36,304 bases of DNA from a virus. Taxonomy: Duplodnaviria; Heunggongvirae; Uroviricota; Caudoviricetes. Numbering within the stretch: position 1 is the first letter of the stretch; the number at the start of each line of letters is the position of its first letter. Location of the stretch: IMG/VR virus record IMGVR_UViG_2512047041_000001. One strand, 5' to 3'. Made by a program: the position numbers and the translations under genes. Under the pieces are notes generated by a model. That model was not told the DNA's origin. It did not search any database and worked only from the letters and a program-made list of their open reading frames with translations. This document shows positions 1 through 36,304 of this stretch, one piece after another.

Positions 1-327
1 ATGACTAAAAATACTCGTTTTTCCCCCGAAGTCCGTCAACGGGCAGTCCGTATGGTTCTGGAAAGTCAGGGCGAATATGACTCACAATGGGCGACAATTT
101 GTTCCATTGCTCCAAAGATTGGCTGTACGCCGGAGACTCTGCGTGTCTGGGTTCGCCAGCATGAGCGGGATACCGGGGGCGGTGATGGAGGGCTCACCAC
201 CGCTGAACGTCAGCGTCTGAAAGAGCTGGAACGTGAAAATCGTGAACTGCGCCGCAGTAACGATATCCTTCGCCAGGCTTCCGCTTATTTTGCGAAGGCG
301 GAGTTCGACCGCCTCTGGAAAAAATGA
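1..327 (+). CDS. IS3-family transposase OrfA (HTH DNA-binding subunit)
   Basis: 108 aa; helix-turn-helix plus leucine-zipper-like C-terminus ([27 protein letters not shown]) typical of IS3-family OrfA. Confidence 0.85.
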
Positions 328-1214
328 TGCCACTGCTGGATAAGCTGCGTGAGCAGTACGGGGTCGGACCGCTATGCAGCGAACTGCATATTGCCCCGTC
401 AACGTATTACCACTGTCAGCAACAGCGACATCATCCGGATAAACGCAGTGCCCGTGCGCAGCGCGATGACTGGCTGAAGAAAGAGATACAGCGCGTATAC
501 GATGAAAATCACAAGGTATACGGTGTGCGTAAAGTCTGGCGTCAGTTGTTACGGGAAGGTATCAGAGTGGCCAGATGCACTGTGGCACGTCTCATGGCGG
601 TTATGGGACTTGCCGGTGTTCTCCGGGGTAAAAAGGTCCGTACGACCATCAGCCGGAAAGCCGTTGCCGCAGGCGACCGCGTAAACCGTCAGTTCGTGGC
701 AGAACGACCTGACCAGCTGTGGGTGGCTGATTTTACTTACGTCAGCACATGGCGGGGCTTCGTCTATGTGGCGTTCATCATTGATGTGTTTGCCGGATAC
801 ATCGTGGGGTGGCGGGTCTCATCGTCCATGGAAACGACATTCGTGCTGGATGCACTGGAGCAGGCGTTATGGGCCCGTCGACCGTCCGGCACGGTCCATC
901 ACAGTGATAAAGGTTCTCAGTATGTATCGCTGGCCTACACACAGCGGCTTAAGGAAGCCGGATTACTGGCATCAACAGGAAGTACAGGCGACTCGTATGA
1001 CAACGCGATGGCGGAGAGCATCAATGGTCTTTACAAAGCGGAGGTAATACACCGTAAGAGCTGGAAAAACCGTGCAGAAGTGGAACTGGCCACACTCACG
1101 TGGGTGGACTGGTATAACAATCGACGATTGCTGGAAAGGCTGGGCCATACTCCTCCGGCAGAAGCAGAAAAAGCTTATTATGCTTCCATCGGAAACGATG
1201 ATCTGGCAGCCTGA
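324..1214 (+). CDS. IS3-family transposase OrfB (DDE integrase-like catalytic domain)
   Basis: 296 aa; DDE/rve-type motifs (WVADFTYV ... HSDKGSQY ... [15 protein letters not shown]); start overlaps the orfA stop at the A-run frameshift window. Confidence 0.85.
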
Positions 1215-1256
1215 GTTCACAGATAAAACACTCTCCAGGAAACCCGGGGCGGTTCA

Positions 1257-1520
1257 TTGAAAACTTTGAAGAGTAAAGGTGTAAATTCACTCAGTGATTT
1301 TTATGCTATTGACTTAACCAGTAAAAATGGACGAGAGTTATGCCGTACACTTGCCTATAAAACATTCGAAAAAATCATAATTAATACGGATAATAAAACC
1401 TGTGATATCTATTTTATGAATGGCATTGTTTTTAAACACTATCCTTTAATGAAAGTAATATCCGCCCAGCAGGCGATAAGTGCTCTCAAATATATGGTTG
1501 ATGGTGAGATTTATTTCTAA
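1257..1520 (+). CDS. Hypothetical orphan ORF in an AT-rich region directly after the IS end (TTG start; may be the 3' remnant of a gene disrupted by the IS)
   Basis: Only an open frame of 87 codons; no recognisable family; strongly AT-rich context. Confidence 0.2.
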   Translation: MKTLKSKGVNSLSDFYAIDLTSKNGRELCRTLAYKTFEKIIINTDNKTCDIYFMNGIVFKHYPLMKVISAQQAISALKYMVDGEIYF

Positions 1521-1984
1521 ATAATGATCTCGGATTTTAAGTTATGCTATGGTGATAAAGTGCAAGACAGAATTAATTATCTTTGACGAAACTTAATGGG
1601 TAATTACTTTGTTTGCTCCCACAAGCGAGTTTTGTACGGCTGTATTGGGGTAGTAAATGAGCTATACAATCTTAATCATTTGTTAGGTGAGAACTCTTGG
1701 TCGCAGATTCAAATACTGAAAATACGTGACAAATTATTATGAGCAAAATGGTGTATGTCACGTATTTTGAATGATAGGTTAAAAAATAACACCGACTTTC
1801 GTAGGTATTACTAATAATAAAGCAGAGTTTTTAGATAGTATCAATGTGCTTTGTGTATATTGTGGCAAATAATTGGGTTGGGGGTACAATTGTGATTGCT
1901 TTTGCATAAAAATTGCGCCTTTATGCATAATGAGATAAAGGAATATCAAATAAAATAACGATAGGTCATAACAAAGAGGTTTTT

Positions 1985-2536
1985 ATGAAAACACTTATCG
2001 TTTCAACTGTATTGGCATTCATAACATTTTCTGCGCAGGCTGCAGCATTTCAGGTCACTAGTAATGAAATAAAAACAGGAGAGCAACTTACAACGTCTCA
2101 TGTCTTTTCTGGATTTGGGTGTGAAGGTGGTAATACATCGCCCTCATTAACCTGGTCTGGTGTTCCTGAAGGTACCAAAAGCTTTGCCGTAACTGTATAT
2201 GATCCAGATGCACTTACAGGCAGTGGTTGGTGGCATTGGACTGTTGTTAATATTCCAGCAACAATAACATATTTGCCCGTTGATGCAGGGAGACGTGATG
2301 GAACAAAACTGCCGACTGGTGCTGTTCAAGGCCGAAATGATTTTGGCTATGCTGGGTTTGGTGGCGCATGTCCTCCTAAAGGAGATAAACCACATCATTA
2401 CCAGTTTAAAGTATGGGCTCTAAAAACTGAAAAGATTCCTGTAGATTCTAACTCCAGCGGAGCGTTAGTTGGTTATATGCTTAATGCTAATAAAATCGCA
2501 ACCGCTGAGATAACACCAGTTTATGAGATAAAGTAG
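1985..2536 (+). CDS. ybcL: Secreted PEBP/Raf-kinase-inhibitor-like protein (YbcL-like, DLP12-type moron)
   Basis: 183 aa with N-terminal signal peptide (MKTLIVSTVLAFITFSAQA); matches the remembered YbcL/PEBP family; RBS AAAGAGG upstream. Confidence 0.8.
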   Translation: MKTLIVSTVLAFITFSAQAAAFQVTSNEIKTGEQLTTSHVFSGFGCEGGNTSPSLTWSGVPEGTKSFAVTVYDPDALTGSGWWHWTVVNIPATITYLPVDAGRRDGTKLPTGAVQGRNDFGYAGFGGACPPKGDKPHHYQFKVWALKTEKIPVDSNSSGALVGYMLNANKIATAEITPVYEIK

Positions 2537-2545
2537 GGTGAGAGT

Positions 2546-3343
2546 ATGCTGGCAAGAGGTAAGACTAACTTAAAGATCGAAGAAATACGGATGCATAAAC
2601 ATCATGAGATTCATAGGGTTAAGCCTCTTATGCCAGCTTTGTGTCGTATCCGTCAGGGAAAGAAAGTTATCAATTGGGAGACGCATACTTTAACTGTTGA
2701 TAATAATCAAATAATATTATTTCCTTGTGGTTATGAATTTTATATTGAGAATTATCCTGAAGCAGGGCTTTATCTTGCAGAAATGCTTTACTTACCCATT
2801 GATTTAATTGAGAGTTTCCAAAAACTTTATACGGTAACTGATCAAATACGTAACAAAACAAGTTTCTTTTTACCTCAGAATCCTGAGTTAATATATTGTT
2901 GGGAGCAACTAAAAACATCTGTTTCCCGAGGCTTCTCAACTAAAATTCAGGAGCACTTAGCAATGGGCGTTCTACTTTCGTTAGGAGTGAATCATGTTAA
3001 TCATTTACTTTTATCATATAGTAAACAATCATTGATAAGTCGTTGTTATAACCTGCTGCTATCCGAACCCGGCACAAAATGGACAGCAAACAAGGTTGCT
3101 CGATATCTCTACATTTCTGTTTCTACATTACATCGCCGTCTAGCAAGCGAGGGGGTAAGTTTCCAAAGTATACTGGACGATGTGAGGTTAAATAATGCGT
3201 TGTCTGCTATACAAACGACGGTAAAACCTATAAGCGAGATTGCCAGAGAAAATGGTTATAAGTGTCCTTCTCGTTTTACTGAAAGATTTCATAATCGTTT
3301 TAATATAACACCAAGAGAGATAAGAAAAGCTTCCAGAGAGTAA
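2546..3343 (+). CDS. ybcM: AraC/XylS-family transcriptional regulator (YbcM-like)
   Basis: 265 aa; C-terminal AraC-type HTH region ([18 protein letters not shown] ... [26 protein letters not shown]); AT-rich gene. Confidence 0.8.
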
Positions 3344-3408
3344 AAGTGTTTTAAGAAGGAGCAATTCTATCGATTTTGATTTTGGGAAATCAACACGGCA
3401 TAATTATG

Positions 3409-3435
3409 TCACCGGAGCCTGAACAACTCCGGTGA
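3409..3435 (+). other. Perfect 9-bp inverted repeat (TCACCGGAG ... CTCCGGTGA) downstream of ybcM; possible terminator or regulatory hairpin without a T-tract
   Basis: Inverted repeat read directly in the sequence. Confidence 0.3.
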
Positions 3436-3459
3436 CTTCTGCGCTAAACGGGGACGTTT

Positions 3460-3561
3460 ATGCGCACATACAATCCAAACTCTCTTCTCCCTTCACAGAT
3501 GCAGAAATGCACCTGCAATTCTTTGCATCTAGCGTTTGACCTCTGCGGAGGTGAAGCGTGA
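3460..3561 (+). CDS. ylcH: Small protein YlcH-like (33 aa), not in the supplied ORF track
   Basis: Translation [33 protein letters not shown]; position between ybcM and ybcN as in DLP12; stop overlaps the ybcN GTG start. Confidence 0.45.
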
Positions 3562-4013
3562 ACCTCTCACAAGACGGCATCAAATTACATCGCGGCAACT
3601 TCACCGCTATCGGTCGGCAGATCCAGCCTTATCTGGAGGAGGGCAAATGCTTTCGCATGGTGCTTAAACCGTGGCGTGAGAAACGCAGTCTTTCCCAGAA
3701 TGCACTCAGCCACATGTGGTACAGCGAAATCAGTGAATACCTCATCAGCAGGGGTAAAACGTTCGCCACTCCAGCTTGGGTAAAAGATGCTCTCAAACAC
3801 ACATATCTCGGTTATGAAACCAAAGACCTGGTTGATGTCGTAACCGGTGATATTACCACTATCCAGTCGTTACGCCATACCTCCGATCTTGATACCGGAG
3901 AGATGTATGTCTTCCTGTGTAAGGTTGAAGCCTGGGCGGTGAATATTGGCTGCCACCTGACTATTCCGCAGAGCTGCGAGTTCCAGCTGCTCCGCGACAA
4001 GCAGGAGGCGTAA
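3558..4013 (+). CDS. ybcN: NinB/Orf-family recombination protein (YbcN-like)
   Basis: 151 aa matching remembered YbcN/NinB; GTG start; stop overlaps the ninE start (TAATG). Confidence 0.85.
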
Positions 4014-4183
4014 TGGCTACACCGCTTATTCGTGTCATGAACGGACACATCTACAGAGTATCAAATCGTCGTAAGCGTAAGCCTGAGCTGAAGCCATCCG
4101 AAATACCAACACTGCTCGGATATACCGCTAGCCTGGTTGATAAAAAATGGTTGCGACTGGCAGCAAGGAGGAATCATGGCTGA
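4013..4183 (+). CDS. ninE: NinE-like small protein (56 aa), not in the supplied ORF track
   Basis: Translation [56 protein letters not shown], basic C-terminus as in lambda NinE; nin-region position. Confidence 0.6.
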   Translation: MATPLIRVMNGHIYRVSNRRKRKPELKPSEIPTLLGYTASLVDKKWLRLAARRNHG

Positions 4184-4466
4184 TTTGAGAAAAGCAGCGC
4201 GTGGTCGGGAATGCCAGGTAAGAATCCCTGGCGTATGTAATGGCAATTCTGAAACGTCTGTACTGGCACATATCCGGCTGGCTGGATTGTGCGGTACCGG
4301 TATCAAACCGCCAGACCTGATTGCCACCATTGCATGTTCTGCCTGCCACGACGAAATCGACCGCCGCACACATTTTGTCGATGCTGCATATGCAAAAGAA
4401 TGCGCGCTGGAAGGTATGGCGAGAACACAGGTTATCTGGCTGAAAGAGGGGGTTATTAAGGCGTGA
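4177..4466 (+). CDS. ybcO: YbcO-like protein (DUF1364, putative nuclease, Cys-rich)
   Basis: Start taken at MADLRK with RBS AGGAGG upstream; Cys-rich motif CNGNSET ... CSACHDEID; matches remembered DLP12 YbcO. Confidence 0.75.
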
Positions 4467-4825
4467 ATACCTACAGTATCACATTACCCTGGCCTCCGAG
4501 CAATAATCGCTATTACCGCCATAATCGCGGGCGCACGCACGTCAGTGCAGAGGGGCAGGCATACCGCGATAACGTCGCCCGAATCATTAAAAACGCAATG
4601 CTGGATATCGGCCTGGCTATGCCTGTGAAAATCCGCATTGAGTGCCACATGCCGGATCGCCGTAGCCGTGACCTGGATAATCTGCAAAAAGCCGCTTTTG
4701 ACGCACTCACTAAAGCAGGTTTCTGGCTGGATGATGCTCAGGTCGTTGATTACCGCGTTGTGAAGATGCCTGTTACCAAAGGTGGGAGGCTGGAACTGAC
4801 CATCACCGAAATGGGGAATGAATGA
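4463..4825 (+). CDS. rusA: RusA Holliday-junction resolvase
   Basis: 120 aa matching remembered RusA ([18 protein letters not shown] ...); translationally coupled to ybcO. Confidence 0.9.
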
Positions 4826-4962
4826 TGTTTGAGTTTAATATGGCAGAACTTCTTCGCCACCGCTGGGGGCGTCTGCGCTTATATCGTTTCCCCGGCTCTG
4901 TTTTGACCGATTACCGAATACTGAAGAATTACGCCAAAACACTGACAGGAGCAGGAGTATGA
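4822..4962 (+). CDS. ylcG: YlcG-like small protein (46 aa), not in the supplied ORF track
   Basis: Translation [46 protein letters not shown]; start overlaps the rusA stop. Confidence 0.6.
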
Positions 4963-5047
4963 AGTCAGAGATAACAATCAACTAATACTGTTTTGTTGAT
5001 TTTTGCTTGTAATTGGCGTTCTGGTCTGAGTTTTGTGGAGTAAGTTG

Positions 5048-5425
5048 ATGCGTGATATTCAGATGGTTCTTGAGCGTTGGGGAGCGTGGGCGGCTAATAA
5101 TCATGAAGATGTGACCTGGTCGTCCATTGCCGCCGGTTTTAAGGGATTAATTCCTTCAAAAGTAAAATCTCGCCCGCAATGTTGTGACGATGACGCGATG
5201 ATCATTTGCGGGTGCATGGCCCGTCTGAAAAAGAACAACAGCGATTTGCATGATTTATTGGTGGACTATTATGTCGGCGGCATGACTTTTATGGCGCTTG
5301 CACGTAAGCATGGGCGATCTGATTGTTGGGTTGGCAGGATGCTCCAGAAAGCTGAGGGCGTAGTGGAGGGTATGCTGATGGTGTTGGATCTCCGATTGGA
5401 GATGGATGGTGATTGTTCGAAATAA
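5048..5425 (+). CDS. quuD: Late-gene antiterminator Q (phage 82/DLP12 QuuD type)
   Basis: Matches remembered QuuD from [24 protein letters not shown]; Cys-rich zinc-binding region [12 protein letters not shown]. Confidence 0.8.
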
Positions 5426-5524
5426 TTAAAGGAAAAGTTGCTGTCTGATTCTCATTAGTCTAACATTTTAAATGTTGGAATCGCAACGTAGTTATTATCA
5501 TATAACAGCTTGTTTCCTGATTTA

Positions 5525-5553
5525 GCCAGCCTCCCCAAAGGCTGGTTTTTTTC
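5525..5553 (+). terminator. Rho-independent terminator (tR'-like) downstream of Q: GC hairpin CCAGCC-loop-GGCTGG followed by T7
   Basis: Hairpin plus T-tract read directly; position downstream of Q where pR' and tR' lie in lambdoid phages. Confidence 0.45.
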
Positions 5554-5580
5554 TAATAAGTATTATTTCGGGTAGGGATT

Positions 5581-6105
5581 TTATTGTTTAACCCATAATA
5601 ATTCATTGACATTGAATCCCAACTTTTGAGCGGTTCGCACATAGTCTGCTTTTACTTTATCTGGAATAGTTGGGGTCCTTGCCAGAATCCATAGGTATTC
5701 TCTGTTCGGACCACTGACAAGAGCATACTTATACTCATCATCCAGTTTGATTACATTATAGCCACCATAGAAGGGGCCAAAAAACGAAACCTTCAACGCT
5801 GCAGTTTTAGTATCTCCAGTAAAGTATGCTTTACCTTCGCTCTCGCTCCATTTATTTTTCGTTGGATCGTATCCACGGTTAAGTACACGAATCCCTCCGT
5901 CGTTCCGTTTTCCATAGGTAGCGCTGACCTGTTCCAGACCACGTTCGAACCGGTTCTCGAGGCGAGCTATTTCATACCATTTTCCGAGGTAGCGGTTGGC
6001 GTCAAAATTTGTAATCGGCTGCACACCTTTAGGTGGTGTCGGGGCCTTACATGCTATAAGAGTGAAAGAGAGTGCAATGCCAGTCAACACAGGCCATAAC
6101 TTCAT
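5581..6105 (-). CDS. Outer-membrane lipocalin lipoprotein, Blc paralogue
   Basis: 174 aa; lipoprotein signal with lipobox LIAC; lipocalin motifs (GKWYEIARLENRFERG, FFGPFYGGYNVI) closely resembling remembered E. coli Blc. Confidence 0.8.
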   Translation of the reverse strand: MKLWPVLTGIALSFTLIACKAPTPPKGVQPITNFDANRYLGKWYEIARLENRFERGLEQVSATYGKRNDGGIRVLNRGYDPTKNKWSESEGKAYFTGDTKTAALKVSFFGPFYGGYNVIKLDDEYKYALVSGPNREYLWILARTPTIPDKVKADYVRTAQKLGFNVNELLWVKQ

Positions 6106-6297
6106 AATAAATCCTGTACTTTTGATAGTTGAGAGTAAGTATGAAAGATAGATGATTACGACCGATCACTTAAAGAACTTTCATACTATATTAGGAATAG
6201 TCTATAACAGAAAAATTGTCAGTGATGACGCCAGAAAGGCAATTTATTCCGTGCACTACACAGTTTATGTGTTAATGAATTAGTCAAGGGGGAGAAT

Positions 6298-7257
6298 ATG
6301 ATAAAAAAACCTGTGATTGGAATCAGCGGTTGTTTGGCCGGCTCTGCTGTTCGTTTTGATGGTGGTCACAAAAGAGCTGACTTTTTAATGGACAAATTAG
6401 TGGAATGGGTAACATTCAGACCAGTATGTCCGGAAATGGCTATAGGGCTGCCAGTTCCGCGTCCTGCTCTACGTCTTGTGCGCTCGACGCAAGGAAATAT
6501 ACGGATGTGTTTCAGCCACGACCAGAATGAGGATGTGACAGAGAGAATGACAGAGTTTAGTCGTTCTTATATGGACAAATTAAAGGATGTATCGGGGTTT
6601 GTGGTTTGTGCTAAATCTCCCAGCTGTGGCATGGAGCGCGTGCGTGTCTATGATGAAAATGGTAATCGAGGTCGTAAAGATGGAGTGGGACTATTTACGA
6701 GCACTTTGATGGAAAAGTTTTCTTGGCTACCGGTTGAAGAGGATGGGCGATTACATGATCCAGTGCTTCGTGAGAATTTTGTTGAAAGAGTTTTTGCTTT
6801 GCATGAGCTCAATCACCTTTACAAGGAGAAATTATCAAGAAGAGAGTTATTAGCTTTTCATAGTCGTTATAAGCTTCAGTTGTTGGCGCATAGTCAGGCA
6901 GGCTATAAAGATATGGGACCATTTGTGGCTGCAATACACGAGTGGGCGGACCTTGAATCATACTTTGAGGTGTATCGTGATAAGCTGATGGCGATTCTCA
7001 GAAAACCTGCATCACGTAAAAATCACACGAATGTGCTGATGCATATACAGGGGTATTTTAGTAACTACTTAAGTACACGCCAGCGTAAAGAGTTGAGCGA
7101 GGTTATACTTAACTATCGTTCTGGCACATTACCTCTTCTTGCGCCGTTGACTCTGCTGAAGCATTATCTGGGTGAGTATCCTAATGATTACTTGCTTACA
7201 CAGAATTACTTCGATCCCTATCCGGACGAACTGGCTCTAAGACTGATGGTAAATTAA
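6298..7257 (+). CDS. DUF523 (TudS-like [4Fe-4S] desulfidase domain) fused to DUF1722 (YbgA-like); RudS-like putative tRNA 4-thiouridine desulfidase
   Basis: 319 aa; N-terminal Cys pattern (GISGCLAG, PVCPEM, KSPSCGME) consistent with the three-Cys TudS cluster site; C-terminal half resembles YbgA/DUF1722; assignment from memory, not searched. Confidence 0.55.
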   Translation: MIKKPVIGISGCLAGSAVRFDGGHKRADFLMDKLVEWVTFRPVCPEMAIGLPVPRPALRLVRSTQGNIRMCFSHDQNEDVTERMTEFSRSYMDKLKDVSGFVVCAKSPSCGMERVRVYDENGNRGRKDGVGLFTSTLMEKFSWLPVEEDGRLHDPVLRENFVERVFALHELNHLYKEKLSRRELLAFHSRYKLQLLAHSQAGYKDMGPFVAAIHEWADLESYFEVYRDKLMAILRKPASRKNHTNVLMHIQGYFSNYLSTRQRKELSEVILNYRSGTLPLLAPLTLLKHYLGEYPNDYLLTQNYFDPYPDELALRLMVN

Positions 7258-7599
7258 TTGTATGCGATATCATCCAAAAGGATGAGTTCCTGCATGCAGG
7301 ATATTTACAATCGTAAAAACTACACTATGATACCCAGAGTGTCAGTTTGTATAAAAACTCTGTTTACGCTGAAGAAACCATTGAGATGCAACTTAAAGTT
7401 GGTAAACATGCCAGTCAAAATATATAATATTATGATTCCACGCAGCTATATATAATATAACAGATTGGTTTAATAATTTGTCTTTGTGAGTTAAATACAT
7501 AATTTTATACTTGTGATGCAATGAGATTTTCCTTATTGTTGAACTGGCGAATATTGATTTTCCACCTATACTTACCTGGTGTAACCCCAATGATATCAG

Positions 7600-8340
7600 G
7601 TGGATAATATGCCATACATATGTTCTATCATTTTGGTGTTGAACTCGTTTGATGTCCGAATTGGTAAAGAAGATATTTTGTTTAAAAAAGGAAGTGCTGT
7701 TCTCATTGATTACAATTTAAAAGATTTTTTTTCATCAAATATAGATCATGTAATGATCGTAGATGTTGAAGAGAAAACAGTTAATGATTTCTTTAAAAGC
7801 AACACACTCTCACCTTTTTCTGTAAGAAGGTTTTATCCGGCATACTTGATGGTGGAATGTGAAGATTTTTCATTGTTAAAGAACTTGATTGCATGCTTGA
7901 ATTGTGATGGCAGAACTGTGGATTTTGTTAGAAATCAAATATCACTTGCATGTCTTGCTATCTTATCTTCAGAGAAAATAGTGCAAAGTTTTTTATTTGG
8001 ATGTCTTAATAGTTTAGGAAGTAAAGTTAAGGCTATTATTCACACGGATATATCTGCAGCATGGAGACTTTGTGATATATCTTCAAGACTGTATCTGAGT
8101 GAAAGTCTGTTAAAAAGAAAATTAAAGCACGAAGGCTTATCATTTAGTAAGTTAATTCTTGAAGAGCGAATGGTGATGGCGGAAAGGTTATTAAGCTACA
8201 ATTTATATTCTGTTGGAAAAGTTGCTGAGATATGCGGTTATGAAAACACGTCATATTTTGTAAGTGTTTTCAGAAGATATTTTGGTGTTCCTCCCCATCA
8301 ATATTCATCAAGACTTTTTTTAGAAAAAGACATGATGTAA
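7600..8340 (+). CDS. AraC/XylS-family transcriptional regulator (AppY/EnvY-like subfamily), AT-rich
   Basis: 246 aa; C-terminal AraC HTH region (VGKVAEICGYENTSYFVSVFRRYFGVPPHQY); about 340 bp AT-rich leader upstream. Confidence 0.7.
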   Translation: MDNMPYICSIILVLNSFDVRIGKEDILFKKGSAVLIDYNLKDFFSSNIDHVMIVDVEEKTVNDFFKSNTLSPFSVRRFYPAYLMVECEDFSLLKNLIACLNCDGRTVDFVRNQISLACLAILSSEKIVQSFLFGCLNSLGSKVKAIIHTDISAAWRLCDISSRLYLSESLLKRKLKHEGLSFSKLILEERMVMAERLLSYNLYSVGKVAEICGYENTSYFVSVFRRYFGVPPHQYSSRLFLEKDMM

Positions 8341-8401
8341 CGTGATGCGTTTTAATGATTTTGTAATTTTCGTATTTGATAATTGTATGATGCTTTCAGC
8401 T

Positions 8402-8433
8402 ACGCCAGAATAATCGCTGGCGTTTTTCTTTTT
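8402..8433 (+). terminator. Rho-independent terminator between the AraC-like gene and the holin (ACGCCAG-loop-CTGGCGT followed by a T-rich tract)
   Basis: Hairpin and T-tract read directly. Confidence 0.5.
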
Positions 8434-8528
8434 GAATAGATGTTCAAGCCTTACGCTAATGTAACTTCTATACCTTTCCTCTTCGTTCCGAACCGTGTAC
8501 ACCATCCGTTATTTGCGGAGGTGAGGCT

Positions 8529-8744
8529 ATGAAATCCATGGATAAGTTAACAACGGGCATTGCCTACGGCACCTCCGCAGGCAGTGCTGGCTACTGGTTT
8601 TTACAGCTGCTCGATAAAGTCACGCCCTCACAGTGGGCAGCAATAGGTGTGCTGGGTAGCTTGGTATTTGGCTTGCTGACGTACCTGACAAACCTTTATT
8701 TCAAGATTAAAGAAGATAAGCGCAAGGCTGCGAGAGGTGAATAA
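8529..8744 (+). CDS. essD: Holin, phage-21 S21 pinholin type (EssD-like)
   Basis: 71 aa, two transmembrane segments and charged C-terminus; matches remembered EssD/S21. Confidence 0.85.
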
Positions 8745-9241
8745 TGCCTCCATCATTACGAAAAGCCGTTGCTGCTGCTATTGGTGGCGGAGCAATTGCT
8801 ATAGCATCAGTGTTAATCACTGGCTCAAGTGGTAACGATGGTCTGGAGGGTGTCAGCTATATACCATACAAAGATATTGTTGGTGTATGGACTGTATGTC
8901 ACGGGCATACAGGAAAAGACATCATGCTCGGTAAAACGTATACCAAAGCAGAATGCAAAGCACTCTTGAATAAAGACCTTGCCACTGTCGCCAGACAAAT
9001 TAACCCGTACATCAAAGTCGATATACCGGAAACAACGCGCGGCGCTCTTTACTCATTCGTTTACAACGTGGGTGCTGGCAATTTCAGAACATCGACGCTT
9101 CTTCGCAAAATAAACCAGGGCGATATCAAAGGCGCATGTGATCAGCTACGTCGCTGGACATATGCTGGCGGTAAGCAATGGAAAGGTCTCATGACTCGTC
9201 GTGAGATTGAGCGTGAAATCTGTTTGTGGGGTCAGCAATGA
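8744..9241 (+). CDS. rrrD: SAR endolysin (lysozyme, RrrD/R21-like)
   Basis: 165 aa; N-terminal signal-anchor-release segment ([20 protein letters not shown]) followed by a lysozyme domain; start overlaps the holin stop. Confidence 0.85.
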
Positions 9242-9699
9242 ACAGAGTAACCGTGATTATCTCCGCTCTGGTTATCTGCATCATCGTCTGCCTGTCATGG
9301 GCTGTTAATCATTACCGTGATAACGCCATTACCTACAAAGCCCAGCGCGACAAAAATGCCAGAGAACTGAAGCTGGCGAACGCGGCAATTACTGACATGC
9401 AGATGCGTCAGCGTGATGTTGCTGCGCTCGATGCAAAATACACGAAGGAGTTAGCTGATGCGAAAGCTGAAAATGATGCTCTGCGTGATGATGTTGCCGC
9501 TGGTCGTCGTCGGTTGCACATCAAAGCAGTCTGTCAGTCAGTGCGTGAAGCCACCACCGCCTCCGGCGTGGATAATGCAGCCTCCCCCCGACTGGCAGAC
9601 ACCGCTGAACGGGATTATTTCACCCTCAGAGAGAGGCTGATCACTATGCAAAAACAACTGGAAGGAACCCAGAAGTATATTAATGAGCAGTGCAGATAG
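9238..9699 (+). CDS. rzpD: Rz i-spanin (inner-membrane spanin)
   Basis: 153 aa from [17 protein letters not shown] with N-terminal transmembrane segment and coiled-coil periplasmic domain; ATGA overlap with the endolysin stop. Confidence 0.85.
9458..9640 (+). CDS. rzoD: Rz1 o-spanin (outer-membrane lipoprotein) embedded in the +1 frame of Rz
   Basis: 60 aa with lipobox (VVVGC) and proline-rich body ([15 protein letters not shown]); fully nested within Rz. Confidence 0.8.
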
Positions 9700-9730
9700 A
9701 GCTGCCCATATCGATGGGCAACTCATGCAA

Positions 9731-10024
9731 TTATTGTGAGCAATACACACGCGCTTCCAGCGGAGTATAAATGCCTAAAGTAATAAAACCGAGAAATCCA
9801 TTTACGAATGTTTGCTGGGTTTCTGTTTTAACAACATTTTCTGCGCCGCCACAAATTTTGGCTGCATCAACAGTTTTCTCCTGTCCAATTCCCGAAACGA
9901 AGAAATGATGGGTGATGGTTTCCTTTGGTGTTACTGCTGTCGGTTTGTTTCCAACAGTAAACGTCTGTTGAGCACATCCTGTAATAAGCATTGCCAGAGC
10001 GGCAGAAAACAACATTTTTTTCAT
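9731..10024 (-). CDS. borD: Bor lipoprotein (serum-resistance/Iss family lysogenic conversion protein)
   Basis: 97 aa from MKKMLFSAALAMLITGCAQQ; lipobox ITGC; matches remembered lambda Bor. Confidence 0.85.
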   Translation of the reverse strand: MKKMLFSAALAMLITGCAQQTFTVGNKPTAVTPKETITHHFFVSGIGQEKTVDAAKICGGAENVVKTETQQTFVNGFLGFITLGIYTPLEARVYCSQ

Positions 10025-10140
10025 CTTATTATCCTGCATTGTTAAAAACGGCAGAATCCTATGTGACAACAATTAAACGATAGTTAAATGGATTGATGAA
10101 AATTAAAACTATATAGGTGGATGCTCAGCCTATTGGAGGA

Positions 10141-10148
10141 GGGGGGGG
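10141..10148. repeat. Homopolymeric G8 tract (within GGAGGAGGGGGGGGC) in the bor-upstream intergenic region
   Basis: Read directly in the sequence. Confidence 0.9.
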
Positions 10149-10192
10149 CACTCAGAATCCTGTGGAATGAAATAAACCGCTCTATCTGTCCA

Positions 10193-10417
10193 TTACCCTT
10201 TTAGCTGCGCTGTATCGTCGCCGTATTCCCGCATTAACCATGACCGTAGCCCGACGGGGAATTCCTTCTGCGTGAGTGTGCGGGAATAATCAAAAACGAT
10301 GCACACCGGGTTTTTACCGCGTTTATGGTTCGCGGGGGTGTCCCTCATGCTCGCCAGTCCTGTGCGGGGGTGGAAGAAACAGGACGTGTATTCAGGTCTG
10401 TGTGACTGTGGTCGCAA
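10193..10417 (-). CDS. Hypothetical lambda-like ORF between bor and cos (possibly a fragment of a ybcV / lambda putative envelope protein homologue)
   Basis: 74-codon open frame only; position equivalent to lambda ORFs between bor and cos. Confidence 0.3.
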   Translation of the reverse strand: MRPQSHRPEYTSCFFHPRTGLASMRDTPANHKRGKNPVCIVFDYSRTLTQKEFPVGLRSWLMREYGDDTAQLKG

Positions 10418-10439
10418 GACTTTTGTCGTTCAGCTATTA

Positions 10440-10690
10440 AATCCCATTACGAAGTAGACCAGAACGGCCAACGGGTCCTTTCCGGCGATCCGACAGGTTA
10501 CGGGGCGGCGACCTCGCGGGTTTTCGCTATTTATGAAAATTTTCCGGTTTAAGGCGTTTCCGTTCTTCTTCGTCATAACTTAATGTTTTTATTTAAAATA
10601 CCCTCTGAAAAGAAAGGAAACGACAGGTGCTGAAAGCGAGCTTTTTGGCCTCTGTCGTTTCCTTTTTCTGTTTTTGGCCGTGGAATGAAC
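10440..10690 (+). other. cos: Lambda-type cos region: cosN with the 12-nt cohesive end GGGCGGCGACCT at 10503-10514, flanked by cosQ and cosB
   Basis: Sequence ...CAGGTTACG|GGGCGGCGACCTCGCGGGTTTTCGCTATTTATGAAAATTTTCCGG matches the remembered joined right and left ends of lambda; lies immediately upstream of nu1. Confidence 0.85.
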
Positions 10691-10691
10691 A

Positions 10692-11211
10692 ATGGAAGTC
10701 AACAAAAAGCAGCTGGCTGACATTTTCGGTGCGAGTATCCGTACCATTCAGAACTGGCAGGAACAGGGAATGCCCGTTCTGCGAGGCGGTGGCAAGGGTA
10801 ATGAGGTGCTTTATGACTCTGCCGCCGTCATAAAATGGTATGCCGAAAGGGATGCTGAAATTGAGAACGAAAAGCTGCGCCGGGAAGTTGAAGAACTGCG
10901 GCAGGCCAGCGAGACAGATCTCCAGCCAGGGACTATTGAGTACGAACGCCATCGACTTACGCGTGCGCAGGCCGACGCACAGGAGCTGAAAAATGCCAGA
11001 GACTCCGCTGAAGTGGTGGAAACCGCATTCTGTACTTTCGTGCTGTCGCGGATCGCAGGTGAAATTGCCAGTATTCTCGACGGGATCCCCCTGTCGGTGC
11101 AGCGGCGTTTTCCGGAACTGGAAAACCGACATGTTGATTTCCTGAAACGGGATATCATCAAAGCCATGAACAAAGCAGCCGCGCTGGATGAACTGATACC
11201 GGGGTTGCTGA

Positions 11212-11237
<26 letters not shown>
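10692..11237 (+). CDS. nu1: Terminase small subunit Nu1
   Basis: 181 aa, near-identical to remembered lambda Nu1 (MEVNKKQLADIFGASIRTIQNWQEQGMPVLRGGGKG ...). Confidence 0.95.
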
Positions 11238-14918
<3,681 letters not shown>

Positions 14919-14938
<20 letters not shown>

Positions 14939-16250
14939 TCTCCCGCATATTGCCAGCATGGCCTTTAATGAGCCGCTGATGCTTGAACCCGCCTATGCGC
15001 GGGTTTTCTTTTGTGCGCTTGCAGGCCAGCTTGGGATCAGCCGCCTGACGGATGCGGTGTCCGCCGACAGCCTGACTGCCCAGGAGGCACTCGCGACGCT
15101 GGCATTATCCGGTGATGATGACGGACCACGACAGGCCTGCAGTTATCAGGTCATGAACGGCATCGCCGTGCTGCCGGTGTCCGGCACGCTGGTCAGCCGG
15201 ACGCGGGCGCTGCAGCCGTACTCGGGGATGACCGGTTACAACGGCATTATCGCCCGTCTGCAACAGGCTGCCAGCGACCCGATGGTGGACGGCATTCTGC
15301 TCGATATGGACACGCCAGGCGGAATGGTGGCGGGGGCATTTGACTGCGCTGACATCATCGCCCGTGTGCGTGACATAAAACCGGTATGGGCGCTGGCCAA
15401 CGACATGAACTGCAGTGCAGGTCAGCTGCTTGCCAGTGCCGCCTCCCGGCGCCTGGTCACGCAGACCGCCCGGACAGGCTCCATCGGCGTCATGATGGCT
15501 CACAGTAATTACGGTGCTGCCCTGGAGAAACAGGGTGTGGAAATCACGCTGATTTACAGCGGCAGCCATAAGGTGGATGGCAATCCCTACAGCCATCTTC
15601 CGGATGACGTCCGGGAGACACTGCAGTCCCGGATGGACGCAACCCGCCAGATGTTTGCGCAGAAGGTGTCGGCATATACCGGCCTGTCTGTGCAGGCTGT
15701 GCTGGATACCGAGGCTGCAGTGTACAGCGGTCAGGAGGCCATTGATGCCGGACTGGCTGATGAACTTGTTAACAGCACCGATGCGATCACCGTCATGCGT
15801 GATGCACTGGATGCGCGTAAATCCCGTCTCTCAGGAGGGCGAATGACCAAAGAGACTCAATCAACAACTGTTTCAGCCACTGCTTCGCAGGCTGACGTTA
15901 CTGACGTGGTGCCAGCGACGGAGGGCGAAAACGCCAGCGCGGCGCAGCCGGACGTGAACGCGCAGATCACCGCAGCGGTTGCGGCAGAAAACAGCCGCAT
16001 TATGGGGATCCTCAACTGTGAGGAGGCTCACGGACGCGAAGAACAGGCGCGCGTTCTGGCAGAAACCCCCGGAATGACCGTGGAAACGGCCCGCCGCATT
16101 CTGGCTGCAGCACCACAGAGTGCACAGGCGCGCAGTGACACTGCGCTGGATCGTCTGATGCAGGGTGCACCGGCACCGCTGGCTGCAGGTAACCTGGCAT
16201 CTGATACCAATAAAGAATTACTTAATACACCTGAAGCTTTACCGGTATAA
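14919..16250 (+). CDS. C: Head maturation protease / minor capsid protein C (GTG start)
   Basis: Begins VTAELRNLPHIASMAFNEP as in lambda gpC; S49-type protease motifs. Confidence 0.85.
15633..16250 (+). CDS. nu3: Scaffolding protein Nu3, nested in-frame within the 3' part of C
   Basis: In-frame internal ATG (MDATRQMFAQKV) sharing the C stop, as in lambda; exact start not verified. Confidence 0.5.
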   Translation: MDATRQMFAQKVSAYTGLSVQAVLDTEAAVYSGQEAIDAGLADELVNSTDAITVMRDALDARKSRLSGGRMTKETQSTTVSATASQADVTDVVPATEGENASAAQPDVNAQITAAVAAENSRIMGILNCEEAHGREEQARVLAETPGMTVETARRILAAAPQSAQARSDTALDRLMQGAPAPLAAGNLASDTNKELLNTPEALPV

Positions 16251-16259
16251 GAGGCAGTT

Positions 16260-16592
16260 ATGGCGACAAAAGAAGAGTTTAACCATTACCAGCCGCTGGG
16301 TAACAGTGATCCGGCTCATACAGCAATTGCGCCTGGCGGATTGAGTGCGAAAACGCCTGCAATGACCCCGCTGATGCTGGATGGCACTACCCGTAAGCTG
16401 GTTGTGTGGGATGGCACCACCGACGGTGCAGCCGTTGGCATTCTGGCGGTTGCTGCTGACCAGACCAGCACCACACTGACGTTCTACAAGTCCGGCTCGT
16501 TCCGTTATGAGGATGTGCTCTGGCCGGAGGCTGCCAGCGACGAGACTAAAAAACGGACCGCGTTTGCCGGAACGGCAATCAGCATCGTTTAA
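16260..16592 (+). CDS. D: Head decoration protein D
   Basis: 110 aa, lambda gpD length and position. Confidence 0.9.
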
Positions 16593-16611
16593 TCTTCCCC
16601 TTCATCAACAA

Positions 16612-16635
16612 AGGCCGCCTGTGCGGCTTTTTTTA
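16612..16635 (+). terminator. Weak terminator-like hairpin with T-tract between D and E (GCCGC-loop-GCGGC then T8)
   Basis: Read directly; short stem. Confidence 0.3.
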
Positions 16636-16647
16636 TGGAAATAATTT

Positions 16648-17673
16648 ATGTCTGTATATACAACTGCAGAATTACTGGCATCGACCCAGCATCACTTTAA
16701 GTTCGATCCGCTGTTTCTGCGCCTGTTTTTCCGTGAAACCTATCCTTTCACCACGGAAAAAGTCTATCTCTCACAAATTCCGGGACTGGTAAACATGGCG
16801 CTGTACGTTTCGCCGATTGTTTCCGGTGAGGTTATCCGATCCCGTGGCGGCTCCACCTCTGAATTTACGCCGGGTTATGTCAAACCCAAGCATGAGGTGA
16901 ATCCGCAGATGACCCTGCGTCGCCTGCCGGATGAAGATCCGCAGAACCTGGCTGACCCGGCTTACCGTCGTCGCCGTATTATTCGGCAGAATATGCTGGA
17001 TGAAAATCTGGCGATTGCCCAGGTCGAAGAGATGCAGGCAGTTTCTGCCGTGCTTAAGGGCAAATACACCATGACCGGTGAAGCCTTCGATCCGGTTGAG
17101 GTGGATATGGGCCGCAGTGCGGCGAATAACATCACGCAGTCCGGCGGCACGGAGTGGAGCAAGCGTGACAAGTCCACGTATGACCCGACCGACGATATCG
17201 AAGCCTACGCGCTGAACGCCAGCGGTGTGGTGAATATCATCGTGTTTGATCCGAAAGGCTGGGCGCTGTTCCGTTCCTTCAAGGCCGTCAGGGAGAAGCT
17301 GGATACCCGTCGCGGCTCTCATTCCGAGCTGGAGACAGCGGTAAAAGACCTGGGCAAAGCGGTGTCTTATAAGGGAATGTATGGCGATGTGGCCATCGTC
17401 GTGTATTCCGGACAGTACGTGGAAAACGGCGTCAAAAAGAACTTCCTGCCGGACAACACGATGGTGCTGGGGAACACTCAGGCACGCGGTCTGCGCACCT
17501 ATGGTTGCATTCAGGATGCGGACGCACAGCGCGAAGGCATTAACGCCTCTGCCCGTTACCCGAAAAACTGGGTGACCACCGGCGACCCGGCGCGTGAGTT
17601 CACCATGATTCAGTCAGCACCGCTGATGCTGCTGGCTGACCCTGATGAGTTCGTGTCTGTACAACTGGCGTAA
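16648..17673 (+). CDS. E: Major capsid protein E
   Basis: 341 aa, lambda gpE length and position. Confidence 0.95.
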   Translation: MSVYTTAELLASTQHHFKFDPLFLRLFFRETYPFTTEKVYLSQIPGLVNMALYVSPIVSGEVIRSRGGSTSEFTPGYVKPKHEVNPQMTLRRLPDEDPQNLADPAYRRRRIIRQNMLDENLAIAQVEEMQAVSAVLKGKYTMTGEAFDPVEVDMGRSAANNITQSGGTEWSKRDKSTYDPTDDIEAYALNASGVVNIIVFDPKGWALFRSFKAVREKLDTRRGSHSELETAVKDLGKAVSYKGMYGDVAIVVYSGQYVENGVKKNFLPDNTMVLGNTQARGLRTYGCIQDADAQREGINASARYPKNWVTTGDPAREFTMIQSAPLMLLADPDEFVSVQLA

Positions 17674-18030
17674 TCATGGCCCTTCGGGGCCATTGTTTCT
17701 CTGTGGAGGAGTCCATGACGAAAGATGAACTGATTGCCCGTCTCCGCTCGCTGGGTGAACAACTGAACCGTGATATCAGCCTGACGGGGACGAAAGAAGA
17801 ACTGGCGCTCCGTGTGGCAGAGCTGGAAGAAGAGCTTGATGACACGGGCGACACTGCCGGTCAGGAGACCCCTCTCAGCCCGGAAAATGTGCTGACCGGA
17901 CATGAAAATGAGGTTGTATCAGCGCAGCCGGATACCGTGACTGATACGGCTGATCTGGTCACGGTTGTGGCACTGGTGACGCTGCATACTGATGCACTTC
18001 ACGCCACGCGGGATGAGGCTGTTGTAGTGG

Positions 18031-19339
<1,309 letters not shown>

Positions 19340-19382
19340 TGACAGAGCGCGGCCTGGCCAGAATGCAATAACGGGAGGCGCT

Positions 19383-19736
19383 GTGGCTGATTTCGATAAC
19401 CTGTTCGATGCTGCCATTGCCTGCGCCGATGAAACGATACGCGGGTACATGGGAACGTCAGCCACCATGACATCCGGTGAGCAGTCCGGTGCTGTGATAC
19501 GTGGTGTTTTTGATGACCCTGAAAATATCAGCTATGCCGGACAGGGCGTGCGCGTTGAAGGCTCCAGCCCGTCCCTGTTTGTCCGGACTGATGAGGTGCG
19601 GCAGCTGCGGCGCGGCGACACGCTGACCATCGGTGAGGAAAACTTCTGGATAGACCGGATTTCGCCGGATGATGGCGGAAGCTGTCATCTCTGGCTTGGG
19701 CGGGGCGTACCGCCTGCCGTTAACCGTCGCCGCTGA
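19383..19736 (+). CDS. FII: Head-tail connector protein FII
   Basis: 117 aa, lambda gpFII length and position. Confidence 0.9.
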   Translation: MADFDNLFDAAIACADETIRGYMGTSATMTSGEQSGAVIRGVFDDPENISYAGQGVRVEGSSPSLFVRTDEVRQLRRGDTLTIGEENFWIDRISPDDGGSCHLWLGRGVPPAVNRRR

Positions 19737-19747
19737 AAGGGGGATGT

Positions 19748-20326
19748 ATGGCCATAAAAGGTCTTGAGCAGGCCGTTGAAAACCTCAGCCGTATCAGCAA
19801 AACGGCGGTGCCTGGTGCCGCCGCAATGGCCATTAACCGCGTTGCTTCATCCGCGATATCGCAGTCGGCGTCACAGGTTGCCCGTGAGACAAAGGTACGC
19901 CGGAAACTGGTAAAGGAAAGGGCCAGGCTGAAAAGGGCCACGGTTAAAAATCCGCAGGCCAGAATCAAGGTTAACCGGGGGGATTTGCCCGTAATAAAGC
20001 TGGGTAACGCGCGGATTGTCCTGTCCCGACGCAGGCGTCGTAAAAAGGGGCAGCGTTCAGCCCTGAAAGGTGGCGGCAGCGTGCTTGTGGTGGGAAACCG
20101 TCGTATTCCCGGCGCGTTTATTCAGCAACTGAAAAATGGCCGCTGGCATGTTATGCAGCGTGTGGCCGGGAAAAACCGTTACCCCATTGATGTGGTGAAA
20201 ATCCCGATGGCGGTGCCACTGACCACGGCGTTTAAACAGAATATTGAACGGATACGGCGTGAGCGTCTTCCGAAAGAGCTGGGCTATGCGCTGCAGCATC
20301 AACTGAGAATGGTAATAAAGCGATGA
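19748..20326 (+). CDS. Z: Tail completion protein Z
   Basis: 192 aa, lambda gpZ length and position. Confidence 0.9.
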   Translation: MAIKGLEQAVENLSRISKTAVPGAAAMAINRVASSAISQSASQVARETKVRRKLVKERARLKRATVKNPQARIKVNRGDLPVIKLGNARIVLSRRRRRKKGQRSALKGGGSVLVVGNRRIPGAFIQQLKNGRWHVMQRVAGKNRYPIDVVKIPMAVPLTTAFKQNIERIRRERLPKELGYALQHQLRMVIKR

Positions 20327-20718
20327 AACATACTGAACTCCGTGCAGCCGTACTGGATGCACTGGAGAAGCATGACACCGGGGCGACGCTTTTTGATGGT
20401 CGCCCCGCTGTTTTTGATGAGGCGGATTTTCCGGCAATTGCCGTTTATCTCACCGGCGCTGAATACACGGGCGAAGAGCTGGACAGCGATACCTGGCAGG
20501 CGGAGCTGCATATTGAAGTTTTCCTGCCTGCTCAGGTGCCGGATTCAGAGCTGGATTCGTGGATGGAGTCCCGGATTTATCCGGTGATGAGCGATATTCC
20601 GGCACTGTCAGATTTGATCACCAGTATGGTGGCCAGTGGCTATGACTACCGACGCGACGATGATGCGGGCCTGTGGAGTTCAGCCGATCTGACGTATGTC
20701 ATTACCTATGAAATGTGA
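20323..20718 (+). CDS. U: Tail terminator protein U
   Basis: 131 aa, lambda gpU length and position. Confidence 0.9.
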
Positions 20719-20725
20719 GGACGAT

Positions 20726-21466
20726 ATGCCTGTACCAAATCCAGTAATGCCGGTGAAAGGTGCCGGGACCACACTGTGGGTTTATAAGGGGAACGGTGAC
20801 CCTTATGCGAACCCGCTTTCAGACGTTGACTGGTCGCGTCTGGCAAAAGTTAAAGACCTGACGCCCGGCGAACTGACCGCTGAGTCCTATGACGACAGCT
20901 ATCTCGATGATGAGGATGCGGACTGGACTGCGACCGGGCAGGGGCAGAAATCTGCCGGAGATACCAGCTTCACGCTGGCGTGGATGCCCGGAGAGCAGGG
21001 GCAGCAGGCGCTGCTGGCGTGGTTTAATGAAGGTGATACCCGTGCCTATAAAATCCGCTTTCCGAACGGCACGGTCGATGTGTTCCGTGGCTGGGTCAGC
21101 AGTATCGGTAAGGCGGTGACGGCGAAGGAAGTGATCACCCGCACGGTGAAGGTCACCAATGTGGGACGCCCGTCGATGGCTGAAGATCGCAGTACGGTGA
21201 CGGCGGCAACCGGCATGACGGTAACGCCAGCCAGTGCGTCCGTAGTGAAAGGGCAGAGCACCACGCTGACCGTGGCATTCCAGCCGGAAGGCGTAACCGA
21301 CAAGAGCTTCCGTGCGGTGTCTGCGGATAAAACAAAAGCCACCGTGTCGGTCAGTGGTATGACCATCACCGTGAACGGCGTTGCTGCAGGCAAGGTCAAC
21401 ATTCCGGTTGTATCCGGTAATGGTGAGTTTGCTGCGGTTGCAGAAATTACCGTCACCGCCAGTTAA
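20726..21466 (+). CDS. V: Major tail tube protein V with C-terminal Ig-like domain
   Basis: 246 aa from [14 protein letters not shown]; C-terminal region with Big_2-like character ([33 protein letters not shown]). Confidence 0.9.
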
Positions 21467-21481
21467 TCCGGAGAGTCAGCG

Positions 21482-21904
21482 ATGTTCCTGAAAACCGAAT
21501 CATTTGAACATAACGGTGTGACCGTCACGCTTTCTGAACTGTCAGCCCTGCAGCGCATTGAGCATCTCGCCCTGATGAAACGGCAGGCAGAACAGGCGGA
21601 GTCAGACAGCAACCGGAAGTTTACTGTGGAAGACGCCATCAGAACCGGCGCGTTTCTGGTGGCGATGTCCCTGTGGCATAACCATCCGCAGAAGACGCAG
21701 ATGCCGTCCATGAATGAAGCCGTTAAACAGATTGAGCAGGAAGTGCTTACCACCTGGCCCACGGAGGCAATTTCTCATGCTGAAAACGTGGTGTACCGGC
21801 TGTCTGGTATGTATGAGTTTGTGGTGAATAATGCCCCTGAACAGACAGAGGACGCCGGGCCCGCAGAGCCTGTTTCTGCGGGAAAGTGTTCGACGGTGAG
21901 CTGA
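21482..21904 (+). CDS. G: Tail assembly chaperone G
   Basis: 140 aa, lambda gpG length and position. Confidence 0.9.
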   Translation: MFLKTESFEHNGVTVTLSELSALQRIEHLALMKRQAEQAESDSNRKFTVEDAIRTGAFLVAMSLWHNHPQKTQMPSMNEAVKQIEQEVLTTWPTEAISHAENVVYRLSGMYEFVVNNAPEQTEDAGPAEPVSAGKCSTVS

Positions 21905-22344
21905 GTTTTGCCCTGAAACTGGCGCGTGAGATGGGGCGACCCGACTGGCGTGCCATGCTTGCCGGGATGTCATCCACGGAGTATGCCGACTGGCACCGCT
22001 TTTACAGTACCCATTATTTTCATGATGTTCTGCTGGATATGCACTTTTCCGGGCTGACGTACACCGTGCTCAGCCTGTTTTTCAGCGATCCGGAGATGCA
22101 TCCGCTGGATTTCAGTCTGCTGAATCGGCGCGAGGCTGACGAAGAGCCTGAAGATGATGTGCTGATGCAGAAAGCGGCAGGGCTTGCCGGAGGCGTTCGT
22201 TTTGGCCCGGACGGGAATGAAGTTATCCCCGCTTCCCCGTATGTGGCGGACATGACGGAGGATGACGTAATGCTGATGACAGTATCAGAAGGGATCGCAG
22301 GAGGAGTCCGGTATGGCTGCACCGGTAGGCGATCTGGTCGTTGA
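21482..22344 (+). CDS. T: Tail assembly chaperone G-T fusion made by programmed -1 frameshift at G GGA AAG (21880-21886)
   Basis: Canonical slippery heptamer GGGAAAG in the correct G-frame register near the end of G; the -1 frame stays open to 22344. Confidence 0.75.
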
Positions 22345-24877
22345 TTTAAGTCTGGATGCGGCCAGATTTGACGAGCAGATGGCCAGAGTCAGGCGTCATT
22401 TTTCCGGTACGGAAAGTGATGCGAAAAAAACAGCGGCAGTCGTTGAACAGTCAATGAACCGGCAGGCGCTGGCTGCACAGAAAGCGGGGATTTCCGTCGG
22501 GCAGTATAAAGCTGCCATGCGTATGCTGCCTGCGCAGTTCACTGACGTGGCCACGCAGCTTGCAGGCGGGCAAAGTCCGTGGCTGATCCTGCTGCAACAG
22601 GGTGGTCAGGTGAAGGACTCCTTCGGCGGGATGATCCCCATGTTCAGGGGGCTTGCCGGTGCGATCACCCTGCCGATGGTCGGGGCCACCTCGCTGGCGG
22701 TGGCGACCGGTGCGCTGGCGTATGCCTGGTATCAGGGTGACTCAACCCTGTCCAATTTCAATAAAACGCTGGTCCTTTCCGGTAATCAGGCGGGACTGAC
22801 GGCAGATCGTATGCTGGCCCTGTCCAGATCCGGGCAGGCGGCAGGGCTGACGTTTAACCAGACCAGCGAGTCACTGACGGCGCTGGTGAATGCCGGTGTG
22901 CGTGGTGGTGAGCAGTTTGAGGCAATCAGCCAGAGTGTGGCGCGTTTCTCCTCTGCATCCGGCGTGGAGGTGGACAAGGTCGCTGAAGCCTTCGGGAAGC
23001 TGACCACTGACCCGACGTCTGGGTTGACGGCGATGGCGCGCCAGTTCCATAACGTGACGGCGGAACAGATTGCGTATGTTGCTCAGTTGCAGCGTTCCGG
23101 CGATGGGGCCGGGGCATTGCAGGCGGCGAACGAGGCCGCAACGAAAGGGTTTGATGACCAGACCCGTAAACTGAAAGATAACATGGGTACGCTGGAGACC
23201 TGGGCAGACAAGACTGCACAGGTATTCAAATCCATGTGGGATGCGGTGCTGGATATTGGTCGCCCGGACTCCTCTGCAGATATGCTCGCCAAAGCTGAAA
23301 AGGCTTTTGATGAAGCGGATAAAAAATGGCAGTGGTATCAGAGCCGAAGCCACCGGCGCGGTAAAACGTCAGCATTTCTTGCCAATCTCCGGGGGGCATG
23401 GGAGAAGAGAGAGAATGCGCGACTTGGGCTTTCAGCCGCCACGTTGCAGGCAGATCTTGAAAAGGCCAGTGAGATGGCAGCAAAAGATCGGGCCGAGTCT
23501 GAGGCATCACGGCTGAAATATACCGAAGAGGCGCAGAAGGCTTACGAACGCCTGCAGACACCGCTGGAGAAATATACCGCCCGCCAGGAGGAACTGAATA
23601 AGGCACTGAAAGACGGAAAAATCCTGCAGGCAGATTACAACACGCTGATGGCGGCGGCGAAAAAGGACTATGAAGCGACGCTGAAAAAGCCGAAGCAGTC
23701 CGGCGTGAAAGTGTCTGCGGGCGATCGTCAGGAAGACAGTGCTCATGCTGCCCTGCTGACGCTTCAGGCAGAACTCCGGACACTGGAGAAGCATGCCGGA
23801 GCGAATGAGAAAATCAGCCAGCAGCGCCGGGATTTGTGGAAGGCGGAAAGTCAGTTCGCGGTACTGGAGGAGGCGGCGCAACGTCGCCAGCTGTCCGCAC
23901 AGGAGAAATCCCTGCTGGCGCATAAAGATGAGACGCTGGAGTACAAACGCCAGCTGGCTGCACTTGGCGACAAGGTCACGTATCAGGAGCACCTGAACGC
24001 GCTGGCGCAGCAGGCGGATAAATTCGCACAGCAGCAACGGGCAAAACGGGCAGCCATTGAGGCGAAAAACCGGGGGCTGACTGACCGGCAGGCAGCGCGG
24101 GACGCCACGGAACAGCGCCTGAAGGAACAGTATGGCGATAATCCGCTGGCGCTGAATAGCGTCATGTCAGAGCAGAAAAAGACCTGGGCGGCTGAAGACC
24201 AGCTTCGCGGGAGCTGGATGGCAGGCCTCAGGTCAGGCTGGAGTGAGTGGGAAGAGAGCGCCACGGACAGTATGTCGCAGGTTAAAAGTGCAGCCACGCA
24301 GACCTTTGATGGTATTGCACAGAATATGGCGGCGATGCTGACCGGCAGTGAACAGAACTGGCGCAGCTTCACCCGTTCCGTGCTGTCCATGATGACAGAA
24401 ATTCTGCTTAAGCAGGCAATGGTGGGGATCGTCGGGAGTGTCGGCAGTGTCATTGGCGGTGCATCAGCGTCAGGCGGTACAGCCATTCAGGCATCTGCGG
24501 CGAAATTCCATTTTGCGACCGGAGGATTTACGGGAACCGGCGGCAAATATGAGCCAGCGGGGATTGTTCACCGTGGTGAATTTGTCTTCACGAAGGAGGC
24601 AACCAGCCGGATTGGCGTGGGGAATCTTTACCGGCTTATGCGCGGCTATGCCACCGGCGGTTATGTCGGTACACCGGGCAGCATGGCGGACAGTCGGTCG
24701 CAGGCGTCCGGGACGTTTGAGCAGAATAACCATGTGGTGATTAACAACGACGGCACGAACGGTCAGATAGGGCCACAGGCGCTGAAGGCTGTTTATGACG
24801 TAGCCCGTAAGGCGGCAATGGATGTTGTGACCGGGCAGATGCGTGATGGTGGTCTGTTCTCCGGAGGTGGACGATGA
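22313..24877 (+). CDS. H: Tail tape measure protein H
   Basis: 854 aa, lambda gpH length and position. Confidence 0.9.
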   Translation: MAAPVGDLVVDLSLDAARFDEQMARVRRHFSGTESDAKKTAAVVEQSMNRQALAAQKAGISVGQYKAAMRMLPAQFTDVATQLAGGQSPWLILLQQGGQVKDSFGGMIPMFRGLAGAITLPMVGATSLAVATGALAYAWYQGDSTLSNFNKTLVLSGNQAGLTADRMLALSRSGQAAGLTFNQTSESLTALVNAGVRGGEQFEAISQSVARFSSASGVEVDKVAEAFGKLTTDPTSGLTAMARQFHNVTAEQIAYVAQLQRSGDGAGALQAANEAATKGFDDQTRKLKDNMGTLETWADKTAQVFKSMWDAVLDIGRPDSSADMLAKAEKAFDEADKKWQWYQSRSHRRGKTSAFLANLRGAWEKRENARLGLSAATLQADLEKASEMAAKDRAESEASRLKYTEEAQKAYERLQTPLEKYTARQEELNKALKDGKILQADYNTLMAAAKKDYEATLKKPKQSGVKVSAGDRQEDSAHAALLTLQAELRTLEKHAGANEKISQQRRDLWKAESQFAVLEEAAQRRQLSAQEKSLLAHKDETLEYKRQLAALGDKVTYQEHLNALAQQADKFAQQQRAKRAAIEAKNRGLTDRQAARDATEQRLKEQYGDNPLALNSVMSEQKKTWAAEDQLRGSWMAGLRSGWSEWEESATDSMSQVKSAATQTFDGIAQNMAAMLTGSEQNWRSFTRSVLSMMTEILLKQAMVGIVGSVGSVIGGASASGGTAIQASAAKFHFATGGFTGTGGKYEPAGIVHRGEFVFTKEATSRIGVGNLYRLMRGYATGGYVGTPGSMADSRSQASGTFEQNNHVVINNDGTNGQIGPQALKAVYDVARKAAMDVVTGQMRDGGLFSGGGR

Positions 24878-25203
24878 AAACCTTCCGCTGGAAAGTGAAA
24901 CCCGGTATGGATGTGGCTTCGGCCCCTTCTGTAAGAAAGGTGCGCTTTGGTGATGGCTATTCCCAGCGAGCGCCTGCCGGGCTGAATGCCAACCTGAAAA
25001 CGTACAGCGTGACGCTTTCTGTTCCCCGTTGGGAGGCCGCGGCGCTGGAGTCGTTTCTGGAAGAGCACGGGGGCTGGAAAGCCTTTCTGTGGACGCCGCC
25101 TTATGAGTGGCGGCAGATAAAGGTGACCTGCGCAAAATGGTCGTCGCGGGTCAGTATGCTGCGTGTTGAGTTCAGCGCAGAGTTTGAACAGGTGGTGAAC
25201 TGA
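24874..25203 (+). CDS. M: Minor tail protein M
   Basis: 109 aa, lambda gpM length and position. Confidence 0.9.
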   Translation: MKTFRWKVKPGMDVASAPSVRKVRFGDGYSQRAPAGLNANLKTYSVTLSVPRWEAAALESFLEEHGGWKAFLWTPPYEWRQIKVTCAKWSSRVSMLRVEFSAEFEQVVN

Positions 25204-25901
25204 TGCAGGATATCCGGCAGGAAACACTGAATGAATGCACCCGTGCGGAGCAGTCGGCCAGCGTGGTGCTCTGGGAAATCGACCTGACAGAGGTCGGTGG
25301 AGAACGTTATTTTTTCTGTAATGAGCAGAACGAAAAAGGTGAGCCGGTCACCTGGCAGGGGCGACAGTATCAGCCGTATCCCATTCAGGGGAGTGGTTTT
25401 GAACTGAATGGCAAAGGCACCAGTACGCGCCCCACGCTGACGGTTTCTAACCTGTACGGTATGGTCACCGGGATGGTGGAAGATCTGCAGAGTCTGGTCG
25501 GCGGAACGGTGGTCAGGCGTAAGGTTTACGCCCGTTTTCTGGATGCGGTGAATTTCGTCAACGGAAACAGCGATGCCGATCCGGAGCAGGAGGTGATCAG
25601 CCGCTGGCGCGTCGAGCAGTGCAGCGAACTGAGCGCGGTCAGTGCCTCCTTTGTGTTGTCCACGCCGACGGAAACGGATGGTGCTGTTTTTCCGGGGCGC
25701 ATCATGCTGGCCAACACCTGCACCTGGACCTATCGCGGTGATGAGTGCGGTTATAGCGGTCCGGCGGTCGCGGATGAATATGACCAGCCGACGTCCGATA
25801 TCACGAAGGATAAATGCAGCAAATGCCTGAGCGGCTGTAAGTTTCGCAATAACGTCGGCAACTTTGGCGGCTTCCTTTCCATTAACAAACTTTCGCAGTA
25901 A
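25203..25901 (+). CDS. L: Minor tail protein L
   Basis: 232 aa, lambda gpL length and position; Cys cluster near the C-terminus. Confidence 0.9.
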   Translation: MQDIRQETLNECTRAEQSASVVLWEIDLTEVGGERYFFCNEQNEKGEPVTWQGRQYQPYPIQGSGFELNGKGTSTRPTLTVSNLYGMVTGMVEDLQSLVGGTVVRRKVYARFLDAVNFVNGNSDADPEQEVISRWRVEQCSELSAVSASFVLSTPTETDGAVFPGRIMLANTCTWTYRGDECGYSGPAVADEYDQPTSDITKDKCSKCLSGCKFRNNVGNFGGFLSINKLSQ

Positions 25902-25905
25902 TCCC

Positions 25906-26649
25906 ATGACAGAGACAGAATCAGCGATTCTGGCGCACGCCCTGCGATGTGCGCCAGCGGAGTCGTGCGGCTTCGTGGTGAGAGCGCCGGAGGGGGAAAG
26001 ATATTTTCCCTGCGTGAATATTTCCGGTGAGCCGGAGGATTATTTCCGGATGGCTCCGGAGGACTGGCTGCAGGCAGAGATGCAGGGTGAGATTGTGGCA
26101 CTGGTCCACAGTCATCCCGGTGGTCTGCCCTGGCTGAGTGAGGCTGACCGGCGGCTGCAGGTGCAGAGTGATTTGCCGTGGTGGCTGGTCTGCCGGGGGG
26201 CGATTCACAAGTTCCGCTGTGTGCCACATCTTACCGGGCGTCGCTTTGAGCACGGGGTGACGGACTGTTACACGCTGTTCCGGGATGCTTATCATCTGGC
26301 GGGGATTGAGATGCCGGATTTTCATCGCGGGGATGACTGGTGGCGTAACGGTCAGAATCTCTATCTTGGCAATATGGAGGCGACTGGTTTTTACCGTGTC
26401 GCACTGACAGAGGCGCAGCCTGGCGACGTGCTGCTGTGCTGCTTTGGTTCATCGGTGCCGAATCATGCCGCAATTTACTGCGGCGACGGCGAGCTGCTGC
26501 ACCATATTCCTGAACAACTGAGCAAACGAGAGAGGTATACCGACAAATGGCAGCGACGCACACACTCCCTCTGGCGTCACCGGGAATGGCACGCATCTGC
26601 CTTTACGGGGATTTGCAACGATTTGGCCGCCGCATCGACCTTCGTGTGA
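25906..26649 (+). CDS. K: Tail assembly protein K (MPN/JAMM-like plus NlpC/P60-like domains); lambda annotation would start at the internal ATG at 26050
   Basis: HSHPGG JAMM-type motif and a Cys/His hydrolase region; start chosen at the first ATG after the L stop. Confidence 0.8.
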   Translation: MTETESAILAHALRCAPAESCGFVVRAPEGERYFPCVNISGEPEDYFRMAPEDWLQAEMQGEIVALVHSHPGGLPWLSEADRRLQVQSDLPWWLVCRGAIHKFRCVPHLTGRRFEHGVTDCYTLFRDAYHLAGIEMPDFHRGDDWWRNGQNLYLGNMEATGFYRVALTEAQPGDVLLCCFGSSVPNHAAIYCGDGELLHHIPEQLSKRERYTDKWQRRTHSLWRHREWHASAFTGICNDLAAASTFV

Positions 26650-27218
26650 AAACGGGGGCTGAAGCCATCCGCGCACTGGCCACACAGCTCCCGGCGTTTC
26701 GTCAGAAACTGAGCGACGGCTGGTATCAGGTACGGATTGCCGGGCGGGACGTCAGCACGTCCGGATTAACGGCGCAGTTACATGAGACTCTGCCTGATGG
26801 CGCTGTGATTCATATTGTTCCCAGAGTCGCCGGGGCCAAGTCAGGTGGTGTATTCCAGATTGTCCTGGGAGCTGCCGCCATTGCCGGATCATTCTTTACT
26901 GCCGGAGCCACCCTTGCAGCATGGGGGGCAGCCATTGGGGCCGGTGGTATGACCGGCATCCTGTTTTCTCTCGGTGCCAGTATGGTGCTCGGTGGTGTGG
27001 CGCAGATGCTGGCACCGAAAGCCAGAACTCCCCGTACACAGACAACGGATAACGGCAAACAGAACACCTATTTTTCCTCACTGGATAACATGGTTGCTCA
27101 GGGCAATGTTCTGCCTGTTCTGTACGGTGAAATGCGTGTGGGGTCGCGGGTGGTTTCTCAGGAGATCAGCACGGCAGACGAAGGGGACGGTGGTCAGGTT
27201 GTGGTGATTGGTCGCTGA
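26547..27218 (+). CDS. I: Tail assembly protein I
   Basis: 223 aa, lambda gpI length; ubiquitin-like N-terminus and Gly/Ala-rich hydrophobic segment. Confidence 0.85.
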   Translation: MAATHTLPLASPGMARICLYGDLQRFGRRIDLRVKTGAEAIRALATQLPAFRQKLSDGWYQVRIAGRDVSTSGLTAQLHETLPDGAVIHIVPRVAGAKSGGVFQIVLGAAAIAGSFFTAGATLAAWGAAIGAGGMTGILFSLGASMVLGGVAQMLAPKARTPRTQTTDNGKQNTYFSSLDNMVAQGNVLPVLYGEMRVGSRVVSQEISTADEGDGGQVVVIGR

Positions 27219-27278
27219 TGCAAAATGTTTTATGTGAAACCGCCTCCGGGCGGTTTTGTCGTTTATGGAGCATGACGA

Positions 27279-30200
27279 ATGGGTACAGGCAGCAGTAAGG
27301 GGCATACCCCGCGCGAAGCGAAAGATAACCTGAAATCCACGCAGCTGTTGAGTGCGATTGATGCCATCAGCGAAGGGCCGATTGAAGGTCCGGTGGATGG
27401 ATTAAAAAGCGTGCTGCTGAACAGTACGCCGGTGCTGGACAGTGAGGGGAATACCAATATCTCCGGCGTCACGGTGGTGTTCCGGGCAGGTGAGCAGGAG
27501 CAGTCACCGCCGGAGGGATTTGAATCCTCCGGTTCCGAGACGGTGCTCGGTACGGAAGTGAAATATGAAACGCCGATCACCCGGACCATCACGTCGGCAA
27601 ACATCGACCGTCTGCGCTTTACCTTCGGTGTACAGGCACTGGTGGAAACCACCTCAAAGGGAGACAGGAATCCGTCGGAAGTCCGCCTGCTGGTTCAGAT
27701 ACAGCGTAACGGTGGCTGGGTGACGGAAAAAGACATCACCATTAAGGGCAAAACCACCTCGCAGTATCTGGCCTCGGTGGTGGTGGATAACCTGCCGCCG
27801 CGCCCGTTCAATATCCGGATGCGCAGGATGACGCCGGACAGCACCACAGACCAGCTGCAGAACAAAACGCTCTGGTCGTCATACACCGAGATCATCGATG
27901 TGAAACAGTGCTACCCGAACACGGCACTGGTCGGCGTACAGGTGGACTCGGAGCAGTTCGGCAGCCAGCAGGTGAGCCGTAATTATCATCTTCGCGGGCG
28001 CATTCTGCAGGTGCCGTCGAACTATAACCCGCAGACGCGACAATACAGCGGTATCTGGGACGGAACGTTAAAACCAGTATACAGCAACAACATGGCCTGG
28101 TGTCTGTGGGATATGCTGACCCACCCGCGCTACGGCATGGGGAAACGTCTTGGTGCGGCGGATGTGGACAAATGGGCGCTGTATGTCATCGGCCAGTACT
28201 GCGACCAGTCAGTGCCGGACGGCTTTGGCGGCACGGAGCCGCGCATCACCTGTAATGCGTACCTGACCACACAGCGCAAGGCGTGGGATGTGCTCAGTGA
28301 TTTCTGCTCGGCGATGCGCTGTATGCCGGTATGGAACGGGCAGACGCTGACGTTCGTGCAGGACCGACAGTCGGATAAGGTGTGGACCTATAACCGCAGT
28401 AATGTGGTGATGCCGGATGATGGCGCGCCGTTCCGCTACAGCTTCAGCGCCCTGAAGGACCGCCATAATGCCGTTGAGGTGAACTGGATTGACCCGGACA
28501 ACGGCTGGGAGACGGCGACAGAGCTTGTTGAAGATACGCAGGCCATTGCCCGTTACGGTCGTAATGTCACGAAGATGGATGCCTTTGGCTGTACCAGCCG
28601 GGGGCAGGCACACCGCGCCGGGCTGTGGCTGATTAAAACGGAACTGCTGGAAACGCAGACCGTGGATTTCAGCGTGGGCGCAGAAGGGCTTCGCCATGTG
28701 CCGGGCGATGTCATTGAAATCTGCGATGATGACTATGCCGGTATCAGCACCGGTGGTCGCGTGCTGGCGGTGAACAGCCAGACCCGGACGCTGACGCTCG
28801 ACCGTGAAATCACGCTGCCATCCTCCGGTACCACGCTGATAAGCCTGGTTGACGGAAGTGGCAATCCGGTCAGCGTGGAGGTTCAGTCCGTCACCGACGG
28901 CGTGAAGGTAAAAGTGAGCCGTGTTCCTGACGGTGTTGCTGAATACAGCGTATGGGGGCTGAAGCTGCCGACGCTGCGCCAGCGACTGTTCCGCTGCGTG
29001 AGTATCCGTGAGAACGACGACGGCACGTATGCCATCACCGCCGTGCAGCATGTGCCGGAAAAAGAGGCCATCGTGGATAACGGGGCGCACTTTGACGGCG
29101 AACAGAGTGGCACGGTGAATGGTGTCACGCCGCCAGCGGTGCAGCACCTGACCGCAGAAGTCACTGCAGACAGCGGGGAATATCAGGTGCTGGCGCGATG
29201 GGACACACCGAAGGTGGTGAAGGGCGTGAGCTTCCTGCTTCGCCTGACCGTGGCAGCGGATGACGGCAGTGAGCGGCTGGTCAGCACGGCCCGGACGACG
29301 GAAACCACATACCGCTTCACGCAACTGGCGCTGGGAAACTACAGGCTGACAGTCCGGGCGGCAAATGCCTGGGGGCAGCAGGGCGATCCGGCATCGGTAT
29401 CGTTCCGTATTGCCGCACCGGCAGCGCCGTCGCGGATTGAGCTGACGCCGGGCTATTTTCAGATAACCGCCACGCCCCATCTTGCCGTTTATGATCCGAC
29501 GGTACAGTTTGAGTTCTGGTTCTCGGAAAAGCGGATTGCGGATATCAGGCAGGTTGAAACCACAGCCCGCTATCTTGGCACGGCGCTGTACTGGATAGCT
29601 GCCAGTATCAATATCAAACCGGGCCATGATTATTATTTTTACATCCGCAGTGTGAACACCGTTGGCAAATCGGCATTTGTGGAGGCTGTTGGCCAGCCGA
29701 GTGATGATGCATCCGGCTATCTGGATTTTTTCAAAGGCGAGATAGGGAAAAGCCATCTGGCTCAGGAGCTGTGGACGCAGATTGATAACGGTCAGCTTGC
29801 GCCTGACCTGGCTGAAATCAGGACGTCCATTACGGATGTCAGCAATGAAATCACGCAGACCGTCAATAAGAAACTGGAAGACCAGAGTGCGGCAATTCAG
29901 CAGATACAGAAGGTTCAGGTTGATACAAATAATAACCTGAACAGCATGTGGGCTGTGAAGCTGCAGCAGATGCAGGACGGACGCCTTTATATCGCGGGTA
30001 TTGGTGCCGGTATTGAGAACACCCCTGACGGCATGCAGAGTCAGGTGCTGCTGGCGGCGGACAGGATTGCGATGGTTAATCCTGCGAATGGCAACACAAA
30101 GCCGATGTTTGTTGGTCAGGGCGATCAGATATTCATGAACGAAGTGTTCCTGAAATATCTGACGGCTCCCACCATTACCAGCGGCGGTAATCCTCCGGCA

Positions 30201-30758
30201 TTTTCCCTGACACCGGACGGGCGGCTGACGGCGAAAAATGCCGATATCAGCGGTAACGTGAATGCGAACTCCGGGACGCTCAACAACGTCACGATTAACG
30301 AGAACTGCCGGGTTCTGGGAAAACTGTCCGCGAACCAGATTGAAGGCGATCTCGTTAAAACAGTGGGTAAAGCTTTCCCCCGGGACTCCCGTGCACCGGA
30401 ACGGTGGCCATCAGGGACCATTACCGTCAGGATTTATGACGATCAGCCGTTTGACCGGCAGATTGTTATTCCGGCGGTGGCATTCAGCGGCGCTAAACAT
30501 GAGAGAGAGCATACTGATATTTACTCCTCATGCCGTCTGATAGTGCGGAAAAACGGTGCTGAAATTTATAACCGTACCGCGCTGGATAATACGCTGATTT
30601 ACAGTGGCGTTATTGATATGCCTGCCGGTCACGGTCACATGACGCTGGAGTTTTCGGTGTCAGCATGGCTGGTAAATGACTGGTATCCCACAGCAAGTAT
30701 CAGCGATTTGCTGGTTGTGGTGATGAAGAAAGCCACCGCAGGCATCAGTATCAGCTGA
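27279..30758 (+). CDS. J: Central tail fibre / host specificity protein J
   Basis: 1159 aa, lambda gpJ-like architecture and position. Confidence 0.9.
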
Positions 30759-30777
30759 ATTTTATAACCCCAATACG

Positions 30778-30803
30778 GGCGTCAGAAATGACGCCTTTTT
30801 TAT
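30778..30803 (+). terminator. Rho-independent terminator after J (GGGCGTCA-loop-TGACGCC then T6)
   Basis: Hairpin and T-tract read directly. Confidence 0.55.
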
Positions 30804-30825
30804 TGCAGAAAAGCGAGAGGTAATT

Positions 30826-31425
30826 ATGCGTAAATTATGTGCTGTTATTCTGTCCGCAGTAGTCTGGCTGGTTGCCGCTGGTACGCCAGCGAGCGCAGCA
30901 GAGCATCAGTCCACACTAAGCGCCGGGTATCTTCAGACCCATACTGATATGCCAGGCAGTGATGACCTGAAGGGCATTAACGTGAAATACCGTTATGAAT
31001 TTACGGACACGCTGGGGCTGGTGACGTCATTCAGTTATGCCAATGCCAAAGATGAGCAAAAAACGCATTACAGCGATACCCGCTGGCATGAAGATTCCGT
31101 GCGTAACCGCTGGTTCAGCATGATGGCGGGGCCATCTGTACGCGTGAATGAATGGTTCAGTGCTTATGCGATGGCAGGTGTGGCTTACAGCCGTGTTTCG
31201 ACGTTCTCCGGGGATTATCTCCGCGTAACTGACAACAAGGGGAAAACGCACGATGTGCTGACCGGAAGTGATGACGATCGCCACAGCAACACGTCTCTGG
31301 CGTGGGGAGCTGGCGTGCAGTTTAACCCGACCGAATCCGTGGCCATTGATATTGCTTATGAAGGCTCCGGCAGTGGCGACTGGCGCACTGACGGTTTCAT
31401 CGTGGGTGTCGGTTATAAGTTCTGA
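30826..31425 (+). CDS. lom: Lom outer-membrane beta-barrel protein (Ail/Lom/OmpX family)
   Basis: 199 aa with signal peptide and C-terminal aromatic residue (GYKF); matches remembered lambda Lom. Confidence 0.85.
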   Translation: MRKLCAVILSAVVWLVAAGTPASAAEHQSTLSAGYLQTHTDMPGSDDLKGINVKYRYEFTDTLGLVTSFSYANAKDEQKTHYSDTRWHEDSVRNRWFSMMAGPSVRVNEWFSAYAMAGVAYSRVSTFSGDYLRVTDNKGKTHDVLTGSDDDRHSNTSLAWGAGVQFNPTESVAIDIAYEGSGSGDWRTDGFIVGVGYKF

Positions 31426-31453
31426 TTAGCCAGGTAACACAGTGTTATGACAG

Positions 31454-31479
31454 CCCGCCGGTTCAGGCGGGCTTTTTTG
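31454..31479 (+). terminator. Rho-independent terminator after lom (GCCCGCC-loop-GGCGGGC then T6)
   Basis: Hairpin and T-tract read directly. Confidence 0.55.
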
Positions 31480-31483
31480 TGGA

Positions 31484-33889
31484 GTGGATATGGCAGCAGT
31501 AAAAATCTCAGGTGTGCTGAAAGATGGTGCGGGAAAACCAATACAGAACTGCACTATTCAACTGAAGGCAAAGCGTAACAGCACCACGGTACTGGTGAAC
31601 ACGGTGGCCTCTGAAAATCCGGATGAAGCCGGGCGTTACAGCATGGATGTTGAGTATGGCCAGTACAGCGTTATCCTGCTTGTTGAAGGTTTTCCGCCTT
31701 CACATGCCGGAACCATTACCGTCTATGAAGGTTCCAGACCAGGTACGCTGAATGATTTTCTCGGTGCCATGACGGAAGATGATGTCATGCCGGAGGCATT
31801 GCGTCGTTTTGAGGAAATGGTGGAAGAAGCGGCACGCAACGCCGAAGCCGCCTCTCAGAGCGCAGCGGCGGCAAAGAAATCCGAAACTGCAGCGGCATCA
31901 TCGAAGAACGCGGCGAAAACCTCAGAAACGAATGCAGCTAATAGTGCACAGGCGGCAGCGACCTCACAGACTGCATCAGAAAACTCCGCGACAGCAGCCA
32001 AAAAATCAGAAACCAACGCGAAAAATAGCGAGACAGCCGCAAAGACGAGCGAAACCAACGCAAAGTCCAGCCAGACGGCAGCGAAGACCAGCGAAACGAA
32101 TGCCAAAGCCAGTGAAACTGCGGCAAAAAACAGCCAGGTTGCAGCAGCCCAAAGCGAGAGCGCGGCAGCCGGTTCTGCGACTTCAGCAACTGGATCAGCA
32201 ACTGCTGCGGCTAACAGCCAGAAAGCTGCGAAGACGAGTGAAACTAACGCAAAGTCCAGCCAGACGGCAGCGAAGACCAGCGAAACGAATGCCAAAGCCA
32301 GTGAAACTGCGGCGAAAAACAGTCAGGATGCAGCAGCCCAAAGCGAGAGTGCCGCAGCTGGTTCTGCAAGTGCGGCGGCTTCTTCTGCCTCTGCATCAGC
32401 CAACAGTCAAAAAGCTGCAAAAACCAGTGAAACCAACGCAAAGGCGAGCGAGACTGCGGCGGCTAACTCAGCGAAAGCATCGGCAGCAAGCCAGACGGCT
32501 GCAAAAGCAAGTGAAGACGCAGCCAGAGAGTATGCAAGCCAGGCTGCGGAGCCGTATAAACAAGTTTTGCAGCCGCTTCCCGATGTGTGGATACCGTTTA
32601 ACGATTCACTGGATATGATTACGGGCTTTTCGCCGTCATATAAAAAGATTGTTATTGGTGATGATGAAATAACGATGCCTGGCGATAAGGTTGTAAAGTT
32701 TAAACGCGCATCAACTGCCACATATATCAATAAATCAGGCGTATTTAGTGTTGCTAAAATTGATGAGCCACGATTTGAAAAAGAAGGTTTATTGATTGAA
32801 GGACAGCGCACTAACTATTTTGTTAAATCCAATATCCCCGCTGAATGGACGAGTACCAGCAATATCGATAAAACTAATAATGGTGTTGATGAATTTGGTT
32901 TTTCATATGCCAAAATGCGAACAAAAGATAATATGACAGGACAATCATCTGCACTTAGTCTGCATACATGCAGTGCATCCCGGGGGATTGATGTTAGTGG
33001 CGATAATAAGTATTGCACTGTTTCATGCAGGGTTAAAGCTCCTGATGGTCTTCGTTGTCGTTTGCGTTTTGAAAAATACGATGGGTCGGTTTATACATTT
33101 TTAGGAGATGCTTATTTAACTTTCGGAACTCTGATAATAGAAAAAACTGGCGGAGCAGCCAATAGAATAGCAGCTACTGCAACTAAAGATCCGGTTACAG
33201 GGTGGATTTTCTATGAGGCAACTATAGAAGCTGTTGAAGGTGAAACCTTAATTGGCGCAATGATTCAGTATGCGCCGAAAAAAGGTGGTGTAACTGAAGC
33301 GGGAGATTATATTTACCTTGCAACACCACAATTTGAAAACGGCGGATGTGCTTCATCTTTTGTTATTACGACAACTGTACCCGCAACCCGCTCCAGTGAT
33401 ATGGTGACGATCCCAACTGAAAATAATATCTATAATAGACCGCTTACGTGCCTGGTCGAGGTTAATAGAAATTGGGGCGATATTCCTCCTAATGTAGCAC
33501 CGCGTATTTTTGATTTTTCTGGTGTGCCACCTATTGAGTCAATTACATACGCTTTTAACACAACTGAGAAATATTACGGTCAGCTTTATATGCAAACTTA
33601 TAAAGCGTCGACAAGTACTTACGTTTCTAGTGTGTTTGCTGGTCGAACTGATGTTCGAAAATTCATTGGTGGTTTTAATATTTATTCTGATGGTACTAAA
33701 CGAGTAGTTTCTAACGGTGAGGCTACTAAAACCATGAAAACGGAGTGGACGGGCGTAAAAACACGGACCTTTATTCGAATTGGAGGTCAAGCCACATCGG
33801 GAACTCGTCATCTATTCGGCCATTTGAGAAATCTTCGTCTCTGGCATAAAGAATTAACTGATGCGCAAATGGGGGAGAGTATTAAATGA
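31484..33889 (+). CDS. stf: Side tail fibre Stf, mosaic: lambda-Stf-like N-terminus, tandem fibre repeats, and a low-GC C-terminal domain with LamG-like signature
   Basis: N-terminus MAAVKISGVLKDGAGKPIQNCTIQLKA as in lambda Stf; repeated AAKTSETNAK units; C-terminal GHLRNLRLWHKELTDAQM resembles the LamG-type motif. Confidence 0.8.
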   Translation: MDMAAVKISGVLKDGAGKPIQNCTIQLKAKRNSTTVLVNTVASENPDEAGRYSMDVEYGQYSVILLVEGFPPSHAGTITVYEGSRPGTLNDFLGAMTEDDVMPEALRRFEEMVEEAARNAEAASQSAAAAKKSETAAASSKNAAKTSETNAANSAQAAATSQTASENSATAAKKSETNAKNSETAAKTSETNAKSSQTAAKTSETNAKASETAAKNSQVAAAQSESAAAGSATSATGSATAAANSQKAAKTSETNAKSSQTAAKTSETNAKASETAAKNSQDAAAQSESAAAGSASAAASSASASANSQKAAKTSETNAKASETAAANSAKASAASQTAAKASEDAAREYASQAAEPYKQVLQPLPDVWIPFNDSLDMITGFSPSYKKIVIGDDEITMPGDKVVKFKRASTATYINKSGVFSVAKIDEPRFEKEGLLIEGQRTNYFVKSNIPAEWTSTSNIDKTNNGVDEFGFSYAKMRTKDNMTGQSSALSLHTCSASRGIDVSGDNKYCTVSCRVKAPDGLRCRLRFEKYDGSVYTFLGDAYLTFGTLIIEKTGGAANRIAATATKDPVTGWIFYEATIEAVEGETLIGAMIQYAPKKGGVTEAGDYIYLATPQFENGGCASSFVITTTVPATRSSDMVTIPTENNIYNRPLTCLVEVNRNWGDIPPNVAPRIFDFSGVPPIESITYAFNTTEKYYGQLYMQTYKASTSTYVSSVFAGRTDVRKFIGGFNIYSDGTKRVVSNGEATKTMKTEWTGVKTRTFIRIGGQATSGTRHLFGHLRNLRLWHKELTDAQMGESIK
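31990..32520 (+). repeat. Tandem direct repeats inside stf (about 180-bp units, with about 42-bp sub-repeats encoding ...AAKTSETNAKxSxT...)
   Basis: Near-identical segments around 32033-32140 and 32222-32330 read directly. Confidence 0.8.
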
Positions 33890-34167
33890 AAGATTTAACG
33901 CTCAAATTTGCAGACAGGGCCGACTTTTCGGCCTTTATGGAGAGTATTGGCTATTATGATGACGAGTCGATGCAGGATGATATTCTTATTGACGTGATAG
34001 GTAACGTGTACAAAGAAACCGGAGAACTGACTGAAGATGGCGAACCGGTATGTGTTAAGGAGGACGGATATTTTGTAAACGTGCGCATCATTAATGATGC
34101 AAAAAAATCGTCAATATTCGATAAATACGCGATTGTTGTTGAGCATCAACTTCGTGGCTGGATGTGA
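33886..34167 (+). CDS. Hypothetical acidic protein (93 aa), translationally coupled to stf
   Basis: ATGA overlap with the stf stop; low-GC; no recognisable family. Confidence 0.5.
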   Translation: MKDLTLKFADRADFSAFMESIGYYDDESMQDDILIDVIGNVYKETGELTEDGEPVCVKEDGYFVNVRIINDAKKSSIFDKYAIVVEHQLRGWM

Positions 34168-34176
34168 GGGAGACAA

Positions 34177-34881
34177 ATGGCTACATCGACAGTAATTCCA
34201 GGAGACATCACCACGTTAAAGGGAGATGTCAGTAAAGCCAAGGAAGATATTTCCTCAATTAACGGAAAAGTATCAACGCTTCAGACTGATATGACCAGTG
34301 CAAAGCAGGATATCAGCACCAGATACACAAAAACTGAAGTTGATAATAAGCTGAAAAACAAAGTGGAAGTGAACGATCTGGAAAGTGGTCGTTATGGTGG
34401 AGATTTTTACCCGCTGACTGGTCGTGAAGCGTTTTATTTGTGGGGATTGGGCACGACTACAGCGGCGGCAAACCTTTATCTTAATCCTGACCCCGCAATT
34501 TCGTCTGTACTGCGGTCCACATCGTCTATCCGCTATAAACATTCAGTAGAGACGATAGATTCGGAGCACGCCGATCTCATTTTCAGGATGCGCCCTGTGT
34601 GGTACAGGTCGCAATGCGAAAATGACAGGCGCGATTGGGGATTCTATGGATTGATTGCCGAGGAAGTAGGAGAAATTGCCCCTCAGTTTGTTCACTGGCG
34701 ACCAGCTAACGAGAATGATGCTCCTGAAGCTATTTCCAGCAATGGCCTTGTTGCCGAAGGTGTAATGTACGAACGTCTGGTTGTTCCACTGATTCACCAT
34801 ATCCAGAAACTGACTGAAAGAGTTGATGAACTTGAGTCAGAATTAAAGTTGTTATCAACTTCCCGAAGCGATATCGGATAA
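34177..34881 (+). CDS. Tail-fibre-like protein: coiled-coil N-terminus plus C-terminal intramolecular chaperone (peptidase S74-like) domain
   Basis: RBS GAGGGAG upstream; C-terminal segment SSIRYKHSVETID ... WGFYGLIAEEVGEIAPQFV ... VMYERLVVPLIHHIQKLTERVDELE fits the S74 chaperone pattern (Ser-x4-Lys, GLIAQEV-like core). Confidence 0.55.
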   Translation: MATSTVIPGDITTLKGDVSKAKEDISSINGKVSTLQTDMTSAKQDISTRYTKTEVDNKLKNKVEVNDLESGRYGGDFYPLTGREAFYLWGLGTTTAAANLYLNPDPAISSVLRSTSSIRYKHSVETIDSEHADLIFRMRPVWYRSQCENDRRDWGFYGLIAEEVGEIAPQFVHWRPANENDAPEAISSNGLVAEGVMYERLVVPLIHHIQKLTERVDELESELKLLSTSRSDIG

Positions 34882-34891
34882 AGGAGGAGTA

Positions 34892-35185
34892 ATGGATATA
34901 ACACCTTTCCTTCATGCACTTTGTGCTGTGGCTGCGCAGGTACTGGTTGGTCTTTTTACCGGAAACTGGGCTTACGGGGCGATAGCCGGTTGTACGTTCT
35001 TCATTGCGCGTGAACATACCCAGGCAGAATATCGCTGGATTGAAATGTTCGGGCATGGCAAGCGAATGAATATGCCGTGGTGGGGCGGTTTTGATCCGCG
35101 CGCGTGGGATGTGGCAAGTCTGATGGATTTTGCTGTGCCGGTGGTGGCGTGTCTGCTGGTCTGGCTGTTGGTTAATCGTGGGTGA
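34892..35185 (+). CDS. Small integral membrane protein (97 aa, 2-3 predicted transmembrane segments), unknown function
   Basis: RBS AAGGAGG upstream; hydrophobic segments LHALCAVAAQVLVGLF, AIAGCTFFIA, FAVPVVACLLVWLLV. Confidence 0.5.
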   Translation: MDITPFLHALCAVAAQVLVGLFTGNWAYGAIAGCTFFIAREHTQAEYRWIEMFGHGKRMNMPWWGGFDPRAWDVASLMDFAVPVVACLLVWLLVNRG

Positions 35186-35198
35186 AAAAAGGTGAGCT

Positions 35199-35323
35199 GT
35201 ATATGCAACGGAGGAAGAAACCTCGTTGCGGGAAGCCTGGAAGAAGTATCGGGTGTTGCTGAACCGTGTTGATACATCAACTGCACCTGATATTGAGTGG
35301 CCTACGAACCCTGTCAGGGAGTA
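35199..35323 (+). pseudogene. tfa: 3' remnant of a tail fibre assembly gene (tfa): the last ~40 codons only
   Basis: Translation ...[38 protein letters not shown] matches the conserved Tfa C-terminus; in-frame stop directly upstream. Confidence 0.7.
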
Positions 35324-35378
35324 ATCATTGGGATTATGCCGCAGCACGTCTTAAGCAAGAACGTGCTGCGGTTGGATG

Positions 35379-36047
35379 CTATTTTTTCCCTGAAGCGGAA
35401 AACATTACTACAGTACCTTGAACCTTGGTTTTAACATTCTCGAAATGCTCTGAGAGTATATGTGTTAAGCCTTCTTCGGAATCTTTTGTGTTTGAAAAGA
35501 TGCCTTTCTGATTGTAAATGCGCATCAGTTTTTGACCGAAGCTATTGTGCACAACTCCATCGCCAAGAATTGTGGCTCCGTATAGAGTTCCATCGTCAGT
35601 TAAGGCCTGCGCCGCATTGCGTATTACACAGCTTTTTGTAGATATATTTCCAGGCAGGCAGTGAAGAAGGTAAAACATGGAAATGGAATCAAATTGACCA
35701 TGTAACGCCGCGGGATAAGGTTCAAAAACATCATGGCTAATTTTATGTTTAATTTTTGATTCCCCAGCCCTTGTAGATGCCGCGTTCAGGCTAGCTTCGT
35801 TCAAATCCATTAAAGATATCAGACTACTCTCAGGTACGTGAGTAAGGTAAAACCCAGTTCCAACACCAATATCCAGATGGTTGTTACCTAAATGTTCCAG
35901 AAAGTGTGGAAGAAGGTGTTCCTTTGTAGGACATCCCCATGCAAGCCGATTTGATACTCCCAAAACCCACCAGTCATAAAGCTTTAGGGTAAGTGGTGTG
36001 TAAATTTTAGCCCCATCATCTGTGTTTTTTTTCATTAATTTCACCAT
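35379..36047 (-). CDS. ybcY: Class I SAM-dependent methyltransferase (YbcY-like), low-GC
   Basis: Motif I LDIGVGTGFY, acidic beta-2 end (LMDLN), motif FDSISMFYLLHCLPG; no DPPY/NPPY DNA-methyltransferase motif; flanked by tfa fragments as remembered for DLP12. Confidence 0.65.
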   Translation of the reverse strand: MVKLMKKNTDDGAKIYTPLTLKLYDWWVLGVSNRLAWGCPTKEHLLPHFLEHLGNNHLDIGVGTGFYLTHVPESSLISLMDLNEASLNAASTRAGESKIKHKISHDVFEPYPAALHGQFDSISMFYLLHCLPGNISTKSCVIRNAAQALTDDGTLYGATILGDGVVHNSFGQKLMRIYNQKGIFSNTKDSEEGLTHILSEHFENVKTKVQGTVVMFSASGKK

Positions 36048-36103
36048 GTTATAGTTTTATTTGTGAATTAAATCAATTATGGCGATGAATTACAAGGGGT
36101 TAA

Positions 36104-36304
36104 ATGCTGCCGCAGCATAGCGATATTGAAATAGCCTGGTATGCTTCGATACAGCAGGAGCCGAATGGCTGGAAGACCGTCACCACACAGTTCTACATCC
36201 AGGAATTCAGTGAGTATATTGCGCCACTGCAGGATGCTGGGAAATCGCAACGGAGGAAGAAAGATCGTTGCTGGAGGCATGGAATAAATATCGGGTATTG
36301 TTGA
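36104..36304 (+). pseudogene. tfa: 5'-truncated, frameshifted tail fibre assembly gene fragment (tfa-like), running to the window edge
   Basis: HSDIEIAWYASIQQEPNGWKTVTTQFYIQEFSEYIAPLQDA matches Tfa family proteins; the conserved continuation EIATEEERSLLEAWNKYRVLL is in a different frame from about 36245; no Tfa N-terminus upstream. Confidence 0.65.

Follow-up and report, generated by a model that had tools for sequence, protein, structure and literature searches.

A composite cassette of blc, rudS and an AraC-type regulator gene in the Q-to-holin slot of lambdoid phages

What occupies the interval between the late antiterminator gene Q and the holin gene in this phage, and do the genes found there form one evolutionary unit or several? 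In Stx phages this slot holds stx, which is Q-dependent. The original prediction for the window, by which we mean the whole 36,304-nt stretch of DNA that was analysed (IMG/VR record IMGVR_UViG_2512047041_000001), placed an AT-rich, three-gene cargo module here. A 3.1-kb block does lie between Q (5048..5425, + strand) and essD (8529..8744, +), and its contents are as foreseen: a minus-strand Blc-like lipocalin gene (5581..6105), a divergent DUF523/DUF1722 gene 192 bp from the blc start (about 190 bp had been predicted), and an AraC-family gene behind a long AT-rich leader. Q encodes a 125-aa late-gene antiterminator of the QuuD-like allele type. It matches PF06530 (E 2.5e-51), shares 87.5% amino acid identity with K-12 QuuD, matches the solved Q21 structure distantly (6p18, E 2e-8), and is annotated by PGAP as 'antiterminator Q family protein' in an identical genome. 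The lysis genes begin with that for the holin EssD (PF04971), which anchors an exchangeable Q-cargo-holin unit on the right.

The base composition of the module is unlike that of the surrounding phage genes, with 38.3% GC as compared with 51.2% for the window, 54% for the structural genes and 49-54% for the flanks. Within it, blc and rudS (the DUF523/DUF1722 gene, see below) have about 44% GC each and the AraC gene 31.8%, and GC3 ranges from 0.26 to 0.41 in the cargo versus 0.62 in terminase. No tRNA genes were found in the window, and an Rfam search returned sub-threshold chance matches only, the best being a terminator hairpin; on both counts, tRNAs or other known RNA genes such as Stx phages have in this slot were rejected here. 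An anti-phage defence role was also considered and set aside, as no PADLOC model was matched by any of the three proteins. Their PHROG families are all of unknown function.

Comparison with close relatives shows that the block is cargo and not backbone. Each flank is 96-98% identical to K-12 DLP12; the match is lost at 5407 and picks up again at 8518, and between these points K-12 carries nmpC, as nmpC::IS5, in agreement with the original prediction that nmpC is the DLP12 cargo in this slot. The two morons share the slot, the flanking genes and, for nmpC and blc, the minus strand. Across 5234 matching E. coli genomes, the same backbone holds the block, a porin, or a different Q without either cargo. 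Slot content therefore varies among DLP12 and other E. coli prophages, and the possibility that the region is conserved phage backbone can be dismissed. The exchanged segment (Q, cargo and holin; 5005-8745) is common to DLP12-type, Qin-type prophage and lambda-type backbones, with Qin-type homology stopping at 8745, and the cargo is always accompanied by the QuuD-like Q allele. As in the nmpC and stx morons, composition differs from the backbone and a terminator stands on each side, and rudS and the AraC gene lie in the sense orientation, as stx does; what differs is the load, which here is a lipocalin, a tRNA-modification eraser and a regulator in place of a porin or toxin.

The block is present in 1155 of 5426 complete E. 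coli genomes (21%) and in 12 phage records, and at least 80% of it is found in 991 E. coli genomes, with the three genes almost always together. All three open reading frames are intact in approximately 1000 genomes and the 12 phages, among variants down to 89% DNA identity. Phages that form plaques or have been induced (1H12, Lambda_2E9 and IdasGreatGrand) carry the block in this position, so late transcription must cross it. In some strains the block is hit by IS insertions (IS1, IS2, IS3) and truncations; the BL21(DE3) remnant comprises only blc and 147 nt of rudS. Natural blc-rudS cassettes without the regulator were sought, and the cases found were IS1- or IS3-mediated deletions only. LF82 prophages were rejected as a source of transcriptome data because LF82 carries nmpC and not the block. 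Backbones without the block also exist. The block is thus common in E. coli and its parts have been described before, hence it is not new.

The DUF523/DUF1722 gene (6298..7257, +) is no longer a gene of unknown function: by sequence it is rudS, encoding a 319-aa TudS(DUF523)-DUF1722 fusion assigned as a tRNA 4-thiouridine desulfidase. PF04463 covers residues 7-149 and PF08349 residues 192-309, both far above their cut-offs. 4-Thiouridine (s4U) renders tRNA sensitive to UVA. The protein is 93.4% identical to RudS_vir (phage 1H12 gp66), from which it differs at 21 amino acids, and RudS_vir was tested in 2024 and shown to remove s4U from tRNA (Jamontas et al., Nucleic Acids Res, PMC11417400). In that study, the key residues of RudS_KT are the cluster cysteines C17, C49 and C114 and the catalytic E51, R60, S111 and S113; the protein encoded here has all of the essential residues (C12, C44, C110, E46, R55, S107 and S109), as does RudS_vir. 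Overexpression of RudS lowered s4U and shortened the UVA-induced growth delay; overexpressed RudS_vir gave lower tRNA desulfidation than other RudS enzymes; and E. coli was stated to lack RudS (PMC11417400). The 1H12 cassette has the same gene order (gp64 Q, gp65 Blc, gp66 RudS_vir, gp67 AraC-like, gp68 holin), but the published work examined the enzyme in isolation and left aside its genomic location, neighbouring genes and regulation (PMC11417400).

The 174-aa product of blc (5581..6105, -), which lies antisense to late transcription, is a Blc-type outer-membrane lipocalin lipoprotein. It matches PF08212 at E 7e-44, scores 316 bits against NCBIfam NF007786 (cut-off 267), and has a lipoprotein signal ending in the lipobox LIAC. 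Against the E. coli Blc structures (PDB 1QWD, 2ACO, 3MBT) it aligns end to end at E 3e-69; the prophage copy is a second, diverged paralogue alongside the host's own chromosomal blc. A Blc protein identical to the one encoded here (WP_000780581.1) was detected by proteomics in a lysogen, a clinical strain, where its level rose 2- to 3-fold upon exposure to meropenem. A report from 2020 described blc as a common lambda moron. The 192-bp divergent region between blc and rudS (6106..6297, 33% GC) presumably holds both promoters. It is nearly invariant across four phage variants and contains only weak matches to promoter consensus sequences. No alignment was possible with its chromosomal Citrobacter counterparts, and the idea of regulatory signals common to phage and chromosomal blc-rudS intergenic DNA was set aside.

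The third gene (7609..8340, +) encodes a 243-aa AraC/XylS-family regulator of the GadW/AppY/YdeO/PatE clade. We used the PGAP start at 7609; the mechanical open reading frame list begins at a GTG at 7600. The C-terminal double helix-turn-helix that defines the family scores 54.9 bits with PF12833 (HTH_18, cut-off 33.6) and 44.1 with PF00165 (HTH_AraC, cut-off 26.6). Among NCBIfam models, the regulator matches YdeO best; the match spans the whole protein but, at 126.8 bits, lies below the 348-bit equivalog cut-off of NF007407, and on these scores the protein is a clade relative of YdeO and not YdeO itself. It is 53.6% identical over 235 aa to Sakai ECs_0287 (the PatE locus), which we took as PatE (Z0321) from its location in Sp1/CP-933H and not by accession, as compared with 34% for GadW, 31% for AppY and 32% for YdeO. 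With PatE (CP-933H/Sp1) and AppY (DLP12) it also shares the N-terminal motif M..[VI]CS[VI]I.. and full-length relatedness, and, like PatE, PsrA/PsrB and AppY, it is an AT-rich, prophage-encoded, stand-alone gene. PatE and AppY differ in location: they and the PatE-like relatives in phages mEp332 and ev099 sit alone at a tail-fibre/integrase site, whereas the regulator described here is in the Q-holin slot. PatE, PsrB and AppY are activators of gadE/hdeA, and by analogy host acid-resistance promoters are likelier targets of the present regulator than the neighbouring blc and rudS. Targets are not transferable with confidence, because identity to the PatE-locus protein is 54% and the YdeO score lies below its cut-off.

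The leader of the regulator gene (7258..7608, +) is 351 bp long with 32.5% GC, in line with the long, AT-rich leader predicted. Its best promoter-like site is a sigma-70-like sequence, TTTACA-16-TATGAT (7304-7331, +; 10/12), and both hexamers are invariant in four leader variants that are otherwise divergent and rich in indels. A 65-aa open reading frame in the leader (7258-7455) has no family match.

The three-gene module of the original prediction stands as regards gene number, AT-richness and bracketing, but it is not one evolutionary unit. At 42 of 62 chromosomal RudS loci in other Enterobacterales, a divergent blc gene lies upstream of rudS, with amino acid identities of about 80% and about 73% between the chromosomal homologues and the phage copies. 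The chromosomal blc/mlrA-like/transthyretin-like/rudS locus of Enterobacter, Leclercia, Citrobacter and related genera shares the divergent pair, and in Citrobacter sedlakii blc and rudS are direct neighbours with about 190 bp between them, matching the phage layout. In most chromosomal loci, unlike in the phage, the two are separated by a MerR/MlrA-like regulator gene, often together with a transthyretin-like gene. This regulator, found at 35 or more loci, has been lost from the phage copy. None of these loci has the AraC gene, and the chromosomal loci also lack phage genes and have unalignable intergenic DNA. Divergence within the cassette is likewise uneven: between phage variants, identity is 97% for Blc and as low as 82% for the AraC protein, and the leader of the regulator gene carries many indels. 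By these comparisons, blc-rudS is an arrangement ancestral in enterobacterial chromosomes, and the AraC gene is a lower-GC moron that was acquired separately. No photolyase genes lie within 6 kb of the 62 chromosomal loci, so the notion of a light-response locus derives solely from the RudS literature (PMC11417400); a literature search on lipocalins in LitR regulons was uninformative.

Both terminators that had been predicted to flank the cargo were found. The tR'-like intrinsic terminator (5524..5554, +) has a 9-bp G+C-rich stem followed by a U-run (hairpin 5524-5547, then TTTTTCT), with a fold energy of -14.9 kcal/mol (z -4.19). Its position fits a pR'-qut-tR' leader, in which a strong terminator follows Q by about 100-200 nt: the stem starts at 5524, with the last base of the Q stop codon at 5425. 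The second (8402..8433, +) closes the cargo 95 bp before the holin gene; its hairpin (8402-8423, then TTTTCTTTTT) has a fold energy of -11.3 kcal/mol (z -2.23). Both are kept in the 89%-identical phage variant Lambda_2E9, where 8402-8433 is identical. Counts of sites lend no support, with 4 terminator-like sites versus 3.5 expected from shuffling and 13 promoter-like sites versus 11.2 in 4800-9000; confidence in the two terminators comes from how strong they are, where they lie and their conservation. rudS reads in the sense direction from 740 bp beyond the first of them, and the terminator scan predicted no plus-strand terminator in that interval.

The spacer between Q and the tR'-like terminator (5426..5523, +) was compared with K-12 and Lambda_2E9 and searched for motifs. 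It contains a candidate late promoter (pR'), TTGGAA (5475-5480) and TATCAT (5496-5501) with 15-nt spacing. The post-Q region is unalignable with K-12 except for a 9-nt motif, and ATATAACAG recurs in K-12 DLP12 about as far from the Q stop codon. A 20-nt repeat links 5496-5515 to 7451-7470 (85% identical), and the motif TATMATATAACAG is present twice where 0.07 occurrences are expected. A late promoter duplicated before the regulator gene was considered and rejected: the Lambda_2E9/CFSAN061770 variants have lost the second copy, and there is no similarity beyond the core.

We regard it as highly probable that the block is a composite moron cassette, in which blc is expressed by the lysogen, Q drives read-through, and the regulator acts in trans on the host. 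As regards expression, regulation and any fitness benefit, we infer each step. One unit would be the divergent pair, taken over as a copy of a stress locus on an enterobacterial chromosome. blc is transcribed against the late operon and would therefore be a lysogen-expressed gene; the rudS product would be a [4Fe-4S] desulfidase converting tRNA 4-thiouridine to uridine. The other unit would be the very AT-rich AraC gene of the PatE/AppY/YdeO/GadW type, with a conserved sigma-70 promoter of its own and a leader at least some 270 nt long, and by family precedent its product would most likely act in trans at the gadE and hdeA promoters and not on its neighbours. In the lysogen, the terminators after Q and before the holin gene would keep stray transcription off the lysis genes. 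Upon induction, Q-modified RNA polymerase starting just past Q would ignore both, and the late transcript would run antisense through blc, sense through rudS and the regulator gene, and on to the lysis and structural genes. The architecture gives sound grounds for expecting this read-through of rudS and the regulator gene.

An alternative is that the block is one self-contained regulatory module in which the AraC-like protein controls the blc and rudS promoters, having replaced the MerR/MlrA-like regulator. The three genes are nearly always together, copies lacking the AraC gene being IS-mediated deletions; phage variants differ very little in the intergenic region; and loss of the MerR-type regulator present at 35 or more chromosomal loci would call for another. 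Yet co-occurrence is also explained by movement of the Q-to-holin segment as one recombination unit, no chromosomal blc-rudS locus has this regulator, and the GC content (32%) and divergence pattern of the AraC gene are unlike those of blc-rudS. The homologues PatE, AppY, GadW, YdeO and those of mEp332/ev099 are, moreover, stand-alone genes with GAD-island promoters as targets, and we consider such a module distinctly improbable. It is very improbable that the block is inert hitch-hiking DNA or a decaying remnant between the recombination anchors Q and holin. IS1, IS2 and IS3 insertions, truncations such as that in BL21(DE3), and the unknown function of all three PHROG families would fit decay, but some 1000 genomes and 12 phages have kept all three reading frames whole, across variants with only 89% DNA identity, RudS retains its catalytic residues and high protein identity, the Blc protein is made, and RudS_vir is active (PMC11417400).

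It is unlikely, too, that rudS is primarily a phage auxiliary gene, expressed late after UV induction and sparing translation from UVA cross-linking of tRNA. Its place in sense orientation 740 bp past the tR'-like terminator, uninterrupted by any predicted plus-strand terminator, and its intactness in free-living phages are consistent with such a role, as is the reduced s4U and shortened UVA-induced growth delay on RudS overexpression (PMC11417400). Late expression may come too late to alter the tRNA pool, however; the chromosomal ancestors are cellular stress genes, RudS_vir was weaker on tRNA in the published test (PMC11417400), and a promoter in 6106-6297 would permit expression in the lysogen as well. 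A more elaborate and improbable reading couples the tRNA-modification eraser to the late switch: SOS induction by sunlight or UV would bring a Q-driven rise in RudS that strips s4U8, preventing tRNA cross-linking and a stringent-type arrest of translation while virions are built, and the same transcript would silence blc head-on and raise the level of a PatE-like regulator, with rewiring of acid-stress genes in the host. If true, this would be a phage-programmed change in the host tRNA epitranscriptome, timed by antitermination.

For the composite moron cassette that we favour, phage specialists will find nothing surprising. The analysis does correct a gap in the record, since RudS has been said to be absent from E. 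coli, yet a prophage copy is present in about one-fifth of complete genomes, invariably in the Q-to-holin interval and, IS-mediated deletions apart, beside a second Blc paralogue and the gene for a PatE-like regulator. It also shows how a cassette is assembled, with an old chromosomal pair and an unrelated regulator gene joined in one Q-to-holin recombination unit that is spread across lambdoid backbones. And the slot offers a concrete and cheap test of whether cargo in this position is generally tied to induction, as stx is.

The window consists of a lambdoid prophage resembling DLP12, in which an IS3 element is followed by a ybcK remnant, ybcL, ybcM, ybcN, ninE, ybcO, rusA, ylcG, Q, the three-gene block, essD, rrrD, rzpD, iss/bor, nohD and terminase, with complete lambda-type head and tail genes downstream of terminase. 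The prophage appears to be related to DLP12 but more complete, and to occupy the argU site, as in strain AR_0013: unlike K-12 DLP12, it keeps lambda-type terminase, portal, head and tail genes (10692-36304), and its last ~1.1 kb (35205-36304) is ~99% identical to the right end of K-12 DLP12 (ybcY/tfaX region). A second AT-rich island (1985-3343; ~36-39% GC) lies in the nin region, in the same arrangement as in K-12 DLP12. It holds ybcL, encoding a PEBP/Raf-kinase-inhibitor-like periplasmic protein, and ybcM, encoding another AraC-family regulator whose regulon has been described as uncharacterised.

The three genes proposed to lie between Q (5048-5425; PF06530) and the holin gene essD (8529-8744; PF04971) are all present, in the orientations claimed. 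The lipocalin gene, blc, occupies the minus strand at 5581-6105 (PF08212). The DUF523+DUF1722 gene (6298-7257) diverges from it, 192 bp from its start, in keeping with the expected gap of about 190 bp, and the AraC-family gene (7609-8340; start at the ATG picked by PGAP in an identical genome) follows a 351-bp leader of 32.5% GC. A composition check bore out the AT-richness of the block, which has 38.3% GC; the window as a whole has 51.2% and the structural genes have 54%. Two plus-strand hairpins with U-runs bracket the block as predicted: a tR'-like terminator after Q (5524-5554; -14.9 kcal/mol, z -4.2) and a second before the holin gene (8402-8433; -11.3 kcal/mol, z -2.2). In the block region, hits to promoter and terminator consensus sequences were no more numerous than in shuffled sequence; what makes the two terminators credible is their strength, location and conservation, rather than match count, and both are kept in the phage variant Lambda_2E9, which has only 89% overall identity.

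Comparisons of the Q-to-holin slot addressed its status as cargo or conserved backbone. K-12 DLP12 is 96-98% identical to the window up to 5407, 18 nt short of the Q stop codon, and homology restarts at 8518, 11 nt ahead of the holin start; in the gap K-12 has nmpC::IS5, likewise on the minus strand. A 6.8-kb stretch across the slot was searched against 5426 complete E. coli genomes; on the same backbone, the slot holds this block in some, a porin gene in others, and in others neither cargo next to a different Q. The stretch that a Qin-type prophage has in common with the window is exactly 5005-8745, which comprises Q, the block, the holin gene and nothing else, and the same unit occurs in lambda-type phages with ninB/ninX early regions. 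Because slot content varies on the same backbone and the unit recurs on other backbones, these alignments identify the Q-to-holin region as exchangeable cargo rather than conserved backbone, as originally proposed, and place the limits of the exchangeable unit at Q through holin.

The cassette is common, and its parts have already been sequenced, annotated and partly characterised. The 3.1-kb block was matched in 1155 of the 5426 genomes (at least 80% of its length in 991) and in 12 phage records, including 1H12 and induced infant-gut lambdoid phages. In 1H12 the order is gp64 (Q), gp65 (Blc), gp66 (RudS_vir), gp67 (AraC-like) and gp68 (holin). blc is among the morons found in more than half of the lambda phages in the study that described these infant-gut phages (Mathieu et al. 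2020). Each of the three proteins forms its own PHROG family, with function unknown there, and PADLOC returned no match for any of them. By searching RefSeq accessions we found a report in which the identical lipocalin, WP_000780581.1, was quantified in a carbapenem-resistant strain and rose 2- to 3-fold 15 minutes after meropenem, which is direct evidence for prophage blc expression. In its Qin-like prophage, BL21(DE3) (NC_012971.2, 1584189-1593207) has a remnant of the cassette: Q, an intact prophage lipocalin gene, and rudS cut off by IS3 after its first 147 nt.

The middle gene of the block is, by its sequence, identified as RudS. TudS-DUF1722 fusions strip 4-thiouridine (s4U) from tRNA, the growth delay that UVA causes is shorter when RudS is overexpressed, and gp66 of 1H12 has been cloned as 'RudS_vir' (Jamontas et al. 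2024, PMC11417400). The window protein is 93.4% identical to RudS_vir and keeps the three cluster cysteines together with the catalytic Glu, Arg and two Ser. E. coli has been stated to lack a TudS/RudS homologue (Jamontas et al. 2024, PMC11417400); given the number of genomes that carry the block, this is true for laboratory strains only.

A RudS protein scan of one genome per species returned 64 loci. Two of these, fragments of the E. coli phage cassette, were set aside; they are short contigs of the 'Candidatus Nanosynbacter' (Saccharibacteria) MAG JARKOR01 that encode Q, Blc, RudS, AraC, holin and endolysin at 94-100% protein identity and are almost certainly a binning contaminant. The remaining 62 loci came from Citrobacter, Enterobacter, Leclercia, Kluyvera, Klebsiella, Pectobacterium and others. 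A Blc gene lies divergently upstream of RudS in 42 of the 62, the two chromosomal proteins being ~80% and ~73% identical to those of the window. Most of these blc-RudS loci have a MerR/MlrA-like regulator, often with a transthyretin-like gene, between the two; in Citrobacter sedlakii blc and rudS directly adjoin, as in the phage. Phage and chromosomal blc-rudS intergenic regions were not alignable. The AraC gene of the block is absent from all 62 chromosomal RudS loci, and no photolyase lies within 6 kb of any of them. Composition sets the AraC gene apart from the pair as well (31.8% GC, GC3 0.26, against ~44% GC for blc and rudS), as does faster divergence: across cassette variants its protein is 82% identical, against 93% for RudS and 97% for Blc. 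An indel-riddled leader parts it from rudS. The block is thus composite, with an AraC gene distinct in origin from the blc-rudS pair. In Enterobacter, Leclercia and relatives, the order blc (minus strand), MerR/MlrA-like regulator, transthyretin-like (HIUase family) gene and rudS is found at locus L015 (4018-6960), and 34 other loci resemble it. As a unit, this conserved locus of four genes appears to be uncharacterised, and the published name ORF319 for Salmonella RudS_ST suggests a similar neighbourhood there.

Two roles for the AraC-family protein were weighed. Its top NCBIfam match is YdeO, full length and far below cut-off; it is 53.6% identical to Sakai ECs_0287, 34% to GadW, 32% to YdeO and 31% to AppY, and 22% to the window's own YbcM in the C-terminal domain only. 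ECs_0287 is the sole AraC-type gene of prophage Sp1 at thrW. Sp1 corresponds to CP-933H/OI-8, which encodes PatE (z0321), and we take ECs_0287 to be PatE because of this position. PatE, PsrB and AppY, all encoded by prophages, are regulators that switch on gadE/hdeA and increase acid resistance. Local regulation of blc and rudS would fit the loss of the MerR-type partner from the phage pair. This is the less likely reading, since relatives with 52-53% identity in mEp332, PhiR70_1 and ev099 stand alone between tail-fibre genes and integrase, the same kind of site as that of AppY in DLP12 and PatE in Sp1. Together with the gadE/hdeA activation by PatE, PsrB and AppY, this argues that the regulator is most likely a trans-acting input to the host acid-stress network.

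The top promoter match in the block region, a sigma-70-like TTTACA-16-TATGAT at 7304-7331, is invariant in four otherwise very different leader variants and is likely the promoter of the regulator gene, and would give an untranslated leader of roughly 270 nt. Three short invariant blocks lie at 7304-7331, ~7520-7540 and 7559-7575. Relative to the leaders in the compared loci L002, L070 and L071, positions 7348-7450 are an indel hotspot; the Qin-type variant has ~55 extra bases, and ~80 bases are replaced in the Lambda_2E9 type. A 20-nt direct repeat, 85% identical, has one copy in the candidate late-promoter region after Q (TATCATATAACAGCTTGTTT, 5496-5515) and the other in the regulator leader (TATAATATAACAGATTGGTT, 7451-7470). 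The Qin-type variant has the leader copy too; in the Lambda_2E9 type it is deleted. The repeat core, ATATAACAG, is also found after quuD in K-12.

The late promoter after Q is a candidate only. The Q-proximal region shares little with K-12 DLP12 beyond the motif ATATAACAG, which lies about as far from the stop codon in both, and the relationship of the Q protein to Q21, whose structure has been solved, is only distant. In viable phages the block separates Q from lysis genes 3.1 kb downstream, so that late transcription, we infer, must traverse it. Combining this architecture with established knowledge of Q antitermination, we propose that in the lysogen the lipocalin would be made from its own promoter, and rudS and the regulator gene perhaps from theirs. 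The terminator at 5524-5554 would halt constitutive transcripts of the promoter just after Q, and that at 8402-8433 would keep rudS and regulator transcription out of the lysis genes. On induction, Q-loaded polymerase would read through both, running antisense over blc and sense over rudS and the regulator gene; a terminator scan predicted no further plus-strand terminators between the two. The orientation of blc against the late operon is that of nmpC in K-12 and of iss/bor in the same prophage. The latter, a serum-resistance lipoprotein gene on the minus strand after the lysis genes (9731-10024), is another lysogen-expressed outer-membrane moron facing late transcription.

Overall, the original prediction was accurate in observation and sound in interpretation. 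Our analysis adds the identity of the middle gene as RudS, the composite origin of the block, the placement of the regulator in the PatE clade and the extent of the mobile unit (Q through holin). Erasure of s4U may help either the phage or the lysogen under UVA; that rudS expression is coupled to induction, to the benefit of the phage, seems to us unlikely.

Follow-up and report, generated by a model that had tools for sequence, protein, structure and literature searches.

An intact RudS gene, predicted to encode a tRNA 4-thiouridine desulfidase, in the Q-to-holin cassette of a defective DLP12-type prophage

RudS has been defined as TudS fused to DUF1722, and six orthologues were tested in the defining study (Jamontas et al. 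2024, NAR 52:10543; PMC11417400). Overexpression of all six in BL21(DE3) brought tRNA 4-thiouridine (s4U) down 4.7- to 26-fold (PMC11417400). Ten viral RudS sequences were already noted there and one was tested, RudS_vir, which is H3V29_gp66 of Escherichia phage 1H12. Overexpression of RudS_vir in E. coli lowered tRNA s4U; the protein was well expressed, yet its tRNA activity was below what the protein level suggested, and its lag on 4-thiouracil was the shortest among the RudS proteins (PMC11417400). The LT2 protein RudS_ST was also among those tested (PMC11417400). In RudS_KT, activity was abolished by mutating E51, S111, S113, R60 or the three cysteines (Table 2, PMC11417400). The DUF1722 domain of RudS_KT binds the anticodon arm of tRNA, and the residues important for tRNA binding, N202, N203, S243, R244 and T246, all lie in this domain (PMC11417400).

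Each half of the fusion also exists as a separate protein. TudS, a stand-alone DUF523 protein (PDB 6z92), has the same catalytic domain and three-cysteine [4Fe-4S] site as RudS but lacks DUF1722; it acts on free thiouracil and caused no change in tRNA s4U (PMC11417400). E. coli YbgA (b0707) is a stand-alone DUF1722 protein, and its family model matches the C-terminal half of the window RudS described below, at residues 160-315 of that protein; YbgA has no catalytic domain and left s4U unaffected (PMC11417400). E. coli has been stated to lack RudS (PMC11417400), and a 2026 review says the same.

Here we analyzed a 36,304-nt Caudoviricetes stretch, IMG/VR record IMGVR_UViG_2512047041_000001, referred to below as the window. 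The gene under study and its two domains are as follows.

6298..7257, + strand: rudS, a TudS-type [4Fe-4S] desulfidase-DUF1722 fusion, predicted tRNA 4-thiouridine desulfidase (ORF, Pfam, 1H12 gp66)
6316..6744, + strand: N-terminal catalytic domain of RudS, residues 7-149 (PF04463)
6871..7224, + strand: C-terminal DUF1722 domain of RudS, residues 192-309 (PF08349)

The rudS ORF is intact, starts with ATG, encodes 319 amino acids and is bounded exactly by 6298-7257 on the + strand, with a strong Shine-Dalgarno sequence, AAGGGGGAG, on the upstream side of its start. The sequence-only reading of this ORF had proposed a three-cysteine TudS-type N-terminal domain joined to a YbgA/DUF1722 partner domain, and suggested an HMM search for DUF523 and DUF1722 as a check. 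Both families were recovered at full length with E-values of about 1e-40 in Pfam, well outside what chance would give. PF04463 (2-thiouracil desulfurase, 2-thiour_desulf, formerly DUF523) aligns along all 141 of its profile positions with residues 7-149 (E 3.1e-40, 137.9 bits, cutoff 34.7), and PF08349 (DUF1722) along all 117 of its own with residues 192-309 (E 1.9e-40, 138.2 bits, cutoff 22.5).

The protein contains five cysteines, three of which, Cys12, Cys44 and Cys110, lie in the motifs G-C-L, V-C-P-E and S-P-S-C-G. These are the positions given for RudS_vir and RudS_ST (Table 1, PMC11417400). Glu46 lies in C-P-E, Arg55 in P-R-P, and Ser107 and Ser109 in S-P-S-C. Mapped by motif and offset, Glu46, Ser107, Ser109 and Arg55 are the counterparts of RudS_KT E51, S111, S113 and R60, with identical spacing to the neighboring cysteines. 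In an alignment of about 25 sequences that includes 24 enterobacterial homologues, the three cysteines, Glu46, Arg55, Ser107 and Ser109 are invariant. The DUF1722 domain contains a motif invariant among about 25 homologues, A238-S239-R240-x-N242-x-T244-N245, which may plausibly correspond to S243/R244 of RudS_KT.

Other comparisons point to the same family. The TudS structure 6z92 matches the RudS N-terminus by sequence (E 2e-4), and PHROG 3275 matches the protein with an E-value of 1e-227. The AlphaFold2 model, built from an alignment of 25 close homologues, is of low confidence (pLDDT 58.8); a Foldseek search with this low-confidence model ranked TudS (6z92/6z96) first, at an E-value of only 1e-2.

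In E. coli, the RefSeq name of the rudS product is mostly "YbgA family protein", which hides the enzyme. We rejected this name as adequate: the YbgA model (NCBIfam PRK10167) scores 190.8 bits, below its own cutoff of 237, and the name therefore undersells RudS. The protein is not DUF1722-only, since it has an extra 150-residue catalytic domain beside the YbgA-like half.

The closest tested relative was reached through a megablast of the rudS region, which found Escherichia phage 1H12. The window RudS and 1H12 gp66 are identical at 298 of 319 residues (93.4%); RudS_vir is likewise 319 aa long and shares Cys12/44/110 and the catalytic residues, all 21 substitutions lying at other positions. The flanks of rudS are also the same in 1H12 (Q, blc, rudS, AraC-like gene, holin), although the AraC-like neighbor is only 82% identical. 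The two copies differ in their carriers, an IS-damaged DLP12-type prophage for the window copy and a viable phage for RudS_vir. Together, the domain architecture, the cysteines and the identity to RudS_vir support the RudS assignment of the sequence-only reading, and on this homology the window gene is confirmed as a real, intact prophage copy of RudS. Since a 93.4%-identical phage protein was published and tested in 2024, phage-borne RudS is already known and the window gene is an allele of a published, tested phage protein.

The ORF very probably encodes a functional RudS carried in an accessory cassette that would be transcribed late in intact relatives; we assign its identity by homology and infer its expression pattern and its benefit to phage or host. 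Homology to tested proteins gives good support to the enzyme identity and to the following mechanism. In the TudS-type domain, Cys12, Cys44 and Cys110 would hold a [4Fe-4S] cluster, whose free fourth iron would bind the 4-thiouridine sulfur. With Arg55, Ser107 and Ser109 orienting it, Glu46 would activate a water molecule, and s4U8 in tRNA would thereby revert to uridine. The DUF1722 domain at the C-terminus would dock the tRNA by holding its anticodon arm.

RudS genes typically sit in light-responsive operons, beside a gene for a MerR/LitR regulator or a photolyase. The setting in the window differs: the neighbors of rudS are blc and an AraC-like gene inside a prophage. The features of this region are as follows.

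5048..5425, + strand: Q antiterminator of the Q21 family (PF06530, E 2.5e-51; RefSeq); the mechanical ORF starts from TTG 5033
5408..8517, no strand: exchangeable 3.1-kb module (blastn against the porin-carrying phage ev243)
5524..5547, + strand: GC-rich hairpin with a T run, candidate tR' and possible shared blc terminator (-14.9 kcal/mol, z -4.3)
5581..6105, - strand: blc-like outer-membrane lipocalin lipoprotein (PF08212, E 7e-44)
7258..7300, + strand: hairpin directly 3' of the rudS stop, without a U tract (-19.3 kcal/mol, z -5.05)
7600..8340, + strand: AraC-family (YdeO/GadX-like) regulator (PF12833, PF00165; GC 32%); the RefSeq start is 7609
8402..8423, + strand: terminator-like hairpin with a T run, after the AraC-like gene and before holin (-12.1 kcal/mol, z -2.5)
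8529..9699, + strand: lysis cassette, with holin 8529-8744, endolysin 8744-9241 and Rz spanin 9226-9699

rudS is the middle gene of a three-gene cassette (blc, rudS, AraC-like regulator) that fills the slot between Q and holin. The Q protein matches the Q21 structure 6p18 (E 2e-8). The blc gene is divergent from rudS and antisense to the late transcript, and its product scores 316 bits with the NCBIfam Blc model (cutoff 267). The best NCBIfam model for the AraC-like protein is YdeO, at 126.8 bits, which is below the cutoff of 348. The hairpin at 5524-5547 falls in the gap separating the Q stop codon from that of blc, the expected site of tR'. Hairpins flank the cassette and another follows rudS, an arrangement that we count against a late read-through account.

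Local blastn with ev243 indicates how the cassette is bounded. Homology breaks off after 5407 and returns at 8518, 11 nt upstream of the start of holin, and we therefore regard 5408-8517 as an exchangeable module. Its GC content is 0.32-0.44 (rudS 0.43, AraC-like gene 0.32), versus 0.54-0.61 for the structural genes, with the terminase gene at 0.54. The order Q, blc, rudS, AraC-like gene, holin is common to twelve deposited phage genomes, including the free phages 1H12 and IdasGreatGrand, and is also found in DLP12-site prophages and one Qin-type prophage. Other lambdoid phages have an nmpC/ompD porin gene in the same Q-to-S slot, exchanged as a block, and Stx phages carry the Shiga toxin genes there; the cargo of the window slot, in contrast to a porin or toxin, is a predicted tRNA-modification eraser, a lipocalin and a regulator. 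PADLOC, run on the three cassette proteins together with YbcL and YbcM, returned no match and thus gives no support for a defense role. Rfam found nothing within the cassette, its matches in the window being the IS frameshift pseudoknot and isrC (19090-19212), the latter inside the second IS3-family element. No tRNA genes were found in the window, and hence no link to phage tRNAs.

The window is a DLP12-type lambdoid prophage. Its left arm reads IS3-family element (1-1249), truncated ybcK, ybcL, ybcM, ybcN, ninE, ybcO, rusA, ylcG and Q; past Rz come bor/iss (- strand) and then the terminase, head and tail genes, lom and the tail fibres. Two insertions interrupt it.

1..1249, + strand: IS3-family insertion sequence truncating ybcK (Pfam transposase domains, ALIL frameshift pseudoknot)
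18023..19280, - strand: second IS3-family element, interrupting FI, a late-operon gene for DNA packaging (Pfam; breakpoints against elppa4)

Since one IS truncates ybcK at the left edge and the other disrupts FI, the window copy of rudS sits in a defective prophage. Two genomes, AF57 and AR_0013, match window positions 1-9800 at 99.9-100%, and in both the left IS abuts a truncated integrase adjoining tRNA-Arg; the early/immunity region is thus absent. An intact prophage of strain elppa4 is 98.3% identical, with homology to the window beginning at 1250, and has a full early arm comprising int, exo/bet/gam, an S24-peptidase repressor, cro and the replication genes O and P.

As established for lambda and for the Q21 family, lambdoid phages transcribe their lysis and structural genes from a single late promoter immediately 3' of Q, using Q-modified, terminator-resistant polymerase, and a sense-strand gene anywhere between Q and holin is carried on the same transcript. 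rudS lies on the + strand between Q with the hairpin at 5524-5547 and the holin gene at 8529, so that, as far as position goes, the late-operon location named in the sequence-only reading holds, between Q and the lysis genes on the same strand. From this position we infer late-operon expression. In intact relatives, Q-modified RNA polymerase would have to transcribe rudS en route to the lysis and structural genes, because rudS is on the late strand between Q and holin. rudS may also have its own promoter, and one that works in the lysogen is equally possible. A promoter scan of 4800-8800 gave 13 matches versus 10.6 expected and did not locate pR'; with promoter-like matches at chance level, no rudS promoter can be claimed. 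A LexA-box scan (CTGT-N8-ACAG, at most one mismatch) gave 15 matches versus 11.7 expected. None of these lies upstream of rudS, and therefore no direct SOS control was found.

We then compared the cassette with chromosomal loci. The closest non-E. coli homologues, at 66-77% identity along the entire protein, are chromosomal and come from Citrobacter, Kluyvera, Klebsiella, Enterobacter, Leclercia, Pectobacterium, Serratia and Salmonella; no homologue falls between 77% identity and the E. coli/phage cluster of 2556 sequences. The Salmonella enterica homologue is 74% identical. Chromosomal enterobacterial RudS, such as Salmonella ORF319/STM1389 (RudS_ST), has the same 319-aa architecture and often a blc neighbor, but the chromosomal genes have a GC content of 0.50-0.59 versus 0.43 in the window. 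In most enterobacterial chromosomes compared, a Blc homologue of ~80% identity lies upstream of and divergent from rudS, and in two Citrobacter genomes (L009 and L054) blc sits immediately beside rudS, just as it does in the window. Enterobacter and Leclercia have two genes between blc and rudS, one for an MlrA-like MerR regulator and one transthyretin/HIUase-like; the phage cassette lacks both. Because blc adjoins or neighbors rudS in these chromosomes, the phage cassette looks like a captured enterobacterial blc/rudS neighborhood that has lost the MerR regulator and whose GC content has since drifted far lower.

Comparison of the window and 1H12 alleles gave a dN/dS of 0.10 for rudS and of 0.06 for blc, and the rudS value indicates purifying selection on this gene within the phage lineage. 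Among 5426 complete E. coli genomes, 1135 contain rudS in part or whole, 1063 of them at least 80% of the gene, and 991 contain at least 80% of the 3.1-kb Q-to-holin interval. BL21-AI retains blc and only the first 147 nt of rudS, an IS3 cutting off the rest. This remnant fits the view of laboratory strains as RudS-less; BL21(DE3), the expression host of the published study, is a related strain.

When the gene is expressed, and for whose benefit, could be otherwise than late transcription suggests. rudS may be a lysogenic-conversion gene, expressed from its own promoter in the resting lysogen and possibly controlled by the AraC-like protein, so that less s4U8 lets the host escape near-UV growth delay. 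This proposal is compatible with the RudS identity and would make late read-through incidental; we consider it a serious contender, if somewhat short of probable. It is favored by the low GC content of the cassette, a hallmark of an accessory insert, by the hairpins on both sides and directly after rudS, by the regulator gene that the cassette brings along, and by the persistence of rudS, intact and under purifying selection, even in defective prophages unable to make phage. Expression of DLP12 late genes without induction, controlled by Q, RpoE and Hha, has moreover been reported (PMC7918800). However, the 192-bp blc-rudS spacer contains no convincing sigma-70 promoter (best match 9/12, with promoter-like matches overall at chance level), and its alignment with the two Citrobacter loci that have an adjacent blc revealed no conserved operator-like block. 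Our literature search found no rudS expression data and no paper on the biological role of phage-borne RudS.

The substrate may be questioned as well. Because RudS_vir is weaker on tRNA and has the shortest lag on free 4-thiouracil, the substrate preference of RudS_vir may differ. Taken further, phage RudS would act mainly on free thiolated bases or nucleotides, in TudS-like salvage or detoxification, and not on tRNA. The same two observations speak for this (PMC11417400), but RudS_vir still cut tRNA s4U, no RudS equalled TudS on thiouracil, and stand-alone TudS is without effect on tRNA (PMC11417400), and in the window RudS the DUF1722 domain is full length and conserved; we find the idea improbable. 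It is harder still to believe that rudS is a decaying passenger without selected function, acquired through illegitimate recombination. The prophage is defective with two IS insertions and truncated copies such as that in BL21-AI exist, but the dN/dS value, the intact catalytic residues and the full-length copies in about 1060 genomes and in viable phages all argue against decay. We therefore retain a functional RudS, late-transcribed in intact relatives, as the preferred reading.

The sequence-only reading had also drawn a link between UV, prophage induction and s4U, which we regard as speculation. The defective state of the prophage weakens this link for the window copy, in which UV-induced RudS expression cannot work in the classical way; it is possible for free phages and for intact relatives such as the 98.3%-identical elppa4 prophage, which has an S24-peptidase repressor. 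It is tempting to imagine that in such relatives the SOS response would lead through Q to late RudS, which would strip photosensitive s4U8, so that UVA cross-linking of tRNA no longer stalls translation and the phage yield is protected. We consider this unlikely, together with its broader version, in which the trait varies between strains. If true, the UVB/UVC in sunlight that induces the prophage would no longer be accompanied by translation stalled through UVA cross-links.

The enzyme family and its phage orthologue are published, and by itself the finding brings no new biology. The statement that E. coli lacks RudS contrasts with the 1135 of 5426 genomes that carry rudS, in part or whole, on lambdoid prophages. 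Also puzzling is the retention by a temperate phage of a tRNA-modification eraser, maintained by purifying selection, in a slot that in other phages contains porin or toxin genes. With rudS on prophages in isolates and only a remnant in BL21-AI, s4U-dependent phenotypes may differ between natural isolates and laboratory strains. If the broader version were true, near-UV growth delay and tRNA s4U would be strain-variable in about a fifth of E. coli.

A total of 1135 of the 5426 complete E. coli genomes in the collection carry part or all of rudS (window positions 6298-7257), and 1063 of the 5426 hold at least 80% of the gene. In RefSeq, its E. coli product is mostly named "YbgA family protein". 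According to both the paper describing RudS (Jamontas et al. 2024, PMC11417400) and an MMBR review of 2026, E. coli is without RudS. The expression host in the former (PMC11417400) was BL21(DE3), a strain related to E. coli BL21-AI. In BL21-AI (NZ_CP047231.1, locus L070, 6156-8212), an IS3 element truncates rudS, of which no more than the initial 147 nt are left, and the Qin prophage has retained Q and blc beside this remnant.

Short contigs of a MAG labelled "Candidatus Nanosynbacter sp." (D148_maxbin.008; L055 and L060) bear this cassette of E. coli prophages, with proteins 94-100% identical, which is almost certainly binning contamination. In one 403-aa E. coli protein record (P0002), from a single contig, the RudS domains are fused with a GGDEF domain (PF00990); this record may have arisen through an error of assembly or annotation.

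Beyond the cassette, the prophage contains two IS3-family elements and several further genes:

1-1249: first IS3-family element, truncating ybcK, with an ALIL frameshift pseudoknot inside
1985-3343, + strand: ybcL and ybcM, a low-GC pair in the early-right region
9731-10072, - strand: Bor/Iss serum-survival lipoprotein (PF06291), accessory gene
18023-19280: second IS3-family element, interrupting the DNA-packaging gene FI
30826-31425, + strand: Lom/Ail outer-membrane protein (PF06316), accessory gene
35379-36047, - strand: class I SAM-dependent methyltransferase-like gene that follows the tail-fibre genes

The two IS elements are different, with no detectable nucleotide similarity between them. 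In two genomes that match window positions 1-9800 at 99.9-100%, the first element adjoins a truncated integrase and the early region is absent. The junction of the second element with FI shows an apparent 3-bp overlap. A strong Rfam match (145 bits) to isrC, an Hfq-binding sRNA, was found at 19090-19212 on the - strand. Since this match lies within the second element, where it covers the beginning of the first transposase ORF, it is probably IS sequence rather than a separate sRNA gene.

Within the low-GC pair, ybcL (GC 0.42) encodes a PEBP/Raf-kinase-inhibitor-like protein, and ybcM (GC 0.36) encodes the second AraC-family regulator of the window. The other such regulator accompanies rudS and blc in the cassette:

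5581-6105, - strand: blc-like lipocalin lipoprotein, antisense to the presumed late transcript
7600-8340, + strand: AraC-family regulator, with a very low GC of 0.32

The nearest models to the AraC-like protein of the cassette are YdeO, GadX and HilD, every one scoring under its curated cutoff, and the protein belongs to PHROG 1450, a family of unknown function. When the window was compared with phage 1H12, a free phage carrying RudS, this protein was only 82% identical, whereas its neighbours were 93-97% identical. As for the lipocalin gene, the linkage between blc and rudS is kept in many enterobacterial chromosomes, and this conservation hints that the two genes share a common regulon or function.

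Follow-up and report, generated by a model that had tools for sequence, protein, structure and literature searches.

A mosaic lambda-type side tail fibre with a predicted lectin-like head and its own downstream genes

Side and lateral tail fibres set which strains a phage approaches, and they have been swapped in order to retarget lambda-based delivery particles. The family of fibre heads treated here is very common among prophages of E. coli and among virulent phages of the T5-like, Dhillonvirus and rV5-like groups, yet we know of no tail-fibre member with a known ligand. A relative from outside the tail fibres, Rcc01080 (GhsB) of RcGTA from Rhodobacter capsulatus, has been described as two-lobed, beta-rich and lectin-like (PMC10218006), and its binding to cells requires capsular polysaccharide (PMC10218006; PMC7296036). 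GhsB is a single chain whose N-terminal Ile/Leu-Gly repeat anchors it to the pentameric base of the capsid spike (PMC7296036). In the T5-like, Dhillonvirus and rV5-like groups, recognition of O-antigen has been assigned to the lateral fibres (PMC8594841; PMC11990801).

The window analysed here, i.e., the complete stretch of 36,304 nucleotides of the Caudoviricetes record IMGVR_UViG_2512047041_000001, carries a side tail fibre gene, stf, followed by three small genes and the remainder of a chaperone gene (Table 1). The gene encodes a well-supported, ordinary mosaic fibre, and its mosaic structure, the fold of its head, the homologies, the synteny and the breakpoints are all matters of observation. 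We consider it reasonably probable that this Stf is a chimera in which a lambda anchor and shaft carry an imported, lectin-like and polysaccharide-binding head that has ORF93 as its partner and onto which ORF234 docks.

Table 1. Position of features in and downstream of stf (coordinates of the window; residues of the 801-codon ORF)
Feature	Coordinates	Strand	Basis
stf, side tail fibre gene (probable start)	31490..33889	+	ORF list, Shine-Dalgarno sequence and start codon, PHROG 1419 match
Lambda-type N-terminal domain, predicted anchor, residues 5-134	31496..31885	+	Pfam PF08400
Ala/Ser/Thr/Lys/Glu heptad-repeat shaft, residues 115-352	31826..32539	+	autocorrelation, TRF
Module junction	32547..32597	+	blastn HSP starts, change point
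Conserved neck and first head strands, residues 361-445	32564..32817	+	conservation profile
Head domain 1, GTA head-spike-fibre-type jelly roll, residues 437-637	32792..33394	+	NCBIfam NF048003
Variable head core, exchangeable cassette	32818..33770	+	locus comparisons
Head domain 2, LamG/ConA-like jelly roll, residues ~650-801, end motif GHLRNLRLWHKELTDAQM	33431..33886	+	
Conserved linker block: last ~40 Stf residues, all of ORF93, first ~15 ORF234 residues	33771..34220	+	
ORF93, small acidic protein, putative partner of the head	33886..34167	+	ATG overlaps stf stop
ORF234, putative short second fibre	34177..34881	+	Pfam PF13884, PDB matches
ORF97, predicted small membrane protein	34892..35185	+	phage 21 gp24 homology, PHROG 1443
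Scar of a lambda-type tfa chaperone gene, reduced to its final 39 codons	35205..35321	+	lambda Tfa alignment

Architecture and composition of stf

An ORF of 801 codons runs without interruption from 31484 to 33889 on the plus strand and is covered over its full length by PHROG 1419. The GTG at 31484 falls within the Shine-Dalgarno sequence GGAG (31481-31484), and translation from the ATG at 31490 yields MAAVKISG..., in agreement with lambda Stf, so that this ATG is probably the true start of the coding sequence. In RefSeq, stf is rendered as pseudogene fragments, an annotation artefact that is caused by the repeat region and breaks an intact fibre gene into pieces. Taken together with the location of the prophage at a DLP12-type site, where it adjoins Tfa and DinI remnants, these fragments might be read as signs of decaying prophage DNA, the arrangement of which has no current function. 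We regard this as extremely improbable, given that the reading frame is intact, that its partner genes are intact and translationally coupled, and that PhiR49_1, deposited as a complete phage, and virulent phages possess the same cassette.

The original prediction described the first ~110 residues and the repeat region as lambda Stf-like, in full agreement with the match of residues 5-134 to phage_tail_N (PF08400; 224.2 bits vs. a cut-off of 26.6, E 6e-67) and with the 61% identity to lambda orf-401 across residues 5-275, which peaks over the first ~110 residues. By virtue of this homology, the N-terminal domain can be assigned the attachment of the fibre to the tail. The adjoining shaft has a strict periodicity of seven residues, with an identity of ~0.5 at lags 7, 14, 21 and 28 (0.50 at lag 7) compared to a background of ~0.14. 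TRF reports periods of 21, 42 and 189 nt in its DNA, which contains a tandem duplication of 189 nt (32035-32461). The heptads suggest that the shaft is a coiled coil, presumably a trimeric one.

A two-segment likelihood scan placed a change point in the composition of stf at 32597, corresponding to residue 371, with a log-likelihood gain of 25.1 compared to a maximum of 7.4 in 200 permutations. GC content amounts to 0.542 on the left and 0.398 on the right of this position, and GC3 falls from 0.488 to 0.278. The C-terminal part is AT-richer just as predicted, composition along the gene breaking sharply instead of being uniform. The two ORFs that follow stf are also low in GC (0.41 and 0.45).

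The head: homology, fold and exchange

Homology to the fibres of T5-like phages, Dhillonvirus and phage 21 starts at 32547-32570 (blastn HSPs, loci L003, L004 and L005), and the GC change point lies 30-50 nt downstream of the onset of this cross-phage homology. The proposal of a horizontally swapped tip is well supported by this proximity of composition break and homology onset as well as by the occurrence of the head in unrelated phage groups. The lambda tip encoded by orf-314 exhibits no similarity to the stf head (best E 8.7).

The domain search of the C-terminal region returned NCBIfam NF048003 above cut-off for residues 437-637 (54.3 bits, cut-off 36). The NCBI protein name for stf already derives from the 'GTA head spike fibre' domain. 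The terminal sequence GHLRNLRLWHKELTDAQM aligns with the last 63 of the 151 positions of Pfam Laminin_G_3 (PF13385) at 18.7-20.3 bits; this is below the cut-off of 27.6 bits, and the terminal signature by itself is therefore only suggestive. When a profile of the head family, consisting of 51 sequences, was searched against the PDB, it matched RcGTA Rcc01080 (6tb9_F3) with an E value of 5.4e-42 over Rcc01080 residues 45-280, Sf11 gp17 with 6e-19 and both E217 gp45 and Pa193 gp46 with 5e-16; used as a single sequence, the head matched Rcc01080 only weakly (E 0.15). For the second domain, the profile match to 4qvs_A has an E value of 1.5e-6 and matches to pentraxin and CBM40 are weak. Structure prediction yielded a confident monomer model in which the C-terminal ~440 residues form concanavalin-A/LamG-type jelly rolls. 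The structures closest to this model are carbohydrate-binding modules, pentraxins, laminin LG domains and the binding domains of botulinum toxins, and Foldseek alignments with tandem laminin LG domains extend over 362-464 columns. According to the model, the head has the curved two-sheet jelly-roll fold of the concanavalin A-like superfamily, with domain boundaries that were taken from the profile ranges and should be read as estimates. The original prediction of a lectin-like C-terminal region stands with regard to the fold, on the basis of the model and the PDB profiles, while the LamG-like end motif applies to the second of the two domains only.

The head begins with a conserved neck (PLPDVWIPFNDSLDM...RASTATYINKSG...EPRFE...GLLIEGQRTNY), the GC content of which is already low. 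Many loci are 91-98% identical as far as exactly position 32817 and divergent beyond it, a pattern that marks the neck as the presumptive upstream recombination linker. Alleles of the head core that follows share ~57-78% protein identity among otherwise near-identical prophages, and no other segment varies as much between prophages with >90% identity on either side, as would be expected for a determinant of host range. Sub-breakpoints within the core were located at 33196, ~33395 and 33514, and the core recombines independently of the second fibre. Downstream, the linker block that joins Stf, ORF93 and ORF234 retains ~87% nucleotide identity even where the head cores have diverged. Since conserved linkers flank the head core as well as the body of the second fibre, each of these cassettes should be separately swappable by homologous recombination.

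Comparison of the tip with the fibres of other phages revealed the same head family on the lateral fibres of T5-like, Dhillonvirus and rV5-like phages and in the lambdoid phage 21; it also occurs behind N-termini of the Phage_fiber_2 type. Within T5-like (0.39-0.41), Dhillonvirus (0.54) and rV5-like (0.465) phages, the GC content of the head equals that of the surrounding locus, and it is 0.12-0.14 lower than in the shaft for both the window and phage 21. This suggests that the head reached the lambdoid phages from a lineage lower in GC and resembling T5-like phages in composition.

Among 5426 complete E. coli genomes, 4810 match parts of the cassette, and the head-core allele of the window is present with at least 80% query coverage in 226 of them; a scan of genome contigs with a narrow alignment recovered five loci only. 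The stf gene is a tail-fibre gene of a common, modular prophage type, and the cassette is ordinary in E. coli. The deposited complete phage PhiR49_1 (host E. coli ECOR13) shares 96.8% nucleotide identity in the region and 99.1% amino-acid identity in the head; a literature search for this phage and its source study returned nothing. The Stf of Gifsy-1 was considered as a carrier of the head and rejected, as it is a lambda-type Stf. The head was not used in the Eligo papers on lambda Stf chimeras. One and the same head-core allele is present in CFT073 and IAI39, strains that we take to differ in both O and K type, which argues against a narrow specificity for a single serotype.

Both its fold and its homology to the head-spike fibre of RcGTA, which binds capsule, suggest that the head binds glycans. 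Folds of the ConA/LamG type bind proteins and lipids as well, neurexins and botulinum toxins being examples. An outer-membrane porin or another protein receptor in place of a glycan is nevertheless improbable in our judgement. It would agree with the protein binders among jelly rolls of the LamG and botulinum-toxin type, with the presence of one allele in hosts believed to differ in serotype and with the reported use of OmpC by the Stf of Ur-lambda (PMC11338833), but the head is dissimilar to the lambda tip, carbohydrate-binding modules and lectins are its best fold matches, the sole characterized homologue is capsule-dependent, and the literature links O-antigen recognition to the lateral fibres of those phage groups in which the head recurs. 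We consider it very improbable that the head is an enzyme, a glycanase or lyase of ConA fold that would break down O-antigen or capsule in the manner of a tailspike. The top structural matches are non-catalytic modules, no enzyme family was found in the Pfam, NCBIfam and PDB profile searches, and no conserved acidic catalytic pair was identified; the invariant residues (R80, G85, E89, N94, Q266, E268 and S275 in the numbering of the modelled segment) reside within the conserved blocks that border the variable core. A non-enzymatic, lectin-like binder of surface polysaccharide, either O-antigen or capsule, is the most likely reading of the head.

Genes downstream of the head

The stop codon of stf overlaps the ATG of ORF93 (ATGA), and an SD-like sequence, GGGGGAGAG, is located upstream. 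A homologue of ORF93 follows the head in all 80 of the viral loci compared and in all further loci examined, and its start codon overlaps the stop codon of the head gene wherever both are annotated. To our knowledge, this protein of 93 amino acids has neither name nor function. It displays no sequence or fold similarity to known fibre chaperones of the lambda Tfa/Caudo_TAP type, and the small ORF is not discussed in the papers on T5-like lateral fibres of the DT57C type. Median identity among ORF93 proteins is ~90% irrespective of the head allele, and this lack of co-variation with the head is unexpected for a chaperone recognizing the variable part. Gene order and translational coupling make it most likely that ORF93 is a dedicated partner of the head, acting either as an assembly factor or as a small structural clip.

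Next after the ORF93 homologue there is usually a second fibre with a Peptidase_S74 domain and a characteristic N-terminal peptide. In ORF234, a coiled coil follows the conserved peptide MATSTVIPGDITTLK, and the C-terminal part is an intramolecular chaperone; the match to Peptidase_S74 (PF13884) comprises residues 116-172 and beyond (27.3 bits, cut-off 22), and PDB matches include chain 8hqz_d of an L-shaped tail fibre and the MYRF ICA domain. A putative self-cleavage motif, TSS-IRYK at residues 113-119, was assigned by eye. The N-terminal peptide recurs in Stokescottia, SIA3lw and KarlBarth, in each case on the second fibre, and among the three second-fibre alleles scanned (234, 346 and 576 amino acids), all contain Peptidase_S74 and share the peptide as well. 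Mass spectrometry of virions of the T5-like phage SIA3lw has detected the fibre that bears the head as well as the S74 protein (PMC12752171). Conservation of the peptide suggests that ORF234 probably docks on the Stf head through it.

ORF97 shares 97% identity with gp24 of phage 21, for which two TMDs are annotated, and is present at 92-100% identity in those loci that reach far enough; it is a predicted membrane protein and closes the lambdoid version of the cassette. Behind it, the tfa scar is 87% identical to residues 156-194 of lambda Tfa and is labelled as incomplete tail fiber assembly protein in RefSeq. With the lambda tip absent and tfa reduced to these 39 residues, the cassette indeed takes the place of the Tfa chaperone, as had been proposed. 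The original prediction also coupled the head to its downstream cassette, which the viral loci and the further loci examined sustain for ORF93, and called the cassette unusual, a description that its frequency in E. coli contradicts.

The linker block raises the question of whether the head is mainly a structural hub or docking platform for the S74 fibre, with ORF93 as the joint and specificity residing mostly in the second fibre. We deem this unlikely. It is true that the block joins the C-terminal strand of Stf, ORF93 and the second-fibre peptide as would a co-adapted interface, that ORF93 remains similar across diverged head cores, that T5-like and other phages have pairs of proximal and distal fibres (PMC4728585; PMC11990801) and that homologues of domain 1 with solved structures are deposited as components of the baseplate (E217, Pa193) or form an appendage on the distal tail protein (Sf11), from which it follows that this domain is not always a terminal receptor binder. 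A pure scaffold, however, should be conserved, whereas the head core is hypervariable and recombines apart from the second fibre. In addition, phage 21, locus L089, the rV5-like phage naswa and a Buttiauxella prophage keep head and ORF93 without any second fibre, cleaved ORF234 would consist of only ~114 residues with scant room for a receptor-binding domain, and the RcGTA homologue binds capsule. Roles as hub and as lectin are compatible with each other. Only tentatively do we go further and propose that ORF93 represents a widely distributed class of accessory proteins always found with GhsB-type heads in siphoviruses and myoviruses, and that the end of Stf, ORF93 and the ORF234 peptide form a three-part plug joint that would carry a self-folding, trimeric mini-fibre at the lectin heads, the outcome being a two-tier fibre with two specificities and with its two variable cassettes shuffled independently by way of the linkers.

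Relation to described fibre systems

Under the chimera that we favour, the lambda-type N-terminal domain would anchor Stf to the tail and the shaft of ~240 residues would extend the fibre outward until, at about residues 356-371, lambda sequence gives way to the ~440-residue head with its two jelly rolls. Binding of the head to polysaccharide would provide a reversible first contact with the host, upon which the central fibre J would find the terminal receptor. Recombination would have brought in the head together with the genes downstream of it, and this cassette would have replaced the lambda tip along with Tfa. ORF93, translationally coupled to stf, would serve the head in assembly or as a clip; ORF234 would be a short trimeric fibre, folded by its own self-cleaving chaperone domain, and its N-terminal peptide probably plugs onto the Stf head to give a two-tier or branched fibre. 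For the design of chimeric fibres, the locus offers a natural fusion point at residues ~356-371, conserved linkers and, nearby, ORF93 rather than Tfa; as an uncharacterized partner, ORF93 is the most interesting loose end.

With the Stf of Ur-lambda, the gene shares its position (J, lom, stf), a homologous anchor and an Ala/Ser/Thr-rich heptad shaft. It departs from the lambda Stf-Tfa system from about residue 356 on, where a jelly-roll head takes the place of the lambda tip, the partner is a different one and only a scar of tfa is left. With GhsB of RcGTA, head domain 1 shares true sequence homology. As a part of the virion the two differ, since the stf module follows a lambda-type anchor and heptad shaft, the Ile/Leu-Gly repeat of the GTA head-spike fibre being absent from the stf sequence before the head module; the module here ends a tail-fibre shaft, is succeeded by a LamG-like second domain with the terminal motif and has ORF93 as a partner. 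In Sf11 (the C-terminal appendage of Dit gp17), E217 (gp45) and Pa193 (gp46), modules of this kind belong to proteins of the baseplate or distal tail instead of forming the tip of a fibre.

The two-gene lateral fibre loci of T5-like phages likewise have tandem fibre genes, the second with Peptidase_S74, and the first fibres of Stokescottia, SIA3lw and AKFV33 possess a head of the same family (37-56% identity), with the same small ORF and second-fibre peptide in their loci. DT57C differs from this arrangement, as its LtfA has an S74 chaperone domain at the end instead of the head; its match to the query is limited to residues 27-66 and lies inside ltfA, and the docking region described for its LtfB, with homology to phiEco32 gp15, differs in sequence and is not shared by the window. 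Compared with the branched LtfA/LtfB type, the locus has tandem fibre genes and a conserved N-terminal peptide on the second fibre, which may attach to the virion through the first.

Reading frame, anchor and shaft of stf

The side tail fibre gene lies in an open reading frame of 801 codons (31484-33889). Because the GTG at 31484 falls inside a Shine-Dalgarno sequence (GGAG) and the product of the ATG at 31490, MAAVKISG..., aligns to the N-terminus of lambda Stf, translation probably begins at 31490. In agreement with the original prediction of a lambda Stf-like N-terminus and repeat region, Pfam phage_tail_N covers Stf residues 5-134 with 224 bits, and identity to lambda orf-401 is 61% over residues 5-275. 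Residues 115-352 form the shaft, in which a strict period of seven residues is seen; a tandem duplication within it accounts for length polymorphism among homologues, which span at least 736-801 amino acids; shaft length appears to vary through repeat gain and loss.

In RefSeq NC_011750.1 (557727-560126) the intact gene is split into pseudogene fragments, one labelled "missing C-terminus" and the other "missing N-terminus", and two short "hypothetical proteins" are annotated between them. The splitting is probably an artefact that the low-complexity repeat shaft caused in annotation. The heptad-repeat region also contains an antisense open reading frame of 146 codons (31855-32295, minus strand; WP_011076512.1 in RefSeq), analogous to orf206b at the same place in lambda, which is likely a by-product of repeat composition and not a gene.

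Origin and fold of the fibre head

A maximum-likelihood two-segment scan of stf placed a change point at 32597 (residue 371), with GC falling from 0.542 to 0.398 and GC3 from 0.488 to 0.278; the likelihood gain was 25.1 vs. at most 7.4 in 200 permutations, which confirms the AT-richer C-terminal part noted originally. Sequence comparison of the head with the lambda tip revealed no similarity. In blastn, the fibres of phage 21, Stokescottia (T5-like) and KarlBarth (Dhillonvirus) are homologous from 32547-32570 onward, i.e., starting 30-50 nt ahead of the change point. tblastn detected the head in 218 phage records, with coverage of 80% or more in 206; lambdoids (phage 21, mEp460), Dhillonvirus, Tequintavirus and Vequintavirus are represented. 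The head also occurs joined to Phage_fiber_2-type N-termini. Its GC equals that of the surrounding locus in T5-like (0.39-0.41), Dhillonvirus (0.54) and rV5-like (0.465) phages, while for the window and phage 21 the head falls 0.12-0.14 short of the shaft, with a GC3 (0.28) similar to T5-like copies (0.25-0.30). This pattern is consistent with a comparatively recent import into lambdoids; we infer that transfer proceeded from a low-GC lineage of T5-like composition.

Residues 437-637 score above the cut-off for the GTA head spike fibre domain (NCBIfam NF048003), hence the RefSeq name of one stf fragment, "phage head spike fiber domain-containing protein". The C-terminal LamG/concanavalin motif noted originally resembles the end of Pfam Laminin_G_3 only and stays below threshold, so that as a sequence signature it is no more than suggestive. 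The predicted lectin-like fold is confirmed at the level of sequence homology and of a confident AlphaFold2 monomer model (all-beta, mean pLDDT 91.3, pTM 0.88). The model was built on an alignment of 50 of the 1701 relatives, many spanning the full 451-residue query, that were retrieved when 1.84 billion representatives were searched exhaustively. The best structural matches of the model are all concanavalin-A-like jelly rolls; Foldseek alignments to E217/Pa193 baseplate proteins and to tandem LG4-5 pairs extend over 360-460 columns, which indicates two predicted jelly rolls in tandem.

With domain boundaries taken from profile ranges, the family profile was compared with PDB sequences. For domain 1 it matched residues 45-280 of Rcc01080, the head-spike fibre of RcGTA (E 5.4e-42), as well as gp17, the distal tail protein of Sf11, in its C-terminal appendage (E 6e-19), and E217 gp45 and Pa193 gp46 (E 5e-16). 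For domain 2 the match was 4qvs_A (E 1.5e-6), alongside weak ones to pentraxin and CBM40. No function is known for the Sf11 appendage (PMC12724387). Rcc01080, the sole family member with functional data, has a predicted two-lobed, lectin-like beta structure; the tagged protein bound capsulated cells and largely failed to bind capsule-less mutants (PMC10218006, PMC7296036). We infer glycan binding by the head, and consider both a protein receptor and enzymatic activity of the head less likely.

Downstream genes and cassette exchange

The stop codon of stf and the ATG of ORF93 (93 codons) overlap as ATGA; ORF234 (234 codons) starts 9 nt after ORF93 with its own Shine-Dalgarno sequence and is followed by the 97-codon ORF97. 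ORF234 combines the N-terminal peptide MATSTVIPGDITTLK, a coiled coil and a Peptidase_S74 intramolecular chaperone domain. Second fibres that otherwise differ share this peptide, in E. coli prophages (346 aa) as well as in T5-like phages (576-580 aa), and so does KarlBarth gp30; S74 is also present in the 346-aa and 576-aa alleles scanned. In phage SIA3lw, mass spectrometry identified the head-bearing fibre as a virion protein, and likewise the S74 protein (PMC12752171). The KarlBarth second fibre (5020-5899 of its locus) is divided into gp30 (98 aa, with the conserved peptide) and the overlapping gp31 (196 aa), which points to a frameshift in the gene or else to a distal fibre made of two parts.

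Features of the fibre region, variable and conserved segments being derived from blastn against 85 related loci
Feature	Position	Strand	Remarks
Tandem duplication in shaft	32035-32461	+	189 nt = 63 residues = nine heptads; 2.3 copies, 84% identity
Variable head core	32818-33770	+	
Conserved block	33771-34220	+	ORF93 flanked by ~40 C-terminal residues of Stf and ~15 N-terminal residues of ORF234
Variable second-fibre body	34221-34890	+	followed by conserved ORF97
ORF97, small membrane protein	34892-35185	+	97% identity to phage 21 gp24 (annotated 2 TMDs); GC 0.53
tfa 3' remnant	35205-35321	+	final 39 codons; 87% identity to lambda Tfa; directly after ORF97
Class I SAM-dependent methyltransferase	35379-36047	-	PHROG 2132 full length; YbcY-like per PhiR49_1 annotation

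Sequence is conserved up to 32817, where a recurring breakpoint opens the variable head core. Additional sub-breakpoints inside this core, near 33196, 33395 and 33514, indicate domains that can be swapped one at a time. Head and second-fibre alleles were seen in all combinations, and ORF93 retains ~90% identity regardless of head allele. Family-wide conservation peaks in the neck (361-450), at residues 611-640 between the domains and in the C-terminal strand (771-800), both domain bodies being variable. Head and ORF93 persist without a second fibre in phage 21, naswa, the Buttiauxella locus and one further locus (L089); ORF93 therefore belongs with the head, not with the second fibre. The main rival explanation, a head serving chiefly as docking hub for the second fibre, would suit the conserved joint block and the siting of solved homologues in the baseplate or distal tail, but fits poorly with the hypervariable core and the loci devoid of a second fibre; it could coexist with a lectin role.

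The tfa scar confirms displacement of the lambda-type tip and its chaperone, and as ORF93 accompanies the head, the proposed coupling to the downstream cassette rather than to Tfa holds. Beyond 36197, RefSeq records remnants of DinI and of another tfa, the latter frameshifted; these remnants are scars of successive tail-fibre cassette replacements, and the methyltransferase gene is placed between those of tfa. ORF97 follows the fibre cassette at 92-100% identity in lambdoid loci reaching far enough, was not present in any T5-like or Dhillonvirus locus examined and differs in GC from the preceding cassette. It is a candidate moron, e.g., for superinfection exclusion.

Genomic setting and reading of the locus

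The window corresponds to the lambdoid prophage at the DLP12 site of E. coli IAI39, with 100% identity to NC_011750.1 over 32500-35300 (2801 bases), and the deposited complete phage PhiR49_1 (host E. coli ECOR13) is 96.8% identical to 31000-36304. Genes are arranged as J, lom, stf, three small genes, tfa remnant and minus-strand methyltransferase; since ompT lies a few kb beyond the latter in IAI39, we read this as a DLP12-type insertion site. Two terminator-like GC-rich hairpins with T-runs (30777-30796 and 31452-31473, plus strand), the second just ~10 nt upstream of the stf ribosome-binding site, flank lom, as expected for a moron read through by an antiterminated late transcript. Parts of 32500-35300 were matched in 4810 of 5426 complete E. 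coli genomes, and this head-core allele reached at least 80% query coverage in 226 of them, including CFT073 and IAI39. The uncharacterised cassette thus counts as ordinary in E. coli and not, as originally thought, as unusual.

The reading with the best support takes stf to encode a chimeric side fibre with a distal head that would be a non-enzymatic, lectin-type binder of surface polysaccharide, with ORF93 as its putative dedicated partner and the S74 mini-fibre as an add-on probably docking via the conserved N-terminal peptide. A literature search of incomplete coverage yielded nothing on this head family on tail fibres, an ORF93 partner or a shared docking peptide. Two-gene and branched lateral fibres are known from T5-like phages (PMC4728585, PMC10713586), and O-antigen recognition has been assigned to the lateral fibres of these phage groups (PMC8594841, PMC11990801).

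Follow-up and report, generated by a model that had tools for sequence, protein, structure and literature searches.

The open reading frame (ORF) at positions 34177–34881 on the + strand of a tailed-phage sequence (IMG/VR record IMGVR_UViG_2512047041_000001, Caudoviricetes; the whole 36,304-nt stretch analysed is called the window) encodes a 234-aa prophage protein that is probably a small structural part of the side tail fibre. We see in it a minimal distal or accessory subunit: among the common alleles of an exchangeable distal module it is the shortest. It comprises an N-terminal anchor, a coiled coil, a small beta segment and a C-terminal intramolecular chaperone.

The ORF is a real gene, running from an ATG through 234 codons to a stop. 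Its + strand translation is the peptide on which the original prediction was made, and PGAP names the product ‘tail fiber domain-containing protein’ (WP_000235984.1). A Shine-Dalgarno-like GAGGGAG (34166–34172, + strand) lies 4 nt 5′ of the ATG and overlaps the TGA stop codon of the upstream 93-aa gene, which suggests that the two genes are translationally coupled. Spacing is tight, with 9 nt to the upstream gene and 10 nt to the downstream gene; the 9-nt gap is identical in every IMG/VR locus with a readable downstream gene. No promoter- or terminator-like sites were found on the + strand within 33700–35500, and we therefore reject the gene as an independent transcription unit.

The C-terminal half (residues 116–234, 13.8 kDa; 34522–34878, + strand) is a genuine Peptidase_S74 intramolecular chaperone, as had been proposed, on the combined evidence of Pfam, an invariant dyad and the predicted fold. 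Residues 116–172 match positions 1–57 of the 58 in Pfam profile PF13884 (E = 4.6e-6), and the score of 27.3 bits is above the gathering score of 22. In an AlphaFold2 model of the monomer, residues 121–230 have pLDDT ~82–96 and a long C-terminal helix occupies 198–232. Foldseek, queried with this model, returns the MyRF ICA domain (7dc3; E = 6.6e-5, probability 1.00), the GA-1 chaperone (3gud; probability 0.96) and the endosialidase chaperone (3gw6; probability 0.72). The domain follows the heptad coiled coil and four predicted strands (in the monomer model, whose pLDDT is <50 over residues 60–113). S74 domains are intramolecular chaperones that fold their own chain (Schulz et al. 2010, cited in PMC12090712).

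The autocleavage site that had been predicted at SSIRYK is well supported as a candidate. Its dyad (34522–34539, + strand) consists of Ser116 (34522–34524), the putative nucleophile, and Lys121 (34537–34539), the putative base, in S-x4-K spacing, and would place the cut between Thr115 and Ser116. Neither residue varies in the alignments of 27 and of 40 homologues; Ser116 falls at position 1 of the Pfam S74 profile, and the site aligns with the ‘ADLRAK’ site of MyRF in 7dc3. Endosialidase K1F (3gw6), the GA-1 neck appendage (3gud) and MyRF ICA (7dc3) match the protein in Ser/Lys spacing and predicted fold, but in these the chaperone domain comes after a large enzymatic or beta-helical body, whereas the predicted passenger here is only 115 residues, near the smallest conceivable S74 substrate.

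Cleavage at that site would leave a product of 115 residues (12.4 kDa per chain), and in this part (residues 1–115) neither Pfam nor the AlphaFold2 model reveals a recognisable receptor-binding domain. The original prediction of a very small remainder without an obvious receptor-binding domain thus holds, while its description of some 120 residues of coiled coil was overstated: perfect heptads cover only residues ~7–48 and are followed by short helices within 52–69 and four low-confidence beta strands within 72–115.

The segment begins with the anchor, MATSTVIPGDITTLK (residues 1–15; 34177–34221, + strand), with the consensus M-[AV]-T-x-T-x-I-P-x-D-I-x-x-L-K. Residues T3, T5, I7, P8, D10, I11, L14 and K15 are invariant among lambdoid, T1-like, T5-like and Seuratvirus examples, and the motif is also found in Dhillonvirus. 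The anchor appears to be unstructured on its own, since the model has pLDDT ~54 over residues 1–10. The heptad coiled coil (residues ~7–48; 34195–34320, + strand) is defined by heptad score and by an AlphaFold2 helix at residues 12–48 (pLDDT 79–87). Its core positions are I11, L14, V18, A21, I25, I28, V32, L35, M39, A42 and I46, and the heptad score is 1.0 in all 28-residue windows that start at residues 7–21.

There follow short helices (residues 49–69; 34321–34383, + strand), modelled at 52–62 and 65–69, that carry the fibre-shaft motif YTKTEVDNKL. YTKTEVD is a common fibre motif, and this stretch aligns to the repeated ‘YTKTEVDSAL’ units of LtfA, the L-shaped fibre of phage DT57C. The remainder, which we call the beta stub (residues 70–115; 34384–34521, + strand), has the conserved motif TTT..AN.Y.[DN]P.....V.RST, with T94, N99 and R113 invariant or nearly so in the alignments of 27 and 40 sequences. 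Four short strands are predicted within 72–115 (monomer model, pLDDT <50), and the stub aligns with the last part of LtfA that precedes the LtfA chaperone domain. It is probably a short trimeric beta-helix that would form the distal tip once the protein is cleaved; the beta-helix tip and the trimer are assumed, since pLDDT is <50 over residues 60–113 and the model is of a monomer only.

The gene comes third in a cassette, after one for a fibre whose C-terminal module is lectin-like and one for a protein of ~93 aa, and itself encodes the anchor-bearing protein. In the window the first gene encodes the side tail fibre Stf (31484–33889, + strand; 801 aa), the presumed proximal fibre. Stf has a phage_tail_N domain (Pfam E = 6e-67), an Ala-rich coiled coil and the lectin-like module (residues ~363–801; 32570–33886), which is conserved across phage groups; NCBIfam GTA_spike_fiber matches residues 437–637, and a Laminin_G_3 match is weak and below threshold. 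The second gene encodes the 93-aa partner (33886–34167, + strand; phrog_1361). Downstream of the third gene, the next gene of the operon encodes a predicted membrane protein of 97 aa (34892–35185, + strand; phrog_1443) that forms the right-hand boundary of the exchangeable segment; in loci without an S74 gene it lies directly 3′ of the 93-aa gene. Beyond it, at ~35196–35325, is a C-terminal fragment of Tfa, a true fossil separate from the 234-aa protein and the sole Tfa sequence in the region.

Lambdoid phages (the window, PhiR49_1 and 2G7b), Drexlerviridae (PeterMerian and KarlJaspers), Queuovirinae (ESCO3 and VogelGryff) and the T5-like phage IrisVonRoten all have this cassette; in Dhillonvirus KarlBarth the genes are laid out likewise, but the third one does not encode S74. 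At least four tailed-phage groups keep the order. In all 106 loci with a 93-aa gene of the window type an anchor-bearing gene comes next, whereas a third gene is present in 0 of 47 otherwise; this perfect association of 93-aa subtype and third gene could be plain linkage. Between Stf C-terminal types and short or long third-gene alleles there is no co-variation: they assort freely, and the short allele is paired with at least four different Stf C-terminal types. The Stf junction motif QPLPDVWIPFNDSLDMITGF was considered as a docking mark for the third gene and rejected, being equally present in 2G7a and ev243, which have no third gene. Because Stf types assort freely and the junction motif is independent of the third gene, no specific docking site emerges.

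The anchor heads third genes of 221–586 aa with unrelated bodies, among them a 345/346-aa allele, the 351-aa ESCO3 protein, IrisVonRoten Gp24 (574 aa), the VogelGryff protein (388 aa as annotated) and the S74-less gene of KarlBarth. Exchange of the body can be traced by comparing the window with phage 2G7b. Between 33886 and ~34215 the DNA identity never drops below 80% and mostly reaches 90% or more; it falls to <70% over the rest of the gene and returns to at least 93% from 34901. By this comparison, all sequence from the anchor codons to the stop codon is replaced.

Copies of the gene are present in 745 of 5426 complete E. coli genomes, about one in seven. In the first 80 IMG/VR loci, at least 46 of 49 complete short-allele copies are full length at 229–234 aa, and among the 150 top-ranking library representatives ~27 are <300 aa, some of these being fragments. 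Orthologues of 221–234 aa occur in T1-like phages. The 231-aa proteins of Drexlerviridae (PeterMerian, KarlJaspers, Jahat_MG145, SECphi27 and others), annotated as ‘chaperone of endosialidase’ or ‘putative lateral tail fiber chaperone’, are true orthologues that share anchor, cassette position and architecture with the window protein; they differ in having fewer or different heptads and in belonging to virulent phage genomes. These virulent T1-like orthologues are 55–62% identical to it over >90% of their length. The gene is under purifying selection, the mature part included: dN/dS is 0.16 over the whole protein (23 distinct 234-aa alleles), 0.25 for residues 1–70, 0.13 for residues 71–115 and 0.12 for residues 116–234. 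Homologous Stf and 93-aa genes stand without any third gene in Lambda_2G7a, ev243 and 45 prophage loci; because these related loci have no third gene, it is optional, and dispensable for at least some related phages. The original prediction had spoken of an unusually short standalone protein. Short it is, and encoded by a separate ORF, but it is not rare: the gene is a tightly spaced cassette member, and the protein is no orphan oddity but the shortest common, conserved allele of a swappable end-piece in a widespread cassette.

Its relatives are fibre proteins. The PHROG matches are tail-fibre families, and three side fibres made as single chains, P0235 (735 aa, phage_tail_N present), P0241 (1243 aa) and P0242 (1025 aa), have C-terminal ends that are 49–59% identical to the protein from residues ~25–37 to 224–234. 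The lambdoid fibre P0235 starts with phage_tail_N as does the window Stf, and its end is 59% identical to residues 37–224 of the 234-aa protein. Such fibres differ from the cassette in being one polypeptide with no anchor, and in having a gp12-like domain in place of the lectin-like module; since they end in the same module, the module can be either fused or separate. With this module at the end of single-chain side fibres, and the gene in the fibre locus of at least four tailed-phage groups, the suggestion that the protein might be unrelated to tails has become very unlikely.

The sole significant PDB sequence match is DT57C LtfA (8hqz chain d), at E = 7e-7 with the single sequence and 4.7e-8 with a profile. 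The alignment runs over the last ~175 residues and takes in the S-x4-K site as well as the chaperone; the YTKTEVD motif is common to both proteins. The related T5 fibre pb1 sheds its chaperone domain autoproteolytically (Garcia-Doval et al. 2015, cited in PMC11990801). T5 pb1 and LtfA have >1000 residues, use their own N-terminus for tail attachment and have a defined receptor-binding tip, whereas here the module is a separate gene product of 234 aa.

The closest parallel in layout is the Gp22/Gp23/Gp24 locus of IrisVonRoten (T5-like, Bas32), which has the same three-gene order. The C-terminal module of its proximal fibre, homologous to the lectin-like module in the window, has been termed ‘galectin-like’ (PMC11990801), and its second gene encodes a 92-aa homologue (37% identity) of the 93-aa protein. 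Gp24 begins MVTKTVIPTDITKLK and, as the 234-aa protein does, ends in a Peptidase_S74 chaperone. AlphaFold-Multimer predicts it to be a T-shaped distal fibre attached to the proximal fibre Gp22 (PMC11990801), the T shape arising from two predicted receptor-binding domains within its 574 aa. The window protein, unlike Gp24, has only the coiled coil and a 45-residue beta segment from anchor to chaperone.

From these comparisons we infer a scheme for trimerisation, cleavage, virion incorporation, attachment and any receptor role. The late operon would yield the 234-aa protein together with Stf and the 93-aa protein. The C-terminal chaperone (residues 116–234) would bring three chains into register and template folding from C- to N-terminus, first of the beta segment (70–115) and afterwards of the coiled coil (~7–48). 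Once assembled, the chaperone would cut itself off between Thr115 and Ser116 by means of Ser116 and Lys121. The residual trimer (3 × 12.4 kDa) would be a coiled-coil rod with a small beta tip, the heptad segment being ~6 nm long if estimated at ~0.15 nm per residue. It would join the fibre by its 15-residue N-terminal anchor, the partner being a conserved surface of Stf, the 93-aa protein or both, and once on the virion it would lengthen the lectin-tipped Stf or form a branch of it. Of the alternatives originally offered, the comparative data favour a piece that docks onto Stf, because the gene always follows stf and the 93-aa gene and its product shares the 15-residue N-terminus with longer distal fibres. 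Literature searches found no virion proteomics, cleavage assay or knockout for this protein or close orthologues; PMC5238451 concerns a different, 559-aa S74 fibre, and neither PMC11338833 nor PMC12090712 bears on the function of this family.

A more specific version of the distal-subunit reading, which we advance tentatively and consider doubtful, is that the short allele is a ‘blank’ distal module made only of anchor, spacer coiled coil and self-cleaving chaperone, with no receptor binding of its own. It would occupy or cap the docking site on the lectin-tipped Stf, or nucleate the register of the Stf trimer from the far end.

Attachment elsewhere than on Stf is unlikely. The protein would then be an independent short fibre, a structural trimer fixed for example at the tail tip, with its N-terminus as the socket for that site. 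This would fit the finding that no Stf feature co-varies with the presence of the gene, and also the weak similarity of the coiled coil to that of the P22 gp26 tail needle (4lin, E = 0.006) and to phrog_1219, a ‘tail needle protein’. The resemblance to gp26, a short rod of trimeric coiled coil that docks through an N-terminal segment, is however one of analogy only: gp26 has no S74 domain, plugs the tail channel and shows no homology to the 234-aa protein beyond coiled-coil periodicity, and the genomic context here is a side-fibre locus, unlike that of gp26. The cassette moves as a unit among lambdoid, T1-like, T5-like and Queuovirinae phages, whose tail tips are unrelated, and the third gene is accompanied by the 93-aa gene and the fibre C-terminal module, so a partner inside the cassette is more parsimonious. 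The tie between the third gene and one 93-aa subtype in E. coli prophages points the same way, as does the IrisVonRoten counterpart, which is modelled on the proximal fibre (PMC11990801).

Less likely again is a role in trans as an assembly factor that would assist the trimerisation or folding of the lectin-tipped Stf and then be released, with no lasting place in the virion; it might, for instance, use its anchor to nucleate the Stf coiled coil, starting at the C-terminal end. The mature part has no receptor-binding domain and the short allele pairs with several Stf C-terminal types, as a generic helper would, and the orthologues of PeterMerian, KarlJaspers and VogelGryff are labelled ‘putative lateral tail fiber chaperone’ in GenBank. 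That label most probably echoes the Pfam name ‘Chaperone of endosialidase’, however, and no support for it was found in PMC8594841. An S74 domain chaperones its own chain, and Stf assembly needs no third gene, since Lambda_2G7a, ev243 and the 45 prophage loci have none. Searches of Pfam, NCBIfam and PHROGs found in the protein neither a domain of the Tfa type (Caudo_TAP) nor similarity to lambda Tfa or Mu gpU, and in single-chain fibres the same module is plainly a part of the fibre.

The last alternative, a functionless C-terminal end of an older long side fibre displaced by the present stf cassette, could appeal to the alignment of the whole protein with positions 1147–1384 of the 1385-column profile of phrog_3299 and to the Tfa fragment as another true fossil in the locus, but we reject it as highly improbable, largely refuted by the gene's own ATG and Shine-Dalgarno sequence, an anchor conserved across phage groups and absent from long fibres, the low dN/dS in the mature part too, the predominance of intact copies and the retention of orthologues in virulent phages with compact genomes.

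The E. coli surface glycans that a phage can hold on to are determined largely by its side fibres. Roughly one complete E. coli genome in seven carries the cassette described here, as do several phage groups used for therapy collections, and the pairing of a 15-residue anchor with a freely exchangeable body provides a ready-made junction at which distal fibre modules could be spliced by engineering. Recognising this pairing also accounts for the misleading ‘chaperone’ labels given in GenBank. As a compact and probably soluble protein, the 234-aa form lends itself as a model of S74 folding and of the release of a minimal trimeric passenger. If the short allele is indeed a ‘blank’ module, its 115 residues would make it the smallest natural substrate of an S74 chaperone, and phages would toggle between single- and dual-specificity fibres by swapping one gene segment, single specificity corresponding to the short allele or no third gene and dual specificity to the 346-aa or T-shaped alleles. 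The picture of a proximal plus a distal fibre, already proposed for T5-like phages, is hereby extended to lambdoid prophages, and current understanding is not overturned.

The window spans a lambdoid prophage's late region, in which J (27279-30758) and Lom (30826-31425) precede four closely spaced plus-strand genes: the 801-aa side tail fibre Stf (31484-33889), a 93-aa ORF (33886-34167; phrog_1361), the 234-aa target (34177-34881) and a 97-aa ORF for a predicted membrane protein (34892-35185; phrog_1443, no known function). The target starts with ATG; the GAGGGAG before it overlaps the 93-aa gene's stop codon. The 97-aa gene begins 10 nt past the target stop, with an AGGAGG site. No promoter- or terminator-like sites were found within 33700-35500 on this strand. 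Given the tight spacing, the ribosome-site sequences and the lack of internal promoters or terminators, stf and the next three genes appear to share a transcript and to be coupled in translation. E. coli IAI39 has a 100% identical copy of the target (NC_011750.1, 560414-561118), which adjoins ompT.

The 97-aa membrane protein, encoded directly after the 93-aa gene where the S74 gene is absent, may be a moron, e.g. for exclusion or surface modification. Downstream, at 35196-35325 (+), lies a fossil of the tail-fibre assembly protein Tfa, a C-terminal part with no start codon, called an incomplete ‘tail fiber assembly protein’ by PGAP in IAI39; its presence suggests that today's cassette took the place of an earlier stf-tfa pair. 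Just beyond the fibre operon is a YbcY-like class I SAM-dependent methyltransferase gene (phrog_2132; 35379-36047, minus strand), whose position is conserved in the related phages PhiR49_1, 2G7b and ev243. In RefSeq the IAI39 stf (locus L201, NC_011750.1, 814-3213, equivalent to 31484-33889) is two pseudogene fragments with small ORFs between; unlike that annotation, the window stf is a single uninterrupted 801-codon ORF, and the split is probably an annotation artefact from Ala-rich repeats (KTSETNAK...).

The S74-like chaperone domain placed in the C-terminal half of the target by the original prediction is real. The HMM search named there as a check matched Pfam Peptidase_S74 at residues 116-172, above its curated threshold (27.3 versus 22 bits, E = 4.6e-6). 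Neither Ser116 nor Lys121 varies in two homologue alignments, of 27 and 40 sequences, and their site aligns with the MyRF cleavage motif. An AlphaFold2 monomer model, built from an alignment of 40 sequences, is confident at residues 121-230 (pLDDT ~82-96), and a long helix (198-232) closes the protein. The fold agrees: the sole meaningful Foldseek matches in the PDB were the MyRF ICA domain (7dc3, E = 6.6e-5) and the chaperones of GA-1 (3gud) and endosialidase (3gw6). By every feature open to testing, the target belongs to the S74 chaperone family. From established knowledge of that family, autocleavage would occur between Thr115 and Ser116, with predicted products of 12.4 kDa (mature chain) and 13.8 kDa (released domain).

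The ‘about 120 residues’ of coiled coil previously assigned ahead of this domain were an overstatement: helices take up ~45-60 residues, and another 45 are probably beta. In the monomer model, residues 1-10 have no structure (pLDDT ~54). A perfect heptad register spans residues 7-48 (core I11 L14 V18 A21 I25 I28 V32 L35 M39 A42 I46), with an AlphaFold2 helix at 12-48 (pLDDT 79-87), and residues 49-69 include YTKTEVDNKL, a shaft motif repeated in the L-shaped fibre LtfA of DT57C. Residues 72-115 carry the conserved motif TTT..AN.Y.[DN]P.....V.RST and four short predicted strands at pLDDT <50 in the monomer model, as expected if the segment folds solely as an interleaved trimer. A 116-aa library representative, P0234, is 100% identical to residues 1-116 and ends beside the predicted cleavage site; it is most probably a fragment, due to a contig end or a frameshift, with a coincidental endpoint.

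When 1.84 billion representatives were searched exhaustively with HMMER, 3497 relatives emerged at E ≤0.001. The closest long ones, P0235 (735 aa), P0241 (1243 aa) and P0242 (1025 aa), have as their extreme C-terminus the region from target residues ~25-37 to 224-234, with 49-59% identity; P0235 opens with a phage_tail_N domain, as does the window Stf. Because the module is fused to long fibres elsewhere, the sequences argue strongly that the mature part of the target is fibre substance, distally placed.

Stf itself ends in a ~440-residue module (QPLPDVWIPFNDSLDMITGF ... IRIGGQ..G.RHLFGH.RN.R.WHK.LTD) with a GTA-head-spike-fibre domain and a weak ConA/LamG-like signal. NCBIfam names part of it ‘GTA head spike fiber domain’. 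The module (residues ~363-801; 32570-33886, plus strand) has highly conserved edges and a hypervariable middle, and occurs in at least four types, 40-75% identical, among E. coli prophages, the pattern to be expected of a lectin-like receptor-binding domain.

The same order, a Stf-type module, a homologue of the 93-aa protein and then a third gene opening with the anchor M-[AV]-T-x-T-x-I-P-x-D-I-x-x-L-K, recurs in lambdoid phages PhiR49_1 and 2G7b, Nonagvirus ESCO3, Seuratvirus VogelGryff, Drexlerviridae PeterMerian and KarlJaspers, T5-like IrisVonRoten and Dhillonvirus KarlBarth. Eight of the 15 anchor residues do not vary among the five groups that were aligned, while the third genes span 221-586 aa with unrelated bodies: the short form, a 345/346-aa form, the T-shaped Gp24 of IrisVonRoten (574 aa) and a KarlBarth form without S74. 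The last (locus L091, 4270-5149) is annotated as overlapping ORFs of 98 and 196 aa, and is either frameshifted or naturally a two-part distal fibre with a different tip. In the model of PMC11990801, Gp24 is a distal fibre joined to Gp22, the proximal fibre, from which a ‘galectin-like’ domain protrudes. The target has both sequence-level features of such a distal-fibre cassette.

We think it reasonably probable that the whole mechanism is as follows. The chaperone would drive trimerisation from the C-terminal end, autocleavage would occur before Ser116, and the resulting rod would attach through the anchor to a cassette partner, which may be Stf or the 93-aa protein or the two together. Here we infer that the protein trimerises, is cleaved and becomes incorporated, and likewise who its partner is and whether the tip binds anything. 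It is unlikely that the protein is a short fibre of its own, fixed to another part of the tail, since the cassette moves among phages whose tail tips are unrelated.

The anchor also marks where alleles are exchanged. Window and 2G7b DNA are ≥80% (mostly ≥90%) identical from 33886 to ~34215, i.e. the 93-aa gene and the first 13-15 target codons, <70% identical over the remaining target gene, and ≥93% identical again from 34901; the exchanged unit is therefore exactly everything after the anchor. In all 77 IMG/VR prophage loci whose 93-aa gene shares ≥90% identity with that of the window, the following gene lies 9 nt downstream and bears the anchor, either as a short allele (227-234 aa, ~49 complete copies) or a long one (345-346 aa, 22 complete and six truncated or contig-cut). 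The Stf C-terminal types (at least four) assort freely with both.

The gene is optional. Genomes Lambda_2G7a and ev243, and likewise 45 prophage loci, have the 97-aa gene straight after the 93-aa gene; CarlMeissner (rV5-like) has the fibre module and a 110-aa small-protein homologue but no anchor-bearing gene. Across ~165 loci an anchor-bearing gene follows the window-type 93-aa gene in 106 of 106 cases and the 2G7a type in 0 of 47, which is compatible with functional coupling of the 93-aa and third proteins but also with simple linkage, and we give it no weight as support for a docking partner. Phages with a homologous Stf thus manage without the target, making a chaperone acting in trans on Stf improbable; the GenBank chaperone label on T1-like orthologues was most probably taken from the Pfam name.

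Far from being debris, the target is a living gene. Comparing 23 distinct nucleotide versions of the 234-aa allele gives a dN/dS of 0.25 (residues 1-70), 0.13 (71-115) and 0.12 (116-234). Of 5426 complete E. coli genomes, 745 carry the gene, at most three copies in each; its closest relative, P0001 (97% identical), belongs to a 90%-identity cluster with 2928 member sequences; and virulent T1-like phages keep 221-231-aa orthologues, 55-62% identical over >90% of length. Truncated copies are rare, with one of 157 aa (short allele) and one of 227 aa (long allele) in the first 80 loci. Such selection and conservation lead us to reject, as very improbable, a leftover of recombination.

The analysis itself shows the domain identity and the dyad, the gene context, the shared anchor, allele exchange, selection and the optional nature of the gene; the remaining probability falls to something outside the explanations considered. 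Databases already list the target under names that are generic or misleading, and longer relatives are already modelled as distal fibres. Only its minimal size and absence of a receptor-binding body are unusual. Speculatively, and with a modest chance of being right, the short allele may be a deliberately ‘blank’ cap or spacer, with phages toggling between single and dual specificity.

What the first reader, a model, noticed from the sequence alone, without database searches (positions are those of the whole stretch)
34892..35185. Small membrane protein after the tail fibre genes: candidate superinfection exclusion or conversion factor
A 97-aa protein with 2-3 hydrophobic helices and no lipobox sits where lambdoid phages often carry envelope-acting morons (cor, lom, bor). 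It is GC-richer than its upstream neighbours and has a strong RBS, suggesting separate acquisition.
Basis: inference. Interest (0 to 1): 0.45.

Follow-up and report, generated by a model that had tools for sequence, protein, structure and literature searches.

The report
Conserved membrane protein trailing phage fibre genes
This is a real gene for a small, strongly conserved inner-membrane protein of unknown function that sits directly after the receptor-binding (tail fibre or tailspike) gene in many unrelated temperate phages, is present in about a third of complete E. coli genomes, and is a reasonable but unproven candidate for protecting or altering the cell envelope of the lysogen.

Summary
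Window 34892-35185 (+) is a 97-aa gene with an AGGAGG ribosome-binding site, three predicted helices, no lipobox, and higher GC than the fibre genes upstream.

It is under purifying selection (dN/dS 0.11-0.27). It belongs to PHROG 1443 (unknown function). It matches nothing in Pfam, NCBIfam, PADLOC or PDB, has no informative fold neighbour, and I found no literature on it.

- **Position.** The gene lies directly 3' of the receptor-binding gene in lambda-like, P22-like, P2/HP1-like, P1-like, phage-plasmid and DGR-carrying phages. In about half of the roughly 216 loci examined (mostly near-identical E. coli prophages), that upstream gene ends in a Peptidase_S74 self-chaperone domain.
- **Mobility.** The gene moves as a discrete DNA block (window 34880-35261).
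- **Virulent phages.** Three virulent phages that carry tailspike cassettes have only dead remnants of it. A fourth has the same fibre cassette as the window and no copy at all.
- **Chromosomal copies.** Solitary intact copies persist in Aeromonas, Leclercia/Silvania and sphingomonad chromosomes.

Best reading (about 0.4): an accessory inner-membrane factor that benefits the lysogen and acts on a conserved envelope target. That makes it exclusion- or conversion-like, but not specific to one receptor.

The parts
34892..35185 (+). The finding: a 97-aa three-helix inner-membrane protein, PHROG 1443 (unknown function). Residues invariant in alignment A1 are D2 H8 Q16 G29 C34 R40 E41 T43 Q44 A45 E46 Y47 R48 W49 I50 R58 M61 P62 W64 G65 G66 F67 D68 W72 D79 P83.
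34882..34887 (+). Shine-Dalgarno AGGAGG, 4 nt before the ATG and starting one base after the stop codon of the preceding gene.
   Evidence: sequence
34880..35261 (+). Mobile DNA block (RBS + gene + 76 nt). It is about 96% identical in lambdoid phages that carry a different gene upstream (a 92-aa ORF instead of the S74 fibre) and different genes downstream (sitABCD).
34177..34881 (+). 234-aa short tail-fibre protein ending in a Peptidase_S74 intramolecular chaperone domain. This is the commonest type of upstream neighbour for the family.
33886..34167 (+). 93-aa protein, PHROG 1361 (unknown function). It follows Stf-type fibres and is the second commonest upstream neighbour of the family (34 loci).
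31484..33889 (+). Side tail fibre Stf (801 aa, phage_tail_N domain). This is the start of the exchangeable fibre cassette. GC drops from about 0.55 to about 0.40 near 32500.
35205..35324 (+). 3' remnant of a tail fibre assembly (tfa) gene directly after the finding. It marks the right junction of the cassette insertion.
35338..35371 (.). Strong hairpin (-29.9 kcal/mol, z = -4) followed by a U-run. It is the probable end of the late/tail transcription unit and lies opposite the methyltransferase gene.

Best explanation
**What is shown.**
- The ORF is a real gene under purifying selection. It encodes a compact three-helix integral membrane protein of an uncharacterised family.
- The family is a passenger of receptor-binding-protein (RBP) cassettes. 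It sits directly 3' of the last fibre or tailspike gene in six unrelated temperate-phage architectures.
- It moves as a discrete DNA block.
- It is lost or decays when such cassettes land in virulent phages.
- It survives as a solitary gene in decayed prophage sites and in bacterial chromosomes.

**What is inferred.**
- It is an accessory gene that pays off in the lysogen or the cell. It is not a virion or assembly component.
- It works in the cytoplasmic membrane through a conserved polar cluster. The cluster comprises H8, R40, E41, Q44, E46, R58 and D79 plus the MPWWGGFD loop, all on one face of the membrane.
- The cluster binds or modifies a conserved envelope component, such as a lipid-linked intermediate or a conserved inner-membrane protein. 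The target is not a particular outer-membrane receptor.
- The most likely pay-off is protection against superinfection at a step after adsorption, or altered display of the surface glycans that the linked RBPs target.
- Its constant position next to the RBP gene is explained mainly by co-transfer. Because it is the conserved right-hand flank of the most frequently exchanged phage module, it spreads with every cassette swap.
For: **Real gene.** Median dN/dS is 0.11-0.27. There are 583 homologues and 444 clusters at 50% identity. The AF2 model has pLDDT 92.9.

**Position rule.**
- Phage 21 and Lambda_ev203: stf, then a 92-aa ORF, then the gene.
- P22-like Gally and L210: tailspike, then the gene.
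- P2/HP1-like prophages of Aeromonas and Leclercia: the gene starts at or overlaps the end of an S74 fibre gene.
- P1-like: after the fibre genes and before lydB.
- Phage-plasmid.
- DGR phages: the gene lies directly upstream of bAvd and the reverse transcriptase, after a 383-aa ORF with no Pfam hit.
- Upstream neighbours match tail-fibre and tailspike PHROGs. Downstream neighbours are heterogeneous.
- In about 216 loci, about 108 have an S74-ending protein directly upstream and 34 have the 93-aa PHROG 1361 protein.

**Mobility.** Identity breakpoints lie at the RBS and 76 nt after the stop. The Gally copy still carries an approximately 80-nt remnant of an S74 gene end upstream.

**Dispensable for fibres and for lytic growth.**
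- HC6, PBM-2 and KFSST3 carry only truncated remnants after their tailspike genes.
- Virulent ESCO3 has the same arrangement of fibre, 93-aa ORF and S74 fibre, ending in a terminator with no copy.

**Independent expression is possible.** In Gally the gene lies after the late terminator, behind a promoter-like site, and next to int.

**Retention in hosts.**
- Aeromonas: between the pirin and RIO1 genes in L005, with the same pirin neighbour in at least three other Aeromonas loci.
- Leclercia/Silvania: two non-prophage sites, one equivalent to the Rac attachment region.
- Sphingomonads: next to ligA.
Against: - No exclusion, defence or conversion family matches.
- In this window there is no sigma-70-like promoter, and only 10 nt separate it from the fibre gene. 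Expression here is probably late, not from the repressed prophage.
- In P2-like prophages it is embedded inside the tail operon.
- Conservation is enzyme-like and not arms-race-like: about 60% identity between E. coli phage copies and Aeromonas/Comamonas copies, with nine invariant residues family-wide.
- Long-term vertical retention in Aeromonas suggests a physiological role.
- E. coli B carries three copies yet is the classical permissive host for T1-T7 (established knowledge). Any exclusion therefore cannot be broad.
- Topology is unresolved. K/R counts put the conserved loop in the cytoplasm in 278 of 311 members, but the Arg-rich C-tails of chromosomal members argue the opposite.
Confidence: 0.4

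Rival explanations
1. It is a host-type housekeeping membrane protein, either a small enzyme or a regulator of membrane or envelope homeostasis. Phages carry it as a fitness gene for the lysogen, unrelated to phage resistance. The RBP linkage is pure hitch-hiking.
For: - Solitary chromosomal copies at conserved sites occur in Aeromonas, Leclercia/Silvania and sphingomonads.
- Polar residues are invariant from gamma- to alpha-proteobacteria.
- dN/dS is low.
- Nothing matches in the defence library.
Against: - No conserved operon partner points to a pathway.
- The very strict position after RBP genes in six phage architectures is more than expected for a random fitness cargo gene.
- At least one 'chromosomal' site is the Rac attachment region, so that copy may be the survivor of a decayed prophage.
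Confidence: 0.25
2. It is a late-expressed helper of the producing cell. It changes the dying cell's membrane so that progeny virions or free fibres are not wasted on debris, or it otherwise aids release. This would be analogous in logic to T5 Llp.
For: - It is tightly coupled to, or overlaps, the fibre or tailspike gene in lambdoid, P2-like and some P22-like contexts.
- It is the last intact ORF before a terminator-like hairpin in the late operon.
Against: - It decays or is absent in virulent phages, which would profit most from such a function.
- Chromosomal orthologues exist without any phage.
- It forms an independent unit after the late terminator in Gally.
- An inner-membrane protein is poorly placed to mask outer-surface receptors.
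Confidence: 0.15
3. It is a tail-fibre assembly or maturation factor for fibres that lack a classical Tfa chaperone, that is, S74 self-chaperoned fibres or fibres paired with the 93-aa protein. It occupies the tfa slot.
For: - It sits where tfa would be, and a tfa remnant follows it.
- About half of upstream neighbours end in Peptidase_S74.
Against: - The identical fibre cassette works in virulent ESCO3 without it.
- S74 tailspikes of HC6 and PBM-2 function next to a dead remnant.
- It is an integral membrane protein, unlike known fibre chaperones.
- It also follows tailspikes with no S74 domain and exists in chromosomes without fibres.
Confidence: 0.05
4. It is a holin, antiholin or other lysis-timing membrane protein placed after the fibre gene, as with T4 t or T7 17.5.
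For: - Its size and three hydrophobic helices resemble class I holins.
- In the P1-like element it lies just upstream of a 104-aa ORF followed by lydB.
Against: - The window has its own complete lysis cassette: an S21-type holin at 8529-8744, an endolysin, Rz/Rz1.
- It matches no holin family in Pfam or PHROGs.
- Holins are not conserved at 60% identity across classes of bacteria.
- Solitary chromosomal copies exist.
Confidence: 0.03
5. It has no cellular function of its own. The conserved DNA is merely a recombination linker, the right-hand homology arm for exchange of fibre cassettes.
For: - The gene DNA is near-identical in phages with different upstream and downstream genes, with sharp breakpoints.
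- Duplicated tfa 3' ends nearby show recombination in this region.
Against: - Purifying selection acts on the protein, with dN/dS of 0.11-0.27 out to saturated dS.
- The fold prediction is confident.
- Residues are conserved between taxa that share no DNA similarity.
- A linker role may still exist alongside a protein function.
Confidence: 0.05

Closest known systems
PHROG 1443 (phage protein family, unknown function). RefSeq 'hypothetical protein' WP_000355609.1. One UniProt entry is named Ybl63. Phage 21 gene CPT_21_24 is annotated 'putative membrane protein'.
   Same: Full-length match at E = 3.5e-59 and 97% identity to the phage 21 protein. This is the family the protein belongs to.
   Different: Nothing. 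However, the family has no assigned function, no Pfam or NCBIfam model, and I found no publication on it.
Cor (phi80, N15, HK022) and T5 Llp: exclusion proteins encoded next to receptor-binding genes. What they do rests on established knowledge.
   Same: A small envelope protein encoded beside the receptor-binding gene, and an accessory gene.
   Different: Cor and Llp are outer-membrane or lipoprotein-type blockers of one receptor (FhuA). The protein here has no lipobox or signal peptide, is an integral inner-membrane protein, shows no sequence similarity, and is conserved irrespective of fibre type.
Inner-membrane superinfection-exclusion proteins: T4 Imm, P22 SieA, and HK97 gp15 (a relative of YebO). 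What they do rests on established knowledge; PMC10883804 covers SieA.
   Same: Small inner-membrane proteins encoded by phages. HK97 gp15 also has a chromosomal relative, as this family does.
   Different: No sequence similarity. Number of helices and conserved motifs differ. No functional test has been done here. Those genes are not tied to the fibre gene.
Conversion loci between tailspike and integrase of P22-like phages (gtrABC, oac), and small hydrophobic polymerase inhibitors of epsilon15 and D3 (Iap). Established knowledge.
   Same: In prophage Gally the gene occupies exactly this slot, after the late terminator. The linked RBPs are mostly glycan-directed types: S74 fibres, beta-helix tailspikes and lectin-like tips.
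   Different: No similarity to GtrA, GtrB or acyltransferase families. It is too small to be a glycosyl- or acetyltransferase of a known type. It is conserved in bacteria with very different surface glycans.
Class I holins placed after fibre genes (T4 t, T7 17.5). Established knowledge.
   Same: About 100 aa, three hydrophobic helices, and a position after the fibre gene.
   Different: The window has a separate complete lysis cassette. There is no holin family match. Sequence conservation and chromosomal solitary copies are unlike holins.

Membership tests
PHROG 1443 | Full-length profile match. | tested here: met
   E = 3.5e-59, residues 1-96 of 97.
Moron (Hendrix/Juhala sense) | Composition distinct from flanking phage genes. 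| tested here: met
   GC is 0.537 against 0.37-0.47 upstream.
Moron (Hendrix/Juhala sense) | Present or absent between otherwise related genomes, with discrete boundaries. | tested here: met
   Breakpoints lie at 34880 and 35261. The same fibre cassette occurs without the gene in ESCO3.
Moron (Hendrix/Juhala sense) | Own promoter and terminator, giving expression from the repressed prophage. | tested here: inconclusive
   In the window there is no promoter-like site and only a 10-nt gap, with a hairpin downstream. In Gally the gene follows the late terminator and a promoter-like site. No transcript data are available.
Cor / Llp type receptor-blocking lipoproteins | Signal peptide with lipobox, or outer-membrane location. 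| tested here: not met
   There is no basic n-region, and 'HALC' is not a lipobox (sequence). The protein has three membrane helices.
Cor / Llp type receptor-blocking lipoproteins | Co-variation with the receptor specificity of the phage. | tested here: not met
   The same protein (>= 80% identity) follows S74 fibres, ConA-like Stf tips and P22-type tailspikes.
Inner-membrane Sie proteins (Imm, SieA/SieB, HK97 gp15/YebO) | Sequence membership in the corresponding Pfam, PHROG or PADLOC models. | tested here: not met
   There are no hits at E <= 1 (Pfam, PADLOC) or E <= 0.1 (PHROGs), other than unknown-function families and a sub-threshold PhoR hit.
Inner-membrane Sie proteins (Imm, SieA/SieB, HK97 gp15/YebO) | Blocks DNA entry of superinfecting phage. 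| not testable with these tools
   This needs plating, adsorption and DNA-entry assays.
O-antigen conversion genes (GtrA/B/C, Oac) | Homology to GtrA flippase, glycosyltransferase or acyltransferase_3. | tested here: not met
   No Pfam or NCBIfam match.
O-antigen conversion genes (GtrA/B/C, Oac) | Location between tailspike and integrase in P22-like phages. | tested here: met
   Gally locus L002: tailspike at 2361-4760, the gene at 5001-5288, int at 5762-6835.
Holins | Membership of a holin family and a position in the lysis cassette. | tested here: not met
   No holin hit. The window's lysis cassette is at 8529-9699.
Tail fibre assembly chaperones (Tfa) | Needed by the adjacent fibre. | tested here: not met
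   Fibre and tailspike cassettes function in virulent phages with a dead remnant or without the gene. No Tfa family match.

The most novel reading that the evidence does not exclude
The family is a previously unrecognised miniature intramembrane enzyme or ligand-binding module with a new three-helix fold. An H/R/E/Q/E/R pocket sits at one membrane face. The protein remodels a universal lipid-linked envelope intermediate, such as an undecaprenyl- or lipid-phosphate species. Temperate phages of all tail types would have attached it to their receptor-binding cassettes as a generic surface-masking device that works whatever glycan the fibre targets. Bacteria such as Aeromonas would have domesticated it.
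Probability: 0.12. Interest if true: 0.75.

Novelty: new member of a known kind. Interest (0 to 1): 0.45.

Why it matters
- **Prevalence.** The gene is one of the commonest uncharacterised prophage genes in E. coli. It is in 35% of complete genomes, often in several copies, and occurs in strains such as Nissle 1917, ST131 and E. coli B.
- **Practical use.** Its rule of position makes it a marker for the 3' end of host-range cassettes in unannotated prophages.
- **If it blocks superinfection or alters surface glycans.** It would affect phage-therapy host-range prediction and our picture of how host-range modules and their companion genes spread together.
- **If it is a small membrane enzyme.** It would define a new fold and activity.
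- **Testability.** Either outcome can be tested cheaply, because E. coli K-12 did not surface among the hits and the protein is only 97 aa.

Tried and rejected
- **Sequence libraries.** Pfam, NCBIfam and PADLOC scans gave nothing usable. A profile search against PDB sequences gave one chance hit at E = 0.45.
- **Literature.** Searches by context, accession numbers, PHROG id and the name Ybl63 found nothing relevant. The Tai tail-assembly-interference paper was checked and is unrelated, because those genes lie upstream of the packaging module.
- **Second viral scan.** A second scan of viral contigs, led by a divergent family member, returned mostly the same E. coli loci.
- **Operon partners.** The search for a conserved partner among chromosomal copies found only heterogeneous neighbours.
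- **ORF caller.** My simple ORF caller is unreliable in high-GC alpha-proteobacterial loci, so only neighbours confirmed by Pfam or PHROG were used.
- **Promoters.** Promoter scans found no site for the gene in the window.
- **Topology.** The positive-inside rule gave conflicting signals.
- **Readings rejected.** The fibre-chaperone, holin and 'pure recombination linker' readings were considered and rejected for the reasons given under the rival explanations.
- **Stray annotation.** One Aeromonas member carries the UniRef name 'prolipoprotein diacylglyceryl transferase'. I treated this as an annotation error, because no Lgt family match appeared for the window protein.
Full report
**1. The observation**

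The ORF at 34892-35185 (+) exists as described. It starts with ATG, encodes 97 aa and ends with TGA. An AGGAGG lies at 34882-34887, 4 nt before the ATG, starting one base after the TAA of the preceding gene.

GC is 0.537 over 34900-35199. The distal fibre region (about 32600-34400) is 0.37-0.43, and the windows ending within or just before the gene start are 0.45-0.47.

An AlphaFold2 model built on 36 homologues is confident, with mean pLDDT 92.9. It shows three helices at 4-23, 26-53 and 74-96. Helices 1 and 3 and the first half of helix 2 are almost purely apolar. There is no lipobox and no basic signal-peptide n-region (read from the sequence).

The gene is not a chance ORF:
- 583 homologues were found at E <= 1e-3.
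- An exhaustive profile search found 444 clusters at 50% identity, almost all stand-alone proteins of 90-115 aa.
- Median pairwise dN/dS is 0.11-0.27 across all divergence classes.

The window is a lambdoid prophage at the DLP12/ompT site of an E. coli chromosome. RefSeq calls the product 'hypothetical protein' WP_000355609.1.

**2. What is around it**

The local gene order on the + strand is as follows:

| Coordinates | Feature |
|---|---|
| 30826-31425 | lom |
| 31484-33889 | side tail fibre Stf |
| 33886-34167 | 93-aa protein of PHROG 1361 |
| 34177-34881 | 234-aa short fibre ending in a Peptidase_S74 intramolecular chaperone domain |
| 34892-35185 | the finding |
| 35205-35324 | 3' remnant of a tail-fibre-assembly gene |
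| 35338-35371 | strong hairpin (-29.9 kcal/mol, z = -4) |
| 35379-36047 (- strand) | ybcY-like SAM methyltransferase |

A second tfa 3' remnant at 36247-36304 is an 84% direct repeat of 35205-35262.

No sigma-70-like promoter precedes the gene. In this window it is therefore the last intact ORF of the tail-fibre transcription unit, not a free-standing unit.

The window has its own lysis cassette far upstream, so the finding is not the phage's holin. That cassette comprises an S21-type holin at 8529-8744, an endolysin at 8744-9241, Rz/Rz1, and bor on the opposite strand.

**3. What it is related to**

It matches PHROG 1443 (unknown function) over its full length at E = 3.5e-59. It matches nothing else:
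- No Pfam, NCBIfam or PADLOC family.
- No PDB sequence.

Every source name is 'hypothetical protein', apart from one 'Ybl63' and phage 21's 'putative membrane protein'. Full-text searches found no paper on it.

It is very common. It is present in 1888 of 5426 complete E. coli genomes, with a median of two copies and up to seven. Of the 3824 places, 57 are on plasmids.

Conservation is striking for a small phage protein. E. coli phage copies are about 60% identical to Aeromonas and Comamonas copies. 26 columns are invariant in alignment A1. H8, R40, E41, Q44, A45, E46, R58, W72 and P83 remain invariant in a much more diverse alignment. The core motif is A/G-R-E-x-x-Q-A-E-Y-R-W-I ... G-x-R-x-N-M-P-W-W-G-G-F-D ... 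W ... D ... P.

All these residues lie at the same end of the three helices or in the loop between helices 2 and 3, that is, on one face of the membrane.

Which face is unresolved. K/R counts put the loop in the cytoplasm in 278 of 311 members. The Arg-rich C-terminal tails of chromosomal members (for example ANRRRPRRR) argue for the reverse orientation.

**4. The rule of position**

Across very different genomes the gene lies directly 3' of the receptor-binding gene or its small companion:

| Phage type | Arrangement |
|---|---|
| Phage 21 and Lambda_ev phages | stf, 92-aa ORF, the gene, then sitABCD |
| P22-like prophage Gally and another P22-like contig (L210) | tailspike, the gene |
| P2/HP1-like prophages of Aeromonas media and Leclercia | S74 fibre whose end meets or overlaps the start of the gene, followed by further tail genes |
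| P1-like element of Leclercia | two fibre genes each followed by a 94-95-aa ORF, the gene, a 104-aa ORF, lydB |
| SSU5-like phage-plasmid | after the fibre genes |
| Comamonas prophage | gpJ, 72-aa ORF, the gene |
| Two DGR-carrying elements | 383-aa ORF (no Pfam hit), the gene, bAvd, reverse transcriptase |
| Cryptic Rac prophage of E. coli B | stf, 92-aa ORF, the gene, tfa remnant, pinR |

Taken together, upstream neighbours match tail-fibre and tailspike PHROGs, while downstream neighbours are heterogeneous.

- An S74-ending protein in about 108 loci. Of these, 39 resemble the window's 234-aa protein. Another 66 form a cluster of 346-aa proteins whose S74 domain Pfam confirms. L006, L007 and L176 make up the rest.
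- The 93-aa PHROG 1361 protein in 34 loci.

**5. It moves as a unit**

Lambdoid phages with a different upstream gene match the window only from 34880 (the RBS) to 35261 (76 nt past the stop), at about 96% identity.

A four-way alignment was made of the window, phage 21, Gally and the phage-plasmid. It shows near-identity inside the gene and unrelated sequence outside it. The exception is that the non-coding region upstream of the Gally copy still contains about 80 nt homologous to the 3' end of the window's S74 gene.

The gene has therefore been carried from an S74-fibre context into a P22-like genome. It also forms the conserved right-hand flank of a cassette whose left part is swapped freely.

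**6. It is dispensable for fibres and for lytic growth**

Three unrelated virulent phages carry only dead remnants directly after a tailspike gene:
- Siphovirus HC6 and N4-like PBM-2 share the same S74 endosialidase cassette. Both carry the same truncated remnant ('...ANIPWWGGFDWRAWDLPSLLD' then a stop, with the N-terminal 40 residues missing).
- Kuttervirus KFSST3 retains only about the first 35 residues.

The virulent Nonagvirus ESCO3 has the same arrangement as the window: fibre, 93-aa ORF, S74 fibre. That arrangement is followed at once by a terminator, with neither the gene nor a remnant.

This argues against an assembly role. It argues that the gene's benefit is realised in temperate phages or in cells.

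**7. It persists in cells**

- **Aeromonas.** In L005 the gene lies between the pirin and RIO1-kinase genes, with no phage genes within 6 kb. At least three other Aeromonas loci share the pirin neighbour.
- **Leclercia and Silvania.** There are two non-prophage sites. One lies between ttcA and ompN/ydbK, which is the Rac attachment region in E. coli. That copy is probably the last survivor of a decayed prophage.
- **Sphingomonads.** The gene lies next to ligA.

No conserved operon partner emerged.

**8. How it most likely works**

Shown:
- It is a real, conserved, three-helix membrane protein.
- It is genetically linked to RBP cassettes and is independently mobile.
- It is dispensable for fibre function.
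- It is retained in lysogens, cryptic prophages and chromosomes.

Inferred: it is an accessory factor that benefits the lysogen or the cell. It uses a conserved polar pocket at one membrane face to bind or modify a conserved envelope component.

The most plausible pay-off is exclusion after adsorption, or altered display of surface glycans. Two points favour this:
- The linked RBPs are mostly glycan-directed types.
- In Gally the gene sits after the late terminator (L002 4789-4809), behind a promoter-like site (4826-4855), and next to int. That is the classical conversion slot of P22-like phages.

I put this reading at about 0.4. The points against it are:
- No promoter in the window, and embedding in late operons.
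- No match to any known exclusion or defence family.
- Enzyme-like conservation that does not track fibre type.
- Long-term retention in Aeromonas.
- E. coli B carries three copies yet is the classical permissive host for T1-T7 (established knowledge), so any exclusion cannot be broad.

The main rival (0.25) is a housekeeping-type membrane function carried as a fitness gene. Lesser rivals are:
- a late helper that protects progeny (0.15);
- a fibre maturation factor (0.05, largely refuted);
- a holin or lysis-timing protein (0.03);
- a pure recombination linker (0.05, contradicted by dN/dS).

**9. Comparison with what is known**

It belongs to PHROG 1443 and to nothing else.

It works, at most, like the small phage-encoded envelope proteins Cor, Llp, Imm, SieA and HK97 gp15, or the conversion loci of P22-like phages. 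It fails every membership test for those families that could be run here. It has no lipobox, no homology and no co-variation with receptor specificity.

It meets two of the three moron criteria: distinct composition, and presence or absence with sharp boundaries. The third, its own promoter and terminator, is inconclusive.

**10. Verdict**

The gene is best filed as a new family within the known kind 'accessory membrane proteins of temperate phages'. It has an unusually strict linkage to host-range cassettes and unusually strong conservation.

Interest is moderate (0.45). The gene is very common, uncharacterised and cheap to test, but nothing here shows a surprising mechanism.

The most novel reading still open is a new miniature intramembrane enzyme used as a generic surface-masking device. 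I give that about 0.12 probability.

Noticed in passing
L160 3965-4120 (phage HC6); L222 3465-3620 (phage PBM-2); L223 3480-3605 (phage KFSST3): Unannotated dead remnants of the family lie directly after tailspike genes in three unrelated virulent phages. HC6 (a siphovirus) and PBM-2 (N4-like) share the same S74 endosialidase cassette and the same remnant, so the cassette has moved between phage families.
   Followed up: yes
L221 2689-5424 (E. coli B, Rac prophage): In E. coli B the cryptic Rac prophage carries stf, a 92-aa ORF, the 97-aa gene and a tfa remnant before pinR, where K-12 has stfR-tfaR. A solitary copy in Silvania/Leclercia lies at the equivalent ttcA/ompN/ydbK site.
   Followed up: partly
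L117 and L119, 4785-8054: In two diversity-generating retroelement cassettes (Comamonas nitrativorans, Pigmentiphaga) a family member is inserted between a 383-aa upstream ORF with no Pfam hit (the presumed variable target gene) and bAvd / reverse transcriptase.
   Followed up: partly
window 33886-34167, and the equivalent ORFs in L001, L003, L156: A 92-95-aa protein (PHROG 1361, unknown function) follows Stf-type and Laminin_G_3-type fibre genes, often overlapping their stop. In a P1-like element it occurs after each of two fibre genes. It may be a trans-acting fibre chaperone that replaces Tfa.
   Followed up: partly
window 35205-35262 and 36247-36304: Two 84%-identical direct repeats, both 3' ends of tail-fibre-assembly genes, flank the ybcY-like SAM methyltransferase (35379-36047, - strand). 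This suggests the methyltransferase was inserted or retained by recombination between tfa copies.
   Followed up: partly
L031, L058 (IMG/VR contigs); protein P0003: Stop-loss variants of 146-150 aa read through into the tfa remnant. One such cluster has 205 member sequences.
   Followed up: no
proteins P0143, P0190, P0250: Family members of 140-146 aa carry an acidic insert of about 45 aa in the loop between the RWIExFG and MPWWGG motifs. This could help settle which side of the membrane the loop faces.
   Followed up: no
window about 31850-32600 (inside stf): A long, nearly perfect Ala/Ser/Thr/Lys-rich repeat region lies in the side tail fibre ('AAKTSETNAKSSQTAAKTSETNAKASETAAKNSQ...'). AT skew reaches 0.66, and long spurious ORFs appear in other frames.
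   Followed up: no
window 7600-8340: A 246-aa ORF lies just upstream of the lysis cassette. Its C-terminus looks like an AraC-type helix-turn-helix. It is a possible regulatory cargo gene. bor (9731-10072, - strand) and lom (30826-31425) are also present.
   Followed up: no
L001 5386-8835 (phage 21) and L162: In phage 21 and the Lambda_ev phages the gene is followed on the opposite strand by a complete sitABCD iron/manganese transporter operon. This shows that the region just downstream is a cargo hot spot.
   Followed up: no
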